DNA of 32,000 nucleotides. Source: Candidatus Thorarchaeota archaeon. Lineage in GTDB: Archaea; Asgardarchaeota; Thorarchaeia; Thorarchaeales; Thorarchaeaceae. A program made the translations under genes and the position numbers. The DNA is taken from assembly GCA_008080745.1 (NCBI GenBank), contig SHMX01000012.1, positions 13,543-45,542 of the forward strand. The letters are read 5' to 3'. Below, piece by piece: positions 1 to 32,000 of this stretch. The notes beneath the pieces were generated by a model, which made no database searches, was not told the origin of the DNA, and saw only the letters and a list, made by a program, of their open reading frames with translations. The number at the start of each line of letters is the position of its first letter. Within the stretch, counting starts at the first letter, position 1.

Positions 1-390
1 AGAACCACAACCACGTCTAAACATGGTAAGATTCAATTTTGCTCTTGTTTCAGCAGAACGTATAGCAGGAACGAACTCTGGAGCTTTTCCAATGCCAATA
101 CCGATAACACCCTCGCCATTTCCAACTACCACCGTAATACGGAAACTCTTCTGTTGTCCGCTGTCAGACTGGCGTTGGACCAGGCTTACATCTACAATCT
201 CCTGACGAAGATCAGGGAATAGTACATCAACAATCTCAGATTCACGAATGTTATAGTTCTCTTCGATAATGGCTTCAAGACTACTAATGTGTCCTTCCTT
301 CACCATGTGACCAAGGTGGGTTTTAGGATCCCAATCATCAAGAGGGTTTCTGTCTTGACGTGACCTGCGACGTTTTCTTCTTTTACTCAT
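1..390 (-). CDS. rps5: 30S ribosomal protein uS5, 5' part (runs off the window start)
   Basis: Not in the ORF track; translated by hand from the ATG at 390: MSKRRKRRRSRQDRNPLDDWDPKTHLGHMVKEG...VSLVQRQSDSGQQKSFRITVVVGNGEGVIGIGIGKAPEFVPAIRSAETRAKLNLTMFRRGCGS. This has the archaeal uS5 motifs and follows uL18 as expected. Confidence 0.96.
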   Translation of the reverse strand, partial: MSKRRKRRRSRQDRNPLDDWDPKTHLGHMVKEGHISSLEAIIEENYNIRESEIVDVLFPDLRQEIVDVSLVQRQSDSGQQKSFRITVVVGNGEGVIGIGIGKAPEFVPAIRSAETRAKLNLTMFRRGCGS

Positions 391-403
391 AATAATTCAT
401 CCC

Positions 404-1141
404 CTATTTTTTACGCCTTTTGCCCTTTCCTTTAGCAATAAGCTTCTTTGGCTTAGGCTTTCTGGGCTTTGCACGAGGTGGTTTCTCCTCGAGTTTCTCA
501 CGTTTCTTCTTAGTTTTCTCAGGTACGGTCACTTCGACCTTCTTTGGTTTCTTAAGCTGGGATTTGGTAAGACCCTCCAACTCTTTTTTAACAGACTCAA
601 ATTGTTTGGGCAGAGTTGTGATGTTGGTCTTTTTCTTTCCAATCTCAGAGAACATGGTGGATTCCTTCTCATCCTGCAGATGCTTGAAGGATGATACAAT
701 ATGCTCACCAACGAGTCTGTCTTCATCTGGGAAGACGCCGTCGCCATGAGGGATATCTAATCCTGCATCTACTGCACCTTTCAATGCAGCATAAATTTTG
801 GATCCCTTCACTGGAGGGTGAAGTCCAATATCCAGAATGGCATTGTCAACACCGTTTGCTTTTGCACGTAATCCTGCAAGTAATCCAGTTAGGTATGCAG
901 AAGGTAGATTACAGGTTCCACCCTTCCATCCATATGCTGCTAATTCGCGAGAATCAGCTGCACTCTTAGTGAAATCACCAATAATCTTAGCGTTCACTAT
1001 CTGCACTATAACTCTACGATTGGTCTTTCTGACCACTAATCTGGGACGCCTTGAAACAAGTAGCCGTCGACGACGATAGTAGTTTGTTTTGCCTTCCCGG
1101 CGTCTTCTGAACTTAACTCTATAAGTTGGTCCTTGTGCCAT
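404..1141 (-). CDS. rpl18: 50S ribosomal protein uL18 with Lys/Pro-rich C-terminal extension
   Basis: MAQGPTYRVKFRRRREGKTNYYRR...RLVVRKTN...SAYLTGLLAG...DIGL...GSKIYAALKGAVDAGLDIPH. Start placed at ATG 1141 because the longer ORF overlaps eL19. Confidence 0.96.
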   Translation of the reverse strand: MAQGPTYRVKFRRRREGKTNYYRRRRLLVSRRPRLVVRKTNRRVIVQIVNAKIIGDFTKSAADSRELAAYGWKGGTCNLPSAYLTGLLAGLRAKANGVDNAILDIGLHPPVKGSKIYAALKGAVDAGLDIPHGDGVFPDEDRLVGEHIVSSFKHLQDEKESTMFSEIGKKKTNITTLPKQFESVKKELEGLTKSQLKKPKKVEVTVPEKTKKKREKLEEKPPRAKPRKPKPKKLIAKGKGKRRKK

Positions 1142-1142
1142 T

Positions 1143-1592
1143 TCATTTCGCCTCCAGCTTTTGCTCCTTAATGTAGGTTCGGAGGTGAGCAGTATTTCTA
1201 AACGCATTACCTTTTGCTTTCAAATAGAGCATTCTGTAAACTCTAGGAGTGATAATTCCTTCACTTCTGAGTTTCTTTAGCTCCTTACGTAAAGGACGTA
1301 TTTTTCGAATCCATCGGTCCTTACCGCTCAAGACAGATGTTGCTTTGCCTTTCTTAGTACCAGGACCTCTCCGCTGCCCTTTCCGCTTCTGCTTTATTAC
1401 GTGACGGGCTCTTCCACGACTAACGCCCTGTTTCTGTTTTGCTTGAATTGCACCTTCGTCAATGAGTCGGCGTATATCGTCTTTTGTGATAGCAAGTGAG
1501 ATCTCATCAATGAAATCAGGATCACACCATACACGGGACATTCCAACTTTGAGAACTTGTGCAGCTAATCGTTTTTGTGTGGTGAGCTTCAT
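1143..1592 (-). CDS. rpl19e: 50S ribosomal protein eL19
   Basis: MKLTTQKRLAAQVLKVGMSRVW...ITKDDIRRLI...GVSRGRAR...RRGPGTKKG...WIRKIRPLR...YRMLYLKAKG. Start at ATG 1592, 149 aa. Confidence 0.97.
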   Translation of the reverse strand: MKLTTQKRLAAQVLKVGMSRVWCDPDFIDEISLAITKDDIRRLIDEGAIQAKQKQGVSRGRARHVIKQKRKGQRRGPGTKKGKATSVLSGKDRWIRKIRPLRKELKKLRSEGIITPRVYRMLYLKAKGNAFRNTAHLRTYIKEQKLEAK

Positions 1593-1593
1593 T

Positions 1594-2646
1594 CTAGTCA
1601 ACCTCCAAGTCTTCCAAACCATCAAGTTCTGAGAAGATTTCCTCCTCGTCTAGTATCTCTGAAACACCCGGGTTAAGCACACGGAGTAACATTGCATCAG
1701 CTTTCTCAATGATAGCTTGACGCTTTTTACCCCCAACTGTTGCGCCAATTCTGATTGCGTGTATGTCAGGGTTGATTTCTTTCTCATCAATATCTTCAGG
1801 ACGCTCAACACGTACCTCGATGTATCCCGAGGGATGAAGTCCTCGCACAGCCTTTGGTGTTCGATATCCTGATGACACCATTGCAATGCGACCTTTCTTC
1901 TTCTCACGTGTGGCGCTATCGATACCACGAACTTTTCTCCAGGAATCACTAACTCGCTTCCATCGATGAGCTTGCTCATGACGGAAGGCAGGTTTCCGCT
2001 TTTTCATTTCGGCAGAGATTCTTCGAAGTCTAGGATCATGAAGGGTTTCCCTGGTTGGAAATTCGGGTTCTTCCTTCTTTTTCTTCTCTTTCTTCTTCTT
2101 CTTTGGTTTGGGTTTTGGTGTGGGTTCAGCCTTTGGTTCCTTCTTTGGCTTTTCCTTTGGTTTAGGTTTAGCCTTAGGTGCTTCTTCCTCTTCTTTGGGA
2201 AGCATCTTCTTAGCTGCTGCTATCATCTTCTTTGCAGTAGCAGCGCCAACACCATCCACTTTTTCTGCCAATTCTTTAGGATCTGCTTGAGATACCTTCA
2301 AGACCGATTTGTATCCAGCTGCTTTCAGACTCTCTACAGTAGAGGGTCCAACACCTGAAATATCTTGGAGTTCAGGCTTCTTTGTCTTCTTCGGCTCTTT
2401 CTTGGTTTTCTTAGCAGACTTTTTCGCTTTGGGCTTTGTATCTTTAGACTCTTCAGGAAGTAGCTTCTTTGCTGCTGCTATCATCTTCTTTGCAGTAGCA
2501 GCGCCAACACCTGAAACCTTCTCAGCCAACTCTTTAGGGTCAGCACGAGAGAGTTTCAGCACAGTCTTGTATCCAGCCTCTTCGAGGCTTTCAGCTGTGG
2601 AGGGGCCTACTCCCGGAATATCTGAAAGTTTGGGCTTCTTTGACAA
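1594..2646 (-). CDS. rpl32e: 50S ribosomal protein eL32 with two N-terminal (HhH)2 domains, Lys/Pro linkers and an acidic tail
   Basis: The C-terminal eL32 core is KKRKPAFRHEQAHRWKRVSDSWRKVRGIDS...GYRTPKAVRGLHPSGYIEVRV...IRIGATVGGKKRQAI. The N-terminal ~150 aa hold two copies of L.DI.GVGPST.ESL..AGYK.VLK.S.ADPKELAEKV.GVGAATAKKMIAAAKK. Confidence 0.95.
   Translation of the reverse strand: MSKKPKLSDIPGVGPSTAESLEEAGYKTVLKLSRADPKELAEKVSGVGAATAKKMIAAAKKLLPEESKDTKPKAKKSAKKTKKEPKKTKKPELQDISGVGPSTVESLKAAGYKSVLKVSQADPKELAEKVDGVGAATAKKMIAAAKKMLPKEEEEAPKAKPKPKEKPKKEPKAEPTPKPKPKKKKKEKKKKEEPEFPTRETLHDPRLRRISAEMKKRKPAFRHEQAHRWKRVSDSWRKVRGIDSATREKKKGRIAMVSSGYRTPKAVRGLHPSGYIEVRVERPEDIDEKEINPDIHAIRIGATVGGKKRQAIIEKADAMLLRVLNPGVSEILDEEEIFSELDGLEDLEVD
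2213..2511. repeat. Exact 41-bp direct repeat inside eL32 (2213-2253 and 2471-2511)
   Basis: gctgctgctatcatcttctttgcagtagcagcgccaacacc occurs twice, 258 bp (86 codons) apart, and encodes GVGAATAKKMIAAA in both HhH units. Confidence 0.95.
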
Positions 2647-2659
2647 TTATCTCGCCTCC

Positions 2660-3223
2660 TTATACTATCGATTTCACACTTTCGCCCTTTCTCTTCCTGA
2701 TGACATAGATACCATCCATGAAGACACGTCGGTCTTTATCACGAATCTTACAGGCAAGCTGAATATTAGCAGCACTCTGAGATACATGTTCAATATCGAT
2801 GCCACTGATTATGACATCATCTTCGGTGATCTCTAATTTGACATCACCAATTAGACGGGCGGTTCTAACACCTCGTTCACCGATGAAGTTCTTAATCAGG
2901 ACCTCCTGGCCTCTTTGTTCTACAGTAATTGGAAAGTGACTATAGACAATCTTCATTTCATAGGTATAACCATGGGTCACGCCAACGAACATATTTCTCA
3001 AGTGTGCGATTATTGTTCCAACAAGAGCTCGAGTCTTCTTTCTACTAATGAAAGTAGTAGCTACAACCTCGTTATTCTCGATTTCTATTCGAGTCTGTGG
3101 TTCAGGGAAGGATCGCTCCAATGTACCAAGAGGTCCACTGACAGTCAACTTACTTCCTTCTAAGACTACTTTACAGTCTTCTGGAATTTCAATCCGTTTT
3201 TCGTAAACCGCTTTATTAGACAT
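2660..3223 (-). CDS. rpl6: 50S ribosomal protein uL6
   Basis: IEIPEDCKV...VSGPLGTLER...GTIIAHLRNMFVGVTHGY.YEMKIVYSHFPI...NFIGER...KDRRVFMDGIYV. Confidence 0.97.
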   Translation of the reverse strand: MSNKAVYEKRIEIPEDCKVVLEGSKLTVSGPLGTLERSFPEPQTRIEIENNEVVATTFISRKKTRALVGTIIAHLRNMFVGVTHGYTYEMKIVYSHFPITVEQRGQEVLIKNFIGERGVRTARLIGDVKLEITEDDVIISGIDIEHVSQSAANIQLACKIRDKDRRVFMDGIYVIRKRKGESVKSIV

Positions 3224-3237
3224 TTGTCAGTTCTCCT

Positions 3238-3630
3238 CTAATACACATATGCGAGCAATCGGCCTCCGATTCCTCGGCTCTTTGCATCATTATGGGTCAT
3301 TACGCCTTGGGGGGTCGTAACTATCAGTATACCATAGTTGTAGGCTGGAAGATACCGCTTCTCAAACCTCTCAAATCCATCACGTTTGACAGGATATCGA
3401 GGCTTGATGACTCCACACTTGTTGGTGCGGCCCATAAGCTGTATTCGAAATCTGCCCGACTTCCCATCGTCTATCTGCTCAAACTCGCCAATATATCCCT
3501 TCAACTGCATAACCTGCAGCACTCGTTCAATCAGGCTAGAAGCTGGAGCAATGATAACTTCCGGCTTACCCACTAATTCACTATTATAGATGCTAGACAT
3601 TGCATCTGCCAATGGGTCTAGTAATGTCAT
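3238..3630 (-). CDS. rps8: 30S ribosomal protein uS8
   Basis: [18 protein letters not shown]...[19 protein letters not shown]...NKCGVIKPR...[20 protein letters not shown]...GGRLLAYVY. Confidence 0.97.
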
Positions 3631-3645
3631 TCTTGTTAGACCTCC

Positions 3646-3816
3646 CTAGCTATATTTCTTGAAACCTATCTTCTCTGCTGTTTCTCTAAAACAGCGTCGG
3701 CACATATACAGGCCATAGGAACGGATGATGCCTCGGTGTGTTCCGCAGCGGATACAGGACCTGCTGCCCTTTCCCATCTTTTTGCGTTTCTTTCCACGTT
3801 CTTTCTTACTCATCAT
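3646..3816 (-). CDS. rps14: 30S ribosomal protein uS14 (zinc-binding, 56 aa)
   Basis: Not in the ORF track. Hand translation: [56 protein letters not shown]. It has two CxxC pairs, a GAGGTG ribosome-binding site upstream, and sits between uL5 and uS8. Confidence 0.97.
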
Positions 3817-3824
3817 CGTTCACC

Positions 3825-4409
3825 TCAAAATAGATAGGTCCTCTCACGTTCTTTCTCAAGGATCTCTATTCCGAACTTTTCCTTGATGAAGACCATTGAT
3901 TCTTCTGGTGTCATTCTGTGTCTCCAAGGGACTTTCTGTCTCCTGCGACGTCTACGTTTCACTCTGAAACCAGGACGCTCAACACAGACTGTGATATTCA
4001 TTCCTTGAATTCCTAATTGTGGATCGTACTTGACATCGGGAATGTCAATATGCTCACTAATACCGAAAGCAAAATTGCCATCATCGTCCCAATTCTTGAA
4101 TAACAGTATGTTATCCTTGGCTTCCAAGGCTTTCTTGAGAAACTCTTCCGCCAAATCGTCTCGAAGGGTAACTCGGACGGCAATTGGCTCTCTTCGACGT
4201 ATACCGAAATCACGTACAGTTTGTTTTGCACGGGACACTACTGGAGTTTGACCTGTTAGGTCTTCCAAGATAGTAGTAGCTCTTTCAAGGACACCTCCGC
4301 CACCTGTACACATATCAACTACGACTTTCTCAATCTTGGGTTTTCTCATCGGAGAGTATTCCCATTCTTGGACGTATAGATCAGCGTTAGGTAACTCAAT
4401 CTCACTCAT
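3825..4409 (-). CDS. rpl5: 50S ribosomal protein uL5
   Basis: PMRKPKIEKVVV...LEDLTGQTPV...TVRDFGIRRREPIAVRVTLR...GNFAFGISEHIDIPDVKYDPQLGIQGMNITV. Confidence 0.97.
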   Translation of the reverse strand: MSEIELPNADLYVQEWEYSPMRKPKIEKVVVDMCTGGGGVLERATTILEDLTGQTPVVSRAKQTVRDFGIRRREPIAVRVTLRDDLAEEFLKKALEAKDNILLFKNWDDDGNFAFGISEHIDIPDVKYDPQLGIQGMNITVCVERPGFRVKRRRRRRQKVPWRHRMTPEESMVFIKEKFGIEILEKERERTYLF

Positions 4410-5161
4410 TAGCTAGAGCCTCCTTCGGGACCAAGACTCACAACAGGCTTGTCCTTGCCGATAACAAAGACATAATCAAGTGCTGTTTGAAGGCGATTGC
4501 CTTCAGAGTCTTGTATTGTAACAGTACTTGCATGGGTCCCGTATCGTTTCTCAATCTCTACAATACGACCTTGTATACCAACGTTCTTACCTTGTGTAAC
4601 TAATGCATGCACACCAGTATCAAGAGATATCGACTCGCTGACATCCTGGTCAGGAATTGTAATCTTCAATGTATCAAGAGTTTTGTAATCTGATGCATCA
4701 TGTCCTTCAGGAAGAAGGATATTTCTGCCATCATGAAGGGTAATCTGCAATTTACCTCCTGATACCATCATCTTCCTTTCAATTCTGCAGAGCTTGAATT
4801 TTGCCTCTGCTTCATCAATAGGAACCAATAGGAATCCGCCACGGTGTTTTGGCAATAAACGATATTTCTCACCCGAGTTTTCAATCTCAATCACATCCAT
4901 CAGACCAACAGGATAGCGACCATCTTTTCGGGTTCTTCCGTCAACGGTTACTTGACCACTGGAGAGTATTGCTTTGACTTCACGCATATTCTCTGCGTAT
5001 CCAAGGATTTCCCGAAGAACAATAGCTAAAGTTAGACTATTTTCTTTAGGATGAGGACCGGGAATCGGTCTGGTTATGAACTTCCCGTGTTTCCTTTTTA
5101 TTGGCCAATGCCTTGGCGCAGGTAGGCGCTTTAGATGTTTTTTCTGGCCTCGTCGTACCAT
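4409..5161 (-). CDS. rps4e: 30S ribosomal protein eS4
   Basis: RGQKKHLKRLPAPRHWPI...PIPGPH...VDGRTRKDGRYPVGLMDVI...LCRIERK...LHDGRNIL. Confidence 0.97.
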   Translation of the reverse strand: MVRRGQKKHLKRLPAPRHWPIKRKHGKFITRPIPGPHPKENSLTLAIVLREILGYAENMREVKAILSSGQVTVDGRTRKDGRYPVGLMDVIEIENSGEKYRLLPKHRGGFLLVPIDEAEAKFKLCRIERKMMVSGGKLQITLHDGRNILLPEGHDASDYKTLDTLKITIPDQDVSESISLDTGVHALVTQGKNVGIQGRIVEIEKRYGTHASTVTIQDSEGNRLQTALDYVFVIGKDKPVVSLGPEGGSS

Positions 5162-5163
5162 AA

Positions 5164-5550
5164 TTATTCACTCTCCGCAATTTCAAGTATTTTCTTCTCG
5201 ATTATCGCTCTGCGATCATCGTCTAATTCTAATTTCACCAGCATCAAATTGGACGGATGAATTGGAATTTGGACCTCCTTCCCATCTGCCTTTGTTGTAC
5301 TAGCGTTGTCCAAATAGACTAGGGCTTTAGTATAGTCGATTCGTACAATCTTTCCTTCTGTATCTCTGAATTGTCCCCGCATGACTCGTACGAGGTCGCC
5401 TTTCCTTGCAACAAGAGATCTAAGACCATATTCCTCACGAAGGAATTCATCCAATCGGCAACGTAGTAGTTTCTTATGCTCATGAATGGATGATTTGCGT
5501 AGGAATCGCCTCTGTTTGCGTGGGGATTTTGAACTTGGTTTCTTTGCCAT
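5164..5550 (-). CDS. rpl24: 50S ribosomal protein uL24
   Basis: SSKSPRKQRRFL...LREEYGLRSLVARKGDLVRVMRGQFR...KADGKEVQIPIHPSNLMLVKLELDD. Confidence 0.97.
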   Translation of the reverse strand: MAKKPSSKSPRKQRRFLRKSSIHEHKKLLRCRLDEFLREEYGLRSLVARKGDLVRVMRGQFRDTEGKIVRIDYTKALVYLDNASTTKADGKEVQIPIHPSNLMLVKLELDDDRRAIIEKKILEIAESE

Positions 5551-5561
5551 CTATATCAACC

Positions 5562-5984
5562 TCATACAATTTTCGATGCAATAGCAGCAACACGTGGATA
5601 CTTCAGAGTGACTTCACGGGCCATGGGGCCTCGAAGTTCGGACCCTTGGGGTTCTCCACCAGGCTTCACCAATACTGCAGCATTATCTTCGAATTGCATC
5701 CACGTCCCATCTGGTCTGCGGAAAATCTTTCTCTGTCGCACGATAATTGCGATGAAGACTTGTTTGCGTAATTCTTGTTTTCCTTTTGTAACTGCAACGC
5801 TAACTGTGTCACCAATACCAGCTTTTGCAAGTCTGCGTAGACGTCCTTGGTATCCCATAACACCAATAATCTGGAGTTCTTTTGCACCAGAGTTATCTGC
5901 ACAAGTAATCTTTGCTCCAACAGGCAGACCACGTGCAATTCGTGGAACGAATTTTCTAATACCTCTTCCAACTTTTCTCGACAA
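5562..5984 (-). CDS. rpl14: 50S ribosomal protein uL14 (TTG start)
   Basis: GLPVGAKITCADNSGAKEL...GIGDTVSVAVTKG...IIVRQRKIFRRPDG...FEDNAAVLV...G.PMAREV...YPRVAAIASKIV. Confidence 0.97.
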   Translation of the reverse strand: MSRKVGRGIRKFVPRIARGLPVGAKITCADNSGAKELQIIGVMGYQGRLRRLAKAGIGDTVSVAVTKGKQELRKQVFIAIIVRQRKIFRRPDGTWMQFEDNAAVLVKPGGEPQGSELRGPMAREVTLKYPRVAAIASKIV

Positions 5985-5987
5985 TGG

Positions 5988-6350
5988 TTATTCCTCCTTT
6001 ATCTCCGCAGGGGTGACATGGATTACGACCGAAGAGATTGTCTTGCTTATTGGTCTGCATTCTGCGACTCGTACATAATCTCCAGCCTTGACATCAATAC
6101 AAGATGGGAGATAGGCATGTTTTTTCGTTCTGCGTCGTTCGTACCGCATGAATTTCTTTACCAATGCAATGTAGTCAGTCTGGTACGTGATTGCTTTATG
6201 CATCTTAGTGCTTGTCACAATACCTTCCATGAGTCTACCGCGTACTGGTAGATTACCATGAAATGGGCAATTAGGGTCATCACATATTTTCTCTGGAGGA
6301 TTGACCCCAGCAATACCGATGTTACGAACTTTCTGTTTATCCTTCGCCAT
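5988..6350 (-). CDS. rps17: 30S ribosomal protein uS17
   Basis: RNIGIAGVNPPEKICDDPNCPFHGNLPVRG...RYERRRTKKHAYLPSCI...GDYVRVAECRPISKT. Start placed at ATG 6350 (alternative 6359). Confidence 0.96.
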   Translation of the reverse strand: MAKDKQKVRNIGIAGVNPPEKICDDPNCPFHGNLPVRGRLMEGIVTSTKMHKAITYQTDYIALVKKFMRYERRRTKKHAYLPSCIDVKAGDYVRVAECRPISKTISSVVIHVTPAEIKEE

Positions 6351-6352
6351 CT

Positions 6353-6637
6353 TTACCATCTCCTACTGAGGCGTTTCTTCAATCGATCCTCAGGGCGTCC
6401 CTGTAGATACTCGCCATCAACGCGGACGACGGTTCTATCAGGTAGTGTAATATCAAAGACACAGACACTCTTTGGCAACAATACATTACCAGTGTCGGTA
6501 TCTAGTGTAATCATCTCTTTTGACTCACCAATGATTTTTCCAGACCTACAGATGAGAGTAGGGTCCCGTGAATCACAGACATGGGCCTTTAGGCCAACAA
6601 GCTCGTGGCCAATTAGATTTCGTGGAGTAATTGTCAT
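6353..6637 (-). CDS. rnp1: Ribonuclease P protein subunit Rpp29/Pop4
   Basis: ITPRNLIGHELVGLKAHV...GKIIGESKEMI...LLPKSVCVF...VDGEYLQGRPEDRLKK. Canonical position between uL29 and uS17. Confidence 0.95.
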   Translation of the reverse strand: MTITPRNLIGHELVGLKAHVCDSRDPTLICRSGKIIGESKEMITLDTDTGNVLLPKSVCVFDITLPDRTVVRVDGEYLQGRPEDRLKKRLSRRW

Positions 6638-6846
6638 CTCTCAAGCCCCAGTTCTTCTTCTCGTTGGACGGTGAGTATTCTCGCGATTGCTTTCTTAATG
6701 ATTCGAGTTCGATAGGGGTTCTCAGTACCGCCGCCGGTTGCTAGAGAAATTCTCTCGCTAGAGAGCTCATCATATAGTTCCTCAAGCCTCTTCTGACGTT
6801 CTGCAGGAGTGAGTTTTCGAATATCTTTGGCTGTTAGTTGTGGCAT
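6634..6846 (-). CDS. rpl29: 50S ribosomal protein uL29
   Basis: LTAKDIRKLTPAERQKRLEEL..EL...GGGTENPYRTRIIKKAIARILTV. Confidence 0.96.
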   Translation of the reverse strand: MPQLTAKDIRKLTPAERQKRLEELYDELSSERISLATGGGTENPYRTRIIKKAIARILTVQREEELGLER

Positions 6847-7706
6847 TATTCTTCGCCTCCATCAGATTCTACTGATTCAGCCGACTCGGCTGATTCTTCA
6901 TCTTCATTCGATTCCTCAGTGCTCTCTTCTGCTACTTCCTCTTCTTCCTCGATTAGTTCAAGACCATCAAGTTCTTCGAGTTCTCGAAGCTCATCAATGT
7001 CGGTTATACCCTCAAGGGTTTCCTCAACTTCGTCCTCTTCTGCGGCTTCAGCCTCTTCTTCCTCTTCTTCTGGAGGTTTGACAAGAGTTGGTTGAGGTTC
7101 TTTACGAGGCTTTGGTTTCTTGACTGTAATAACCCCAGGTAACTTTGTTTCAGGACGCATAATGCGAACCTTGATACCAATAACACCTGGTTTTAGTACA
7201 GCAATATCATCGGACTCGTCAACAAAGGTTGTTGCGGGTTGTCCAGTCTTTGCGATAGTACCCTGTTTGAACTTCTGATACCTTGCACGTCGGCTTGAGA
7301 GCTTTCCTTTTACGATAATCTCGCATCCGATTGCACCAGCACGCATGACCCGTCGAAGCACCCAATAAGCCATCCTTCTGAATCGAACGCCACGTTCGAG
7401 TTGTCTAGCAAGGCGAGATGCCATAACTTGAGCACTGAGCCAGGGGTTATCGATTTCGTTGACTTCAACCTGAACATTCTCAATTCCAAATTCGGTTTCA
7501 AGAATATAGGTCAGTTCACGAATCTTTGATCCTCGTCGTCCAATCACAACACCCGGACGAGATGCATGTATGACAATCTCGGTTCTCATGGGCATCTTTC
7601 TAATCTCGCATCCACCATATCCAGCCGAGTTGAGTTCTCGCGTGAGAAATTCATCAATCTTGAGGGTACGAGTGTTCTGCTCGATAAAGTACTTGATTGC
7701 CGACAT
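6846..7706 (-). CDS. rps3: 30S ribosomal protein uS3 with long acidic C-terminal tail
   Basis: The KH domain reads AGYGGCEIRKMPMRTEIVIHASRPGVVIGRRG, followed by QLERGVRFRR and GCEIIVKGKL. About 70 aa of Glu/Asp-rich sequence end the protein. Confidence 0.97.
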   Translation of the reverse strand: MSAIKYFIEQNTRTLKIDEFLTRELNSAGYGGCEIRKMPMRTEIVIHASRPGVVIGRRGSKIRELTYILETEFGIENVQVEVNEIDNPWLSAQVMASRLARQLERGVRFRRMAYWVLRRVMRAGAIGCEIIVKGKLSSRRARYQKFKQGTIAKTGQPATTFVDESDDIAVLKPGVIGIKVRIMRPETKLPGVITVKKPKPRKEPQPTLVKPPEEEEEEAEAAEEDEVEETLEGITDIDELRELEELDGLELIEEEEEVAEESTEESNEDEESAESAESVESDGGEE

Positions 7707-8171
7707 TTAGGCCACCTCTTCTAGTACAATCTCTACGTGTGTGGTGTTCTCAAAATATGGAGAACTTCTACCAAAGGCTCGTTCAATGAACGCCTTGTAG
7801 GTTCGTCCACGGTGTGCAGCTGCGTGCATGACTCTTAACCTGTCAATATCCAGGCCTTTGTTGTCAGCATTAGCCTCAGCATTCCTGACGATTTTTAGGA
7901 TCATCTGAGCGGGCTTCACCGGATGTCCACCTGAAGGCCATTTCTTCATTCCTGAATGGTGACCTCTCTTTTTCTTGTGGCGTCTGTAAGGAACCCATGC
8001 TTTTTCCTCAATTACGGCCTCAAGATAGTCTATTGCCTTGTCCAGCATCATTCCTTTGATGGCCTTACATACCTCTCTCGAGAACTTTGGGGAACAACGC
8101 ATATTCCTACCGCTAGCTATAGCGGTCCTATCTGGGTCAATGCCTATTATTGAATATCTATACGATGGCAT
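7707..8171 (-). CDS. rpl22: 50S ribosomal protein uL22
   Basis: YRYS...TAIASGRNMRCSPKFSREVCKAIKGM...VPYRRHKKKRGH...GGHPVK...NAEANADNKGLD...RAFGRSSP...HVEIVLEE. Confidence 0.97.
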   Translation of the reverse strand: MPSYRYSIIGIDPDRTAIASGRNMRCSPKFSREVCKAIKGMMLDKAIDYLEAVIEEKAWVPYRRHKKKRGHHSGMKKWPSGGHPVKPAQMILKIVRNAEANADNKGLDIDRLRVMHAAAHRGRTYKAFIERAFGRSSPYFENTTHVEIVLEEVA

Positions 8172-8360
8172 AGTGCCTCACTTCCGGTTATCTTGACTTG
8201 TGTGCGCTCACTTTCTGAGCAAGTCTTAGTCAAATGGCACCCTCGGACTAACCACTTCGAATCAGGACCCGGCACGCGTCTGCAGACGGTTCTCGCGAGC
8301 AGAACTAGCTGTCTGCACTGCTCCGTTGATTCTGAAACAGTCGTCTTTAGAGAGCAACTA
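8172..8360 (-). promoter_or_regulatory. Probable ~190-nt structured 5' leader of the r-protein operon
   Basis: Non-coding and comparatively GC-rich, with hairpins at 8281-8317 and 8195-8225. It lies between a TATA-like box (8383-8388) and the uL22 ATG. The 5' boundary is inferred from TATA spacing. Confidence 0.55.
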
Positions 8361-8382
8361 CTCAAAGCCCGACGAACTTCAC

Positions 8383-8388
8383 ATTTAA
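8383..8388 (-). promoter_or_regulatory. Putative TATA box of the r-protein operon
   Basis: The minus strand reads tttcgtaagccTTAAATgt: a TATA-like hexamer preceded by a BRE-like CGTAAG, downstream of the tRNA T-run. Confidence 0.5.
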
Positions 8389-8483
8389 GGCTTACGAAAG
8401 AACAGGAAAAATCAACGATTTTTGGAATGAGTTACCAAGTTCTCTGTATCGTTGGCTTTTTTGACGGAAAAACGGAGATGAAG

Positions 8484-8599
8484 TGGCGCCCAGGATGGGA
8501 TTCGAACTCATGCCTCCAAAAGGAGAGCAGCTGCCTGATCGTAAAGCCACTAGGCAATTCGATTCCAGGCTGCCGCCGTAACCGCTTGGCTACCTGGGC
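8484..8599 (-). tRNA. tRNA-Ser(GGA) with a 30-nt intron and encoded CCA
   Basis: Acceptor stem GCCCAGG/CCTGGGC, discriminator G and CCA; D-arm GCC-AAGCGGTTAC-GGC; anticodon stem GCAGC/GCTGC with CT-GGA-A; long variable arm CTCC-TTTT-GGAG; T-loop TTCGAAT. Confidence 0.95.
8533..8562 (-). other. tRNA intron at canonical position 37/38 (relaxed bulge-helix-bulge)
   Basis: The intron is TCGAATTGCCTAGTGGCTTTACGATCAGGC. CUGG (32-35) pairs with intron UCAG, the 3' bulge is GC|A38, and there is an internal GCC-TAGT-GGC hairpin. Confidence 0.9.
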
Positions 8600-8624
8600 A
8601 TTTTGACCCCAACAAACAAGTGAA

Positions 8625-8632
8625 GATATAAG
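8625..8632 (-). promoter_or_regulatory. Putative TATA box of tRNA-Ser
   Basis: CTTATATC on the minus strand, 26-33 nt upstream of the tRNA 5' end (8599). Confidence 0.6.
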
Positions 8633-8658
8633 CATGACGCTGTTGCAAGAAATTAATA

Positions 8659-8678
8659 TTTAGAACACGTGTTCTAAA
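8659..8678. promoter_or_regulatory. Perfect 20-bp palindrome upstream of the tRNA promoter
   Basis: tttagaacacgtgttctaaa equals its own reverse complement. It lies between the asparaginase stop and the tRNA TATA box. Function unproven. Confidence 0.55.
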
Positions 8679-8716
8679 AAACCTGGATGAAGATTCACAT
8701 AATCCAACCGTTGAAA

Positions 8717-9766
8717 TTAGATCTCGTAGACGTTGGACCCACCAAGAGCTGATAGTTCACCAACATAGTCCTTAGACATCATCTCGTGAACAATATCGGG
8801 ATCCCGGGTATGGCCCAGTACCCATGCCAGTTTTACCATAGCAGCTTCTGATGTCATGACATGAGCACTCATAGCTCCTGCCTCCAATGCTGCCCGTCCC
8901 ACTTCATAGAGAGATAAATCTGCCTGCCCAAAGGCACACTGAGAACTAACAACAACAAAACATCCCTGATTGACTGCTTGACGGATAGCACCAGTTAAAG
9001 AATTCTCTACGGTGGGGATATTGCCTAAACCAAACCCCTCGATGACAATTCCATGATAGCCCATATCCACAATCCGAGAGAGTATTCCAGGGGGAAGACC
9101 TGGAAAAACCTTCAGAAGAAAAACACGAGAGTCAAGACGAGTATCAAATTTCGGAACAAGATTGTGTCTTCGTCGCCTTGTTTCATAGAGGACTATATCT
9201 CTAGTCAATACGCCAATAGGAATGGGATCCATCGAGTCAAAGGCATCGTATGAGTTGACACGTAGTTTTCTGGTTCTAGTAGCACGGTGAATCTCACCAT
9301 TGAACACAATACAGGTCTCGCCAATATCTCCAAAGGCTGCAACGCGCATAGCATCAAGAAGATTGCGAGGGGCATCACTCCAGGGCATAGAGGCAGGAAT
9401 CTGGGACCCTGTAAAGACAATCGGTTTACCAAAGTCTTGTACCATGAATGAAACAGCCGAGGCAGAATAGACCATTGTATCGGTACCATGTGTTATGACA
9501 ATTCCCTCTATATCGGGCATCTCATCATAGATGGTCTTGATAGCACCAGCGATATCTTGCCAATGATGTGGTTGGGCATTAGCCGAGTCAAGGAGGAACA
9601 ATTCCCTTTGAATCACATCGATGCTTCCCAATTCTCTAGGGAGAGTTCCCAATAGCATATCCAATGAAAGGCCAGGACGGAGTCCCTTGGTGACCGGGTC
9701 TGTTATACTTGATATGGTACCGCCAGTGGCCAGAAGGCAGACTTTCGCAACCTTGTCAGTCTTCAT
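8717..9766 (-). CDS. ansA: Type I (cytoplasmic) L-asparaginase
   Basis: Motifs LATGGTISS, ITHGTDTMVYSAS, VFTGSQIP, SDAPRNL and GIVIEGFGLGN. It lacks the N-terminal domain of GatD. Start placed at ATG 9766. Confidence 0.88.
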   Translation of the reverse strand: MKTDKVAKVCLLATGGTISSITDPVTKGLRPGLSLDMLLGTLPRELGSIDVIQRELFLLDSANAQPHHWQDIAGAIKTIYDEMPDIEGIVITHGTDTMVYSASAVSFMVQDFGKPIVFTGSQIPASMPWSDAPRNLLDAMRVAAFGDIGETCIVFNGEIHRATRTRKLRVNSYDAFDSMDPIPIGVLTRDIVLYETRRRRHNLVPKFDTRLDSRVFLLKVFPGLPPGILSRIVDMGYHGIVIEGFGLGNIPTVENSLTGAIRQAVNQGCFVVVSSQCAFGQADLSLYEVGRAALEAGAMSAHVMTSEAAMVKLAWVLGHTRDPDIVHEMMSKDYVGELSALGGSNVYEI

Positions 9767-9774
9767 GCTATACA

Positions 9775-9821
9775 CCTGTTTACATGACAAGAAGATAATA
9801 TATTGGTGTTGCTCAAACAGG
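9775..9821. promoter_or_regulatory. Compact divergent promoter shared by asparaginase and the GGR-family gene
   Basis: The palindromic AATATATT (9797-9804) is about 30 nt from both start codons and is flanked by inverted arms cctgttt (9775-9781) and aaacagg (9815-9821). Confidence 0.5.
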
Positions 9822-9835
9822 CTTAGTGAGAAGTG

Positions 9836-11041
9836 ATGCACGACCTTATTGTTGTTGGTGGAGGACCCGCTGGAGCAGTCTGTGCGAGAACCGCAGCTGA
9901 GGCAGGATTGGACGTGCTTCTGCTAGAAAAGGAAAAACACCCCCGATTCAAACTCTGTGGAGGTGCCCTTAGTAAAAGAGTTGAAGACTTGCTTGATATT
10001 GACATCTCACCTGTTATTGAACGACGAGTCAAAAGTGTAAAGATATCAGCAGGATATGACCAATCTACTACGTGGACCCGTGATGATACTACAGGAATTC
10101 TAGTAAGAAGAAGCGACTTTGATCAGTTGCTTGTGAAACATGCGAGGGATGCGGGAGCTGAAGTAATTGAGCAGTGTAAGGTGCTCCGAGTGGAGCAAAC
10201 TCGAAAAGGAATACGTGCATTGGCAATAGGAGACTCCTTCAAAGGAAGACTGGTTGTGGGAGCTGATGGCGTTAATAGTACAGTAGCAAGAAGTCTAAAA
10301 ATTAGAGAAAGGTGGGATTTGAAGTCTGTTGCTCTTTGTATAGGTGGAGATGCAATACTGAATCGGGAGTCCATGAATAAAATCATGAAAGATAGCGAGG
10401 GAAATCTAAATCCCGCATTAGAGCTATATTTCGGCTTGGTAAAGTGGGGCTATGCTTGGTGCTTTCCTCATTCTGATCGATTGAACATAGGTATAGGCTG
10501 CAGAATGGATCAATCCATAAGCCTGAAAGAAGAATGGGAGAAGTTCCTGAGTCATTTCAAAAAAATGAGGGGCGTTGATTTTGTAATTCAAAATCAGTCT
10601 TCGTTCAGAGTTCCTTTTGGAGGGGAAAAAAGAAGATTAACTGCACGCAGAGCTGTATTGATTGGAGATGCTGCTGGTCTGGTATCCCCAGTAACTGGTG
10701 AAGGCATATACTATGCTCTGAAATCAGGAATGCTTGCGGGAAATTTAGCTGTACAAACTGTAAGAGAGAAGAATCCCCTTGTGTTTAGAACGTATCAGGA
10801 AAGAATAGAGAGAAGTATAGTAGAAGAATTGTCTGTTGCGAAATTTCTCGCTGAAATGCTTTTCAAATCGAAAAATAACATCTCAATGGCTGTCGAGATA
10901 GCTAAAGATGATCTGACTATTCGGAATTACATGATAGATTTTGTAACAGGGTTCAGACCAGCATCTGAGATGAGAAGAAAAATGATGAAACATATGCTCA
11001 GGTATCATCCACTTAAGGCTATAAGAATAGGATTACGATGA
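9836..11041 (+). CDS. Geranylgeranyl reductase-family FAD-dependent oxidoreductase
   Basis: DLIVVGGGPAG (FAD), KLCGGAL, VRRSDFDQLL, VGADGVNS, GYAWCFP and LIGDAAGLVSPVTGEGIYYA. Start is ATG 9836 (GTG 9833 alternative). Confidence 0.9.
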   Translation: MHDLIVVGGGPAGAVCARTAAEAGLDVLLLEKEKHPRFKLCGGALSKRVEDLLDIDISPVIERRVKSVKISAGYDQSTTWTRDDTTGILVRRSDFDQLLVKHARDAGAEVIEQCKVLRVEQTRKGIRALAIGDSFKGRLVVGADGVNSTVARSLKIRERWDLKSVALCIGGDAILNRESMNKIMKDSEGNLNPALELYFGLVKWGYAWCFPHSDRLNIGIGCRMDQSISLKEEWEKFLSHFKKMRGVDFVIQNQSSFRVPFGGEKRRLTARRAVLIGDAAGLVSPVTGEGIYYALKSGMLAGNLAVQTVREKNPLVFRTYQERIERSIVEELSVAKFLAEMLFKSKNNISMAVEIAKDDLTIRNYMIDFVTGFRPASEMRRKMMKHMLRYHPLKAIRIGLR

Positions 11042-11043
11042 TA

Positions 11044-11985
11044 TCAATCGTCTGACTGCGTGATGGAAATGTTTCCATCCAGAGAGAGATTAATCTTCAT
11101 GAGATCACGAGCCAATACGGTATTTGAAAAGGTTTCTTTGGCTTCTGATATAATCTCAGATCCATCACCATATCGCGGACTATAGTGAGTCAAAACTAGA
11201 AGATCGACATTGGCTTTCTTTGCCAGTTCAGCCACATCTTTGGCTGTTGAATGGCCTCTTTTATCTGCTAAATCAGAATGACTAGAAGAATACATAGCTT
11301 CATGAATCAAGACATTGGCGTTCTTTGATGCCTTACGAATCACATCGCAAGGTCTGGTATCACCAGAATAGATTATACGAATAGGAGCTGGTTTTGGCTC
11401 AGTCACATCAATAGGAGATATTTCCCGACCATCTTTTAGAGTCACACTTTCGCCCCCAGCAAGTTTTCCCCAGAGAGGGCCCTTAGGTATGTTCAATTCC
11501 TTTGCCTTATCAACCAGGAAGGTTCCTGTGGGACGTTGATATTCAACCTTGTATCCAAAAGCGATTCCTCGGTGATCCACCTCAAGAGCTTCAACCTGTA
11601 AATCATCAAAGGAAAATACAGTTCCACTTGAAATACCATACACGGTAGATTCGAATGTTGTACCCAGATGAATAGTATCCTGACTAACTCGAATAAAGTC
11701 AACTATGCCCGGAGGACCATACACATCCAAAGGACGCATCCGATCCAAGAGTGACATACGTAGAAGCAAGCCTGGTAACCCAAGAATATGATCTGCATGC
11801 ATGTGAGAAATAAAAATAGCAGTCCGTTTATTCAATCCTGCGTTTACTCGTTCATATTGGCGCTGTACATCCTCACCTGCATCAAATAGTAGGTTCCAAC
11901 CTTCAAACCTTACTAGGACTGCAGGATGATTACGGCCTTCAACAGGAATTGAACCACCACTACCCAGTATGATTATCTCAAACAT
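11044..11985 (-). CDS. rnz: Ribonuclease Z (tRNA 3' endonuclease)
   Basis: ILGSGGSIP...R.HPA, LFDAGEDVQ, FISHMHADH (HxHxDH), exosite LNIPKGPLWGKLAGG, YSGDTRP, LIHEA, GHST and LTHYSPRY. Confidence 0.95.
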   Translation of the reverse strand: MFEIIILGSGGSIPVEGRNHPAVLVRFEGWNLLFDAGEDVQRQYERVNAGLNKRTAIFISHMHADHILGLPGLLLRMSLLDRMRPLDVYGPPGIVDFIRVSQDTIHLGTTFESTVYGISSGTVFSFDDLQVEALEVDHRGIAFGYKVEYQRPTGTFLVDKAKELNIPKGPLWGKLAGGESVTLKDGREISPIDVTEPKPAPIRIIYSGDTRPCDVIRKASKNANVLIHEAMYSSSHSDLADKRGHSTAKDVAELAKKANVDLLVLTHYSPRYGDGSEIISEAKETFSNTVLARDLMKINLSLDGNISITQSDD

Positions 11986-12028
11986 GTAGAAACCCAACTA
12001 ATCAGTAAGAGAGATATGCTCATATCAG

Positions 12029-13432
12029 TTATGCAAGGTCAAACGGTGTTGTATGGGGAGTACATTCACTGCGCACTACACTAAGCGCACGAAGATCGAA
12101 AAATCTCAAGTCCCATTTCCATCCATCAAGTCGCGTATCAAACATCGATAAGATTGGAATGTGTTCATCGCGTCCTGTTGAAACGACATGGGCCATCCAT
12201 TCATTTACAAAAGACACCTCCTCACCCAATACTTGGAGTATCTCTCCACCTGAACCTGCAGGAACGGAGGTTAGAAGTAAAACTTTTGACTCTCCATTAC
12301 GACCGTCAGTAATCCTATCAATACGAGAGATATAAGTCAGAGGGAGAAAGTTCCAAGCGTTTATGACCTCACCAGCGCTCTCCGAGTCCAGTACAGCAAT
12401 CACTCGTTCATTAAGTAGAGGAATATCGATTCGAGCACGAGGAAGGACATATTCGTTTTCAATAATTTGGATTCTACGTCGGAATATCGTTGATTCTGAG
12501 AGCCCAGTCGATTCCATAATCTCATGGGTAGTAGCATCAAAGTTACGTGTCATGTGATCAATTATCTTTAGGTCGCTTGGAGCCATGGTTACTTTTGTTC
12601 GTGACTGGGAGGGCAATTCACCCAGTATCAGAGGTTCATCGCTGTTTCTAAGAAGCAGTCTGAAGTGAAACAGATTCGGCTTCCAATCTGGCCGGTTATA
12701 TGAGAAATGGTGTGGACTGAATCGAGGATGTCCCTCTGAAAGGTGCCACGCAGTAACAGAGCTGGCCACATTGCGCAGAGAGGGCATCAAGACCAAGAAA
12801 TCATCGATGTGTATGCTTGGAATGGCGGCTACCAGAAAGGCAAAAGTTGTGGCACCATCAACAATCAGAGTCTTATAGATATAGGGGCCGCTCAAAACAA
12901 GAGAGGGATTTTCTAAAATTAATAGAATTCTTTCCAAACCAAGTTTTTGGAGATTAAGCAAGCCTTCTACAGAGAATACTTTGGAGTCCTTAAGACGTTG
13001 CATAGCCCTTCTACATTGGGCATAGGTCATATCACTCAGATCTGCAAGTTCGCTCAAATTCGCATCGGGTTTTTTCAGAACTGATTCTAACGCACTAAGT
13101 TCGGTTTTGGATAAACGTGATGCGTTATAACTCCACAGTGCCTCAACCTCACGTAACACATCAGGTTGGGAAATAAATCGTATATAACCAAGTTTGATTA
13201 CATCAGTAAGCCTCTCTTTCAAATCCTCATAGAGACTACCCCGATAGGTATTCACCATCATAAAGAGCCGTTCGCTCTCGGAAGATGTCTGGAAGAGATC
13301 TAATCCAACTCCGTCCTCGATGGACTGGAGAGATTGAACAACAGCAAGCGCACTAGGACTGAGTTTCGATTCAATAGTTGGTTCTTCTTGCTCGTCTGAC
13401 ATATGCAGAACTTCTTCTCCATCGGTGGTCAT
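12029..13432 (-). CDS. Large tandem Lrp/AsnC-like winged-HTH regulator with an extra N-terminal domain
   Basis: There are two HTH modules: LSKTELSALESVLKKPDANLSELADLSDMTYAQCRRAMQRL and DLKIIDHMTRNFDATTHEIMESTGLSESTIFRRRIQI. Each is followed by an alpha/beta region. The start may be the later ATG (MSDEQ). Confidence 0.65.
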   Translation of the reverse strand: MTTDGEEVLHMSDEQEEPTIESKLSPSALAVVQSLQSIEDGVGLDLFQTSSESERLFMMVNTYRGSLYEDLKERLTDVIKLGYIRFISQPDVLREVEALWSYNASRLSKTELSALESVLKKPDANLSELADLSDMTYAQCRRAMQRLKDSKVFSVEGLLNLQKLGLERILLILENPSLVLSGPYIYKTLIVDGATTFAFLVAAIPSIHIDDFLVLMPSLRNVASSVTAWHLSEGHPRFSPHHFSYNRPDWKPNLFHFRLLLRNSDEPLILGELPSQSRTKVTMAPSDLKIIDHMTRNFDATTHEIMESTGLSESTIFRRRIQIIENEYVLPRARIDIPLLNERVIAVLDSESAGEVINAWNFLPLTYISRIDRITDGRNGESKVLLLTSVPAGSGGEILQVLGEEVSFVNEWMAHVVSTGRDEHIPILSMFDTRLDGWKWDLRFFDLRALSVVRSECTPHTTPFDLA

Positions 13433-13532
13433 AGATTACCCTTCACATACAATCTCTTGTATTACTCAATTTAAGCTCATAAGTGAATTAGTACCATGGC
13501 GCGTTTCTGTGATAGTTTTTCATTTAGCTATA

Positions 13533-14282
13533 CTAAACAGATTCTGAATCAGACCAAAGACTATCAAAGTATGCTGATGCCATTGCTGCAAATACAGGGG
13601 CTGAAGCGTAAATGCCCAAGAACTCTTCTTGCTCATTACCAGCCAACATTATTAGAGTTTCACGTCTGTCAATAACTAGACCCGCTCCAAAAACACGTGA
13701 CCGAGTACGTACTTCAAAATTCGAAGGAATGAGGTTCTTCATATCCGATGGGAGATTGGATGTGAGTAGCATAACCTTAGCTTTCACACTAAAGGCACGT
13801 TCTATTAGCTCAGAAATCTCTTCAGTGGGCATATCAAGACTGGGGAGAGATAGCAATACCTCTTCCTTTGATACTTCTAACATCTCGATAGCTTTAGCAA
13901 GAATAGAATGTCTTCCGTGTAGAAGCCAAACATCTCGTGTGGTAGCAGGTGTTTCACGTTCAAATCTAGGTTGTAATTCTTCAACAACATGTTTGCTAGC
14001 CCGTTCTAATCGTTCCTCCCATTCCAATCTAACTAGGCGCATTACCTCAGTGGGGGATTTTGCACGGTATTGTGTAGGTCTTCCTTTCCTAGTCTGGATA
14101 AACCCTTTTTCCCCAAGACGCCCTAGTACGTCATATATTCGCGAATAAGGAACCTGTGATTTTGTGCTAGTATCCGAAGCGGACATTTGACCATGATCAA
14201 CTAGTGCGAGATAAGCAGAGGTCTCGTATTCTGTGAGACCAATCTCTTTCAGTGCTTTGAGAGTAGCTTCGCTAATTGTCAA
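13533..14282 (-). CDS. TrmB-family regulator (TrmBL2-like length, no C-terminal sugar-binding extension)
   Basis: LKEIGLTEYETSAYLAL...SQVPYSRIYDVLGRLGEKGFI...GRPTQYRAKSP, then a PLD-like region with LVIDRRETL. TTG start. Confidence 0.88.
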   Translation of the reverse strand: MTISEATLKALKEIGLTEYETSAYLALVDHGQMSASDTSTKSQVPYSRIYDVLGRLGEKGFIQTRKGRPTQYRAKSPTEVMRLVRLEWEERLERASKHVVEELQPRFERETPATTRDVWLLHGRHSILAKAIEMLEVSKEEVLLSLPSLDMPTEEISELIERAFSVKAKVMLLTSNLPSDMKNLIPSNFEVRTRSRVFGAGLVIDRRETLIMLAGNEQEEFLGIYASAPVFAAMASAYFDSLWSDSESV

Positions 14283-14320
14283 CGGGATACAACCTCATCG
14301 TATTTGAGAAAGTATGGAAC

Positions 14321-14887
14321 TTAAGATTTGTCAGATGTGTACCAGTCCAAAAATTTTGTAAATGCCTTCGTTCGATGTGAGAAGGCAATCTTCTCCTCAA
14401 AGGTCATCTCTGCATAGGTACGTGTTTCGCCTCGTGGAATGAAGATGGGATCATATCCAAAACCACCTGCCCCCTGAGGTTCATGGGCTATTGTTCCGTG
14501 CATCTCTCCAACAAAAGTGTAAACTCCAGAACCATCTGCGAATCCTACTGAACAGACAAATTTGGCTTGGCGTAGTTCAATATCTTGCATAAGTTTCAAT
14601 ATCCCCTCAAGTCCAATGGTTTGAAGAACAAATGCGGGATATGCCTGAGGAAAGCCCCCAAGTGAGTCGATATACAGACCTGTATCATCCACTACCACAG
14701 AGCAGTCCAATGAAGAATATGCCCTAAGAGCAGCCTCAAGAGCAATTTGCTCAGTGCTTGTAGACCGAATCTCCTGTTTCTCCAGAGAGGATGTTTGAAA
14801 AGATACGCCGTATCTCTGAAATAAGGGAGATAATTCTTCAAGTTTATGCTTATTTTGTGTTACAAGAACAAGTTTATCCTTTGACAT
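14321..14887 (-). CDS. rdgB: Non-canonical purine NTP pyrophosphatase (Ham1/RdgB/ITPase)
   Basis: VTQNKHKLEE, VVDDTGLYIDSLGGFP, GFGYDPIFIP, TYAEM and KIAFSHRTKAF. Confidence 0.94.
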   Translation of the reverse strand: MSKDKLVLVTQNKHKLEELSPLFQRYGVSFQTSSLEKQEIRSTSTEQIALEAALRAYSSLDCSVVVDDTGLYIDSLGGFPQAYPAFVLQTIGLEGILKLMQDIELRQAKFVCSVGFADGSGVYTFVGEMHGTIAHEPQGAGGFGYDPIFIPRGETRTYAEMTFEEKIAFSHRTKAFTKFLDWYTSDKS

Positions 14888-15998
14888 ACTGGAGTACTTC
14901 CTTCATTATTTGGTAGGATGGTCGGGTCTTGTTTAAATCGAACATTCCTGTAGCATTCCATAAAATAACATGTTGGAGCCCTTCATTTACATATTCTTCC
15001 AGACGTTTAATGATGGCTTCAGCATCACCCATGATGTAAAATTCCTGAAGAATTTCTGGGGGAACTTGCTGTAGAGCATCCAGAACTGCTTCACGTCCAT
15101 AATTCATAGGAATGTAATCACGAAGAGAGTAAAAATCTTCACCAAATGGATGTTCAAATCCTTTTTTACTCCACTCTGACGCAGGATAGAGAAGAGCAAA
15201 GGCACGGGCTATTGAGGTATCAGCCATGCGCATGCATTCGGACAAGTCATCATCCAAGATACACCAATTCCATAGCGCTGCTGTGAAACGATTGGTTTTG
15301 CCCATCTTCATACGGTGCTTTTGTATCTCTCTGAAGCGTTTACCATAATCCTGTGGAAGTAGATGAGTTGGAATCCATCCATCACCAAACTCTGCTGCGA
15401 TTTTGAGCATCTTTGGTCCATGTGCGGCAATCCATATAGGAGGAGGATTATCCTGAACAGCAGGTCGTAGTGACATCACTGCATTCTTCAATTGCCAGAA
15501 TTTTCCCTCATAATTGAATGGTTCATGTGTACTCCAGACCAACCTAATAATCTCAAGTGCTTCTCGTAATTTACCAACTTGCCCCGAATAGTTCAAACCA
15601 TAAGGAGCTATATTTTCTATCTCTCCAGCACCTATACCCATAATGGCTCGTCCTTGACTAATGTGGTCAAGGGTCAAAAAAGTCTGAGCCAACAGAATCG
15701 GATGTCTACGAAGTGGTTCTGTAACAGCAGAAATGAGTCGGACATTCTCAGTGACTGCTGCACAAGCAGCCATGATACTACCCAATTCAAAATATGTGTG
15801 CGGTGATTGTTGTAGAATTGCCAGGGGTGTTATATCAGGAGTCCAGATGCTTTCGGGAACGAATCCTGCAAAATGATCTGGAAATGCCATACTATCGTAT
15901 CCAAGAGAATCAATGAGCTTTGCATTCTTCGCAGCATTATCCCAAGGAGGGAGGAAAGGACCAGGAGCTCCTATTTCTAAATCATGAATATCGGTCAT
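14874..15998 (-). CDS. Luciferase-like (LLM) oxidoreductase, probably F420-dependent
   Basis: GYDSMAFPDHF, AVTEPLRRHP, TLDHISQGRAIMGIGAGEIEN, PPIWIAAHGPKMLKIAAEFGDGW. Confidence 0.85.
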   Translation of the reverse strand: MTDIHDLEIGAPGPFLPPWDNAAKNAKLIDSLGYDSMAFPDHFAGFVPESIWTPDITPLAILQQSPHTYFELGSIMAACAAVTENVRLISAVTEPLRRHPILLAQTFLTLDHISQGRAIMGIGAGEIENIAPYGLNYSGQVGKLREALEIIRLVWSTHEPFNYEGKFWQLKNAVMSLRPAVQDNPPPIWIAAHGPKMLKIAAEFGDGWIPTHLLPQDYGKRFREIQKHRMKMGKTNRFTAALWNWCILDDDLSECMRMADTSIARAFALLYPASEWSKKGFEHPFGEDFYSLRDYIPMNYGREAVLDALQQVPPEILQEFYIMGDAEAIIKRLEEYVNEGLQHVILWNATGMFDLNKTRPSYQIMKEVLQYVKG

Positions 15999-17183
15999 CT
16001 ATTCGCACGTCTCAGCGAAATGGATAAGCGCAGCTTTTACGCTCTCATAGGTCTTAATGGATAACCATTCATCAATCCCATGAAAATTGCTATCTTCTTC
16101 AATAGTGCCATAACAAGCAGTAGGTATACCTACAGCTGTGAAGTAATGTCCGTCATTCCCACCCAAATCTGCTGCGATTGGGATGTTCGGGTCGACAGCT
16201 TTCTTCACCGCGGAATGAAAAGCTATGACAAACTCGTTTTCTGCGTCAGAGCCCCACCCACTTACCGCCTGTTTGAAAGTCAAAGAGGCTTCAACACATG
16301 TTTCTTCTTTAGCTTTCTCTACATATTCTTCAATAGATTTTACAACTTCTTTTGGATCCTCTTCAGGAATTGCTCGACAATCAAAGGAAAAAGCTGCCTT
16401 TCCCGGTATTACATTTGTTTTGCTTCCAGCCTGATAGACGGTCATTGAAAAGCGGCCCCAAAGATTCTGGTGAGGGCTTCCTGGGGGTGCAGGTAGTTGA
16501 GACTGAACCTTTGCTCGAACATCAATAAATCCTAACATGTAGTTGAGAAGAGGGATGGACAGATGTATAGCATTATTGAAAGCAAATGGATATCCAGCAT
16601 GTCCTTGAGTGCCATGAACTGTGATTGTCCCGGCGATAACTCCGCTTGCACCAATACTAACATAGGTGGGTCCCGAATCAACAACAATTCCAAAGTCACC
16701 CCGAATCTGTGGAGGACCATTTATCAAATAGTCGATGCCATATTCTCCTCCAATCTCCTCATTAGGTGATATGAGAATCTTGAGGTTCACTTTCGATGAA
16801 TTGGATTTTGCAAGTTCTTTAGCGGCTGCAACAGCTGCAACCACATTTCCTTTGTTATCAGTAACACCACGGCCATAGATTTTATCACCTTCGATGGTCA
16901 GTTTAAATGGGGGATGAGTCCATGCATCTGTGTCACCTGCGGGTACAACATCATAATGAGTGCAGAGTAGAATTGTCTTATCAGCACCAACATCTAAGGA
17001 AGCAACAATATTAGGTTGAGGAATGCCATCCTGTTTTGAATCAAAGACCTCAACTTGTAGACCAGCCTCCTCACAATATCGTTTAATTACACCAGCACAT
17101 TCAGCATAGTTCTTCTTTTCTTCGCTGTTTGTATCTAGTTCAACAATCGCTCGAAGAAAAGTTTCTTCCCAATCATCCATCAT
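15999..17183 (-). CDS. M20-family metallopeptidase/amidohydrolase (ArgE/DapE-like)
   Basis: Metal and catalytic motifs HYDVVP, YGRGVTDNKG, NEEIGG, GTQGHA, KTNVIP, GGNDG and FHGIDE. Confidence 0.92.
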   Translation of the reverse strand: MMDDWEETFLRAIVELDTNSEEKKNYAECAGVIKRYCEEAGLQVEVFDSKQDGIPQPNIVASLDVGADKTILLCTHYDVVPAGDTDAWTHPPFKLTIEGDKIYGRGVTDNKGNVVAAVAAAKELAKSNSSKVNLKILISPNEEIGGEYGIDYLINGPPQIRGDFGIVVDSGPTYVSIGASGVIAGTITVHGTQGHAGYPFAFNNAIHLSIPLLNYMLGFIDVRAKVQSQLPAPPGSPHQNLWGRFSMTVYQAGSKTNVIPGKAAFSFDCRAIPEEDPKEVVKSIEEYVEKAKEETCVEASLTFKQAVSGWGSDAENEFVIAFHSAVKKAVDPNIPIAADLGGNDGHYFTAVGIPTACYGTIEEDSNFHGIDEWLSIKTYESVKAALIHFAETCE

Positions 17184-17409
17184 AATCGTACTCCAAAGAA
17201 ATCAAGTCAAAATATGTCGTATCAAACAGATTAGTCTTGTGTTAATACATCATGATTGAAATAAATCAATGCTGGCGTGTCTGAAAGTAATTTATCTTGA
17301 GTTTGATAACGAGTACTTGAAGTTATGGAAGTTCTGGCATATAGTATCACAATTGAATAGGAAATATATCAACACAGCACTTAAGCGCAATGCCGTATAT
17401 TTTCTAAGC

Positions 17410-18012
17410 ATGTCAGAACCAACTGTATACCACATTCAAAAAGGTAATCTTGTCTTGATGCCAGACCCCGGAGCTTTTGGTAAAGGGGACTGCTATCTTG
17501 TCGATGCAGGTCCAAAAATCTACATCTGGATTGGGCCGAATAGCTCTGTTGATGAGAAGTTTCTTGCAGCTGCAGAAGCGGTTTTCAAAGACACAGCCAG
17601 GAAGGGTCATGCAGATATAGATCACATCGATGGAGGCAACGAACCAGAAGAATTCAAGGCACTCTTTGATGATTTTCATCTTACTGATGAGGATACCGCA
17701 GGTATTCTAAAGAAAGTGCAGATGGAAAAACACGAATACAAGCTCTGGAGAGTACATCGCGATGCAGATAACGATGAAACCTTCTTTGCAGAGGTTCCAT
17801 TAGAACGTTCTTCCTTGAGAAGCGATGATGTCTATATCTTAGATGCGTGGGAAGACATCTATGTTTGGAGAGGAAAAGATGCTACTGCCAGAGAGAAATT
17901 TGACGCAACTATTCTTGCACGACGATACGATGCAGAACGTGTGGGAACACAGGATATCGATCTAATTGAAGAAGGAGACGAACCGGAAGAGTTCCTTGAA
18001 AAAATAGTGTAA
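17410..18012 (+). CDS. Two-domain gelsolin (Asgard 2DGel-type actin regulator)
   Basis: Two gelsolin repeats: FGKGDCYLVDAGPKIYIWIGPNSSVDEK...GGNEPEEF and LRSDDVYILDAWEDIYVWRGKDATAREK...EGDEPEEF. The start is ATG 17410. TTAAG at 17381-17385 fits a leaderless promoter, and the upstream 47 codons of the listed ORF look non-coding. Confidence 0.93.
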   Translation: MSEPTVYHIQKGNLVLMPDPGAFGKGDCYLVDAGPKIYIWIGPNSSVDEKFLAAAEAVFKDTARKGHADIDHIDGGNEPEEFKALFDDFHLTDEDTAGILKKVQMEKHEYKLWRVHRDADNDETFFAEVPLERSSLRSDDVYILDAWEDIYVWRGKDATAREKFDATILARRYDAERVGTQDIDLIEEGDEPEEFLEKIV

Positions 18013-18040
18013 TTACAACCAAACGGGGTTGCGGGTGGTT

Positions 18041-19474
18041 CTATACCAAACGATAATGCCCCGTTCTTGGTTCATATACTACACTTGCTAGCTTCATTTC
18101 TTCAAGAGTCTTTGCAGTTATGTGAGTTGGTACATCTGCCTCTTGGGCAATTTCTTGTAACGTCGGCCCCAATGACCTTGTAGTACCATCATCAAGTTTC
18201 CGTAGTGCACGCAAGACTCTGGTATTGAATTTATGATACTTGGAGTCCGCCCCCCATTCCTCCTCCACTTCTGCTTTTAGTTCTGTTAGCTCTAAAAATT
18301 CTTTAAGAGCAGGCTCGAGAACTCGATCCCATGCTTTTTTGATATCACCTGCATTCACCTTACTCTTCCACTTGGACCGAGCAGAAGAACGCGCAAGTTT
18401 GATAGTACTCAATGGTCTTCCTAGAGCATCTGCATCAAGAATATGTCCACGCCCTAAGGACTTGTCTGATAGGCCAAAACTATCCTTTAGCGAATCGATT
18501 TTTCCCAGCACGTGTTTTGTTGCAGCATCAATACTTCTTGAACCAATTGCTGGGGTCTGTAATTGAAATGTTATAGCGGATTTGAGAATGGGAAGCTGAA
18601 GATGAGAAGGATCGTGTGTTTCAACCCAGAAATCCTCTGTTGCCAAAGCAATTGGAACATCGGGAAGTACAGCAGTCTTTGCACCCGTCAAGGTGCTCAC
18701 AGAGACCTCCCGAAAACCTGCTGGATCTACACGATCCAAACATAATTTTCTAAGTTTGGATTTCCCAATTCGTCCAACATCAAGGCGCCAAGAACGTGGA
18801 GCATATACCTTGATTCCACTTACATTTCTATTACGACTGCCTGAGCTACGAAAAGAGGGGGGGAGTACCCGTTTCATGAATCGTAGCAGTCTATTCACTT
18901 GTTGTTTGCTAGCTATTGCTTGAATACCAGCAGTGAGTCCTCCAATAGATTCTTGGAAGGGAGGGCTAGACACATACAATTGTGCAAACACACGTTTACT
19001 TGCTTCAGCCATGCCGACATGCTCGAAGAGAAGCTCGGATATCTCCTTCAACGACAGAGGAGGTCTGATATCATCTAAAAACTCCATCTGCTCAATAGAA
19101 ACAGAGTCAGCAGTGAATGCACGCACAGTTTCCTGTTTTCGCGCTAAAACTCTGGGAACCGCAATACTCCGGCCCTCAACCTCAACAAAAGATCCCTCTG
19201 GTGGAAGAGATTGGTCATCCTTAAACTGAATGAAAGCGCCTTCTAATATCCAAGGGCTGGGTGTAAGCAATATTAGAGATGAATCGCGAGTATAGTGTAC
19301 AAAGCCACGATGACGAAATCTCCTTCCACTCATCCTATGATGAAAGTCTCTTTGCAATTGCATCTCCCAAGCAGTCAGTTCAGCACCAAACTGCCGATCA
19401 AAGACATCACTTGATGCAAAAGCATCACCAAGCCGGTCTCTTGATAATCCATGACGTTCATAGATGTCATCCAT
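18041..19474 (-). CDS. MCM-derived protein lacking ATPase motifs (OB fold, degenerate AAA+, C-terminal winged helix); MCM-BP-like candidate
   Basis: PEGSFVEVEG (OB-type), LLRFMKRVLPPSF (post-Walker-A helix), GRPLSTIKLARSSAR...KVNAGDIKKAW (sensor-2/lid-like) and LEEMKLASVVYEPRTGHYRLV (MCM-type C-terminal WH). No GxxGxxKS, DExD, SRFD or Zn-finger Cys pairs. Start is ATG 19474 after a GGTGG site overlapping the MTase stop. Confidence 0.7.
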   Translation of the reverse strand: MDDIYERHGLSRDRLGDAFASSDVFDRQFGAELTAWEMQLQRDFHHRMSGRRFRHRGFVHYTRDSSLILLTPSPWILEGAFIQFKDDQSLPPEGSFVEVEGRSIAVPRVLARKQETVRAFTADSVSIEQMEFLDDIRPPLSLKEISELLFEHVGMAEASKRVFAQLYVSSPPFQESIGGLTAGIQAIASKQQVNRLLRFMKRVLPPSFRSSGSRNRNVSGIKVYAPRSWRLDVGRIGKSKLRKLCLDRVDPAGFREVSVSTLTGAKTAVLPDVPIALATEDFWVETHDPSHLQLPILKSAITFQLQTPAIGSRSIDAATKHVLGKIDSLKDSFGLSDKSLGRGHILDADALGRPLSTIKLARSSARSKWKSKVNAGDIKKAWDRVLEPALKEFLELTELKAEVEEEWGADSKYHKFNTRVLRALRKLDDGTTRSLGPTLQEIAQEADVPTHITAKTLEEMKLASVVYEPRTGHYRLV

Positions 19475-19488
19475 TAAGGCCAACCACC

Positions 19489-20463
19489 TTAGCTTTCTTC
19501 ATCATGCTTTTGCTCCCGTTTCAAGTATTCATTGTACGCACGAGGATATAACTCTGCCAACTCCTCAATGGTGGGAAGTCTTTCCGTATAGGGAATATAG
19601 TCCGAACCGAGCTGAGATGCCCTCAGACCCTGATCTATTATAGGCTGTAACAACGCGTTCTGCTCAAAACCAAGAAAATGACGGAAACTTCTTTTTGCAG
19701 CTATAGCCGTCGTTCCATTCCCCATAAATGGATCTAGCACTATTGAACCAGGGCGTGAAGCGAAATCAATGCACCTCATGACTATTTCAAGAGGTAATTT
19801 GGTACTGTTCTTTGCACGACCTGGATGATAGCGTCTATTGATTAGCCACACATCCTCCGTATAGTGTTCAATCCGGTTGAAATAATACTCCTTGGGGTCT
19901 TTGACTAAAAACAGAAGGTGGTAATGACTGGTCACAAACTTCCGTTTGGTAAACACACCAAAAGGATAGTTCCAGATAATGTGGTTTATAGTTTCAAGAC
20001 CAGCTTCACGTGCACCTCTAAGAACGGCTTCGAGATTAGTCCACCCACTGAAGATGAATACCGACCCATGATCACAGAGGATACGGGGTAGTTCTGCAAT
20101 CCAGGAGGTCGTGAATTCGGAATAAGTCACCTCGGGTTCTTCATAACCATCAACGACAAGCGATTCGTCACGATTATACATTCCACTCTTGCCATCAAAA
20201 TCAATTCCAAAAGGTGGGTCAGCAATGATGAGGTCAATGGTGTTTTCTTGGATATTTCTCATTCCCTTAATGCAATCCGTAAAATAAACAGTGTCTACAG
20301 CACAACCAACTGTTGAGAGGTCTCGAGAATCATAAAGATCCTGAGCCTCTGCAACAGTCCAGTCCTCATCAGGTTGAAAATAAAATTCTGCTAGATGAGG
20401 AATATACTTACGAGTTCTTTTGGGTTCATCTTCGCATCCTGAAGATTCTGAACTCGAGGTCAT
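19489..20463 (-). CDS. Orphan beta-class N4-cytosine/N6-adenine DNA methyltransferase
   Basis: Catalytic motif IV DLIIADPPF precedes SAM-binding motif I IVLDPFMGNGTT; also TKLPLEIVMRCI and FLGFE. No restriction endonuclease gene is adjacent. Confidence 0.93.
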   Translation of the reverse strand: MTSSSESSGCEDEPKRTRKYIPHLAEFYFQPDEDWTVAEAQDLYDSRDLSTVGCAVDTVYFTDCIKGMRNIQENTIDLIIADPPFGIDFDGKSGMYNRDESLVVDGYEEPEVTYSEFTTSWIAELPRILCDHGSVFIFSGWTNLEAVLRGAREAGLETINHIIWNYPFGVFTKRKFVTSHYHLLFLVKDPKEYYFNRIEHYTEDVWLINRRYHPGRAKNSTKLPLEIVMRCIDFASRPGSIVLDPFMGNGTTAIAAKRSFRHFLGFEQNALLQPIIDQGLRASQLGSDYIPYTERLPTIEELAELYPRAYNEYLKREQKHDEES

Positions 20464-20520
20464 GGTAGGTTCTTGAACTAATATGGAAACTAAGCTCTTA
20501 AACCATATGGGAAAATGATC

Positions 20521-20664
20521 TTAGAAATCCTCTCCTATTTTTTTGAGTGTGTTTTCTGTGACTTCTTTGCAGCCTTCTACAAAGGCACAGTTAAGACATT
20601 GAATGTCCTTTTCACTAAAAGATCCAAAACAGTTCGGGAGTTTTTCTGCAGTTGCATCGAGCAA
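20521..20664 (-). CDS. Unannotated 47-aa four-cysteine mini-protein (Zn or Fe-S binding)
   Basis: TTG start 6 nt after a GAGGG(A) site. Translation: MLDATAEKLPNCFGSFSEKDIQCLNCAFVEGCKEVTENTLKKIGEDF*, with C-X10-C-X2-C-X5-C. It occupies an otherwise empty intergenic gap on the same strand as its neighbours. Confidence 0.7.
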   Translation of the reverse strand: MLDATAEKLPNCFGSFSEKDIQCLNCAFVEGCKEVTENTLKKIGEDF

Positions 20665-20729
20665 AGCTATCCCTCATGAAATATTATGTAACCATCAATA
20701 AAAAAGACTACGGATGAGTAACAATCGTA

Positions 20730-21806
20730 CTAGAGAAGTTCTGATGGATCCACTCCACGAGATTCTGCCTTTTGTGTCATCCAGTCAATCATATTCTCAG
20801 GGGGTCGAGTTCGTTCGCCACGTTCTACAAGACTCAATGCTCCTTCAGGACAAGTGATTCCACACACACCACAACCAATACACCGTTCGTGGTCAATCTC
20901 AGCAGCTTCATTAACGGTTATCGCATCTAGCTGACATCGATCAATACATATCCCGCAGGCGGAGCACAAATCACTATCAACACAAGCAACAAAATCAGAC
21001 TTGACTAATACATGAGGCTGGTTGAACTCAGAGATTCCCCGAAGGATTCCACAACAACATGTGCAACAATTACAAATGTAGTAGTGTTTCTCAACAATAT
21101 TCATAGCACAATGAACCAATCCTGACTCCTCTGCATTATGAAGAATTTCCAGAGCCTCTGCTTTAGTGATTACTCGATCCAATTCGCTATTATCAAACTC
21201 GTTTTCAGATTTTGGCGACATGACCAGACAGACTGTACTTGGGTAATCGCATGTTTTTCCTAAGGATTCCTGCTGTTTTTTACAAATGCATTCTCGTACT
21301 CCCCAAGACTTCGCACGCTTCACCATCTCTTCAGCAGTCTCATATGGATAAATCTCCAAATTGGTTTGAATTGTCTTATTGACTGGTATGACTCTGAAAA
21401 TCGGAGGTTCTGTTGTGAAAATACCAAAACCACGGTTCTCACGATAATATTCCTCAAAGACAGTTGCAAGTTCTTCGTCCATCCGTCCTAATTGCTCCTC
21501 ATATATACCCACAACAAAAGGAATCAAAGCATAGCGTCTACCAGAGCTAGATTGCCATGCACGAATCTGACCTTTTGATGACATGGTTTCTAGTAGAGGC
21601 TCTAGGTAATCAGACGACTTATCAAGACGAGATGCCATTTCTTCCAGAGTTTCACCGCGAAGTTTCATCCTGCTAGCTAGAGCAGCCTCTTCTGGCTCGA
21701 AAATGTGTTTCAAAAGACGAATATGAGAACCACTTGGAGTGGGAGAAAACCCCTGTGGAATAGTATTCAACACCTCAGCCAATTTTTCATAAGCATCCTC
21801 TGGCAT
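20730..21806 (-). CDS. wHTH-containing multi-cluster Fe-S protein with a C-terminal 2x[4Fe-4S] ferredoxin domain
   Basis: N-terminal wHTH-like ETLEEMASRLDKSSDYLEPLLETMSSKGQI; Cys-rich core CICKK...C...VCL, GLVHC, ICNCCTCCCG; ferredoxin motifs CSACGICIDRC and CIGCGVCGITCP. Start placed at ATG 21806. Confidence 0.85.
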   Translation of the reverse strand: MPEDAYEKLAEVLNTIPQGFSPTPSGSHIRLLKHIFEPEEAALASRMKLRGETLEEMASRLDKSSDYLEPLLETMSSKGQIRAWQSSSGRRYALIPFVVGIYEEQLGRMDEELATVFEEYYRENRGFGIFTTEPPIFRVIPVNKTIQTNLEIYPYETAEEMVKRAKSWGVRECICKKQQESLGKTCDYPSTVCLVMSPKSENEFDNSELDRVITKAEALEILHNAEESGLVHCAMNIVEKHYYICNCCTCCCGILRGISEFNQPHVLVKSDFVACVDSDLCSACGICIDRCQLDAITVNEAAEIDHERCIGCGVCGITCPEGALSLVERGERTRPPENMIDWMTQKAESRGVDPSELL

Positions 21807-21820
21807 GATAACCACCAAAT

Positions 21821-23158
21821 TCATTCCTGTGAACATTCAAGTGTTATTGACACATGTCTAAGTTCTTCATTGACAGTAGAAACTGTTTCCTCACAAGATT
21901 GTCCTTTGCCTAGGAGGACATGTGCAAGACACATCTGGAAAGGAGGTAGGAATGGAACATTACTAGTTTCCAAAATTTCGTTATAGGTACTTCGAATTTT
22001 TGAGTCTTTGAGATAAGTTTCCATCTGATGAAGCGTGGTCTTGTTCTCCAATAGCATATTCATGATTTTCTCTAAGAAAACATCACGAGGAACTTTGACC
22101 GATGAACCAAACAAATTGCTCACATTTGCTTCAAACCAACTACGGACCTTGTCTAGACTGCAATAAGGAAGAATTGTTGGTGACTGACTTTCATCAGAGG
22201 GTATAACGCGAATGTATCCTCGCTTATCAGCCGAGAGAAGAAAGTCAGCTAGCTTGGGATAGCCAATTGTTTCAACATCTAGTCCCTGTTCCTTCAGTTC
22301 CTTGTTGATTACCGCTAAAGTGGTAGGTTCATTTTGTTGAACTTTATCCTCTACTACGGACACAAGGAGAGAGAATGCATCCTGTACATCTTCAGAGAGT
22401 TTCGTAGTATCTTCAGGAACTTCATCAGAGATAGTTATGATGGTAGATGGAAGCTCTCCTTCTTGTTTAATATAACCCATAGATTCTGCCCAATCTAAGA
22501 ACGAAGACCAAGTAGGAAATCCAAGTTGTCTTTCATTGAAAGTTGGATTGAGTGATCGCATGACATGCTTCACATGACCAATACCAGGTTTATTCCCGGC
22601 ATCTAGAATAGCCTGAACCGCCTCACGTAGCCGCACAGCTGCGATACGACGAGATTCGTCGGAACTGGTAAACAGACGTTCACAGTCAGCAGGATCTGAA
22701 CAATCCAAGTCCGTAGGACGAAATGAATGGATATCGGAATAACGATTTGCCAATTCAGACATCTCAGAGGAGGTTATAATGGGATTGCTGATAATCCAGA
22801 GCTGGTTGCCCTGTTCTCGTAAAGCACCAGCTAGTAGTTTGAAATCTCCATCTCCTGTGACCATAACATAGCAATTGACTTCGGGATATCGACCAAGATG
22901 CTCAAGTATGTAGGATGCCATCTTATAGTCCGCTGCGTTATCTTTCGAATCAGGTACATGGATGAGATCATATCCCAAGTCATAGAGCTCTTCTGCCATT
23001 CTCCGTCGTGTATCCCAATCCGCAAATGCATATGCTTTGATAACCTTTCCAGCATCATGGATAGTTTTTGTCATCGCTTCATGTGTGGAGTAGATATCAT
23101 GCACATTCTCTAGATCCCAGAATATTGAGATATGAGGGGCATTCTCTTCCGATGTCAT
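21821..23158 (-). CDS. NYN (PIN-like) ribonuclease with two OST-HTH/LOTUS domains
   Basis: NYN acidic motifs IFWDLEN, NAAD and VTGDGDF..L...LR..G. LOTUS-like segments GHVKHVMRSLNPTFNERQLGFPTWSSFL and LAVINKELKEQGLDVETIGYPKLADFL. TTTATA at about -30 on the minus strand. Confidence 0.85.
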   Translation of the reverse strand: MTSEENAPHISIFWDLENVHDIYSTHEAMTKTIHDAGKVIKAYAFADWDTRRRMAEELYDLGYDLIHVPDSKDNAADYKMASYILEHLGRYPEVNCYVMVTGDGDFKLLAGALREQGNQLWIISNPIITSSEMSELANRYSDIHSFRPTDLDCSDPADCERLFTSSDESRRIAAVRLREAVQAILDAGNKPGIGHVKHVMRSLNPTFNERQLGFPTWSSFLDWAESMGYIKQEGELPSTIITISDEVPEDTTKLSEDVQDAFSLLVSVVEDKVQQNEPTTLAVINKELKEQGLDVETIGYPKLADFLLSADKRGYIRVIPSDESQSPTILPYCSLDKVRSWFEANVSNLFGSSVKVPRDVFLEKIMNMLLENKTTLHQMETYLKDSKIRSTYNEILETSNVPFLPPFQMCLAHVLLGKGQSCEETVSTVNEELRHVSITLECSQE

Positions 23159-23389
23159 GGATGTCACCAATTAACTTGTTAGAAATGTTGTCAACCTATA
23201 AAAATTAGCAGCAATTACACAATAAACCGAATTAGAAGAGATATCTCCAAAATGCACCAAACGAAAGGCGGAGCGTTCATTTTACGCTATAGATCTCCTA
23301 AAGGAAAGGGGGTCGCGGGCGTGAGTGAATATATCTGATATAGAATATATAGCATCAGGGATTCTTGATGAAGTAAGATAGGTAAGGAA

Positions 23390-24889
23390 TCATATACTCT
23401 GAAAGGGACGTCCATCCGATGAACAGACAAGTTGGATGGCTTGCCGACCAGAATAGATTGCTGGGAGTACACCGCCCATTCCCATAGCCCACTGCCCAGC
23501 TAAGTAACAATTGGCAAGGCCTGGAATCTCTTTCTTAAGTCGCGTCATAAGTAATTCAGCTGATGGTAGCCAGCCCATATAGGCACCACGATAATTACGA
23601 GTATAACGCCACATCGTATACGGTGTAGACACGTCAATCACTTCTATTGCATCATTGAACTCCTCATAGTAATTTGAGAGAAAATCCGAGACCTCAGAAG
23701 CAATGCGGTTCTTTTCGACCTGATACAAATCCAAGTTATTCTCACGAAGTTCATACCAATAATCCCAATCTGTTTCCAACTCAACTTGAACAACGGTCTT
23801 ACCGGAGGGAGCGAAAACATCCCCATAATTAAAAATTCTAGCCATAAGAAAGAAAACTTCCTCAGAACCTATTCTGATAGGATTATCCAGTTTCCATATG
23901 TTAAGCCATGGTTCTGTAGGAAATTTCAAGGCAACACCATAATTGATGATTAGGATTGGACGACAGAGATTCCATTTAGCAAAACGATATGCCCACGTGT
24001 CTGATACATAATTCGCATCTAAAAGGTTGAAGAAAATTGTATGCATATCCATTGCGGGTATGATGTAATCTGCTCTGTGTTGGATCCCGTCGTGTAGACG
24101 TACACCAACTGCTCTGCCGGATTCAATTAGAATCTCTTCCACTTCAGACCGGTAGGATATTTGCCCCCCTAGTTCTATCAGTCTATCGACCATTCGATTT
24201 GTAAGGCTAATTGAACCTTCGTTCAAAAGTGCAATTTGACCAGCTGCAACCTGTCCAAGAATCATTGAGATGAACCAAACTGGCACCTCTGGAAGAAACA
24301 TCATCCTTACAATTTCTTGCAAAACGGGATTCTTTATCCTTTGAGAATATTCACCAGCAGAGAGAGCATATTTTCCAAACATATACCGCATGAAACCACG
24401 CATCTGCCACAGCTCTGATACTTTGTCACGTAAGCCCATAAGTTCTGGAGGTTTATCAAAGCCAAAGTTAGTTGTATCAGTATTAGCCATTGTACGTGCT
24501 GGAGAGAGTATTTCGTAAATCGTTGATGCATCTTCGGGAAACATCGCGAGCAATCGCATCTCCAAATCGTCTAGATCATCAGTGATGTTCACAGATACGC
24601 TATGTGATAAATCAGTAAACCTGCAATATTGTTTCATAGGAACAGTTGGAAGATATTGCAATCCAAGTTCCAGATAGAGGTCATAAATGTCAAGGTCTGG
24701 ATCCGCAGGAGGGATAAAATGAATTCCGCCATCAAAAAGATACTCACCACGTTTCCAACAAGCTGCAACACCTCCTGGTTGGGAATGACGTTCAAATATT
24801 GTTACTTCGTAACCATTCAACCGAGCGTAGATGCCAGCTGCCAGTCCCGATATGCCAGCTCCAATCACAATAACAGAAGGCTCTCTCAA
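23390..24889 (-). CDS. Phytoene desaturase-like FAD-dependent oxidoreductase (COG1233 type)
   Basis: VIVIGAGISGLAAG...FERHSQPGG...FDGGIHF; DVSTPYTMWRYTRNYRGAYMGW; YLAGQWAMGMGGV. Start is probably TTG 24889 (24922 alternative). Substrate unknown. Confidence 0.85.
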   Translation of the reverse strand: MREPSVIVIGAGISGLAAGIYARLNGYEVTIFERHSQPGGVAACWKRGEYLFDGGIHFIPPADPDLDIYDLYLELGLQYLPTVPMKQYCRFTDLSHSVSVNITDDLDDLEMRLLAMFPEDASTIYEILSPARTMANTDTTNFGFDKPPELMGLRDKVSELWQMRGFMRYMFGKYALSAGEYSQRIKNPVLQEIVRMMFLPEVPVWFISMILGQVAAGQIALLNEGSISLTNRMVDRLIELGGQISYRSEVEEILIESGRAVGVRLHDGIQHRADYIIPAMDMHTIFFNLLDANYVSDTWAYRFAKWNLCRPILIINYGVALKFPTEPWLNIWKLDNPIRIGSEEVFFLMARIFNYGDVFAPSGKTVVQVELETDWDYWYELRENNLDLYQVEKNRIASEVSDFLSNYYEEFNDAIEVIDVSTPYTMWRYTRNYRGAYMGWLPSAELLMTRLKKEIPGLANCYLAGQWAMGMGGVLPAIYSGRQAIQLVCSSDGRPFQSI

Positions 24890-25194
24890 AGTAATCCCAG
24901 ACAATAATAGAGCGGGAAACAAAATGAGCGTATCGATTTTTAGGATGATTGAGCTTTGGCTCTAATATCTTGTAACACAGATACCTATTGAATTTTCACA
25001 AATAATCGAGTTATCACGATGAATTTGAATAGGTCGTCCTGCTTTTCTTGCTTGAGAAAGCGGTCCTTGTAAAAATGAAAATATGGGAGATTTTGGCATG
25101 GTTCCATCGTGAAAATTACTGAAGATTCTTACAAAGTCTTTAAGCATATGATTCAGTGAATATACCTATTAACAAGTAATCAACAAATTATGGC

Positions 25195-26181
25195 ATGTCG
25201 CAATTTCCAAAACCAAAGGTCTACGCAAGTAAATGCCTCGGATTTTGTGCGTGTTGGTGGAATGGAACAACAATATTTTCTGACTTTATTGAGATGATCA
25301 GACCGTTTGTAGATTTCGTCACTCATTGTCCAGAAGTTGAGATAGGCCTAGGTGCACCCCGTAAATTCATCCGAATAGTGATGGAAGAGGGAGAAAAGAA
25401 ATTCGTTCAACCTGCTACTGACAAAGACTTGACTGAAAAAATGATGAATTACATTCAGACTACGATTGAATCCCTGGGAGTTATCGATGGATTCGTGCTC
25501 AGAGAAAACTCACCATCATGTAGTATTCAGAGAGTGAAATATTATCACAGCAAAAATCGAGATTCATCGATTGAAGGTACCGGCCCCGGTCTTTTTGCTG
25601 AATCGATTCTAAACAAGTATCAGAATTATCCTATAGAGAGTGATGGCAGACTAAGAAGTAGAAAAATTAGAGAGGCGTTCTTGACACAAATATTCTTACT
25701 GGCATCTTTTAGACAAGTCAAGAAGTCAGGTGAAATCAAGAATCTAGTTGACTTCCATTCTGACAACAAGTATTTGCTAATGACATACGGCCAGGTACAT
25801 GTAACCAAATTAGGGAGAATTGTATCCAATCCAGAACATCTTCCAGTAGAACAGGTAATGAAACACTATTGGAAAGCGTTATTGCCAGCTATCAATACAG
25901 GACGAAAGAGGTCTTCTACAACGAATGTTTTTTCAAAGATCTTTGGGTATTTTTCAAATTCTTTGAGTGGTGAAGAGAAGAAGTATTTCCTACAAAGACT
26001 AGAGGAGTATAGAACGGGACGTGTTCCGGTTTCACTGGTCAGAGAATTATTGAGAGTATGGATGTTGCGATTCGAGGATGATTACATTAGACGACAAAGC
26101 ATCTTTGAGCCATACCCTCGAGACTTGGAGGAATTGTATGATTTCGATGAGTACAAGAAAGAACAGACTCGAGGGGATTAG
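25195..26181 (+). CDS. DUF523 + DUF1722 (YbgA-like; 2-thiouracil desulfurase-related) protein
   Basis: SKCLG, CPEVEIGLGAPR, ENSPSC, GPGLFA, E.DGRL, FHSDNKYLLM, FGYFS, WMLRFEDDYIRRQSIFEPYP. Confidence 0.88.
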   Translation: MSQFPKPKVYASKCLGFCACWWNGTTIFSDFIEMIRPFVDFVTHCPEVEIGLGAPRKFIRIVMEEGEKKFVQPATDKDLTEKMMNYIQTTIESLGVIDGFVLRENSPSCSIQRVKYYHSKNRDSSIEGTGPGLFAESILNKYQNYPIESDGRLRSRKIREAFLTQIFLLASFRQVKKSGEIKNLVDFHSDNKYLLMTYGQVHVTKLGRIVSNPEHLPVEQVMKHYWKALLPAINTGRKRSSTTNVFSKIFGYFSNSLSGEEKKYFLQRLEEYRTGRVPVSLVRELLRVWMLRFEDDYIRRQSIFEPYPRDLEELYDFDEYKKEQTRGD

Positions 26182-26271
26182 TGGAGGATAGATTTAGTCC
26201 AAATATAGCCGAGTAGACACTTAGGCATTCTAAAACACGCGAGATTGTATCACCGCTTACAACCGCCCGAC

Positions 26272-26317
26272 ACCATCCGCAACAAAATTTGGATGGTAAG
26301 GTCCTAGAACCTTACCA
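26272..26317. terminator. Overlapping inverted repeats between convergent genes (possible terminator or stability element)
   Basis: accatcc (26272-78)/ggatggt (26291-97) and tggtaaggt (26294-302)/accttacca (26309-17). The two stems share tggt. Confidence 0.4.
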
Positions 26318-26325
26318 GAATAAAT

Positions 26326-26748
26326 CTACAGTAATGATAGAAGTAGACCTAGAGATACAAATGTCCAGGTGTTCATAATGATTTTCTCCATCGGGTAGGG
26401 AGTTCCCGTCACAAATACTGCAACATCAAGAAGTAACGATATTACTAGAGCTAGTAGCCAATATGCTACTTTGGAGTCTAACCCAAGAATGGTCGCTTGT
26501 GCGGTCATTGTTTGAAAGATGAAACCTGCTATTGGACCAATAAGTAAAAGCCCAAACACGACCATGAAGATAGGAATACCAAATTTGAATAGCATGCTGG
26601 CTGTTTCAGAGTTCAAGAACTCATCATCGGGTTCATCTGCACGCATATCAGCAATCATTCCATCGGCTATAAGAGAAAATACTAAGGCAATTACCAGTCC
26701 CCATGCAAGCCCTGCAACCAGGGAGTTTGTATTGAATACAAGTACCAT
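26326..26748 (-). CDS. Hypothetical membrane protein (about 4 TM helices)
   Basis: 140 aa with four hydrophobic segments and an acidic loop (RADEPDDEF); GAGGT site upstream. Confidence 0.75.
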   Translation of the reverse strand: MVLVFNTNSLVAGLAWGLVIALVFSLIADGMIADMRADEPDDEFLNSETASMLFKFGIPIFMVVFGLLLIGPIAGFIFQTMTAQATILGLDSKVAYWLLALVISLLLDVAVFVTGTPYPMEKIIMNTWTFVSLGLLLSLL

Positions 26749-26828
26749 TTCTATTTACCTCAAGTTATTAGTTTCATTACAATCAAGAGTAGATAATACA
26801 AGAAAGATTAGCAACTGAAAGATTGAAG

Positions 26829-26862
26829 TTCCGAAAAGTCACTTATAAGCAGTCTTTCGGAA
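26829..26862. promoter_or_regulatory. Symmetric divergent promoter/operator: palindromic TATA flanked by inverted TTCCGAAA arms
   Basis: ttccgaaa (26829-36), cttataag (26842-49) and tttcggaa (26855-62) share one symmetry centre at 26845.5. The element lies between a divergent membrane gene and an Lrp-like gene. Confidence 0.7.
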
Positions 26863-26889
26863 TTACAAGATGTTTCAGGTGTTGAAGAA

Positions 26890-27819
26890 ATGGACCAACT
26901 CGATAAAGCAATCTTGATGGAGCTCGGTATGGATTGTAGAGCCTCGTATTCAATGATTGCTAGGAAATACGGAGTTTCCGTCACAACAATTAAGAAGCGG
27001 GTTACATCGTTGATTGAGAGTAGAATCATTCAAGGGTTCAGTGTTCAGCCAAATCAACAGCTATTCGGTGCAAGCAGTGCAATTGCTCTTCTAAAACTCT
27101 CTGAAATCCCAGATGAAATTCTGGAATATGTAGGTGCTAACAAGTTTGTATCCGCAGCAGGATTAGGTCTGAATCACGAGGGATTTGTAGTCATCCTATA
27201 TAGAAATAATGCAGAATTAGCACAAGTAACGGAAATGTTCTATTCAATCTCCCAAATCGATGATTTTGAAATATATCAGGTTTTACTGCCATTACAAGAA
27301 AGACAGCATGTTCCTACAAAAAGTATCACAGATATGAAGCGAATCGATTGGAAGATAATTCATCTGCTACAGGATGACGGGAGGAAACCACTTAGCGAGC
27401 TATCTTCTCAAATGGCAGCATCTGTACCAACTATCAGAAAGAGGTTGAATTTTCTAAAGAAACACCATCTTATCGATGTCACCATACTTCTAAACCCAGG
27501 AGCTATCCAAAAGGGATTCATGGTGATCATAACCATTGAACTTCCAAGTATTACCTCAGAGGAGCATTTCATTATGGAAGAGAAAATAAGAGAGAGAATG
27601 AAGGATAATTTCTGGGTCAGTTGGAAGGTAGTGGATAGGCCAATTTTACTTCTAGCCTTTCAAGCAACCAATCCTATTGAAGTGAATCATATACGCGAGG
27701 GCCTTCTGAACCTGTTCCCTCACGCCACCTTGCTCAGTGAAACAATTGGGGGTGAGATTCAGTATTTTCCTGATTTTAGAATGAACGTTGTCGAGTCAGA
27801 AGCAGCTCGAAAACGATAG
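26890..27819 (+). CDS. Tandem (double) Lrp/AsnC-family transcriptional regulator
   Basis: MDQLDKAILMELGMDCRASYSMIARKYGVSVTTIKKRVTSL and IDWKIIHLLQDDGRKPLSELSSQMAASVPTIRKRLNFL, each followed by a RAM-like region. Confidence 0.9.
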   Translation: MDQLDKAILMELGMDCRASYSMIARKYGVSVTTIKKRVTSLIESRIIQGFSVQPNQQLFGASSAIALLKLSEIPDEILEYVGANKFVSAAGLGLNHEGFVVILYRNNAELAQVTEMFYSISQIDDFEIYQVLLPLQERQHVPTKSITDMKRIDWKIIHLLQDDGRKPLSELSSQMAASVPTIRKRLNFLKKHHLIDVTILLNPGAIQKGFMVIITIELPSITSEEHFIMEEKIRERMKDNFWVSWKVVDRPILLLAFQATNPIEVNHIREGLLNLFPHATLLSETIGGEIQYFPDFRMNVVESEAARKR

Positions 27820-27826
27820 TGCAATA

Positions 27827-28468
27827 TTATATTGGTAGAATCTCTCCATCTTCGGGAATAACACAGCGCTGAGCAGGAAATCTCTTGTGAAAGTTCTTAC
27901 AAAAACTTCCGGGACGACGAACAAGCCAGTGCATAGGAACAATTACTGAGGGAAAGGGATCAAACTTCTCAAGAGTGTCATAGACTTTTGTGGGGGATGC
28001 AGCAAACACACCACTAATAGGTACTGCCAGAACATCTAAAGCTCGTCCTGCAAATGCTCCAAATTCTTTTGCGTCCCCACAATGACCAAATTTGAATGTA
28101 TCAAATTGTATCTCCACACCATAATTCTCGACTCCACTAAAGAGTCCATGACGCATTTTTGTAAATATGAAATGCAAATCGCCTTCGGTTAGATGTTCTC
28201 CGTCTTCAACTGTTCGAATTTGGTCCTGCCATTGTTCATATCTATCTGCCACTTGTTCGTTACATATGAATAGAGCATCAGGATTACGTTTTAGAAAAAC
28301 GTCAACTCCACCCGTATGATCAGAATGATAATGAGTACAATACAAGATGTCACCATCATGTTTTCCTGCTGTTTTGTCTCTAGGATCGATTAGGACGGCA
28401 TAATTTGGTGTCTTCAGAAGAAAACCGGATTGTCCTAGAAATCTAATCTCTAAATCTTCGTTCATCAA
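27827..28468 (-). CDS. Metallo-beta-lactamase-fold hydrolase (UPF0173-like)
   Basis: IRFLGQSGF, VLIDP, CTHYHSDH, HCGD and VIVPMHW. Confidence 0.85.
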   Translation of the reverse strand: MMNEDLEIRFLGQSGFLLKTPNYAVLIDPRDKTAGKHDGDILYCTHYHSDHTGGVDVFLKRNPDALFICNEQVADRYEQWQDQIRTVEDGEHLTEGDLHFIFTKMRHGLFSGVENYGVEIQFDTFKFGHCGDAKEFGAFAGRALDVLAVPISGVFAASPTKVYDTLEKFDPFPSVIVPMHWLVRRPGSFCKNFHKRFPAQRCVIPEDGEILPI

Positions 28469-28642
28469 ACCACCTAACCTATGCTAAGTAATGTATCCCT
28501 ATTAACAAGGGGGTTGGGATGTATACTAAAGACAGTATTTTCCCGAAGTAAAGTCCTAACACCATTTATCTGTGTGTTTCCATATTATGATTGGTACAAA
28601 TGGCAATACTATGCTCCGAAAAAACCTCTACGATGTGTGTTA

Positions 28643-29722
28643 ATGAAAACCGATGAGAAGCAGATAGAGATAGAAGCAAGTAAAGTATCCAAAGCTATTG
28701 AGTTCTCCCCAGCAACAATTGTAGTTACAGATATAGAAGGAAAAATAGAATATGTAAATCCAAGTTTTGCTCGTATAACTGGATATTCGCCAGAAGAGGT
28801 GATTGGCAGGAACCCAAGCATACTTCAATCGGGTCGCACACCAGAATCGGTCTACATCGAAATGTGGAATACAATCCTTGCAGGCAGAGTATGGAGGGGA
28901 ATGTTCATCAATAAAAAAGCAAATGGTGAATTCTACTGGGAGGACGCATGGATAGCACCGATTAAAGATGAGAGTGGTGAGATAACGCACTTTGTGGCCA
29001 TCAAGGAGGACATCACCAAACAAATACAAGCTGAAAATGAGCTTACAGAGGCATACAAAGATCTACAGATTTACTCCAGTCTGCTTCATCATGATATCAG
29101 TAATGACTTGCAGATTGTATTAGCCCAGATAGAAGTACTTGAACTGCTTACGGAGGACTTTCAAGAGCTGAAGGAGAGTATAGAAACAATCAAAGGAGCT
29201 TCTTCTCGAATGTCACATCTTCTCCAAATGTTGGGCAGCTACAAGAAAAAACATGAAGATAATATTGAGGTTGTGATCAGGAAACAGGTATTATTAGCCA
29301 AGGCAACTCATAGGGGAATTGAGGTGACGATCAACGCCACACCGAACATTGAGAATGTTCGAGTGGATGGTTTAGCTCTCTTCCCAGCTGTAATTGATAA
29401 TTTATTGAGGAATTCATTCCAGCATGCAGGAAGTAATTTGAAAATAACAATCTCTCTTTCCATTAGTGAAGACACTCTCGTCATAAAGTATCAAGATAAT
29501 GGTCCGGGTATATCATCAGAAGTCAGAGATAACTTATTCGAGAGAGGGATATCAACAAGAAATGGAGGACTGGGTCTTTATTTATCTAGAAAGATAATTG
29601 AAGGTTATGATGGAACAATAAAACTGTGTGAATGTGGAAACATTCACACTGGAGCATGTTTTGTAATCAGACTTCCAGCCACATACATTAAGAAACAACA
29701 CTCTGAAAAGGAAATTCAATGA
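28643..29722 (+). CDS. Soluble PAS-domain sensor histidine kinase
   Basis: PAS/PAC IVVTDIEGKIEYVNPSF...GYSPEEVIGRNP...W.G.FINKKANGEFYW; H-box HHDISNDL; N-box NLLRNSFQH; DNGPGI; LFERG; GGLGL. Start placed at ATG 28643. Confidence 0.92.
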   Translation: MKTDEKQIEIEASKVSKAIEFSPATIVVTDIEGKIEYVNPSFARITGYSPEEVIGRNPSILQSGRTPESVYIEMWNTILAGRVWRGMFINKKANGEFYWEDAWIAPIKDESGEITHFVAIKEDITKQIQAENELTEAYKDLQIYSSLLHHDISNDLQIVLAQIEVLELLTEDFQELKESIETIKGASSRMSHLLQMLGSYKKKHEDNIEVVIRKQVLLAKATHRGIEVTINATPNIENVRVDGLALFPAVIDNLLRNSFQHAGSNLKITISLSISEDTLVIKYQDNGPGISSEVRDNLFERGISTRNGGLGLYLSRKIIEGYDGTIKLCECGNIHTGACFVIRLPATYIKKQHSEKEIQ

Positions 29723-30309
29723 TGAACGCAGATGAGAGCTGGGACTACTCTCAGATTCCCAAAAGAGAATGGAAGTGGCACTTTGAGCCTCATCACTGGA
29801 TGGAGCTTGAAGTCAATCCAAAAGGATTACGATATATTGGAACTGACTGGACAGTATTAAGCGGTGGGGCATACTTCGGGGGATTTCAGACTTTTGATAG
29901 CTTCCTAAAAGATGGAGGTATCCAAGAGATGCCTGATGACGTTTTCTTGGAAGTTAAAGAGTGCATTATAACACATAGAAGAAAAGGAGGAGCAACTCTC
30001 GAGTTATCCTTTATCTCAGAAATTGAGAATTTCCGATTGTGGAGGATTTTTGTCCGTCTGGACGAGAAACCAATCCGTATGGAAGAGATTTCTGAGTACA
30101 AAAATGAACAGGAGATGTCTCTTTACAAAGGTAGCATTCTTTCTGGAGACCATAAAATTAGTTTTGTGATTCTGCTTAAATCTGGAGATGACCAAATGAA
30201 ACTCTCAGGTGGATTCGAGTTCCCTATTGAATTTGGAAATTATATCATCAAGTTGGTTGCATTTAGAGATGAAATAGGAGAGATAAGAGTGGTGCTTGAA
30301 GACGACTGA
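29719..30309 (+). CDS. Hypothetical protein translationally coupled to the kinase
   Basis: ATGA overlap with the kinase stop. 196 aa: Trp/aromatic-rich N-terminal half, beta-strand-rich C-terminal half. No family recognised. Confidence 0.75.
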   Translation: MMNADESWDYSQIPKREWKWHFEPHHWMELEVNPKGLRYIGTDWTVLSGGAYFGGFQTFDSFLKDGGIQEMPDDVFLEVKECIITHRRKGGATLELSFISEIENFRLWRIFVRLDEKPIRMEEISEYKNEQEMSLYKGSILSGDHKISFVILLKSGDDQMKLSGGFEFPIEFGNYIIKLVAFRDEIGEIRVVLEDD

Positions 30310-30311
30310 GA

Positions 30312-30731
30312 TCACTCATTCCTTAGGACGATACATGAGGAATCTGCTTTCGCGATAAGTTCACCTTCATCATTTCGTAAATCACATTCAATATAGCCAA
30401 GTCGTTTTCCTCGTTTTATCACAGTTGCTGATGCAATAATTTTTCCTGTAACCACCGGCTTGAGGAACTTGATGTGAAGGTCCACGGTAGTATAGCTTTC
30501 ATCAGCATCAAGAGTTGTAAAGAATGCGCTTCCCATCGCTGCATCAGCAAGATCGCACATGACCCCTCCGTGCAGTGTATGCATTGGATTCCAATGCTCC
30601 TTGGTTGCCTCCATCTCCATAATAACACAACCTTTACTGACATCCTTCAGTTGCATTCCCAGTAGTTTTGCAATAGGTGGTGCAGGTATCTTTCCAGACT
30701 GCATAGCCAATAGTACCTCTTCATTATTCAA
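30312..30731 (-). CDS. PaaI-family (hotdog-fold) thioesterase
   Basis: LLGM...NPMHTLHGGVMCDLADAAMG...TVDLHIKFLKPV...G. TTG start at 30731 after GGAGG. Confidence 0.92.
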   Translation of the reverse strand: MNNEEVLLAMQSGKIPAPPIAKLLGMQLKDVSKGCVIMEMEATKEHWNPMHTLHGGVMCDLADAAMGSAFFTTLDADESYTTVDLHIKFLKPVVTGKIIASATVIKRGKRLGYIECDLRNDEGELIAKADSSCIVLRNE

Positions 30732-30891
30732 TAATAGTCCTCCATAGAATAACAATCCATAGCATATTAGTTACGATACTACCATGATAAGTACTCCGTA
30801 ACGAATACGATATAAAAAAAACAATCAGCAGGTATACAAATTTGGCATATATCTATCAACTAGTTCCAAAGATGAAAAATCAGTTTCTGGT

Positions 30892-31103
30892 TCACACCAG
30901 CCAGCACTTTGAGTCTTTTTCTAAGAAATCACCTTCGTAATACCACGCATTTCCTCTGCATCCCCCGTTCTCTGGCAAGTTAGCAACAGGCACAATGAGG
31001 ATTATTACAGTAGAGTCCAAGACACAACAGAGGTCATAGTCTAAGATTTATCCCGACGTTATGAATCATGATTCTTTTGTATCCACATTTTCTGAAAGGT
31101 CTT
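30892..31103 (-). pseudogene. Probable decayed 3' remnant of a radical SAM/SPASM-domain gene
   Basis: The minus strand gives ...GGCRGNAWYYEGDFLEKDSKCWLV*. An adjacent frame gives CACC*LARE, and a third gives KTFQKMW further upstream. Together these fit CxxCx5CGGCR...GD...D..C broken by stops and frameshifts. Confidence 0.5.
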
Positions 31104-31141
31104 GCGTTTATTTGAGCAAAAAAGGACGAAAAAGAGTCAAA

Positions 31142-31810
31142 TCAGATATTGAATCTGCCTTCATTAATGATGTACTCTGCAATCAAGAGAATATTAAGAG
31201 CATCTCCCTCAATGTAGTATCTAAATGTGTCTAAATCTTCCATCCATAGATGATAGATGTCTTGAGCTTTATCATCAAATCTCTCAGAAATGAGATTCTT
31301 CTGTCGGACAAGAGGAAGATCAGAGAGTTCAGAGGCTTGGAGCACACCTCTCAGACTGCGTTCTTTGAACATCTTCCGCAAAACAAAGATAAAATCAATC
31401 GGTACACTCTGCTGAATCAGGTCTACCAGCTTCCACGGCTTGATTGTCTTCTTGTATCGCTCCAATTTCATGGACAGTAGAGGAAGGTCGTAGGAACGGT
31501 GATTATAGCCCAAGACACCAAGAGGGCGTACTACATCCAGTGCCTCACCGACTTTCTGAAGCATCTGCATCTCTGCTTCATCAGTGTCCTCTTCAAGTAC
31601 GAAGGTCGCAACACTAACGCCCTCACTCTGGGTCAGATAGCCCTCATCACGACAGGCTAAGGATAGACCCAGAATGCGTTCGCCAATTAAGAACTGACCA
31701 TCTCGTGTATCGGTCTCGATGTCGAGGGATACGACTCGTGTCCAGTACTCTGAGAGTACCTTCAATATCTTTAGTGTGAATGTCTCTTGATACATCTCTC
31801 TCATCCTCAT
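31142..31810 (-). CDS. DEDDy/RNase H-like 3'-5' exonuclease domain protein (standalone)
   Basis: ExoI SLDIETD, ExoII LGYNHRSYDLP, ExoIII YYIEGDA. A T-rich tract follows the stop. Confidence 0.85.
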   Translation of the reverse strand: MRMREMYQETFTLKILKVLSEYWTRVVSLDIETDTRDGQFLIGERILGLSLACRDEGYLTQSEGVSVATFVLEEDTDEAEMQMLQKVGEALDVVRPLGVLGYNHRSYDLPLLSMKLERYKKTIKPWKLVDLIQQSVPIDFIFVLRKMFKERSLRGVLQASELSDLPLVRQKNLISERFDDKAQDIYHLWMEDLDTFRYYIEGDALNILLIAEYIINEGRFNI

Positions 31811-32000
31811 GCAACTAGGGAGGCTATGATGTGGCCTTGATAAACTTCGACATGGATTGTTTCTCGCTCTTCATAAGATGGCACTGTAGAATAGTGATAC
31901 CAAGGCCTCAAGTACCACCCATCCAGATGAAGAATTGTTCTGGTTGTGGATTCATGAAAGTTTAGCACACCAATGGTATTAGCTGGAAGGTCGATATCGA
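31807..32000 (-). CDS. 3' end of an unidentified gene (runs off the window end)
   Basis: Open frame ...DIDLPANTIGVLNFHESTTRTILHLDGWYLRPWYHYSTVPSYEERETIHVEVYQGHIIASLVA*, whose TGA overlaps the exonuclease ATG (ATGA). Confidence 0.75.
   Translation of the reverse strand, partial: DIDLPANTIGVLNFHESTTRTILHLDGWYLRPWYHYSTVPSYEERETIHVEVYQGHIIASLVA

Follow-up and report, generated by a model that had tools for sequence, protein, structure and literature searches.

A conserved, covarying RNA element upstream of the uL22 ribosomal protein operon in Thorarchaeia, a candidate archaeal ribosomal protein leader

The window, i.e., the whole stretch of 32,000 nt of Candidatus Thorarchaeota DNA that was analyzed, carries an operon of ribosomal protein (r-protein) genes that begins with uL22. 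All features of the leader and operon region lie on the minus strand of the window. The order of genes after uL22 is uS3, uL29, Rpp29, uS17, uL14, uL24, eS4, uL5, uS14, uS8 and uL6, followed by eL32 (fused to HhH domains), eL19, uL18 and uS5; they are tightly packed and uS5 runs off the window. Rpp29 and the genes from uL5 to uS5 were named by a Pfam search, and uL22, uS3, uL29, uS17, uL14, uL24 and eS4 by reading the translations, without a family search. Relatives of the uL22 open reading frame are found at the matching position in 40 of the 41 genomes searched. The gene for uS19 is located on another contig of the window's genome, and therefore uL22 heads its own operon in Thorarchaeia. The eL32 gene (positions 1594–2646, minus strand) encodes N-terminal helix-hairpin-helix domains that precede the L32e core (Pfam HHH_5, E 1e-28, two stretches).

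Upstream of uL22, beyond a gap of about 315 nt, lies a tRNA gene (positions 8599–8487, minus strand). Its anticodon loop is followed by an intron of 32 nt, its variable arm is long, and it is probably a tRNA-Ser(GGA). It matches the Rfam model with 43 bits, above the gathering threshold; ARAGORN missed the same gene. The tRNA, followed by a tract of five T, is the upstream neighbor in the window's genus, and in most other genera of Thorarchaeia the neighbor is a MarR-like gene. The element described below stays with uL22 whichever of the two is present. The MarR-like gene encodes a protein of about 132 aa with 72% mean column identity and no Pfam hit, and is also found upstream in the sister family. 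An example is L007:845–1240 (plus strand); in the window's genome the gene lies outside the window, at C5:1035–1424 (minus strand). The AlphaFold model of the protein has a pLDDT of 86, and its top Foldseek matches are all of the MarR/PaaX type (TM approximately 0.45–0.5, E approximately 0.01). The protein might regulate the r-protein promoter. The gene that precedes it (L007:88–813, plus strand) is conserved in synteny and encodes a protein of about 242 aa with weak, below-threshold C-terminal winged-helix matches (DUF5817_CT, MCM_C).

The approximately 250 nt before uL22 contain a very highly conserved block that extends from a TTTAAAT sequence to the Shine-Dalgarno (SD) region in all 24 same-family loci. 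An earlier note on this DNA, made from the sequence of the window, had pointed to a TATA-like box here. The window reads TTAAAT at 8388–8383, and TTTAAAT or a close variant (CTTAAAT, TTTAAAA) is kept in sequence and position in 23 of the first 24 family loci, so the claim holds; the exception is locus L008, which reads CTTTTAAGG. The family consensus of the box is TTTAAAT, and in all genera the box precedes the outermost base pair of the folded element by about 25 nt. From the usual archaeal distance between TATA box and start, transcription would begin at approximately 8358–8362. The coordinates of the features are collected in Table 1.

Table 1. Features of the uL22 leader region, with positions in the window
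Feature	Positions	Strand	Remarks
uL22, first gene of the operon	7707–8171	-	ATG at 8171
Small SD/AUG hairpin	8164–8178	-	3' part of SD (GAGGCA) pairs with start-codon region (UGCCAUC)
SD region GGAAGUGAGG	8176–8185	-	conserved
P6, hairpin of variable sequence	8195–8225	-	between rod and SD
Whole conserved structured element	8235–8364	-	covariance model R1, 103.8 bits, E 5e-26
P0, 3' strand GAGGGU	8239–8244	-	closes base of rod
P2, 3' strand UGAUUCGAAGUGGUUA	8249–8264	-	pairs with 8343–8328
Internal loop, 3' strand GACGCGUGCCGGGUCC	8265–8280	-	family consensus nACGUGUGCCGG
P3, 3' strand GUCUGCA	8281–8287	-	
P4 hairpin GUUCU-GCUCGCG-AGAAC	8289–8305	-	apical loop 8294–8300
P3, 5' strand UGCAGAC	8311–8317	-	pairs with 8281–8287
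Internal loop, 5' strand AACGGAGCAG	8318–8327	-	
P2, 5' strand CGACUGUUUCAGAAUC	8328–8343	-	long-range helix, encloses stem 1 (P3 and P4)
P0, 5' strand GCUCUC	8350–8355	-	pairs with 8239–8244
TATA box TTAAAT	8383–8388	-	BRE-like purine-rich stretch just upstream

Secondary structure models, with helices defined by RNAalifold plus explicit counting of pairs, display a rod of about 125 nt made up of P0, P2, an internal loop, P3, P4 and the apical loop GCUCGCG. The first stem of the earlier note, TGCAGAC..GTTCT-GCTCGCG-AGAAC..GTCTGCA at 8317–8281, is P3 together with P4, and it is borne out by the family: the seven pairs of P3 are 99.4% paired with compensatory changes in three of them (70 distinct sequences), and P4 is 90.1% paired, with UUCUG and the loop letters G and C invariant. 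P2 consists of 16 pairs, is 93.4% paired and has compensatory changes in 11 pairs. A local 5' hairpin (P1) that would replace the outer part of P2 was rejected as the weaker structure, with 72% paired vs 92%. In the 5' strand of the internal loop, G43, C47, A48 and G49 are invariant, as is U50, which opens P3 (window position 8317); in the 3' strand A, CG and UGCC are invariant. The GG of the 5' strand pairs with CC of the 3' strand (G43-C99 in 70 of 70 sequences, G42-C100 in 67 of 70). The lower part of the internal loop differs in the window's genus. The basal helix P0 is found in the MFE folds of 22 species, and its duplex energies have a mean of -9.9 kcal/mol for the real pairs vs -5.9 for shuffles. 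In an alignment that was not fitted to P0, 75% of its cells are paired and double changes occur in all seven pairs. The second stem of the earlier note, GACTTG-CTCA-GAAAG-TGAG..CAAGTC at 8225–8195, is P6. It is present as a hairpin in most species with a variable sequence, of which the base GACUU...AAGUC is semi-conserved. P2, P0 and the SD/AUG hairpin are structures beyond those of that note.

The evidence for a conserved RNA structure is comparative. There is no thermodynamic signal in the MFE z-scores against shuffled sequences (+1.0 for the sense and -0.08 for the antisense strand). Among 70 distinct sequences, standard pairs occupy 90.9% of 2564 pair cells, vs 35–47% with slid partners, and compensatory changes are found in 22 of the 37 pairs. 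None of 500 shuffles reaches any of five measures of pairing. The earlier note had named covariation in homologous regions as a way to check its proposal, and these regions do show conserved, covarying stems. In addition, approximately 25 bases that are unpaired or flank a loop show no variation among 16 genera; the loop nucleotides are more conserved than pairing requires, as expected of a binding site. It is thus strongly supported by the sequence comparisons that the gap before the uL22 operon holds a real conserved folded RNA with its own promoter motif.

The region is rich in inverted repeats, and in 54 of 59 loci the gene directly before it, in the same orientation, is the MarR-like gene. 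Such repeats could represent a DNA operator that is bound by the MarR-like regulator. However, G·U pairs predominate at four positions of P2. On the opposite strand these would be C·A mismatches, and therefore the conserved structure is formed by RNA of the uL22 sense strand rather than by a DNA palindrome. The G·U pairs and the strand asymmetry are explained only by RNA pairing, and in the window's genome the MarR-like gene is unlinked, yet the element is unchanged. The G·U pattern largely refutes the operator, which we consider extremely improbable.

The covariance model R1 has one match only in the window's 3.16-Mb genome. Of 87 Thorarchaeia genomes, 81 contain a single copy according to R1; these represent 16 of 17 genera, and the copy is always just upstream of uL22. 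Of the six genomes missed, five are assemblies that are 60–88% complete and the sixth is the only genome of the sister family. R1 has no match in 124 genomes sampled from the other 26 Asgard families. A scan with the pattern of the invariant core over one genome per species (185,579 species) gave 70 matches, of which R1 confirmed 68, all archaeal. Those that are named are mostly Thorarchaeota, and the rest are listed as uncultured archaeon, Promethearchaeota and, once, Hermodarchaeota. The two matches rejected by R1 are bacterial chance matches. The single sister-family genome has a spacer of comparable length that also folds as a rod (z -2.6) and keeps UUCU..GCUCGCG; it is otherwise diverged. 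A search of metagenomes for further members of the sister family returned only the same contig.

The simplest reading of the rod is that it is part of a 5' UTR of about 190 nt that belongs to the uL22-uS3-...-uS5 transcript, with the start site placed from the TATA box. This reading is based on the position of the TATA box about 25 nt before the rod, the conserved SD, and the absence of both a U-tract and a second promoter in front of the ATG: no second TATA was found between the rod and the uL22 ATG, and a run of five U is absent from this interval in most species. The 16S rRNA 3' end reads GGAUCACCUCCU, and the conserved SD implies a leadered uL22 mRNA. The element ends 45–60 nt before the uL22 SD in all loci. 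The proposal of the earlier note, a structured leader of about 190 nt before the r-protein operon, is supported by the covariation, its 5' end again following from the promoter motif.

That note also offered an independent small RNA, which is made less likely by the same lack of a U-tract terminator and second promoter before uL22. The RNA would be terminated or processed from the 5' UTR and would act in trans as a rod-shaped RNP defined by its paired 5' and 3' ends (P0), and the promoter would merely be shared with uL22. Several properties are consistent with this: the rod is closed by pairing of the 5' end with the GAGGGUG segment, a property of many stable non-coding RNAs, the core is more conserved than the region adjacent to the SD, and there is one copy per genome, as for a housekeeping RNA. 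On the other hand, no U-tract follows P0 in most species, uL22 would be left without a promoter of its own while its conserved SD implies a leadered mRNA, and the spacing to uL22 is fixed despite the rearranged upstream neighbors. Identity with a known housekeeping RNA was rejected, as the genome's SRP RNA, RNase P RNA and 5S rRNA are all found elsewhere. A small RNA thus appears unlikely.

The interpretation that we prefer is that the element is a lineage-specific, cis-acting structured 5' leader of the uL22-headed r-protein operon, and we give it about an even chance. Transcription would start about 25 nt downstream of the TTTAAAT box, which would place the 5' end of the transcript at the base of the rod. 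The nearly invariant internal loop would act, together with the P3 base and the apical loop, as a surface for specific recognition, to which a ribosomal protein encoded in the operon would most likely bind when this protein exceeds free rRNA. Binding would lower the expression of the operon, either by reduced translation initiation at the uL22 SD and AUG, which would be held in a weak hairpin, or by a changed life-time of the mRNA. Both the binding of a protein and the direction of regulation are inferred here by analogy. The SD/AUG hairpin recurs in most genera, with stabilities of up to -7.3 kcal/mol, and could be the expression platform. In 42 distinct sequences its z-score averages -1.35 and falls below -1 in 27 of them, a modest support. 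A search for conserved pairing of the core with the SD gave none, the conserved core being about 60 nt from the SD, and anti-SD sequences are not enriched in the spacer, P6 included (mean z +0.35).

The rod begins a few nucleotides from the inferred 5' end, and the searches found no ligand and no link to an expression platform. These properties would also fit an mRNA element that needs no ligand, where a 5'-terminal rod would shield the long polycistronic r-protein transcript against 5'-to-3' decay or mark a processing site. A protective hairpin, however, needs no conservation of sequence, and here about 25 bases are invariant across 16 genera; we regard such an element as rather improbable.

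The leader could also sense something other than a ribosomal protein, e.g., a small molecule (as a riboswitch) or another RNA such as 5S rRNA. The invariant internal loop does resemble a binding pocket, but no similar riboswitch is present in Rfam, and riboswitches are rare in archaea. Sensors of this kind taken together are quite unlikely. The 5S version, where the apical loop would pair with free 5S loop D and expression of the operon that encodes uL5 and uL18 would follow the supply of 5S, is very improbable. Its basis is that the loop GCUCGCG is a 7 of 7 complement of the loop-D hairpin CGCGAGC at 5S positions 87–93, which are invariant in 30 family 5S genes, and that the sister-family motif GCUCGCGCA is a 9-nt complement of its own 5S sequence UGCGCGAGC. 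The operon encodes both of the 5S-binding proteins, uL5 and uL18. The match is nevertheless post hoc and only 7 nt long, and the 5S target is a closed GNRA hairpin. Furthermore, CUCGCGAG is a palindrome, and a match to CGCGAG is thus partly built in. One genus has the leader loop GCGCGCG without a change in 5S; the loops are otherwise invariant, with no covariation. If true, 5S sensing would represent an rRNA-sensing riboregulator, for which we know of no described precedent in prokaryotes.

Leaders of this kind commonly, though not always, resemble the rRNA site of their protein, and likenesses to rRNA and to other RNAs were examined. Words shared with the genome's own 16S and 23S rRNA are only chance-level 8-mers, and R1, run without filters against the loci of rRNA, 5S, RNase P and SRP, gave nothing below E 3.6. 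The CAGU-helix-AnACG junction was sought in the rRNAs and has no match there. No conserved likeness of the leader to 16S, 23S or 5S rRNA was found. One candidate, the 23S H98/ES39 insertion GGUGACAGUAACGUGUGGCUAGG, looked like the leader loop minus its hairpin and was rejected when it failed family conservation: the CAGU at that site is a strand of a covarying GNRA-capped stem, and ACGUGUG is not conserved. The insertion itself, which is 60 nt long, is a conserved feature of 23S rRNA in the family (L031:4424–4483 in the window's genome, and L138–L167), and its tip is a covarying 4-bp stem with a GNRA tetraloop (ACUG-GUGA-CAGU). Two other features of the rRNA genes were observed. The 16S rRNA gene, which lies outside the window (C2:589938–592348), spans 2411 nt vs a model of 1478 positions, and it must therefore contain roughly 900 nt of inserted sequence, either introns or expansion segments. 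In several family genomes (e.g., G012, G095, G096 and G077), the terminal segment of 23S rRNA, about 40 nt, is present in up to nine copies scattered over several contigs; these may represent a repeat derived from the rRNA 3' end or its processing stem.

A partial likeness to the sarcin-ricin/loop-E motif is found in the lower internal loop, where 44 of the 70 distinct sequences have CC(G/A/U)G(U/A)A opposite (G/A)A(A/U)GG. GGUA, the most frequent form of this module, is also the variant that the sarcin-ricin loop of 23S rRNA has in the family. In 26 of the 70 sequences, including those of the window's genus, the module is absent. The invariant upper loop of the leader matches no known module. 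The family sarcin-ricin loop reads GGUACGAGAGGAAC in 25 of 26 genes and the archaeal consensus is AGUACGAGAGGAAC, the difference being a G at the equivalent of E. coli A2654 (L031, approximately 4300–4330; L138–L167). With SRP RNA (E. coli 4.5S, ffs) the leader has in common the words CGGAAGGAAGCAG (two species) and CGUGUGCCGG (family consensus), in the same order. We treat this likeness as a coincidence: the topology differs, the letters AGCA are variable among the leaders, and neither word is present in the SRP RNA of the genome itself. None of the Rfam SRP families matches the stretch searched, and blastn of the element against E. coli genomes gave no match. Regulation by L7Ae and K-turns in 5' UTRs (PMC5539422) is similar in that it is based on an archaeal 5' UTR element, and the leader would likewise bind a ribosomal protein. 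In many members of the leader family the rod base carries CUGA...GA. A K-turn between P0 and P2 was nevertheless rejected: the pattern agrees with 22 of 43 sequences, in most cases with a 4-nt loop, and the sequence of the window is not among them.

The gap has no credible match in Rfam 15, even at E values up to 10, and literature searches returned no description of the element. We therefore classify it as a new candidate among archaeal r-protein leaders, from the Asgard group, and it would be suitable as a new family in Rfam. Archaea have very few known cis-regulatory RNAs, and in the literature searched none was found described for Asgard archaea, which are the closest prokaryotic relatives of eukaryotes. 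The leader heads an operon of at least 16 genes, which encode ribosomal proteins and the RNase P subunit Rpp29, and it would provide a concrete handle on the balance of ribosomal protein and rRNA synthesis in an Asgard lineage. The approximately 25 invariant bases make it a clean problem of RNA-protein recognition.

In bacteria and some archaea, r-protein operons are controlled by structured leaders (PMC7247131). The archaeal candidates listed are only four, L4-Archaeoglobi, eL15-Euryarchaeota, S15-Halobacteria and S15-Methanomicrobia (Eckert and Weinberg 2020, PMC7247131). The earlier note had suggested that the leader is new, and it is indeed absent both from Rfam 15 and from these published candidates (PMC7247131). 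It has no sequence or structure in common with the Rfam 15 families, and it differs from the known r-leaders in that no rRNA mimicry or terminator was detected. It heads a uL22-first Asgard operon, which none of the known r-leader motifs does. With the archaeal candidates and the bacterial S10/L4 and spc/S8 leaders it shares a conserved, covarying structure in the 5' UTR of r-protein genes, and like the known r-leaders it is restricted to a lineage and has strongly conserved loop bases.

Follow-up and report, generated by a model that had tools for sequence, protein, structure and literature searches.

We examined a gene from a Thorarchaeaceae genome and conclude that its product is quite probably an ancient, ATPase-dead paralogue of archaeal MCM, encoded by a core gene of this family, which acts as a non-catalytic binding scaffold linked to replication. 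A preliminary description of the sequence had proposed a catalytically dead MCM paralogue or pseudo-helicase. That proposal is well supported by the homology of the lid and winged helix to MCM, by the predicted fold, by the loss of all ATPase motifs, and by strong purifying selection.

A conserved core gene of the Thorarchaeaceae

The window that we analyzed is a 32,000-nucleotide stretch of a Thorarchaeota contig, and all coordinates refer to it. The open reading frame for the MCM-like paralogue lies on the reverse strand (18041..19474) and encodes 477 amino acids plus a stop codon; the frame and all of the segments quoted in the preliminary description were located. The likely start is the ATG at 19474, with a Shine-Dalgarno-like box (GGTGG, 19484..19488 on the reverse strand) 9 nt before it. 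(An alternative start is the TTG at 19483.) The length agrees with that of the close homologues (about 479 amino acids, n = 219). As computed from its sequence, the protein has a pI of 9.3 and a single cysteine.

The gene is under strong purifying selection, with dN/dS of 0.07-0.13. We found a full-length match in all 59 of the Thorarchaeaceae genomes that were sampled, and nearly all genomes have an unbroken frame. The flanking genes are housekeeping genes, synteny is kept, and the GC content is typical. The gene belongs to the chromosomal core of the Thorarchaeaceae and is inherited vertically. The canonical MCM is encoded by a single gene elsewhere in the same genome, and no co-localization of the paralogue with mcm was seen. 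A genome-wide search with PF00493 picks out the canonical MCM plus another two AAA+ genes, and misses the locus of the paralogue.

The lid and winged helix resemble MCM in sequence

The C-terminal part of the protein comprises an MCM-type AAA-lid with a long connecting helix (residues 289-410; 18245..18610, reverse strand), supported by hhalign, and an MCM-type C-terminal winged helix (residues 411-477; 18044..18244, reverse strand), which ends in VYEPRTGHYRLV and was identified by hmmsearch against the PDB and by structural match. When residues 298-477 are aligned with residues 517-688 of MCM from the host's lineage (Asgard MCMs), hhalign gives a probability of 96.6% (E = 4.8e-10). Similarly, the PDB search found the archaeal MCMs 4fdg and 8x7t (E = 9e-8) and the winged helix of SsoMCM (2m45, E = 8e-7), to which the paralogue's winged helix also matches structurally (Z = 8.6). 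In this search, archaeal MCMs outscore eukaryotic MCMs for the C-terminus. The paralogue is the second-best match to MCM_lid in its genome, although it is below the threshold, and MCM_lid, MCM_WH_arc, and MCM_C give sub-threshold matches in 9-10 of 50 family members. The wing motif [VL][YF]EP[RK]xGx[YI][RK] is common to the paralogue and canonical archaeal MCM. By sequence comparison, then, the lid and winged helix are homologous to MCM.

The rest of the protein is different in this respect. The paralogue has no match to Pfam's MCM (PF00493, none at E <= 10) or MCM_OB (PF17207). Profile comparison found no sequence-level signal between its first 300 residues and MCM, and nothing emerged when the N-terminal 260 residues were compared globally with MCM residues 170-520 by hhalign.

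The predicted structure has the fold of MCM

We used an AlphaFold model built from a diverse alignment (pLDDT 88, pTM 0.80; a run with close homologues only reached a pLDDT of 55). In Foldseek searches, the best 50 matches from the PDB and the best 30 from Swiss-Prot are all MCM (E ~1e-13), and those 30 Swiss-Prot models are all of the MCM2-9 type or archaeal MCMs. VIA-align against MCM subunits gave Z of 16-19 (at most 19.3), with residues 44-395 and the winged helix matched. Examples are PfMCM-AAA (4r7z_A; Z = 16.7, rmsd 4.1 A, 229 residues) and an MCM ATPase tier (8q6p_7; rmsd 3.0 A, 212 residues). In an unbiased structure search, MCM fills ranks 1-11 with Z of 13-17, and below it come RavA (MoxR, 11.7), CHU_0153 (10.1), BchI (Mg-chelatase, 9.2), and BrxL (8.6). 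The MoxR, Mg-chelatase, and BrxL matches cover only the AAA+ part (residues ~137-395). The preliminary description had set the predicted fold beforehand as a test: the fold is OB plus AAA+ plus winged helix, and it groups with MCM and not with MoxR, Mg-chelatase, or BrxL.

From the N-terminus, the parts are as follows. The first 43 amino acids (19346..19474, reverse strand) stand where subdomain A of MCM would be; they have a conserved R-x-x-G-x-E...W-E motif, of which R27 is near-invariant in the diverse family alignment, and pLDDT in this part ranges from 50 to 91. Structural alignment then places an OB fold at residues 44-130 (19085..19345, reverse strand), which corresponds to the N-terminal subdomain C of MCM without its zinc finger. 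These alignments begin by pairing residue 44 of the paralogue with residue ~109-148 of MCM. The OB fold alone matches the N-terminal domain of an MCM (4me3) with Z = 7.7 and PriB with Z = 8.1. Residues 131-288 (18611..19084, reverse strand) form the N-C linker and a stripped-down AAA+ alpha/beta core, as judged from structural alignment, a motif scan, and the family alignment. The core has no P-loop, Walker B, or arginine finger; the motifs that the family has kept in this region are SSP...GG, E-x-S, and D-x-P. The lid and winged helix follow.

An MCM-type (helix-2-insert) AAA+ core and an N-terminal OB fold are thus predicted in one chain, at the level of fold only. The MCM-like order of parts that was first read from short segments is borne out far beyond chance by the lid and winged-helix alignment and the match of the whole model. 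For two of those segments, an OB strand and the entry helix of the AAA+ domain, the fold superposition supports the proposed equivalence to MCM but the sequence does not, as they lie in the first 300 residues. The homology of the OB and AAA+ parts to MCM rests on the predicted structure.

The family has lost the ATPase motifs

Walker A, Walker B, and the SRFD arginine finger are absent from all of the ~70 family representatives that we scanned, and the host's MCM was positive in the same scan. The zinc finger and subdomain A are absent as well: the paralogue has one cysteine, and just 43 residues before the OB fold. (The host MCM, with a pI of 5.4, has the CxxC...CxxC pattern at C144, C147, C166, and C169.) The motif scan, the cysteine count, and the structural alignments confirm what the preliminary description listed as missing, namely Walker A and B, SRFD, the zinc finger, and the A domain. 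This family-wide loss of motifs shows that the paralogue is unable to bind or hydrolyze ATP in the manner of MCM, and hence is not a motor. Because all of the ATP-handling motifs are lost, we predict that the paralogue acts non-enzymatically, by binding DNA or replication factors.

Compared to canonical archaeal MCMs (4fdg and 6mii from S. solfataricus, 4r7z from P. furiosus, and 8x7t), the paralogue shares the order OB, AAA+, lid, and winged helix. But it lacks subdomain A, the zinc finger, Walker A and B, SRFD, and a conserved sensor-2 arginine; its core is ~70 residues shorter; and it is basic instead of acidic.

Another useful comparison is MCM2 from Methanopyrus kandleri (PDB:3f8t), an archaeal MCM homologue that has been described as inactive. 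Both proteins are naturally ATPase-impaired archaeal relatives of MCM, and each occurs beside a canonical MCM. The structures align over 294 residues (Z = 16.3; 44-395 of the paralogue's model with 108-492 of 3f8t). Unlike the paralogue, MkMCM2 retains subdomain A and is recognizable as an MCM by sequence. The family profile hits MkMCM2 weakly, in the lid (E = 0.15). The paralogue family is a separate and far more eroded lineage that has kept the winged helix.

Relatives in other archaea

Divergent stand-alone relatives are found in other Asgard archaea and in TACK archaea, so the family is not specific to Asgard. Family members carry the labels Methanomethyliaceae, Bathyarchaeota, and Nitrosotalea; how far the family extends beyond Asgard is judged from such source names, in a few clusters. 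Outside the Thorarchaeaceae, the family is patchy. An exhaustive profile search, covering 1.84 billion representatives, yielded 74 family members or fragments, one canonical MCM, and one LapA protein. (The last, a 609-amino-acid match from this exhaustive search, is a false positive due to a LapA repeat.) One distant homologue sits between Cren7 and Orc1/Cdc6 plus TFIIB. We saw no conserved neighborhood of replication genes.

Structure-based searches reach further. The best whole-protein matches are an AlphaFold DB cluster, A0A0P8E1H7 (450 amino acids; TM 0.60/0.63, E = 5e-17), and three ESM-Atlas clusters (464, 139, and 81 members; TM ~0.5, feature scores of 0.96-0.97), which mostly have Methanobacteriota labels. 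All of these uncharacterized archaeal proteins are similar in length to the paralogue and have no Pfam family; they were missed by the HMM searches, and their kinship is at the level of fold only.

In the literature that we searched, we found no Pfam family or published description for the paralogue family, and all of the source names that we met for its members are "hypothetical protein". In a 2025 survey of the Asgard replisome (PMC12680538), MCM is taken to be single-copy, and this family goes unmentioned.

A proposed role as a non-catalytic scaffold

Most likely, the paralogue is a basic, non-catalytic scaffold for DNA and replication factors; the choice of any specific partner is tentative. 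The parts that would do the binding are those that were retained, the OB fold and the MCM-type winged helix. In Sulfolobus, the winged helix of MCM contacts Orc1-1 that is bound to ORB elements at the origin (PMC12141716). Since the paralogue has kept this domain, it may be placed where MCM is recruited or travels. There it could modulate the loading or the activity of the helicase, whether as a mimic, an adaptor, or a competitor. The patchiness of the family outside the Thorarchaeaceae argues against a universal core role in replication.

Could the paralogue enter the canonical MCM hexamer, serve there as its dead subunit, its cap, or its gate, and so inhibit, open, or chaperone the ring? The preliminary description had suggested such a role, as a chaperone, an unloader, or an inhibitory subunit. 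Dead paralogues act in this way in other AAA+ rings, such as delta and delta' of the clamp loader and subunits of ORC. The paralogue has kept both the OB tier and the AAA+ tier, where the contacts between MCM subunits are made; its most conserved motifs (SSP...GG, E-x-S, D-x-P, and LD...G-x-P-x-S) surround the former nucleotide site; and it is basic where the host's MCM is acidic. On the other hand, the interface elements of MCM show no sequence conservation in the paralogue, the zinc finger and subdomain A are gone, the gene is not near mcm, and the conserved motifs are rich in glycine, proline, and serine, so they may be purely structural. We consider membership in the hexamer rather unlikely. 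It overlaps with the scaffold role, as one specific mechanism.

A related idea is that the paralogue does in archaea the work of eukaryotic licensing regulators, such as MCM-BP and Cdt1, without being their orthologue. Its winged helix and OB fold would bind Orc1/Cdc6 at the origin, the MCM ring, or both, and control loading or unloading, and in the Thorarchaeaceae the neighboring methyltransferase would couple licensing to the methylation state. Taken with all of its parts, this is also rather unlikely. With MCM-BP and MCMDC2, the paralogue shares the concept of an ATPase-dead MCM relative that acts by binding proteins, and by analogy it may work alike. But we could not detect any sequence relationship to them or any preferential relationship in fold, and the paralogue family is archaeal.

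The methyltransferase offers another explanation. Just upstream of the paralogue and in the same orientation is a beta-class N6/N4 DNA methyltransferase with a DPPF motif (19489..20463, reverse strand; PF01555, E = 2e-32; MTase_II in PADLOC). The two genes are separated by 14 nt, and the Shine-Dalgarno-like box abuts the methyltransferase's stop codon, so we infer that the paralogue is translationally coupled to it. The methyltransferase adjoins the paralogue in 28 of the 29 closest Thorarchaeaceae loci, and the two proteins have complementary pIs (9.3 for the paralogue and 5.0 for the methyltransferase). The paralogue might serve the methyltransferase as a subunit with an accessory, targeting, or regulatory role, within an epigenetic module or a module like restriction-modification or defense, with the MCM-like protein in place of the restriction enzyme.

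Several observations make this improbable. First, in about 10 of the 59 Thorarchaeaceae genomes, from six genera, the sole orthologue of the methyltransferase is on a different contig, far from the paralogue. Second, orthologues of the methyltransferase (50-57% identity) are found in Asgard families that lack the paralogue (24 of 26 in one such family, and others as well). Third, distant members of the paralogue family have no methyltransferase as a neighbor. The linkage is lineage-specific and dispensable. We reject a restriction enzyme or defense partner: the MCM-like fold has no nuclease domain and resembles BrxL with a Z of merely 8.6, PADLOC matched no families to the paralogue, and the genes around the pair are housekeeping genes. 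To read this pair as a restriction-modification or defense module is a recurrent mistake, which is corrected here. For a scaffold in replication, co-transcription and coupling with the orphan methyltransferase could tie the paralogue to the methylation of replicating DNA, as a secondary and lineage-specific role.

The preliminary description also suggested a protein like MCM-BP, and potentially a eukaryotic signature protein of Asgard archaea. That the paralogue is orthologous to eukaryotic MCM-BP (or MCMDC2), or is the direct forerunner from which it evolved, seems very unlikely to us. Both MCM-BP and the paralogue are ATPase-dead relatives of MCM, and an MCM_bind cluster was found with a language-model score of 0.83, which is under the tool's reliability level of 0.9. 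However, PF09739 (MCM_bind) has no match to the paralogue at E <= 10 and does not appear among the Pfam matches of 50 relatives, and a six-frame search of the genome with PF09739 missed the locus and hit only an unrelated place (E = 0.04). The VLPPSFR segment, said to be like L(V)PASFR in MCM-BP, has no MCM_bind match, and only its P205 is conserved across the family. Neither MCM-BP nor MCMDC2 is among the top 30 Swiss-Prot models, and the search of 1.84 billion representatives did not return them. The better scores of archaeal MCMs at the C-terminus also speak against MCM-BP, and the relatives in TACK archaea, with members labeled Methanomethyliaceae, Bathyarchaeota, or Nitrosotalea, leave the idea of a eukaryotic signature protein unsupported.

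Finally, it is extremely improbable that the paralogue is a degenerate member of MoxR/RavA, Mg-chelatase, ComM, or BrxL, or a decaying pseudogene or relic of a mobile element: the helix-2-insert AAA+ core is common to RavA, CHU_0153, BchI, and BrxL, but these match in that part only, below eleven MCM entries, the paralogue has no P-loop, its lid and winged helix are MCM-specific by sequence, and the intact frame, dN/dS of ~0.1, typical GC, and conserved synteny rule against a pseudogene or mobile cargo.

Significance

To our knowledge, the usual picture of archaea is of one homohexameric MCM with no dedicated regulators except Orc1/Cdc6. Eukaryotes have both dead relatives of MCM and loading factors. 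A dead MCM that is under strong selection and unannotated, is present in every sampled genome of the Thorarchaeaceae, a major Asgard family, and has relatives in other archaea, is a candidate regulator of MCM, and this can now be tested directly with recombinant proteins. Because its members were all named "hypothetical protein" in our searches, the family deserves its own name and its own profile.

A catalytically dead paralogue of MCM

The open reading frame at 18041-19474 on the minus strand encodes a 477-residue protein that is, we are confident, a dead paralogue of MCM. (The peptide segments quoted for it in the preliminary description were all found in its translation.) Its GC content is typical for the window. 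It begins with an ATG, and an in-frame TTG sits three codons upstream. As read from the sequence of the junction, the stop codon of the preceding methyltransferase gene (TAA, 19489-19491, minus strand) is directly followed by a GGTGG box (19484-19488, minus strand), and the ATG is nine bases on. This arrangement is consistent with translational coupling of a second cistron led by a Shine-Dalgarno sequence, and it favours the ATG as the start, as had been proposed.

Neither Pfam nor NCBIfam had a match to the single protein above threshold, PADLOC had none at all, and the protein's sole match among PDB sequences was to the C-terminus of an archaeal MCM (E = 0.46). We found 219 close homologues (about 479 amino acids, 55-63% identical), nearly all of them from Thorarchaeota and every one annotated as "hypothetical protein"; 93 columns of their alignment are invariant. 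When 1.84 billion representatives were searched exhaustively with a profile, only 76 clusters matched; about 45 of these are full-length proteins (440-490 amino acids, roughly 20% identity to the query). The outsiders were one canonical MCM, matched via its C-terminus, and one LapA-repeat protein, which is a false positive.

The C-terminal third of the protein is homologous to MCM. When a profile from a diverse alignment of the family (A2) was compared to the PDB, the best scores were for archaeal MCMs (8x7t and 4fdg, E = 9e-8; the isolated winged helix of SsoMCM, 2m45, E = 8e-7), and Mcm7 (E = 3e-5), MCM8 (E = 6e-5), and MCM4 (E = 0.013) also matched. Aligning A2 to 25 Asgard MCMs with hhalign (the host's first) gave a probability of 96.6% (E = 4.8e-10) and paired residues 298-477 with residues 517-688 of MCM. 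This region spans the AAA-lid in full, the helix corresponding to the sensor-2 helix of MCM, and the winged helix, whose wing motif VYEPRTGHYRLV is the counterpart of the Asgard MCM consensus LFEPKxGxIKR. Individual family members have sub-threshold matches to MCM_lid, MCM_WH_arc, and MCM_C.

For residues 1-300, no sequence similarity to MCM was detectable. The AlphaFold model built from the close homologues only was poor (pLDDT 55); with A2, the pLDDT was 88 and the pTM was 0.80. Using Foldseek, the top 50 matches in the PDB were all MCM subunits (E = 1e-13 to 1e-10, 430-575 columns), as were the top 30 among Swiss-Prot models, which aligned to residues 52-477. VIA-align gave Z scores of up to 19.3 over about 300 residues, with residues 44-395 of the model matching MCM from just past subdomain A, and an rmsd of 3.0 Å over 212 residues to an isolated ATPase tier of MCM. 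The predicted model has the OB + AAA+ + winged-helix architecture that the preliminary description expected of an MCM relative. The equivalences proposed there for the OB strand and the entry helix agree in position with the superpositions, which is not proof residue by residue.

Grouping with MoxR or Mg-chelatase ATPases would have counted against this reading, as the preliminary description set out. In an unbiased search of 48,161 PDB representatives, the first eleven entries were from the MCM family (Z = 13.1-16.7), including the MCM homologue from Methanopyrus kandleri (3f8t, Z = 16.3). RavA/MoxR (11.7), CHU_0153 (10.1), BchI (9.2), BrxL (8.6), and ComM (8.0) ranked below these and matched the AAA+ part only. 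The fold and this ranking do not refute descent from MCM.

Missing and retained features

Walker A, Walker B, and SRFD are absent from the protein and from all of about 70 family representatives, whereas a motif scan found all three in the host's canonical MCM (688 amino acids). At the P-loop position, the family alignment has a short strand-to-helix loop, and the position of the sensor-2 arginine is not conserved. With a single cysteine, the protein has no Zn finger; with only 43 residues ahead of its OB fold, it has no subdomain A. From the entry helix to the lid, its core is about 70 residues shorter than the host MCM's. The family has motifs of its own (SSP...GG, E-x-S, D-x-P, LD...G-x-P-x-S, and R366). 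Also, the protein is basic (pI 9.3; OB 9.7, core 9.9, winged helix 9.5), while the pI is 5.4 for the host MCM and 5.0 for the methyltransferase.

Distribution and selection

Among 251 Asgard genomes, full-length matches were present in all 59 genomes from the window's own family, Thorarchaeaceae. Elsewhere they were sporadic (3 of 3 genomes in family f26 and one genome each in f14, f15, f17, and f27), and every other match was the C-terminus of a canonical MCM. Between closely related species, dN/dS is 0.07-0.13. In one Thorarchaeaceae genome (G152:C15:114793-116198), an in-frame TGA or a frameshift splits the orthologue in two (profile positions 5-260 and 253-473), which reflects a sequencing error or, if not, a rare loss. 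The host genome has one canonical MCM, on a different contig. Many canonical mcm frames from other Asgard families are 1100-2300 amino acids long, and their MCM domain is divided among separate matches, a pattern expected when mcm contains an intein; the mcm of the host carries none.

Overall, the protein is derived from MCM, has lost every ATPase element, and belongs to the core genes that selection maintains in a single Asgard family, which bears out its description as a catalytically dead MCM paralogue.

More distant members carry labels from Odinarchaeota, Asgardarchaeia, Methanomethyliaceae, Bathyarchaeota, and Nitrosotalea. Among AlphaFold DB clusters, the structure closest to the whole protein is that of an uncharacterised protein of 450 amino acids (A0A0P8E1H7, TM 0.60, E = 5e-17), and the nearest ESM-Atlas clusters by both features and shape are three unnamed archaeal ones (464, 139, and 81 members), whose labels are mostly Methanobacteriota. 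Given these predicted structures, proteins of this kind may be more widespread than HMM searches show.

Genomic neighbourhood

The gene upstream (19489-20463, minus strand) encodes a DNA methyltransferase of the beta class (N6/N4) that has a DPPF motif. Downstream, a convergent gene encodes a two-repeat gelsolin-domain protein (17269-18012, plus strand), which keeps this place in most Thorarchaeaceae loci. In 28 of the 29 closest Thorarchaeaceae loci with enough flanking sequence, the genes run methyltransferase, dead MCM, gelsolin. Nevertheless, linkage to the methyltransferase is not obligatory. In about 10 of the 59 Thorarchaeaceae genomes (six genera), the sole methyltransferase orthologue is on another contig, distant from the paralogue. 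Asgard families without the paralogue often have an orthologue of the methyltransferase (50-57% identity; 24 of 26 genomes in f4; also f22 and f24), and distant members of the paralogue's family are solitary, amid unrelated housekeeping genes.

Some Thorarchaeaceae genomes have two beta-class methyltransferases that are paralogues of each other. The linked copy aligns to about residue 318-320; the unlinked copy (53-57% identical) resembles those of other Asgard families and mostly aligns to about 300-312 only; the linked copy may have a C-terminal tail of roughly 20 amino acids. The spacer upstream of the methyltransferase (266 nt) contains a small TTG-started ORF with cysteines (20521-20664, minus strand) and a TATA-like box (TTTAAGA) about 40 nt ahead of that gene's ATG.

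Further neighbours include an Fe-S protein, a NYN-LOTUS protein, an M20 peptidase, a luciferase-like oxidoreductase, Ham1, and TrmB; given surroundings such as these and the gelsolin, we rejected a defence-island setting. (The NYN-LOTUS protein, at 21821-23170 on the minus strand, fuses a NYN ribonuclease domain to OST-HTH/LOTUS in 449 amino acids.) A 222-residue ORF (31142-31810, minus strand) weakly matches the exonuclease domain of family-B DNA polymerases (PF03104, E = 3.6e-5) and could represent a PolB exonuclease module, either stand-alone or a remnant. On a Methanomethyliaceae contig (L064:4810-8788), a distant member is flanked on one side by the gene for the chromatin protein Cren7 and on the other by a convergent Orc1/Cdc6 gene with TFIIB behind it, which may place it near an origin.

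Relationship to known proteins and possible function

By both sequence and fold, the nearest relative is canonical archaeal MCM, but the catalytic and N-terminal hallmarks of MCM are missing from the paralogue, which descends from MCM without being an MCM helicase. MkMCM2 (3f8t), likewise an MCM relative from an archaeon, has also been described as inactive, but our family is a separate lineage and far more eroded. The preliminary description also called the protein MCM-BP-like. As a matter of membership, this lacks support: PF09739 matched neither the protein, its relatives, nor the locus, and no MCM-BP model was among the 30 nearest folds in Swiss-Prot. By analogy, it may still work as MCM-BP does. 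We found no description of the family in the literature, including a 2025 survey of Asgard replisomes (PMC12680538), and Pfam has no family for it. It is new and unannotated, although inactive MCM paralogues are already known as a kind.

MCM's activity requires all of its ATP-site residues, and both its N- and C-terminal tiers bind DNA (PMC4619765). In Sulfolobus, the winged helix of MCM touches origin-bound Orc1-1 (PMC12141716). We infer that the paralogue acts non-catalytically, through its retained basic OB fold, AAA+-shaped scaffold, and MCM-type winged helix. In our preferred model, it would be a regulator or adaptor where MCM is recruited, perhaps as a mimic or competitor of Orc1/Cdc6 or by binding the MCM ring, and coupling to the methyltransferase would be optional, in the Thorarchaeaceae lineage. 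Any one particular partner is a doubtful guess. The main interest of the protein is that it is a concrete candidate for a regulator of archaeal MCM.

Follow-up and report, generated by a model that had tools for sequence, protein, structure and literature searches.

A DNA methyltransferase gene and a predicted ATPase-dead MCM paralogue are neighbours in a conserved gene block of Thorarchaeia

Introduction

In a contig of a Candidatus Thorarchaeota archaeon, the stop codon of a DNA methyltransferase (MTase) gene runs into the ribosome-binding site of a gene for an MCM-like protein that appears to have lost its motor, and this arrangement raises the question of whether the two proteins work together. 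The original prediction proposed that they do, as a two- or three-gene system in which the MCM-like protein reads methylation state, gates the helicase or blocks the replication of unmethylated invaders. If true, an epigenetic licensing device built from the pair would give archaea their first methylation-coupled control of replication, and would do so in the lineage closest to eukaryotes. We examined the locus within a 32,000-nt stretch of the contig (the window), in the genomes of other Thorarchaeia and at more distant homologous loci. The pair turns out to be an ordinary operon-like neighbourhood and not a new system, and the MCM-like gene represents a family of predicted ATPase-dead MCM paralogues that carries no annotation and is near-universal in Thorarchaeia (86 of 87 species genomes). 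Eukaryotes built regulatory layers around MCM2-7 with non-catalytic paralogues of replication ATPases (MCM-BP and the inactive sites of the heterohexamer), and because they used such paralogues in this way, the Asgard family would be a useful handle on the origin of these layers.

Organization of the locus

The MTase gene, the MCM-like gene and a small open reading frame upstream (mini-ORF) all lie on the minus strand, and the features of the neighbourhood are as follows:

17269-18012, plus strand: gelsolin-repeat protein, convergent with the MCM-like gene across a 28-nt gap (Pfam and synteny)
18041-19474, minus strand: MCM-like protein, a predicted ATPase-dead MCM paralogue, 477 aa plus stop (fold and profile)
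19484-19489, minus strand: AGGTGG, a Shine-Dalgarno-like site that begins on the last base of the MTase stop codon, 9-10 nt before the ATG at 19474 (read from the sequence)
19489-20463, minus strand: orphan-looking beta-class DNA methyltransferase, 324 aa, A-type paralogue (PF01555 match)
20521-20664, minus strand: four-Cys mini-ORF, 47 aa, TTG start, with GAGGG 6 nt upstream (sequence read-out)
20730-21836, minus strand: 4Fe-4S dicluster (Fer4) protein, upstream member of the conserved block (Pfam and synteny)
21821-23170, minus strand: NYN and OST-HTH/LOTUS protein, member of the conserved block (Pfam and synteny)

The MTase stop codon TAA occupies 19491-19489 and is followed directly by GGTGG at 19488-19484. 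When the last A of the stop codon is counted, the AGGTG matches the archaeal anti-Shine-Dalgarno sequence, and the ribosome site that had been described as abutting the MTase stop indeed begins within it. The spacer from the end of the MTase gene to the ATG of the MCM-like gene is 14 nt. A TTG in the same frame precedes this ATG, at 19483, but translation probably starts at the ATG (19474), since the product is 477-479 aa long in the database record and in the orthologues. A junction that passes from stop codon to ribosome-binding site is ordinary operon architecture and no unusual signal by itself. Given the 14-nt stop-RBS-start junction, the two genes are probably co-transcribed in this genome and possibly translationally coupled.

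The surroundings do not resemble a mobile element. The ORFs between 9.8 and 30.3 kb (about 10 kb on each side) yielded no domain of an integrase, transposase or endonuclease, in line with the original prediction; its wider claim that no nuclease lies nearby does not hold, since the protein at 21821-23170 combines a LOTUS domain with NYN, a PIN-like RNase. That nuclease domain is of the RNA type and is not a restriction enzyme. The G+C content is uniform, with no compositional island, and this, together with the vertical inheritance of the block to which the genes belong, led us to reject a mobile island.

The mini-ORF does lie upstream of the MTase gene, as first noticed, and carries four cysteines with the spacing C-x10-C-x2-C-x5-C. 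It has no match in Pfam, NCBIfam or PADLOC, is present in 3 of 87 genomes, and has a conserved protein sequence only in G026 (83% identity) and G008 (49%, with all four Cys kept). It is probably a real small protein. In G008 it sits directly before the MCM-like gene at a locus from which the MTase is absent, and it is no constant partner of the pair; its presence in just three genomes led us to reject the three-gene system.

A beta-class methyltransferase in two types

The MTase matches PF01555 with E = 2e-32 (113.4 bits against a gathering cut-off of 26.7), and its motif IV (DPPF, residues 82-85) precedes its motif I (DPFMGNG, residues 244-250), in agreement with the beta class (N6-adenine/N4-cytosine enzymes) originally assigned to it. 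Both motifs are invariant in an alignment of 24 orthologues and paralogues, and the DPPF suggests that the enzyme would be specific for N6-adenine. Its nearest solved relative is CcrM of Caulobacter (6pbd, E = 1e-24), which, like the other PF01555 enzymes M.HinfI, M.RsrI and M.MboIIA, shares with the Thorarchaeia MTase the family, the order of motifs and a DPPF/Y-type motif IV. However, the score against the NCBIfam CcrM equivalog NF050803 (E = 1.3e-27, 96.6 bits) falls far below the cut-off of 830, and the Thorarchaeia enzyme is without the CcrM C-terminal domain and has N- and C-terminal extensions of its own. The best PADLOC match is MTase_II (2e-53), with a weaker match to the orphan-MTase model (2e-26). 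Both neighbours of the MTase have non-nuclease identities, and no endonuclease domain was recognised in the ORFs between 9.8 and 30.3 kb, a result to be read with the fact that restriction enzymes often escape recognition by sequence and that one may be encoded elsewhere in the genome; the MTase appears to be an orphan, with no recognised cognate endonuclease in its vicinity.

Across Thorarchaeia the MTases separate, in both alignment and tree (support 95/99), into a clade linked to the MCM-like gene (A) and an unlinked clade (B). The A type has a lineage-specific N-terminal motif, YIPHLAEFYF, and a C-terminal tail of about 25 residues, ERLP.IEELA..YPRAY.EYL, that is absent from the B clade. 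The B type adjoins TusA-DsrE-NifS-NifU-GNAT genes in g9 and g4. At least one MTase of either type is kept in every assessable genome and the central regions of the two are highly similar; therefore, loss of the A type need not remove the methyl mark.

An MCM fold without motor motifs

The MCM-like protein has no Pfam match at E ≤ 0.01, and its relationship to MCM was established from its predicted fold and from family profiles. The AF2 model (pLDDT 83, pTM 0.79) retrieved only MCMs among its best 50 Foldseek matches in the PDB (E about 1e-12), and its fold matches in AFDB are one uncharacterised protein followed by named ones that are MCMs or Cdc46/Mcm-type DNA helicases. With VIA-align, the model superimposes on solved MCMs with Z of 16-17 over 231-297 residues, the next fold being RavA at Z 11; these alignments start between residues 43 and 50 of the model and correspond there to the N-terminal tier of MCM. 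The predicted structure thus has the overall MCM architecture, with an OB N-terminal tier, an AAA+ core of the pre-sensor-1/helix-2-insert clade and a lid:

19094-19342, minus strand: OB-fold domain, residues ~45-127 (strand pattern of the model and VIA alignments)
18425-19072, minus strand: degenerate AAA+ alpha/beta core, residues ~135-350 (model and family alignment)
18044-18424, minus strand: MCM-type AAA-lid helices (residues 351-396) and C-terminal winged helix (residues 398-477, ending in VYEPRTGHYRLV) (profiles)

The profiles identify the lid and the C-terminal winged helix as MCM-type. Searched against the PDB, the family profile matches, over the lid and winged helix, SsoMCM (4fdg, E = 6e-7) and an MCM chain in 8x7t (E = 1.6e-6); hhalign relates the family to Asgard MCMs with a probability of 95.6 (E = 1e-8), and the MCM_WH_arc, MCM_C and MCM_lid models match individual family members. 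Local profile-profile alignment captured homology for the lid and winged helix only, and the relation of the AAA+ core to MCM is suggested by the predicted fold. The MCM nature of the "dead MCM" is nevertheless upheld, as profiles and predicted fold agree despite the missing Pfam match. The same fold, and the lack of a nuclease domain, ruled out a restriction enzyme as the identity of this protein.

The second half of the description, that the ATPase is dead, is also borne out. PF00493 is not matched by the MCM-like protein, nor does it appear among the Pfam matches of 36 family members. In none of these 36 does a Walker A motif ([AG]xxxxGK[ST]) occur at a shared position, and no Walker B (hhhD[DE]) or SRFD arginine finger is conserved among them. 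The true Asgard MCMs carry Walker B and SRFD in 13 of 13 cases, and the residues of their GDPG..KS P-loop are invariant columns. A global profile alignment tentatively places the Walker A Lys/Ser at V193/N194, the Walker B DE at a gap and the arginine finger at P271, although this alignment is forced and of low confidence. The loss of these elements across the family shows that canonical ATP binding or hydrolysis would be impossible for the predicted protein, and with neither Walker motif, no arginine finger and no PF00493 match, it therefore cannot be a motor. The family has motifs of its own: SSP..(6)..GG (S169, P171, G178 and G179) at the site of the MCM pre-beta1 loop and P-loop, an invariant E256 within an E.S.S motif and a nearly invariant D272 in the AAA+ core, and G.PLS...A.S.AR with an invariant R366 in the lid.

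Compared with archaeal MCMs (S. solfataricus 4fdg, P. furiosus 4r7z, 8x7t and the organism's own MCM), the protein has the same domain order but is ~210 residues shorter and is without the helical subdomain A. It is also without a Zn finger, as there is a single Cys in the whole protein and no invariant Cys in the family alignment that could build subdomain B. A further parallel is MCM2 of Methanopyrus kandleri (3f8t; VIA-align Z 15.9 over 289 residues), which has the MCM fold, co-exists with a true MCM and was reportedly regarded as catalytically inactive by Bae et al. in 2009. No sequence-level relation between the two was detected, and the Thorarchaeia family differs in having its own motifs (SSP..GG, E.S.S, SD.P and an N-terminal R....G.E....E) and in occurring in several archaeal phyla.

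An MTase beside an MCM-resembling protein of AAA+ fold recalls type I BREX (PglX, PglZ, BrxL and others), in which the MTase is accompanied by the AAA+ protein BrxL, itself described as similar to MCM. By this precedent the locus could be a BREX-like or unconventional restriction-modification module, with the MTase labelling the organism's own DNA and the MCM-like protein stopping unmethylated invaders from replicating; PADLOC type II MTase models do match the MTase, but these match any PF01555 enzyme. The resemblance goes little further. As the original prediction had noted, no other brx genes are present: a search for PglZ (PF08665) gave matches in control genomes and none in this organism's genome, which is 98% complete, and the locus has no BrxA/B/C and no Lon domain. 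The small beta-class MTase is no PglX, and BrxL combines ATPase activity with a Lon-like domain, unlike the MCM-like protein, which has no ATPase motifs and no PADLOC match. Defence systems are usually patchy and located in islands; the MCM-like gene is single-copy, near-universal and vertically inherited within a housekeeping block that shows no G+C anomaly and has no integrase, transposase or restriction-type nuclease domain nearby. We therefore consider a defence module very improbable, and recognising the MTase as a dispensable neighbour keeps the locus from being mis-filed as defence or restriction-modification.

Linkage of the two genes across Thorarchaeia

The MCM-like gene is present as a single copy in all but one of the 87 Thorarchaeia species genomes, with 49-84% identity and constant length. 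All database records examined call its product a hypothetical protein, and a literature search for an inactivated MCM in Asgard archaea or Thorarchaeota found nothing relevant, which is no proof that the family is undescribed. Subtracting five from the 86 genomes with the gene leaves 81 in which linkage was assessable, and in 65 of these, from 10 genera, the MTase directly precedes the MCM-like gene; in ten other linked genomes whose junctions were read at ORF level, the gaps range from -8 to +35 nt. Four of the 81 have an unrelated gene inserted between the two. In the looser arrangement of g6, an eleventh genus, the intervening gene encodes an ABC-ATPase, and in two g11 genomes it is an opposite-strand ORF of no known identity. 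The remaining 12, which span 6 genera, have no linked MTase at the locus and carry only a paralogous MTase elsewhere; the slot before the MCM-like gene is filled there by Fer4, by NYN and the mini-ORF, or by other genes. In the tree of the MCM-like protein these 12 genomes do not group as a single clade (AU p 2e-5), and their distribution requires at least five changes.

Both genes are part of a larger arrangement, which runs NYN-LOTUS / Fe-S / [MTase] / MCM-like / gelsolin / M20 / LLM / Ham1 and is present in the 37 Thorarchaeia loci inspected. The adjacency of MTase and MCM-like gene is no tighter than that of other genes in this block of about ten; where the linked MTase is absent, the Fer4 gene immediately precedes the MCM-like gene, and the gelsolin gene is the constant downstream neighbour of the MCM-like gene at every inspected locus that extends past its 3' end. 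At 18 distinct loci of distant homologues outside the Thorarchaeia family (Odinarchaeota, Methanomethylicia, other Asgard archaea and unnamed metagenomic contigs), a PF01555 neighbour occurs at none. Conservation of the pair, on which the proposed system depends, is thus found in most assessable Thorarchaeia and does not extend to the more distant relatives, and with the MTase absent from 12 loci, split off in four and no neighbour at the 18 outside, the pair shows no adjacency beyond general synteny and does not behave as a self-contained two-gene module.

We consider it probable, if by no means certain, that the two are separately functioning chromosomal housekeeping genes that share one transcript in most Thorarchaeia and form no dedicated two- or three-gene system. 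On this explanation the MTase would be an orphan beta-class enzyme of the CcrM/HinfI-like PF01555 group that methylates the host genome, its gene filling one slot of the conserved block. The MCM-like protein would be a vertically inherited MCM paralogue, with an OB fold, an AAA+ shell devoid of a P-loop, a lid and an MCM-type winged helix, and would most likely be a scaffold for replication or repair that binds DNA or associates with MCM without catalytic activity, a role suggested by its fold and by anecdotal gene neighbourhoods. The shared transcript would confer common expression timing at most. As the genomes that lost or displaced the linked MTase all retain the MCM-like gene, the function of the latter needs no MTase neighbour in cis; the two products may still be functionally linked in trans.

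Two features run counter to the housekeeping explanation. The tight junctions of -8 to +35 nt are an arrangement often associated with jointly acting proteins, and the C-terminal tail of the A-type MTases could be a docking motif.

Both features would also fit a genuine functional pair, in which the dead MCM reads the methyl mark, or recruits or positions the MTase at forks or origins, in a coupling to replication like that of Dam/SeqA or CcrM. Operon-like junctions in 65 genomes of 10 genera, with a looser arrangement in g6, the distinctive tail, the class-wide presence of both gene families and the replication or repair genes that sometimes adjoin distant MCM-like homologues all speak for this possibility. 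It is countered by the repeated loss or displacement of the linked MTase with retention of the MCM-like gene, by the unrelated insertions, one of them on the opposite strand, and by the lack of an MTase neighbour at the 18 outside loci. In addition, the only genome of the sister family (G001) has an MTase and no MCM-like gene was found in it, and in the window's own genome the pair is on a different contig (C12) from the mcm/orc1 region, where the one true MCM is encoded (C2). The bacterial systems Dam/SeqA and CcrM/GcrA/DnaA resemble the locus conceptually, as an orphan MTase with a DNA-binding reader, but the Thorarchaeia proteins share no homology with SeqA or GcrA, and their genes are not obligately linked. 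On balance we regard a functional pair as unlikely. A more specific version, an epigenetic licensing device in which the dead MCM uses its OB and winged-helix domains to tell methylated from newly replicated DNA and gates (re-)loading of the true MCM, with the A-type tail docking and A-less lineages using the B type in trans, seems quite improbable.

Distant homologues and a possible MCM partner

Beyond Thorarchaeia the MCM-like family is scattered in Odinarchaeota, Methanomethylicia and other archaea, a range that, like the neighbourhoods described here, rests on the 18 loci. A search of genome contigs for related loci with a single protein (P0134) gave no match. At several of the distant loci, Orc1/Cdc6, RFC, Mre11-Rad50, UvrD or HhH-GPD is encoded nearby.

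The proximity of Orc1/Cdc6 and RFC also fits a protein that partners the true MCM in the manner of MCM-BP or as a "seventh subunit", such as a chaperone, ring cap or loader adaptor, for which the MTase would be irrelevant. Retention of the ring-forming AAA+ shell, lid and winged helix of the MCM fold and co-existence with exactly one true MCM point the same way, as does a language-model feature search in which a eukaryotic MCM_bind cluster appears at 0.83, no more than a lead. Against such a partner, PF09739 is not among the Pfam matches of the 36 family members, and the protein lacks the two N-terminal subdomains (A and B) from which MCM double hexamers are built. We judge this specific role unlikely. 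It is compatible with the housekeeping explanation, which it refines without competing with it.

Two genomes (G005 and G024) carry both A and B MTase paralogues, and the A-only, B-only and both-MTase genomes together constitute a natural experiment for methylome comparison.

Gene order and the MTase/MCM-like junction

Three consecutive ORFs lie on the minus strand of the window:

20521–20664, minus strand: mini-ORF of 47 aa that starts with TTG, preceded by GAGGG at 6 nt; its four Cys are arranged as C-x10-C-x2-C-x5-C
19489–20463, minus strand: DNA methyltransferase (MTase) gene, 324 aa, with its TAA stop at 19491–19489
18041–19474, minus strand: MCM-like gene, 477 aa

The original prediction, that the MTase stop runs directly into a GGTGG ribosome-binding site, is an accurate reading of the sequence: AGGTGG immediately follows the TAA, and the MCM-like ATG lies 14 nt beyond the stop. 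An in-frame TTG at 19483 is a less likely start, given the 477–479 aa length of the orthologues and of the database record. This succession of stop, ribosome-binding site and start is normal operon architecture.

The MCM-like protein has an MCM fold and lacks the ATPase motifs

Searches of Pfam and NCBIfam return no match for the MCM-like protein. At E ≤ 0.001 it matches 219 database clusters, of which the best 120 are 473–512 aa long, with every named one a "hypothetical protein" from Thorarchaeota or a related Asgard taxon. An exhaustive search adds more distant relatives of 446–491 aa (20–33% identity), some named Odinarchaeota or Methanomethylicia. A profile built from 36 members matches the lid and winged helix of two MCMs, that of S. 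solfataricus (4fdg, E = 6e-7) and the one in 8x7t (E = 1.6e-6), and hhalign against 13 true Asgard MCMs aligns the same lid-plus-winged-helix stretch (probability 95.6, E = 1e-8).

An AlphaFold model of the protein (pLDDT 83, pTM 0.79) consists of an OB fold (residues ~45–127), an alpha/beta core (~135–350), lid helices, and a winged helix (398–477). The best 50 Foldseek matches in the PDB are all MCM subunits (E about 1e-12). In VIA-align, which is independent of Foldseek, MCMs reach Z scores of 16–17, the M. kandleri MCM homologue 3f8t among them, followed by the AAA+ folds of RavA (11), the putative ATPase 2r44 (10) and BchI (9). Among AFDB clusters, an uncharacterised 450-aa protein ranks first (TM 0.62), ahead of MCMs or unnamed entries.

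No P-loop, conserved hhhD[DE] or SRFD motif occurs in any of the 36 members, whereas all 13 true Asgard MCMs contain IDE/VDE and SRFD and keep the GDPG..KS P-loop residues invariant. A forced global profile alignment, which is of low confidence here, places V193/N194 at the Walker A Lys/Ser, a gap at Walker B, and P271 at the arginine finger. Unlike MCM, the protein is without helical subdomain A, and its single Cys means that it has no zinc finger. The invariant residues of the family alignment are G57, G101, P171, G178, G179, E256 and R366. The earlier designation of this gene as a dead MCM is thus upheld, by the MCM fold and lid/winged-helix homology together with the missing ATPase motifs.

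The MTase neighbor is frequent but dispensable

Of 87 species genomes in the class Thorarchaeia, 86 carry a single copy of the MCM-like gene, at constant length and 49–84% identity. We compared gene coordinates over these 86 genomes and inspected 37 loci, including all 12 that lack the MTase.

Position of the MTase gene relative to the MCM-like gene (86 genomes)
65: directly upstream on the same strand (spacing from -8 to +35 nt across the ten further linked junctions that were examined as ORFs)
4: separated by an unrelated gene of about 1.25–1.3 kb
12: absent from the locus, in six genera (g4, g5, part of g6, g7, g8, g9)
5: contig end prevents assessment

In genus g6 the inserted gene encodes an oligopeptide-type ABC ATPase and shares the strand of the pair; in two g11 genomes it is a 336-aa ORF on the opposite strand with no Pfam match (L056:6502–7623; L074:5999–7120; L057:6653–7663). 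At the 12 loci without the MTase, the gene upstream of the MCM-like gene encodes an Fe-S protein in nine, an NYN protein plus the mini-ORF in one, and is unrelated in two. Genomes without a linked MTase require at least five changes on the MCM-like tree, and their origin as a single clade is rejected on the gene tree (AU test, p = 2e-5, with the group named after the first tree was seen).

A larger block is kept across the family, in the order NYN-LOTUS, Fe-S protein, [MTase], MCM-like, convergent gelsolin, M20 peptidase, luciferase-like oxidoreductase and Ham1. As the whole neighborhood is conserved, adjacency of the MTase and MCM-like genes is no more special than that of other block members. 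Conservation of the pair holds for most genomes, with the MTase lost or separated in the remainder that could be assessed and synteny extending over the block. The genomic evidence shows that the MCM-like gene is independent of its MTase neighbor in cis. Constant members of the block include an NYN and OST-HTH/LOTUS protein (21821–23170, minus strand) and a gelsolin-repeat protein of eukaryotic-signature type (17269–18012, plus strand).

The methyltransferase and its paralogs

The MTase matches PF01555 (N6_N4_Mtase; E = 2e-32). Its motif IV, DPPF (residues 82–85), lies N-terminal to motif I, DPFMGNG (residues 244–250), an order that confirms the beta-class assignment; both motifs are invariant among 24 relatives. 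DPPF instead of SPP[YF] suggests what we presume to be N6-adenine specificity. Among solved structures its closest relative is CcrM (6pbd, E = 1e-24), and the MTase falls far short of the NCBIfam CcrM equivalog cut-off (96.6 vs 830 bits).

MTase matches occur in all 87 Thorarchaeia species genomes. Those away from the locus (B-type) form a separate clade (support 95/99) and differ in their C-terminal tail from the linked, A-type enzymes; two genomes, G005 and G024, carry both. A functional link between the MTase and the MCM-like protein in trans is possible: an A- or B-type MTase is kept in every assessable genome, the A-type enzyme has a C-terminal tail of its own, and the two genes meet at a tight junction.

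In g9 and g4, the B-type gene adjoins TusA-DsrE-NifS-NifU-GNAT genes, standing at the end of the TusA-DsrE-cysteine desulfurase-NifU-GNAT string (L045:5982–9863; L047; L059), an unexpected setting for a DNA methyltransferase; in g9 two large FtsX-like permease genes follow it. In G024 (C15:113768–116198), where the B-type gene lies elsewhere, the linked MTase and MCM-like genes each appear broken into two frames, which could reflect a decaying pair or assembly errors.

Evidence against a defense role, and the best-supported account

The original prediction also raised a defense module. Several findings argue against a BREX-like or restriction-modification-like system: PglZ was not found in the 98%-complete genome of the window, PADLOC models do not match the MCM-like, mini-ORF or Fe-S proteins, G+C is flat across the window (0.40–0.47), and the genes are universal and vertically inherited. 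Integrase, transposase and endonuclease domains were not found between 9.8 and 30.3 kb, as had been noted; the earlier statement that no nuclease is nearby needs amending for an NYN domain of RNase-type fold, encoded two genes upstream in one protein with LOTUS domains and belonging to the conserved block.

The best-supported account is that the MTase would be an orphan housekeeping methyltransferase and the MCM-like protein a non-catalytic paralog, either DNA-binding or MCM-associated. The two would be co-transcribed in most Thorarchaeia because the MTase gene fills the slot just upstream of the MCM-like gene.

Distant homologs and replication genes

Among 201 sampled Asgard genomes, every one of the 43 that belong to the Thorarchaeia family, not counting the window's genome, has a full-length homolog, and only six outside the family do; other matches are the lid-plus-winged-helix stretch of true MCMs or small winged-helix proteins. 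In G001, the genome of the sister family, an MTase relative is present and the MCM-like gene was not found. No PF01555 gene adjoins a distant homolog at any of 18 distinct loci; at one Methanomethylicia locus a DUF1156-type MTase is encoded on the opposite strand, at a distance of three genes.

Replication and repair genes near distant homologs are suggestive, if anecdotal, of a DNA-metabolism role for the family. In a Methanomethylicia MAG (L040, 4810–8788) the homolog sits between Orc1/Cdc6 and Cren7 genes, which could be an origin-proximal position. Genes for the small and large RFC subunits lie near another, and other loci have Mre11-Rad50, UvrD and HhH-GPD, or a faint Exo5-like match nearby. 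The intergenic gaps flanking the homolog in L040 are long, about 790 bp to Cren7 and about 550 bp to Orc1/Cdc6, with TFIIB next; the RFC genes are divergent, 1–3 kb upstream (L084:1694–6458).

The single true MCM of the window's genome is encoded on contig C2, and the MCM-like/MTase pair is on contig C12. This MCM (688 aa) lies within about 402.7–442.4 kb of C2; one Orc1/Cdc6 gene is about 4 kb from it and a second about 34 kb, and the stretch is likely an origin region. Many Asgard MCM genes (L024–L033 and others) have the PF00493 match split within open frames of 1000–2000 aa, likely reflecting inteins within the AAA+ domain.

The mini-ORF

The mini-ORF, put forward as a possible third component, is not a constant one: a search with this query recovers it in only three of 87 genomes, and in one of these, G008, where the locus lacks both an MTase and an Fe-S gene, it is immediately followed by the MCM-like gene. 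All four Cys are kept in G008 and in the congeneric G026. The copies (window 20521–20664, minus strand; L046:4704–4856 and L068:4792–4935, both plus strand) encode 47–50 aa and, between two genera, share 49% identity, all Cys and a C-terminal T..TL.K.GED motif; the mini-ORF is probably a real small protein.
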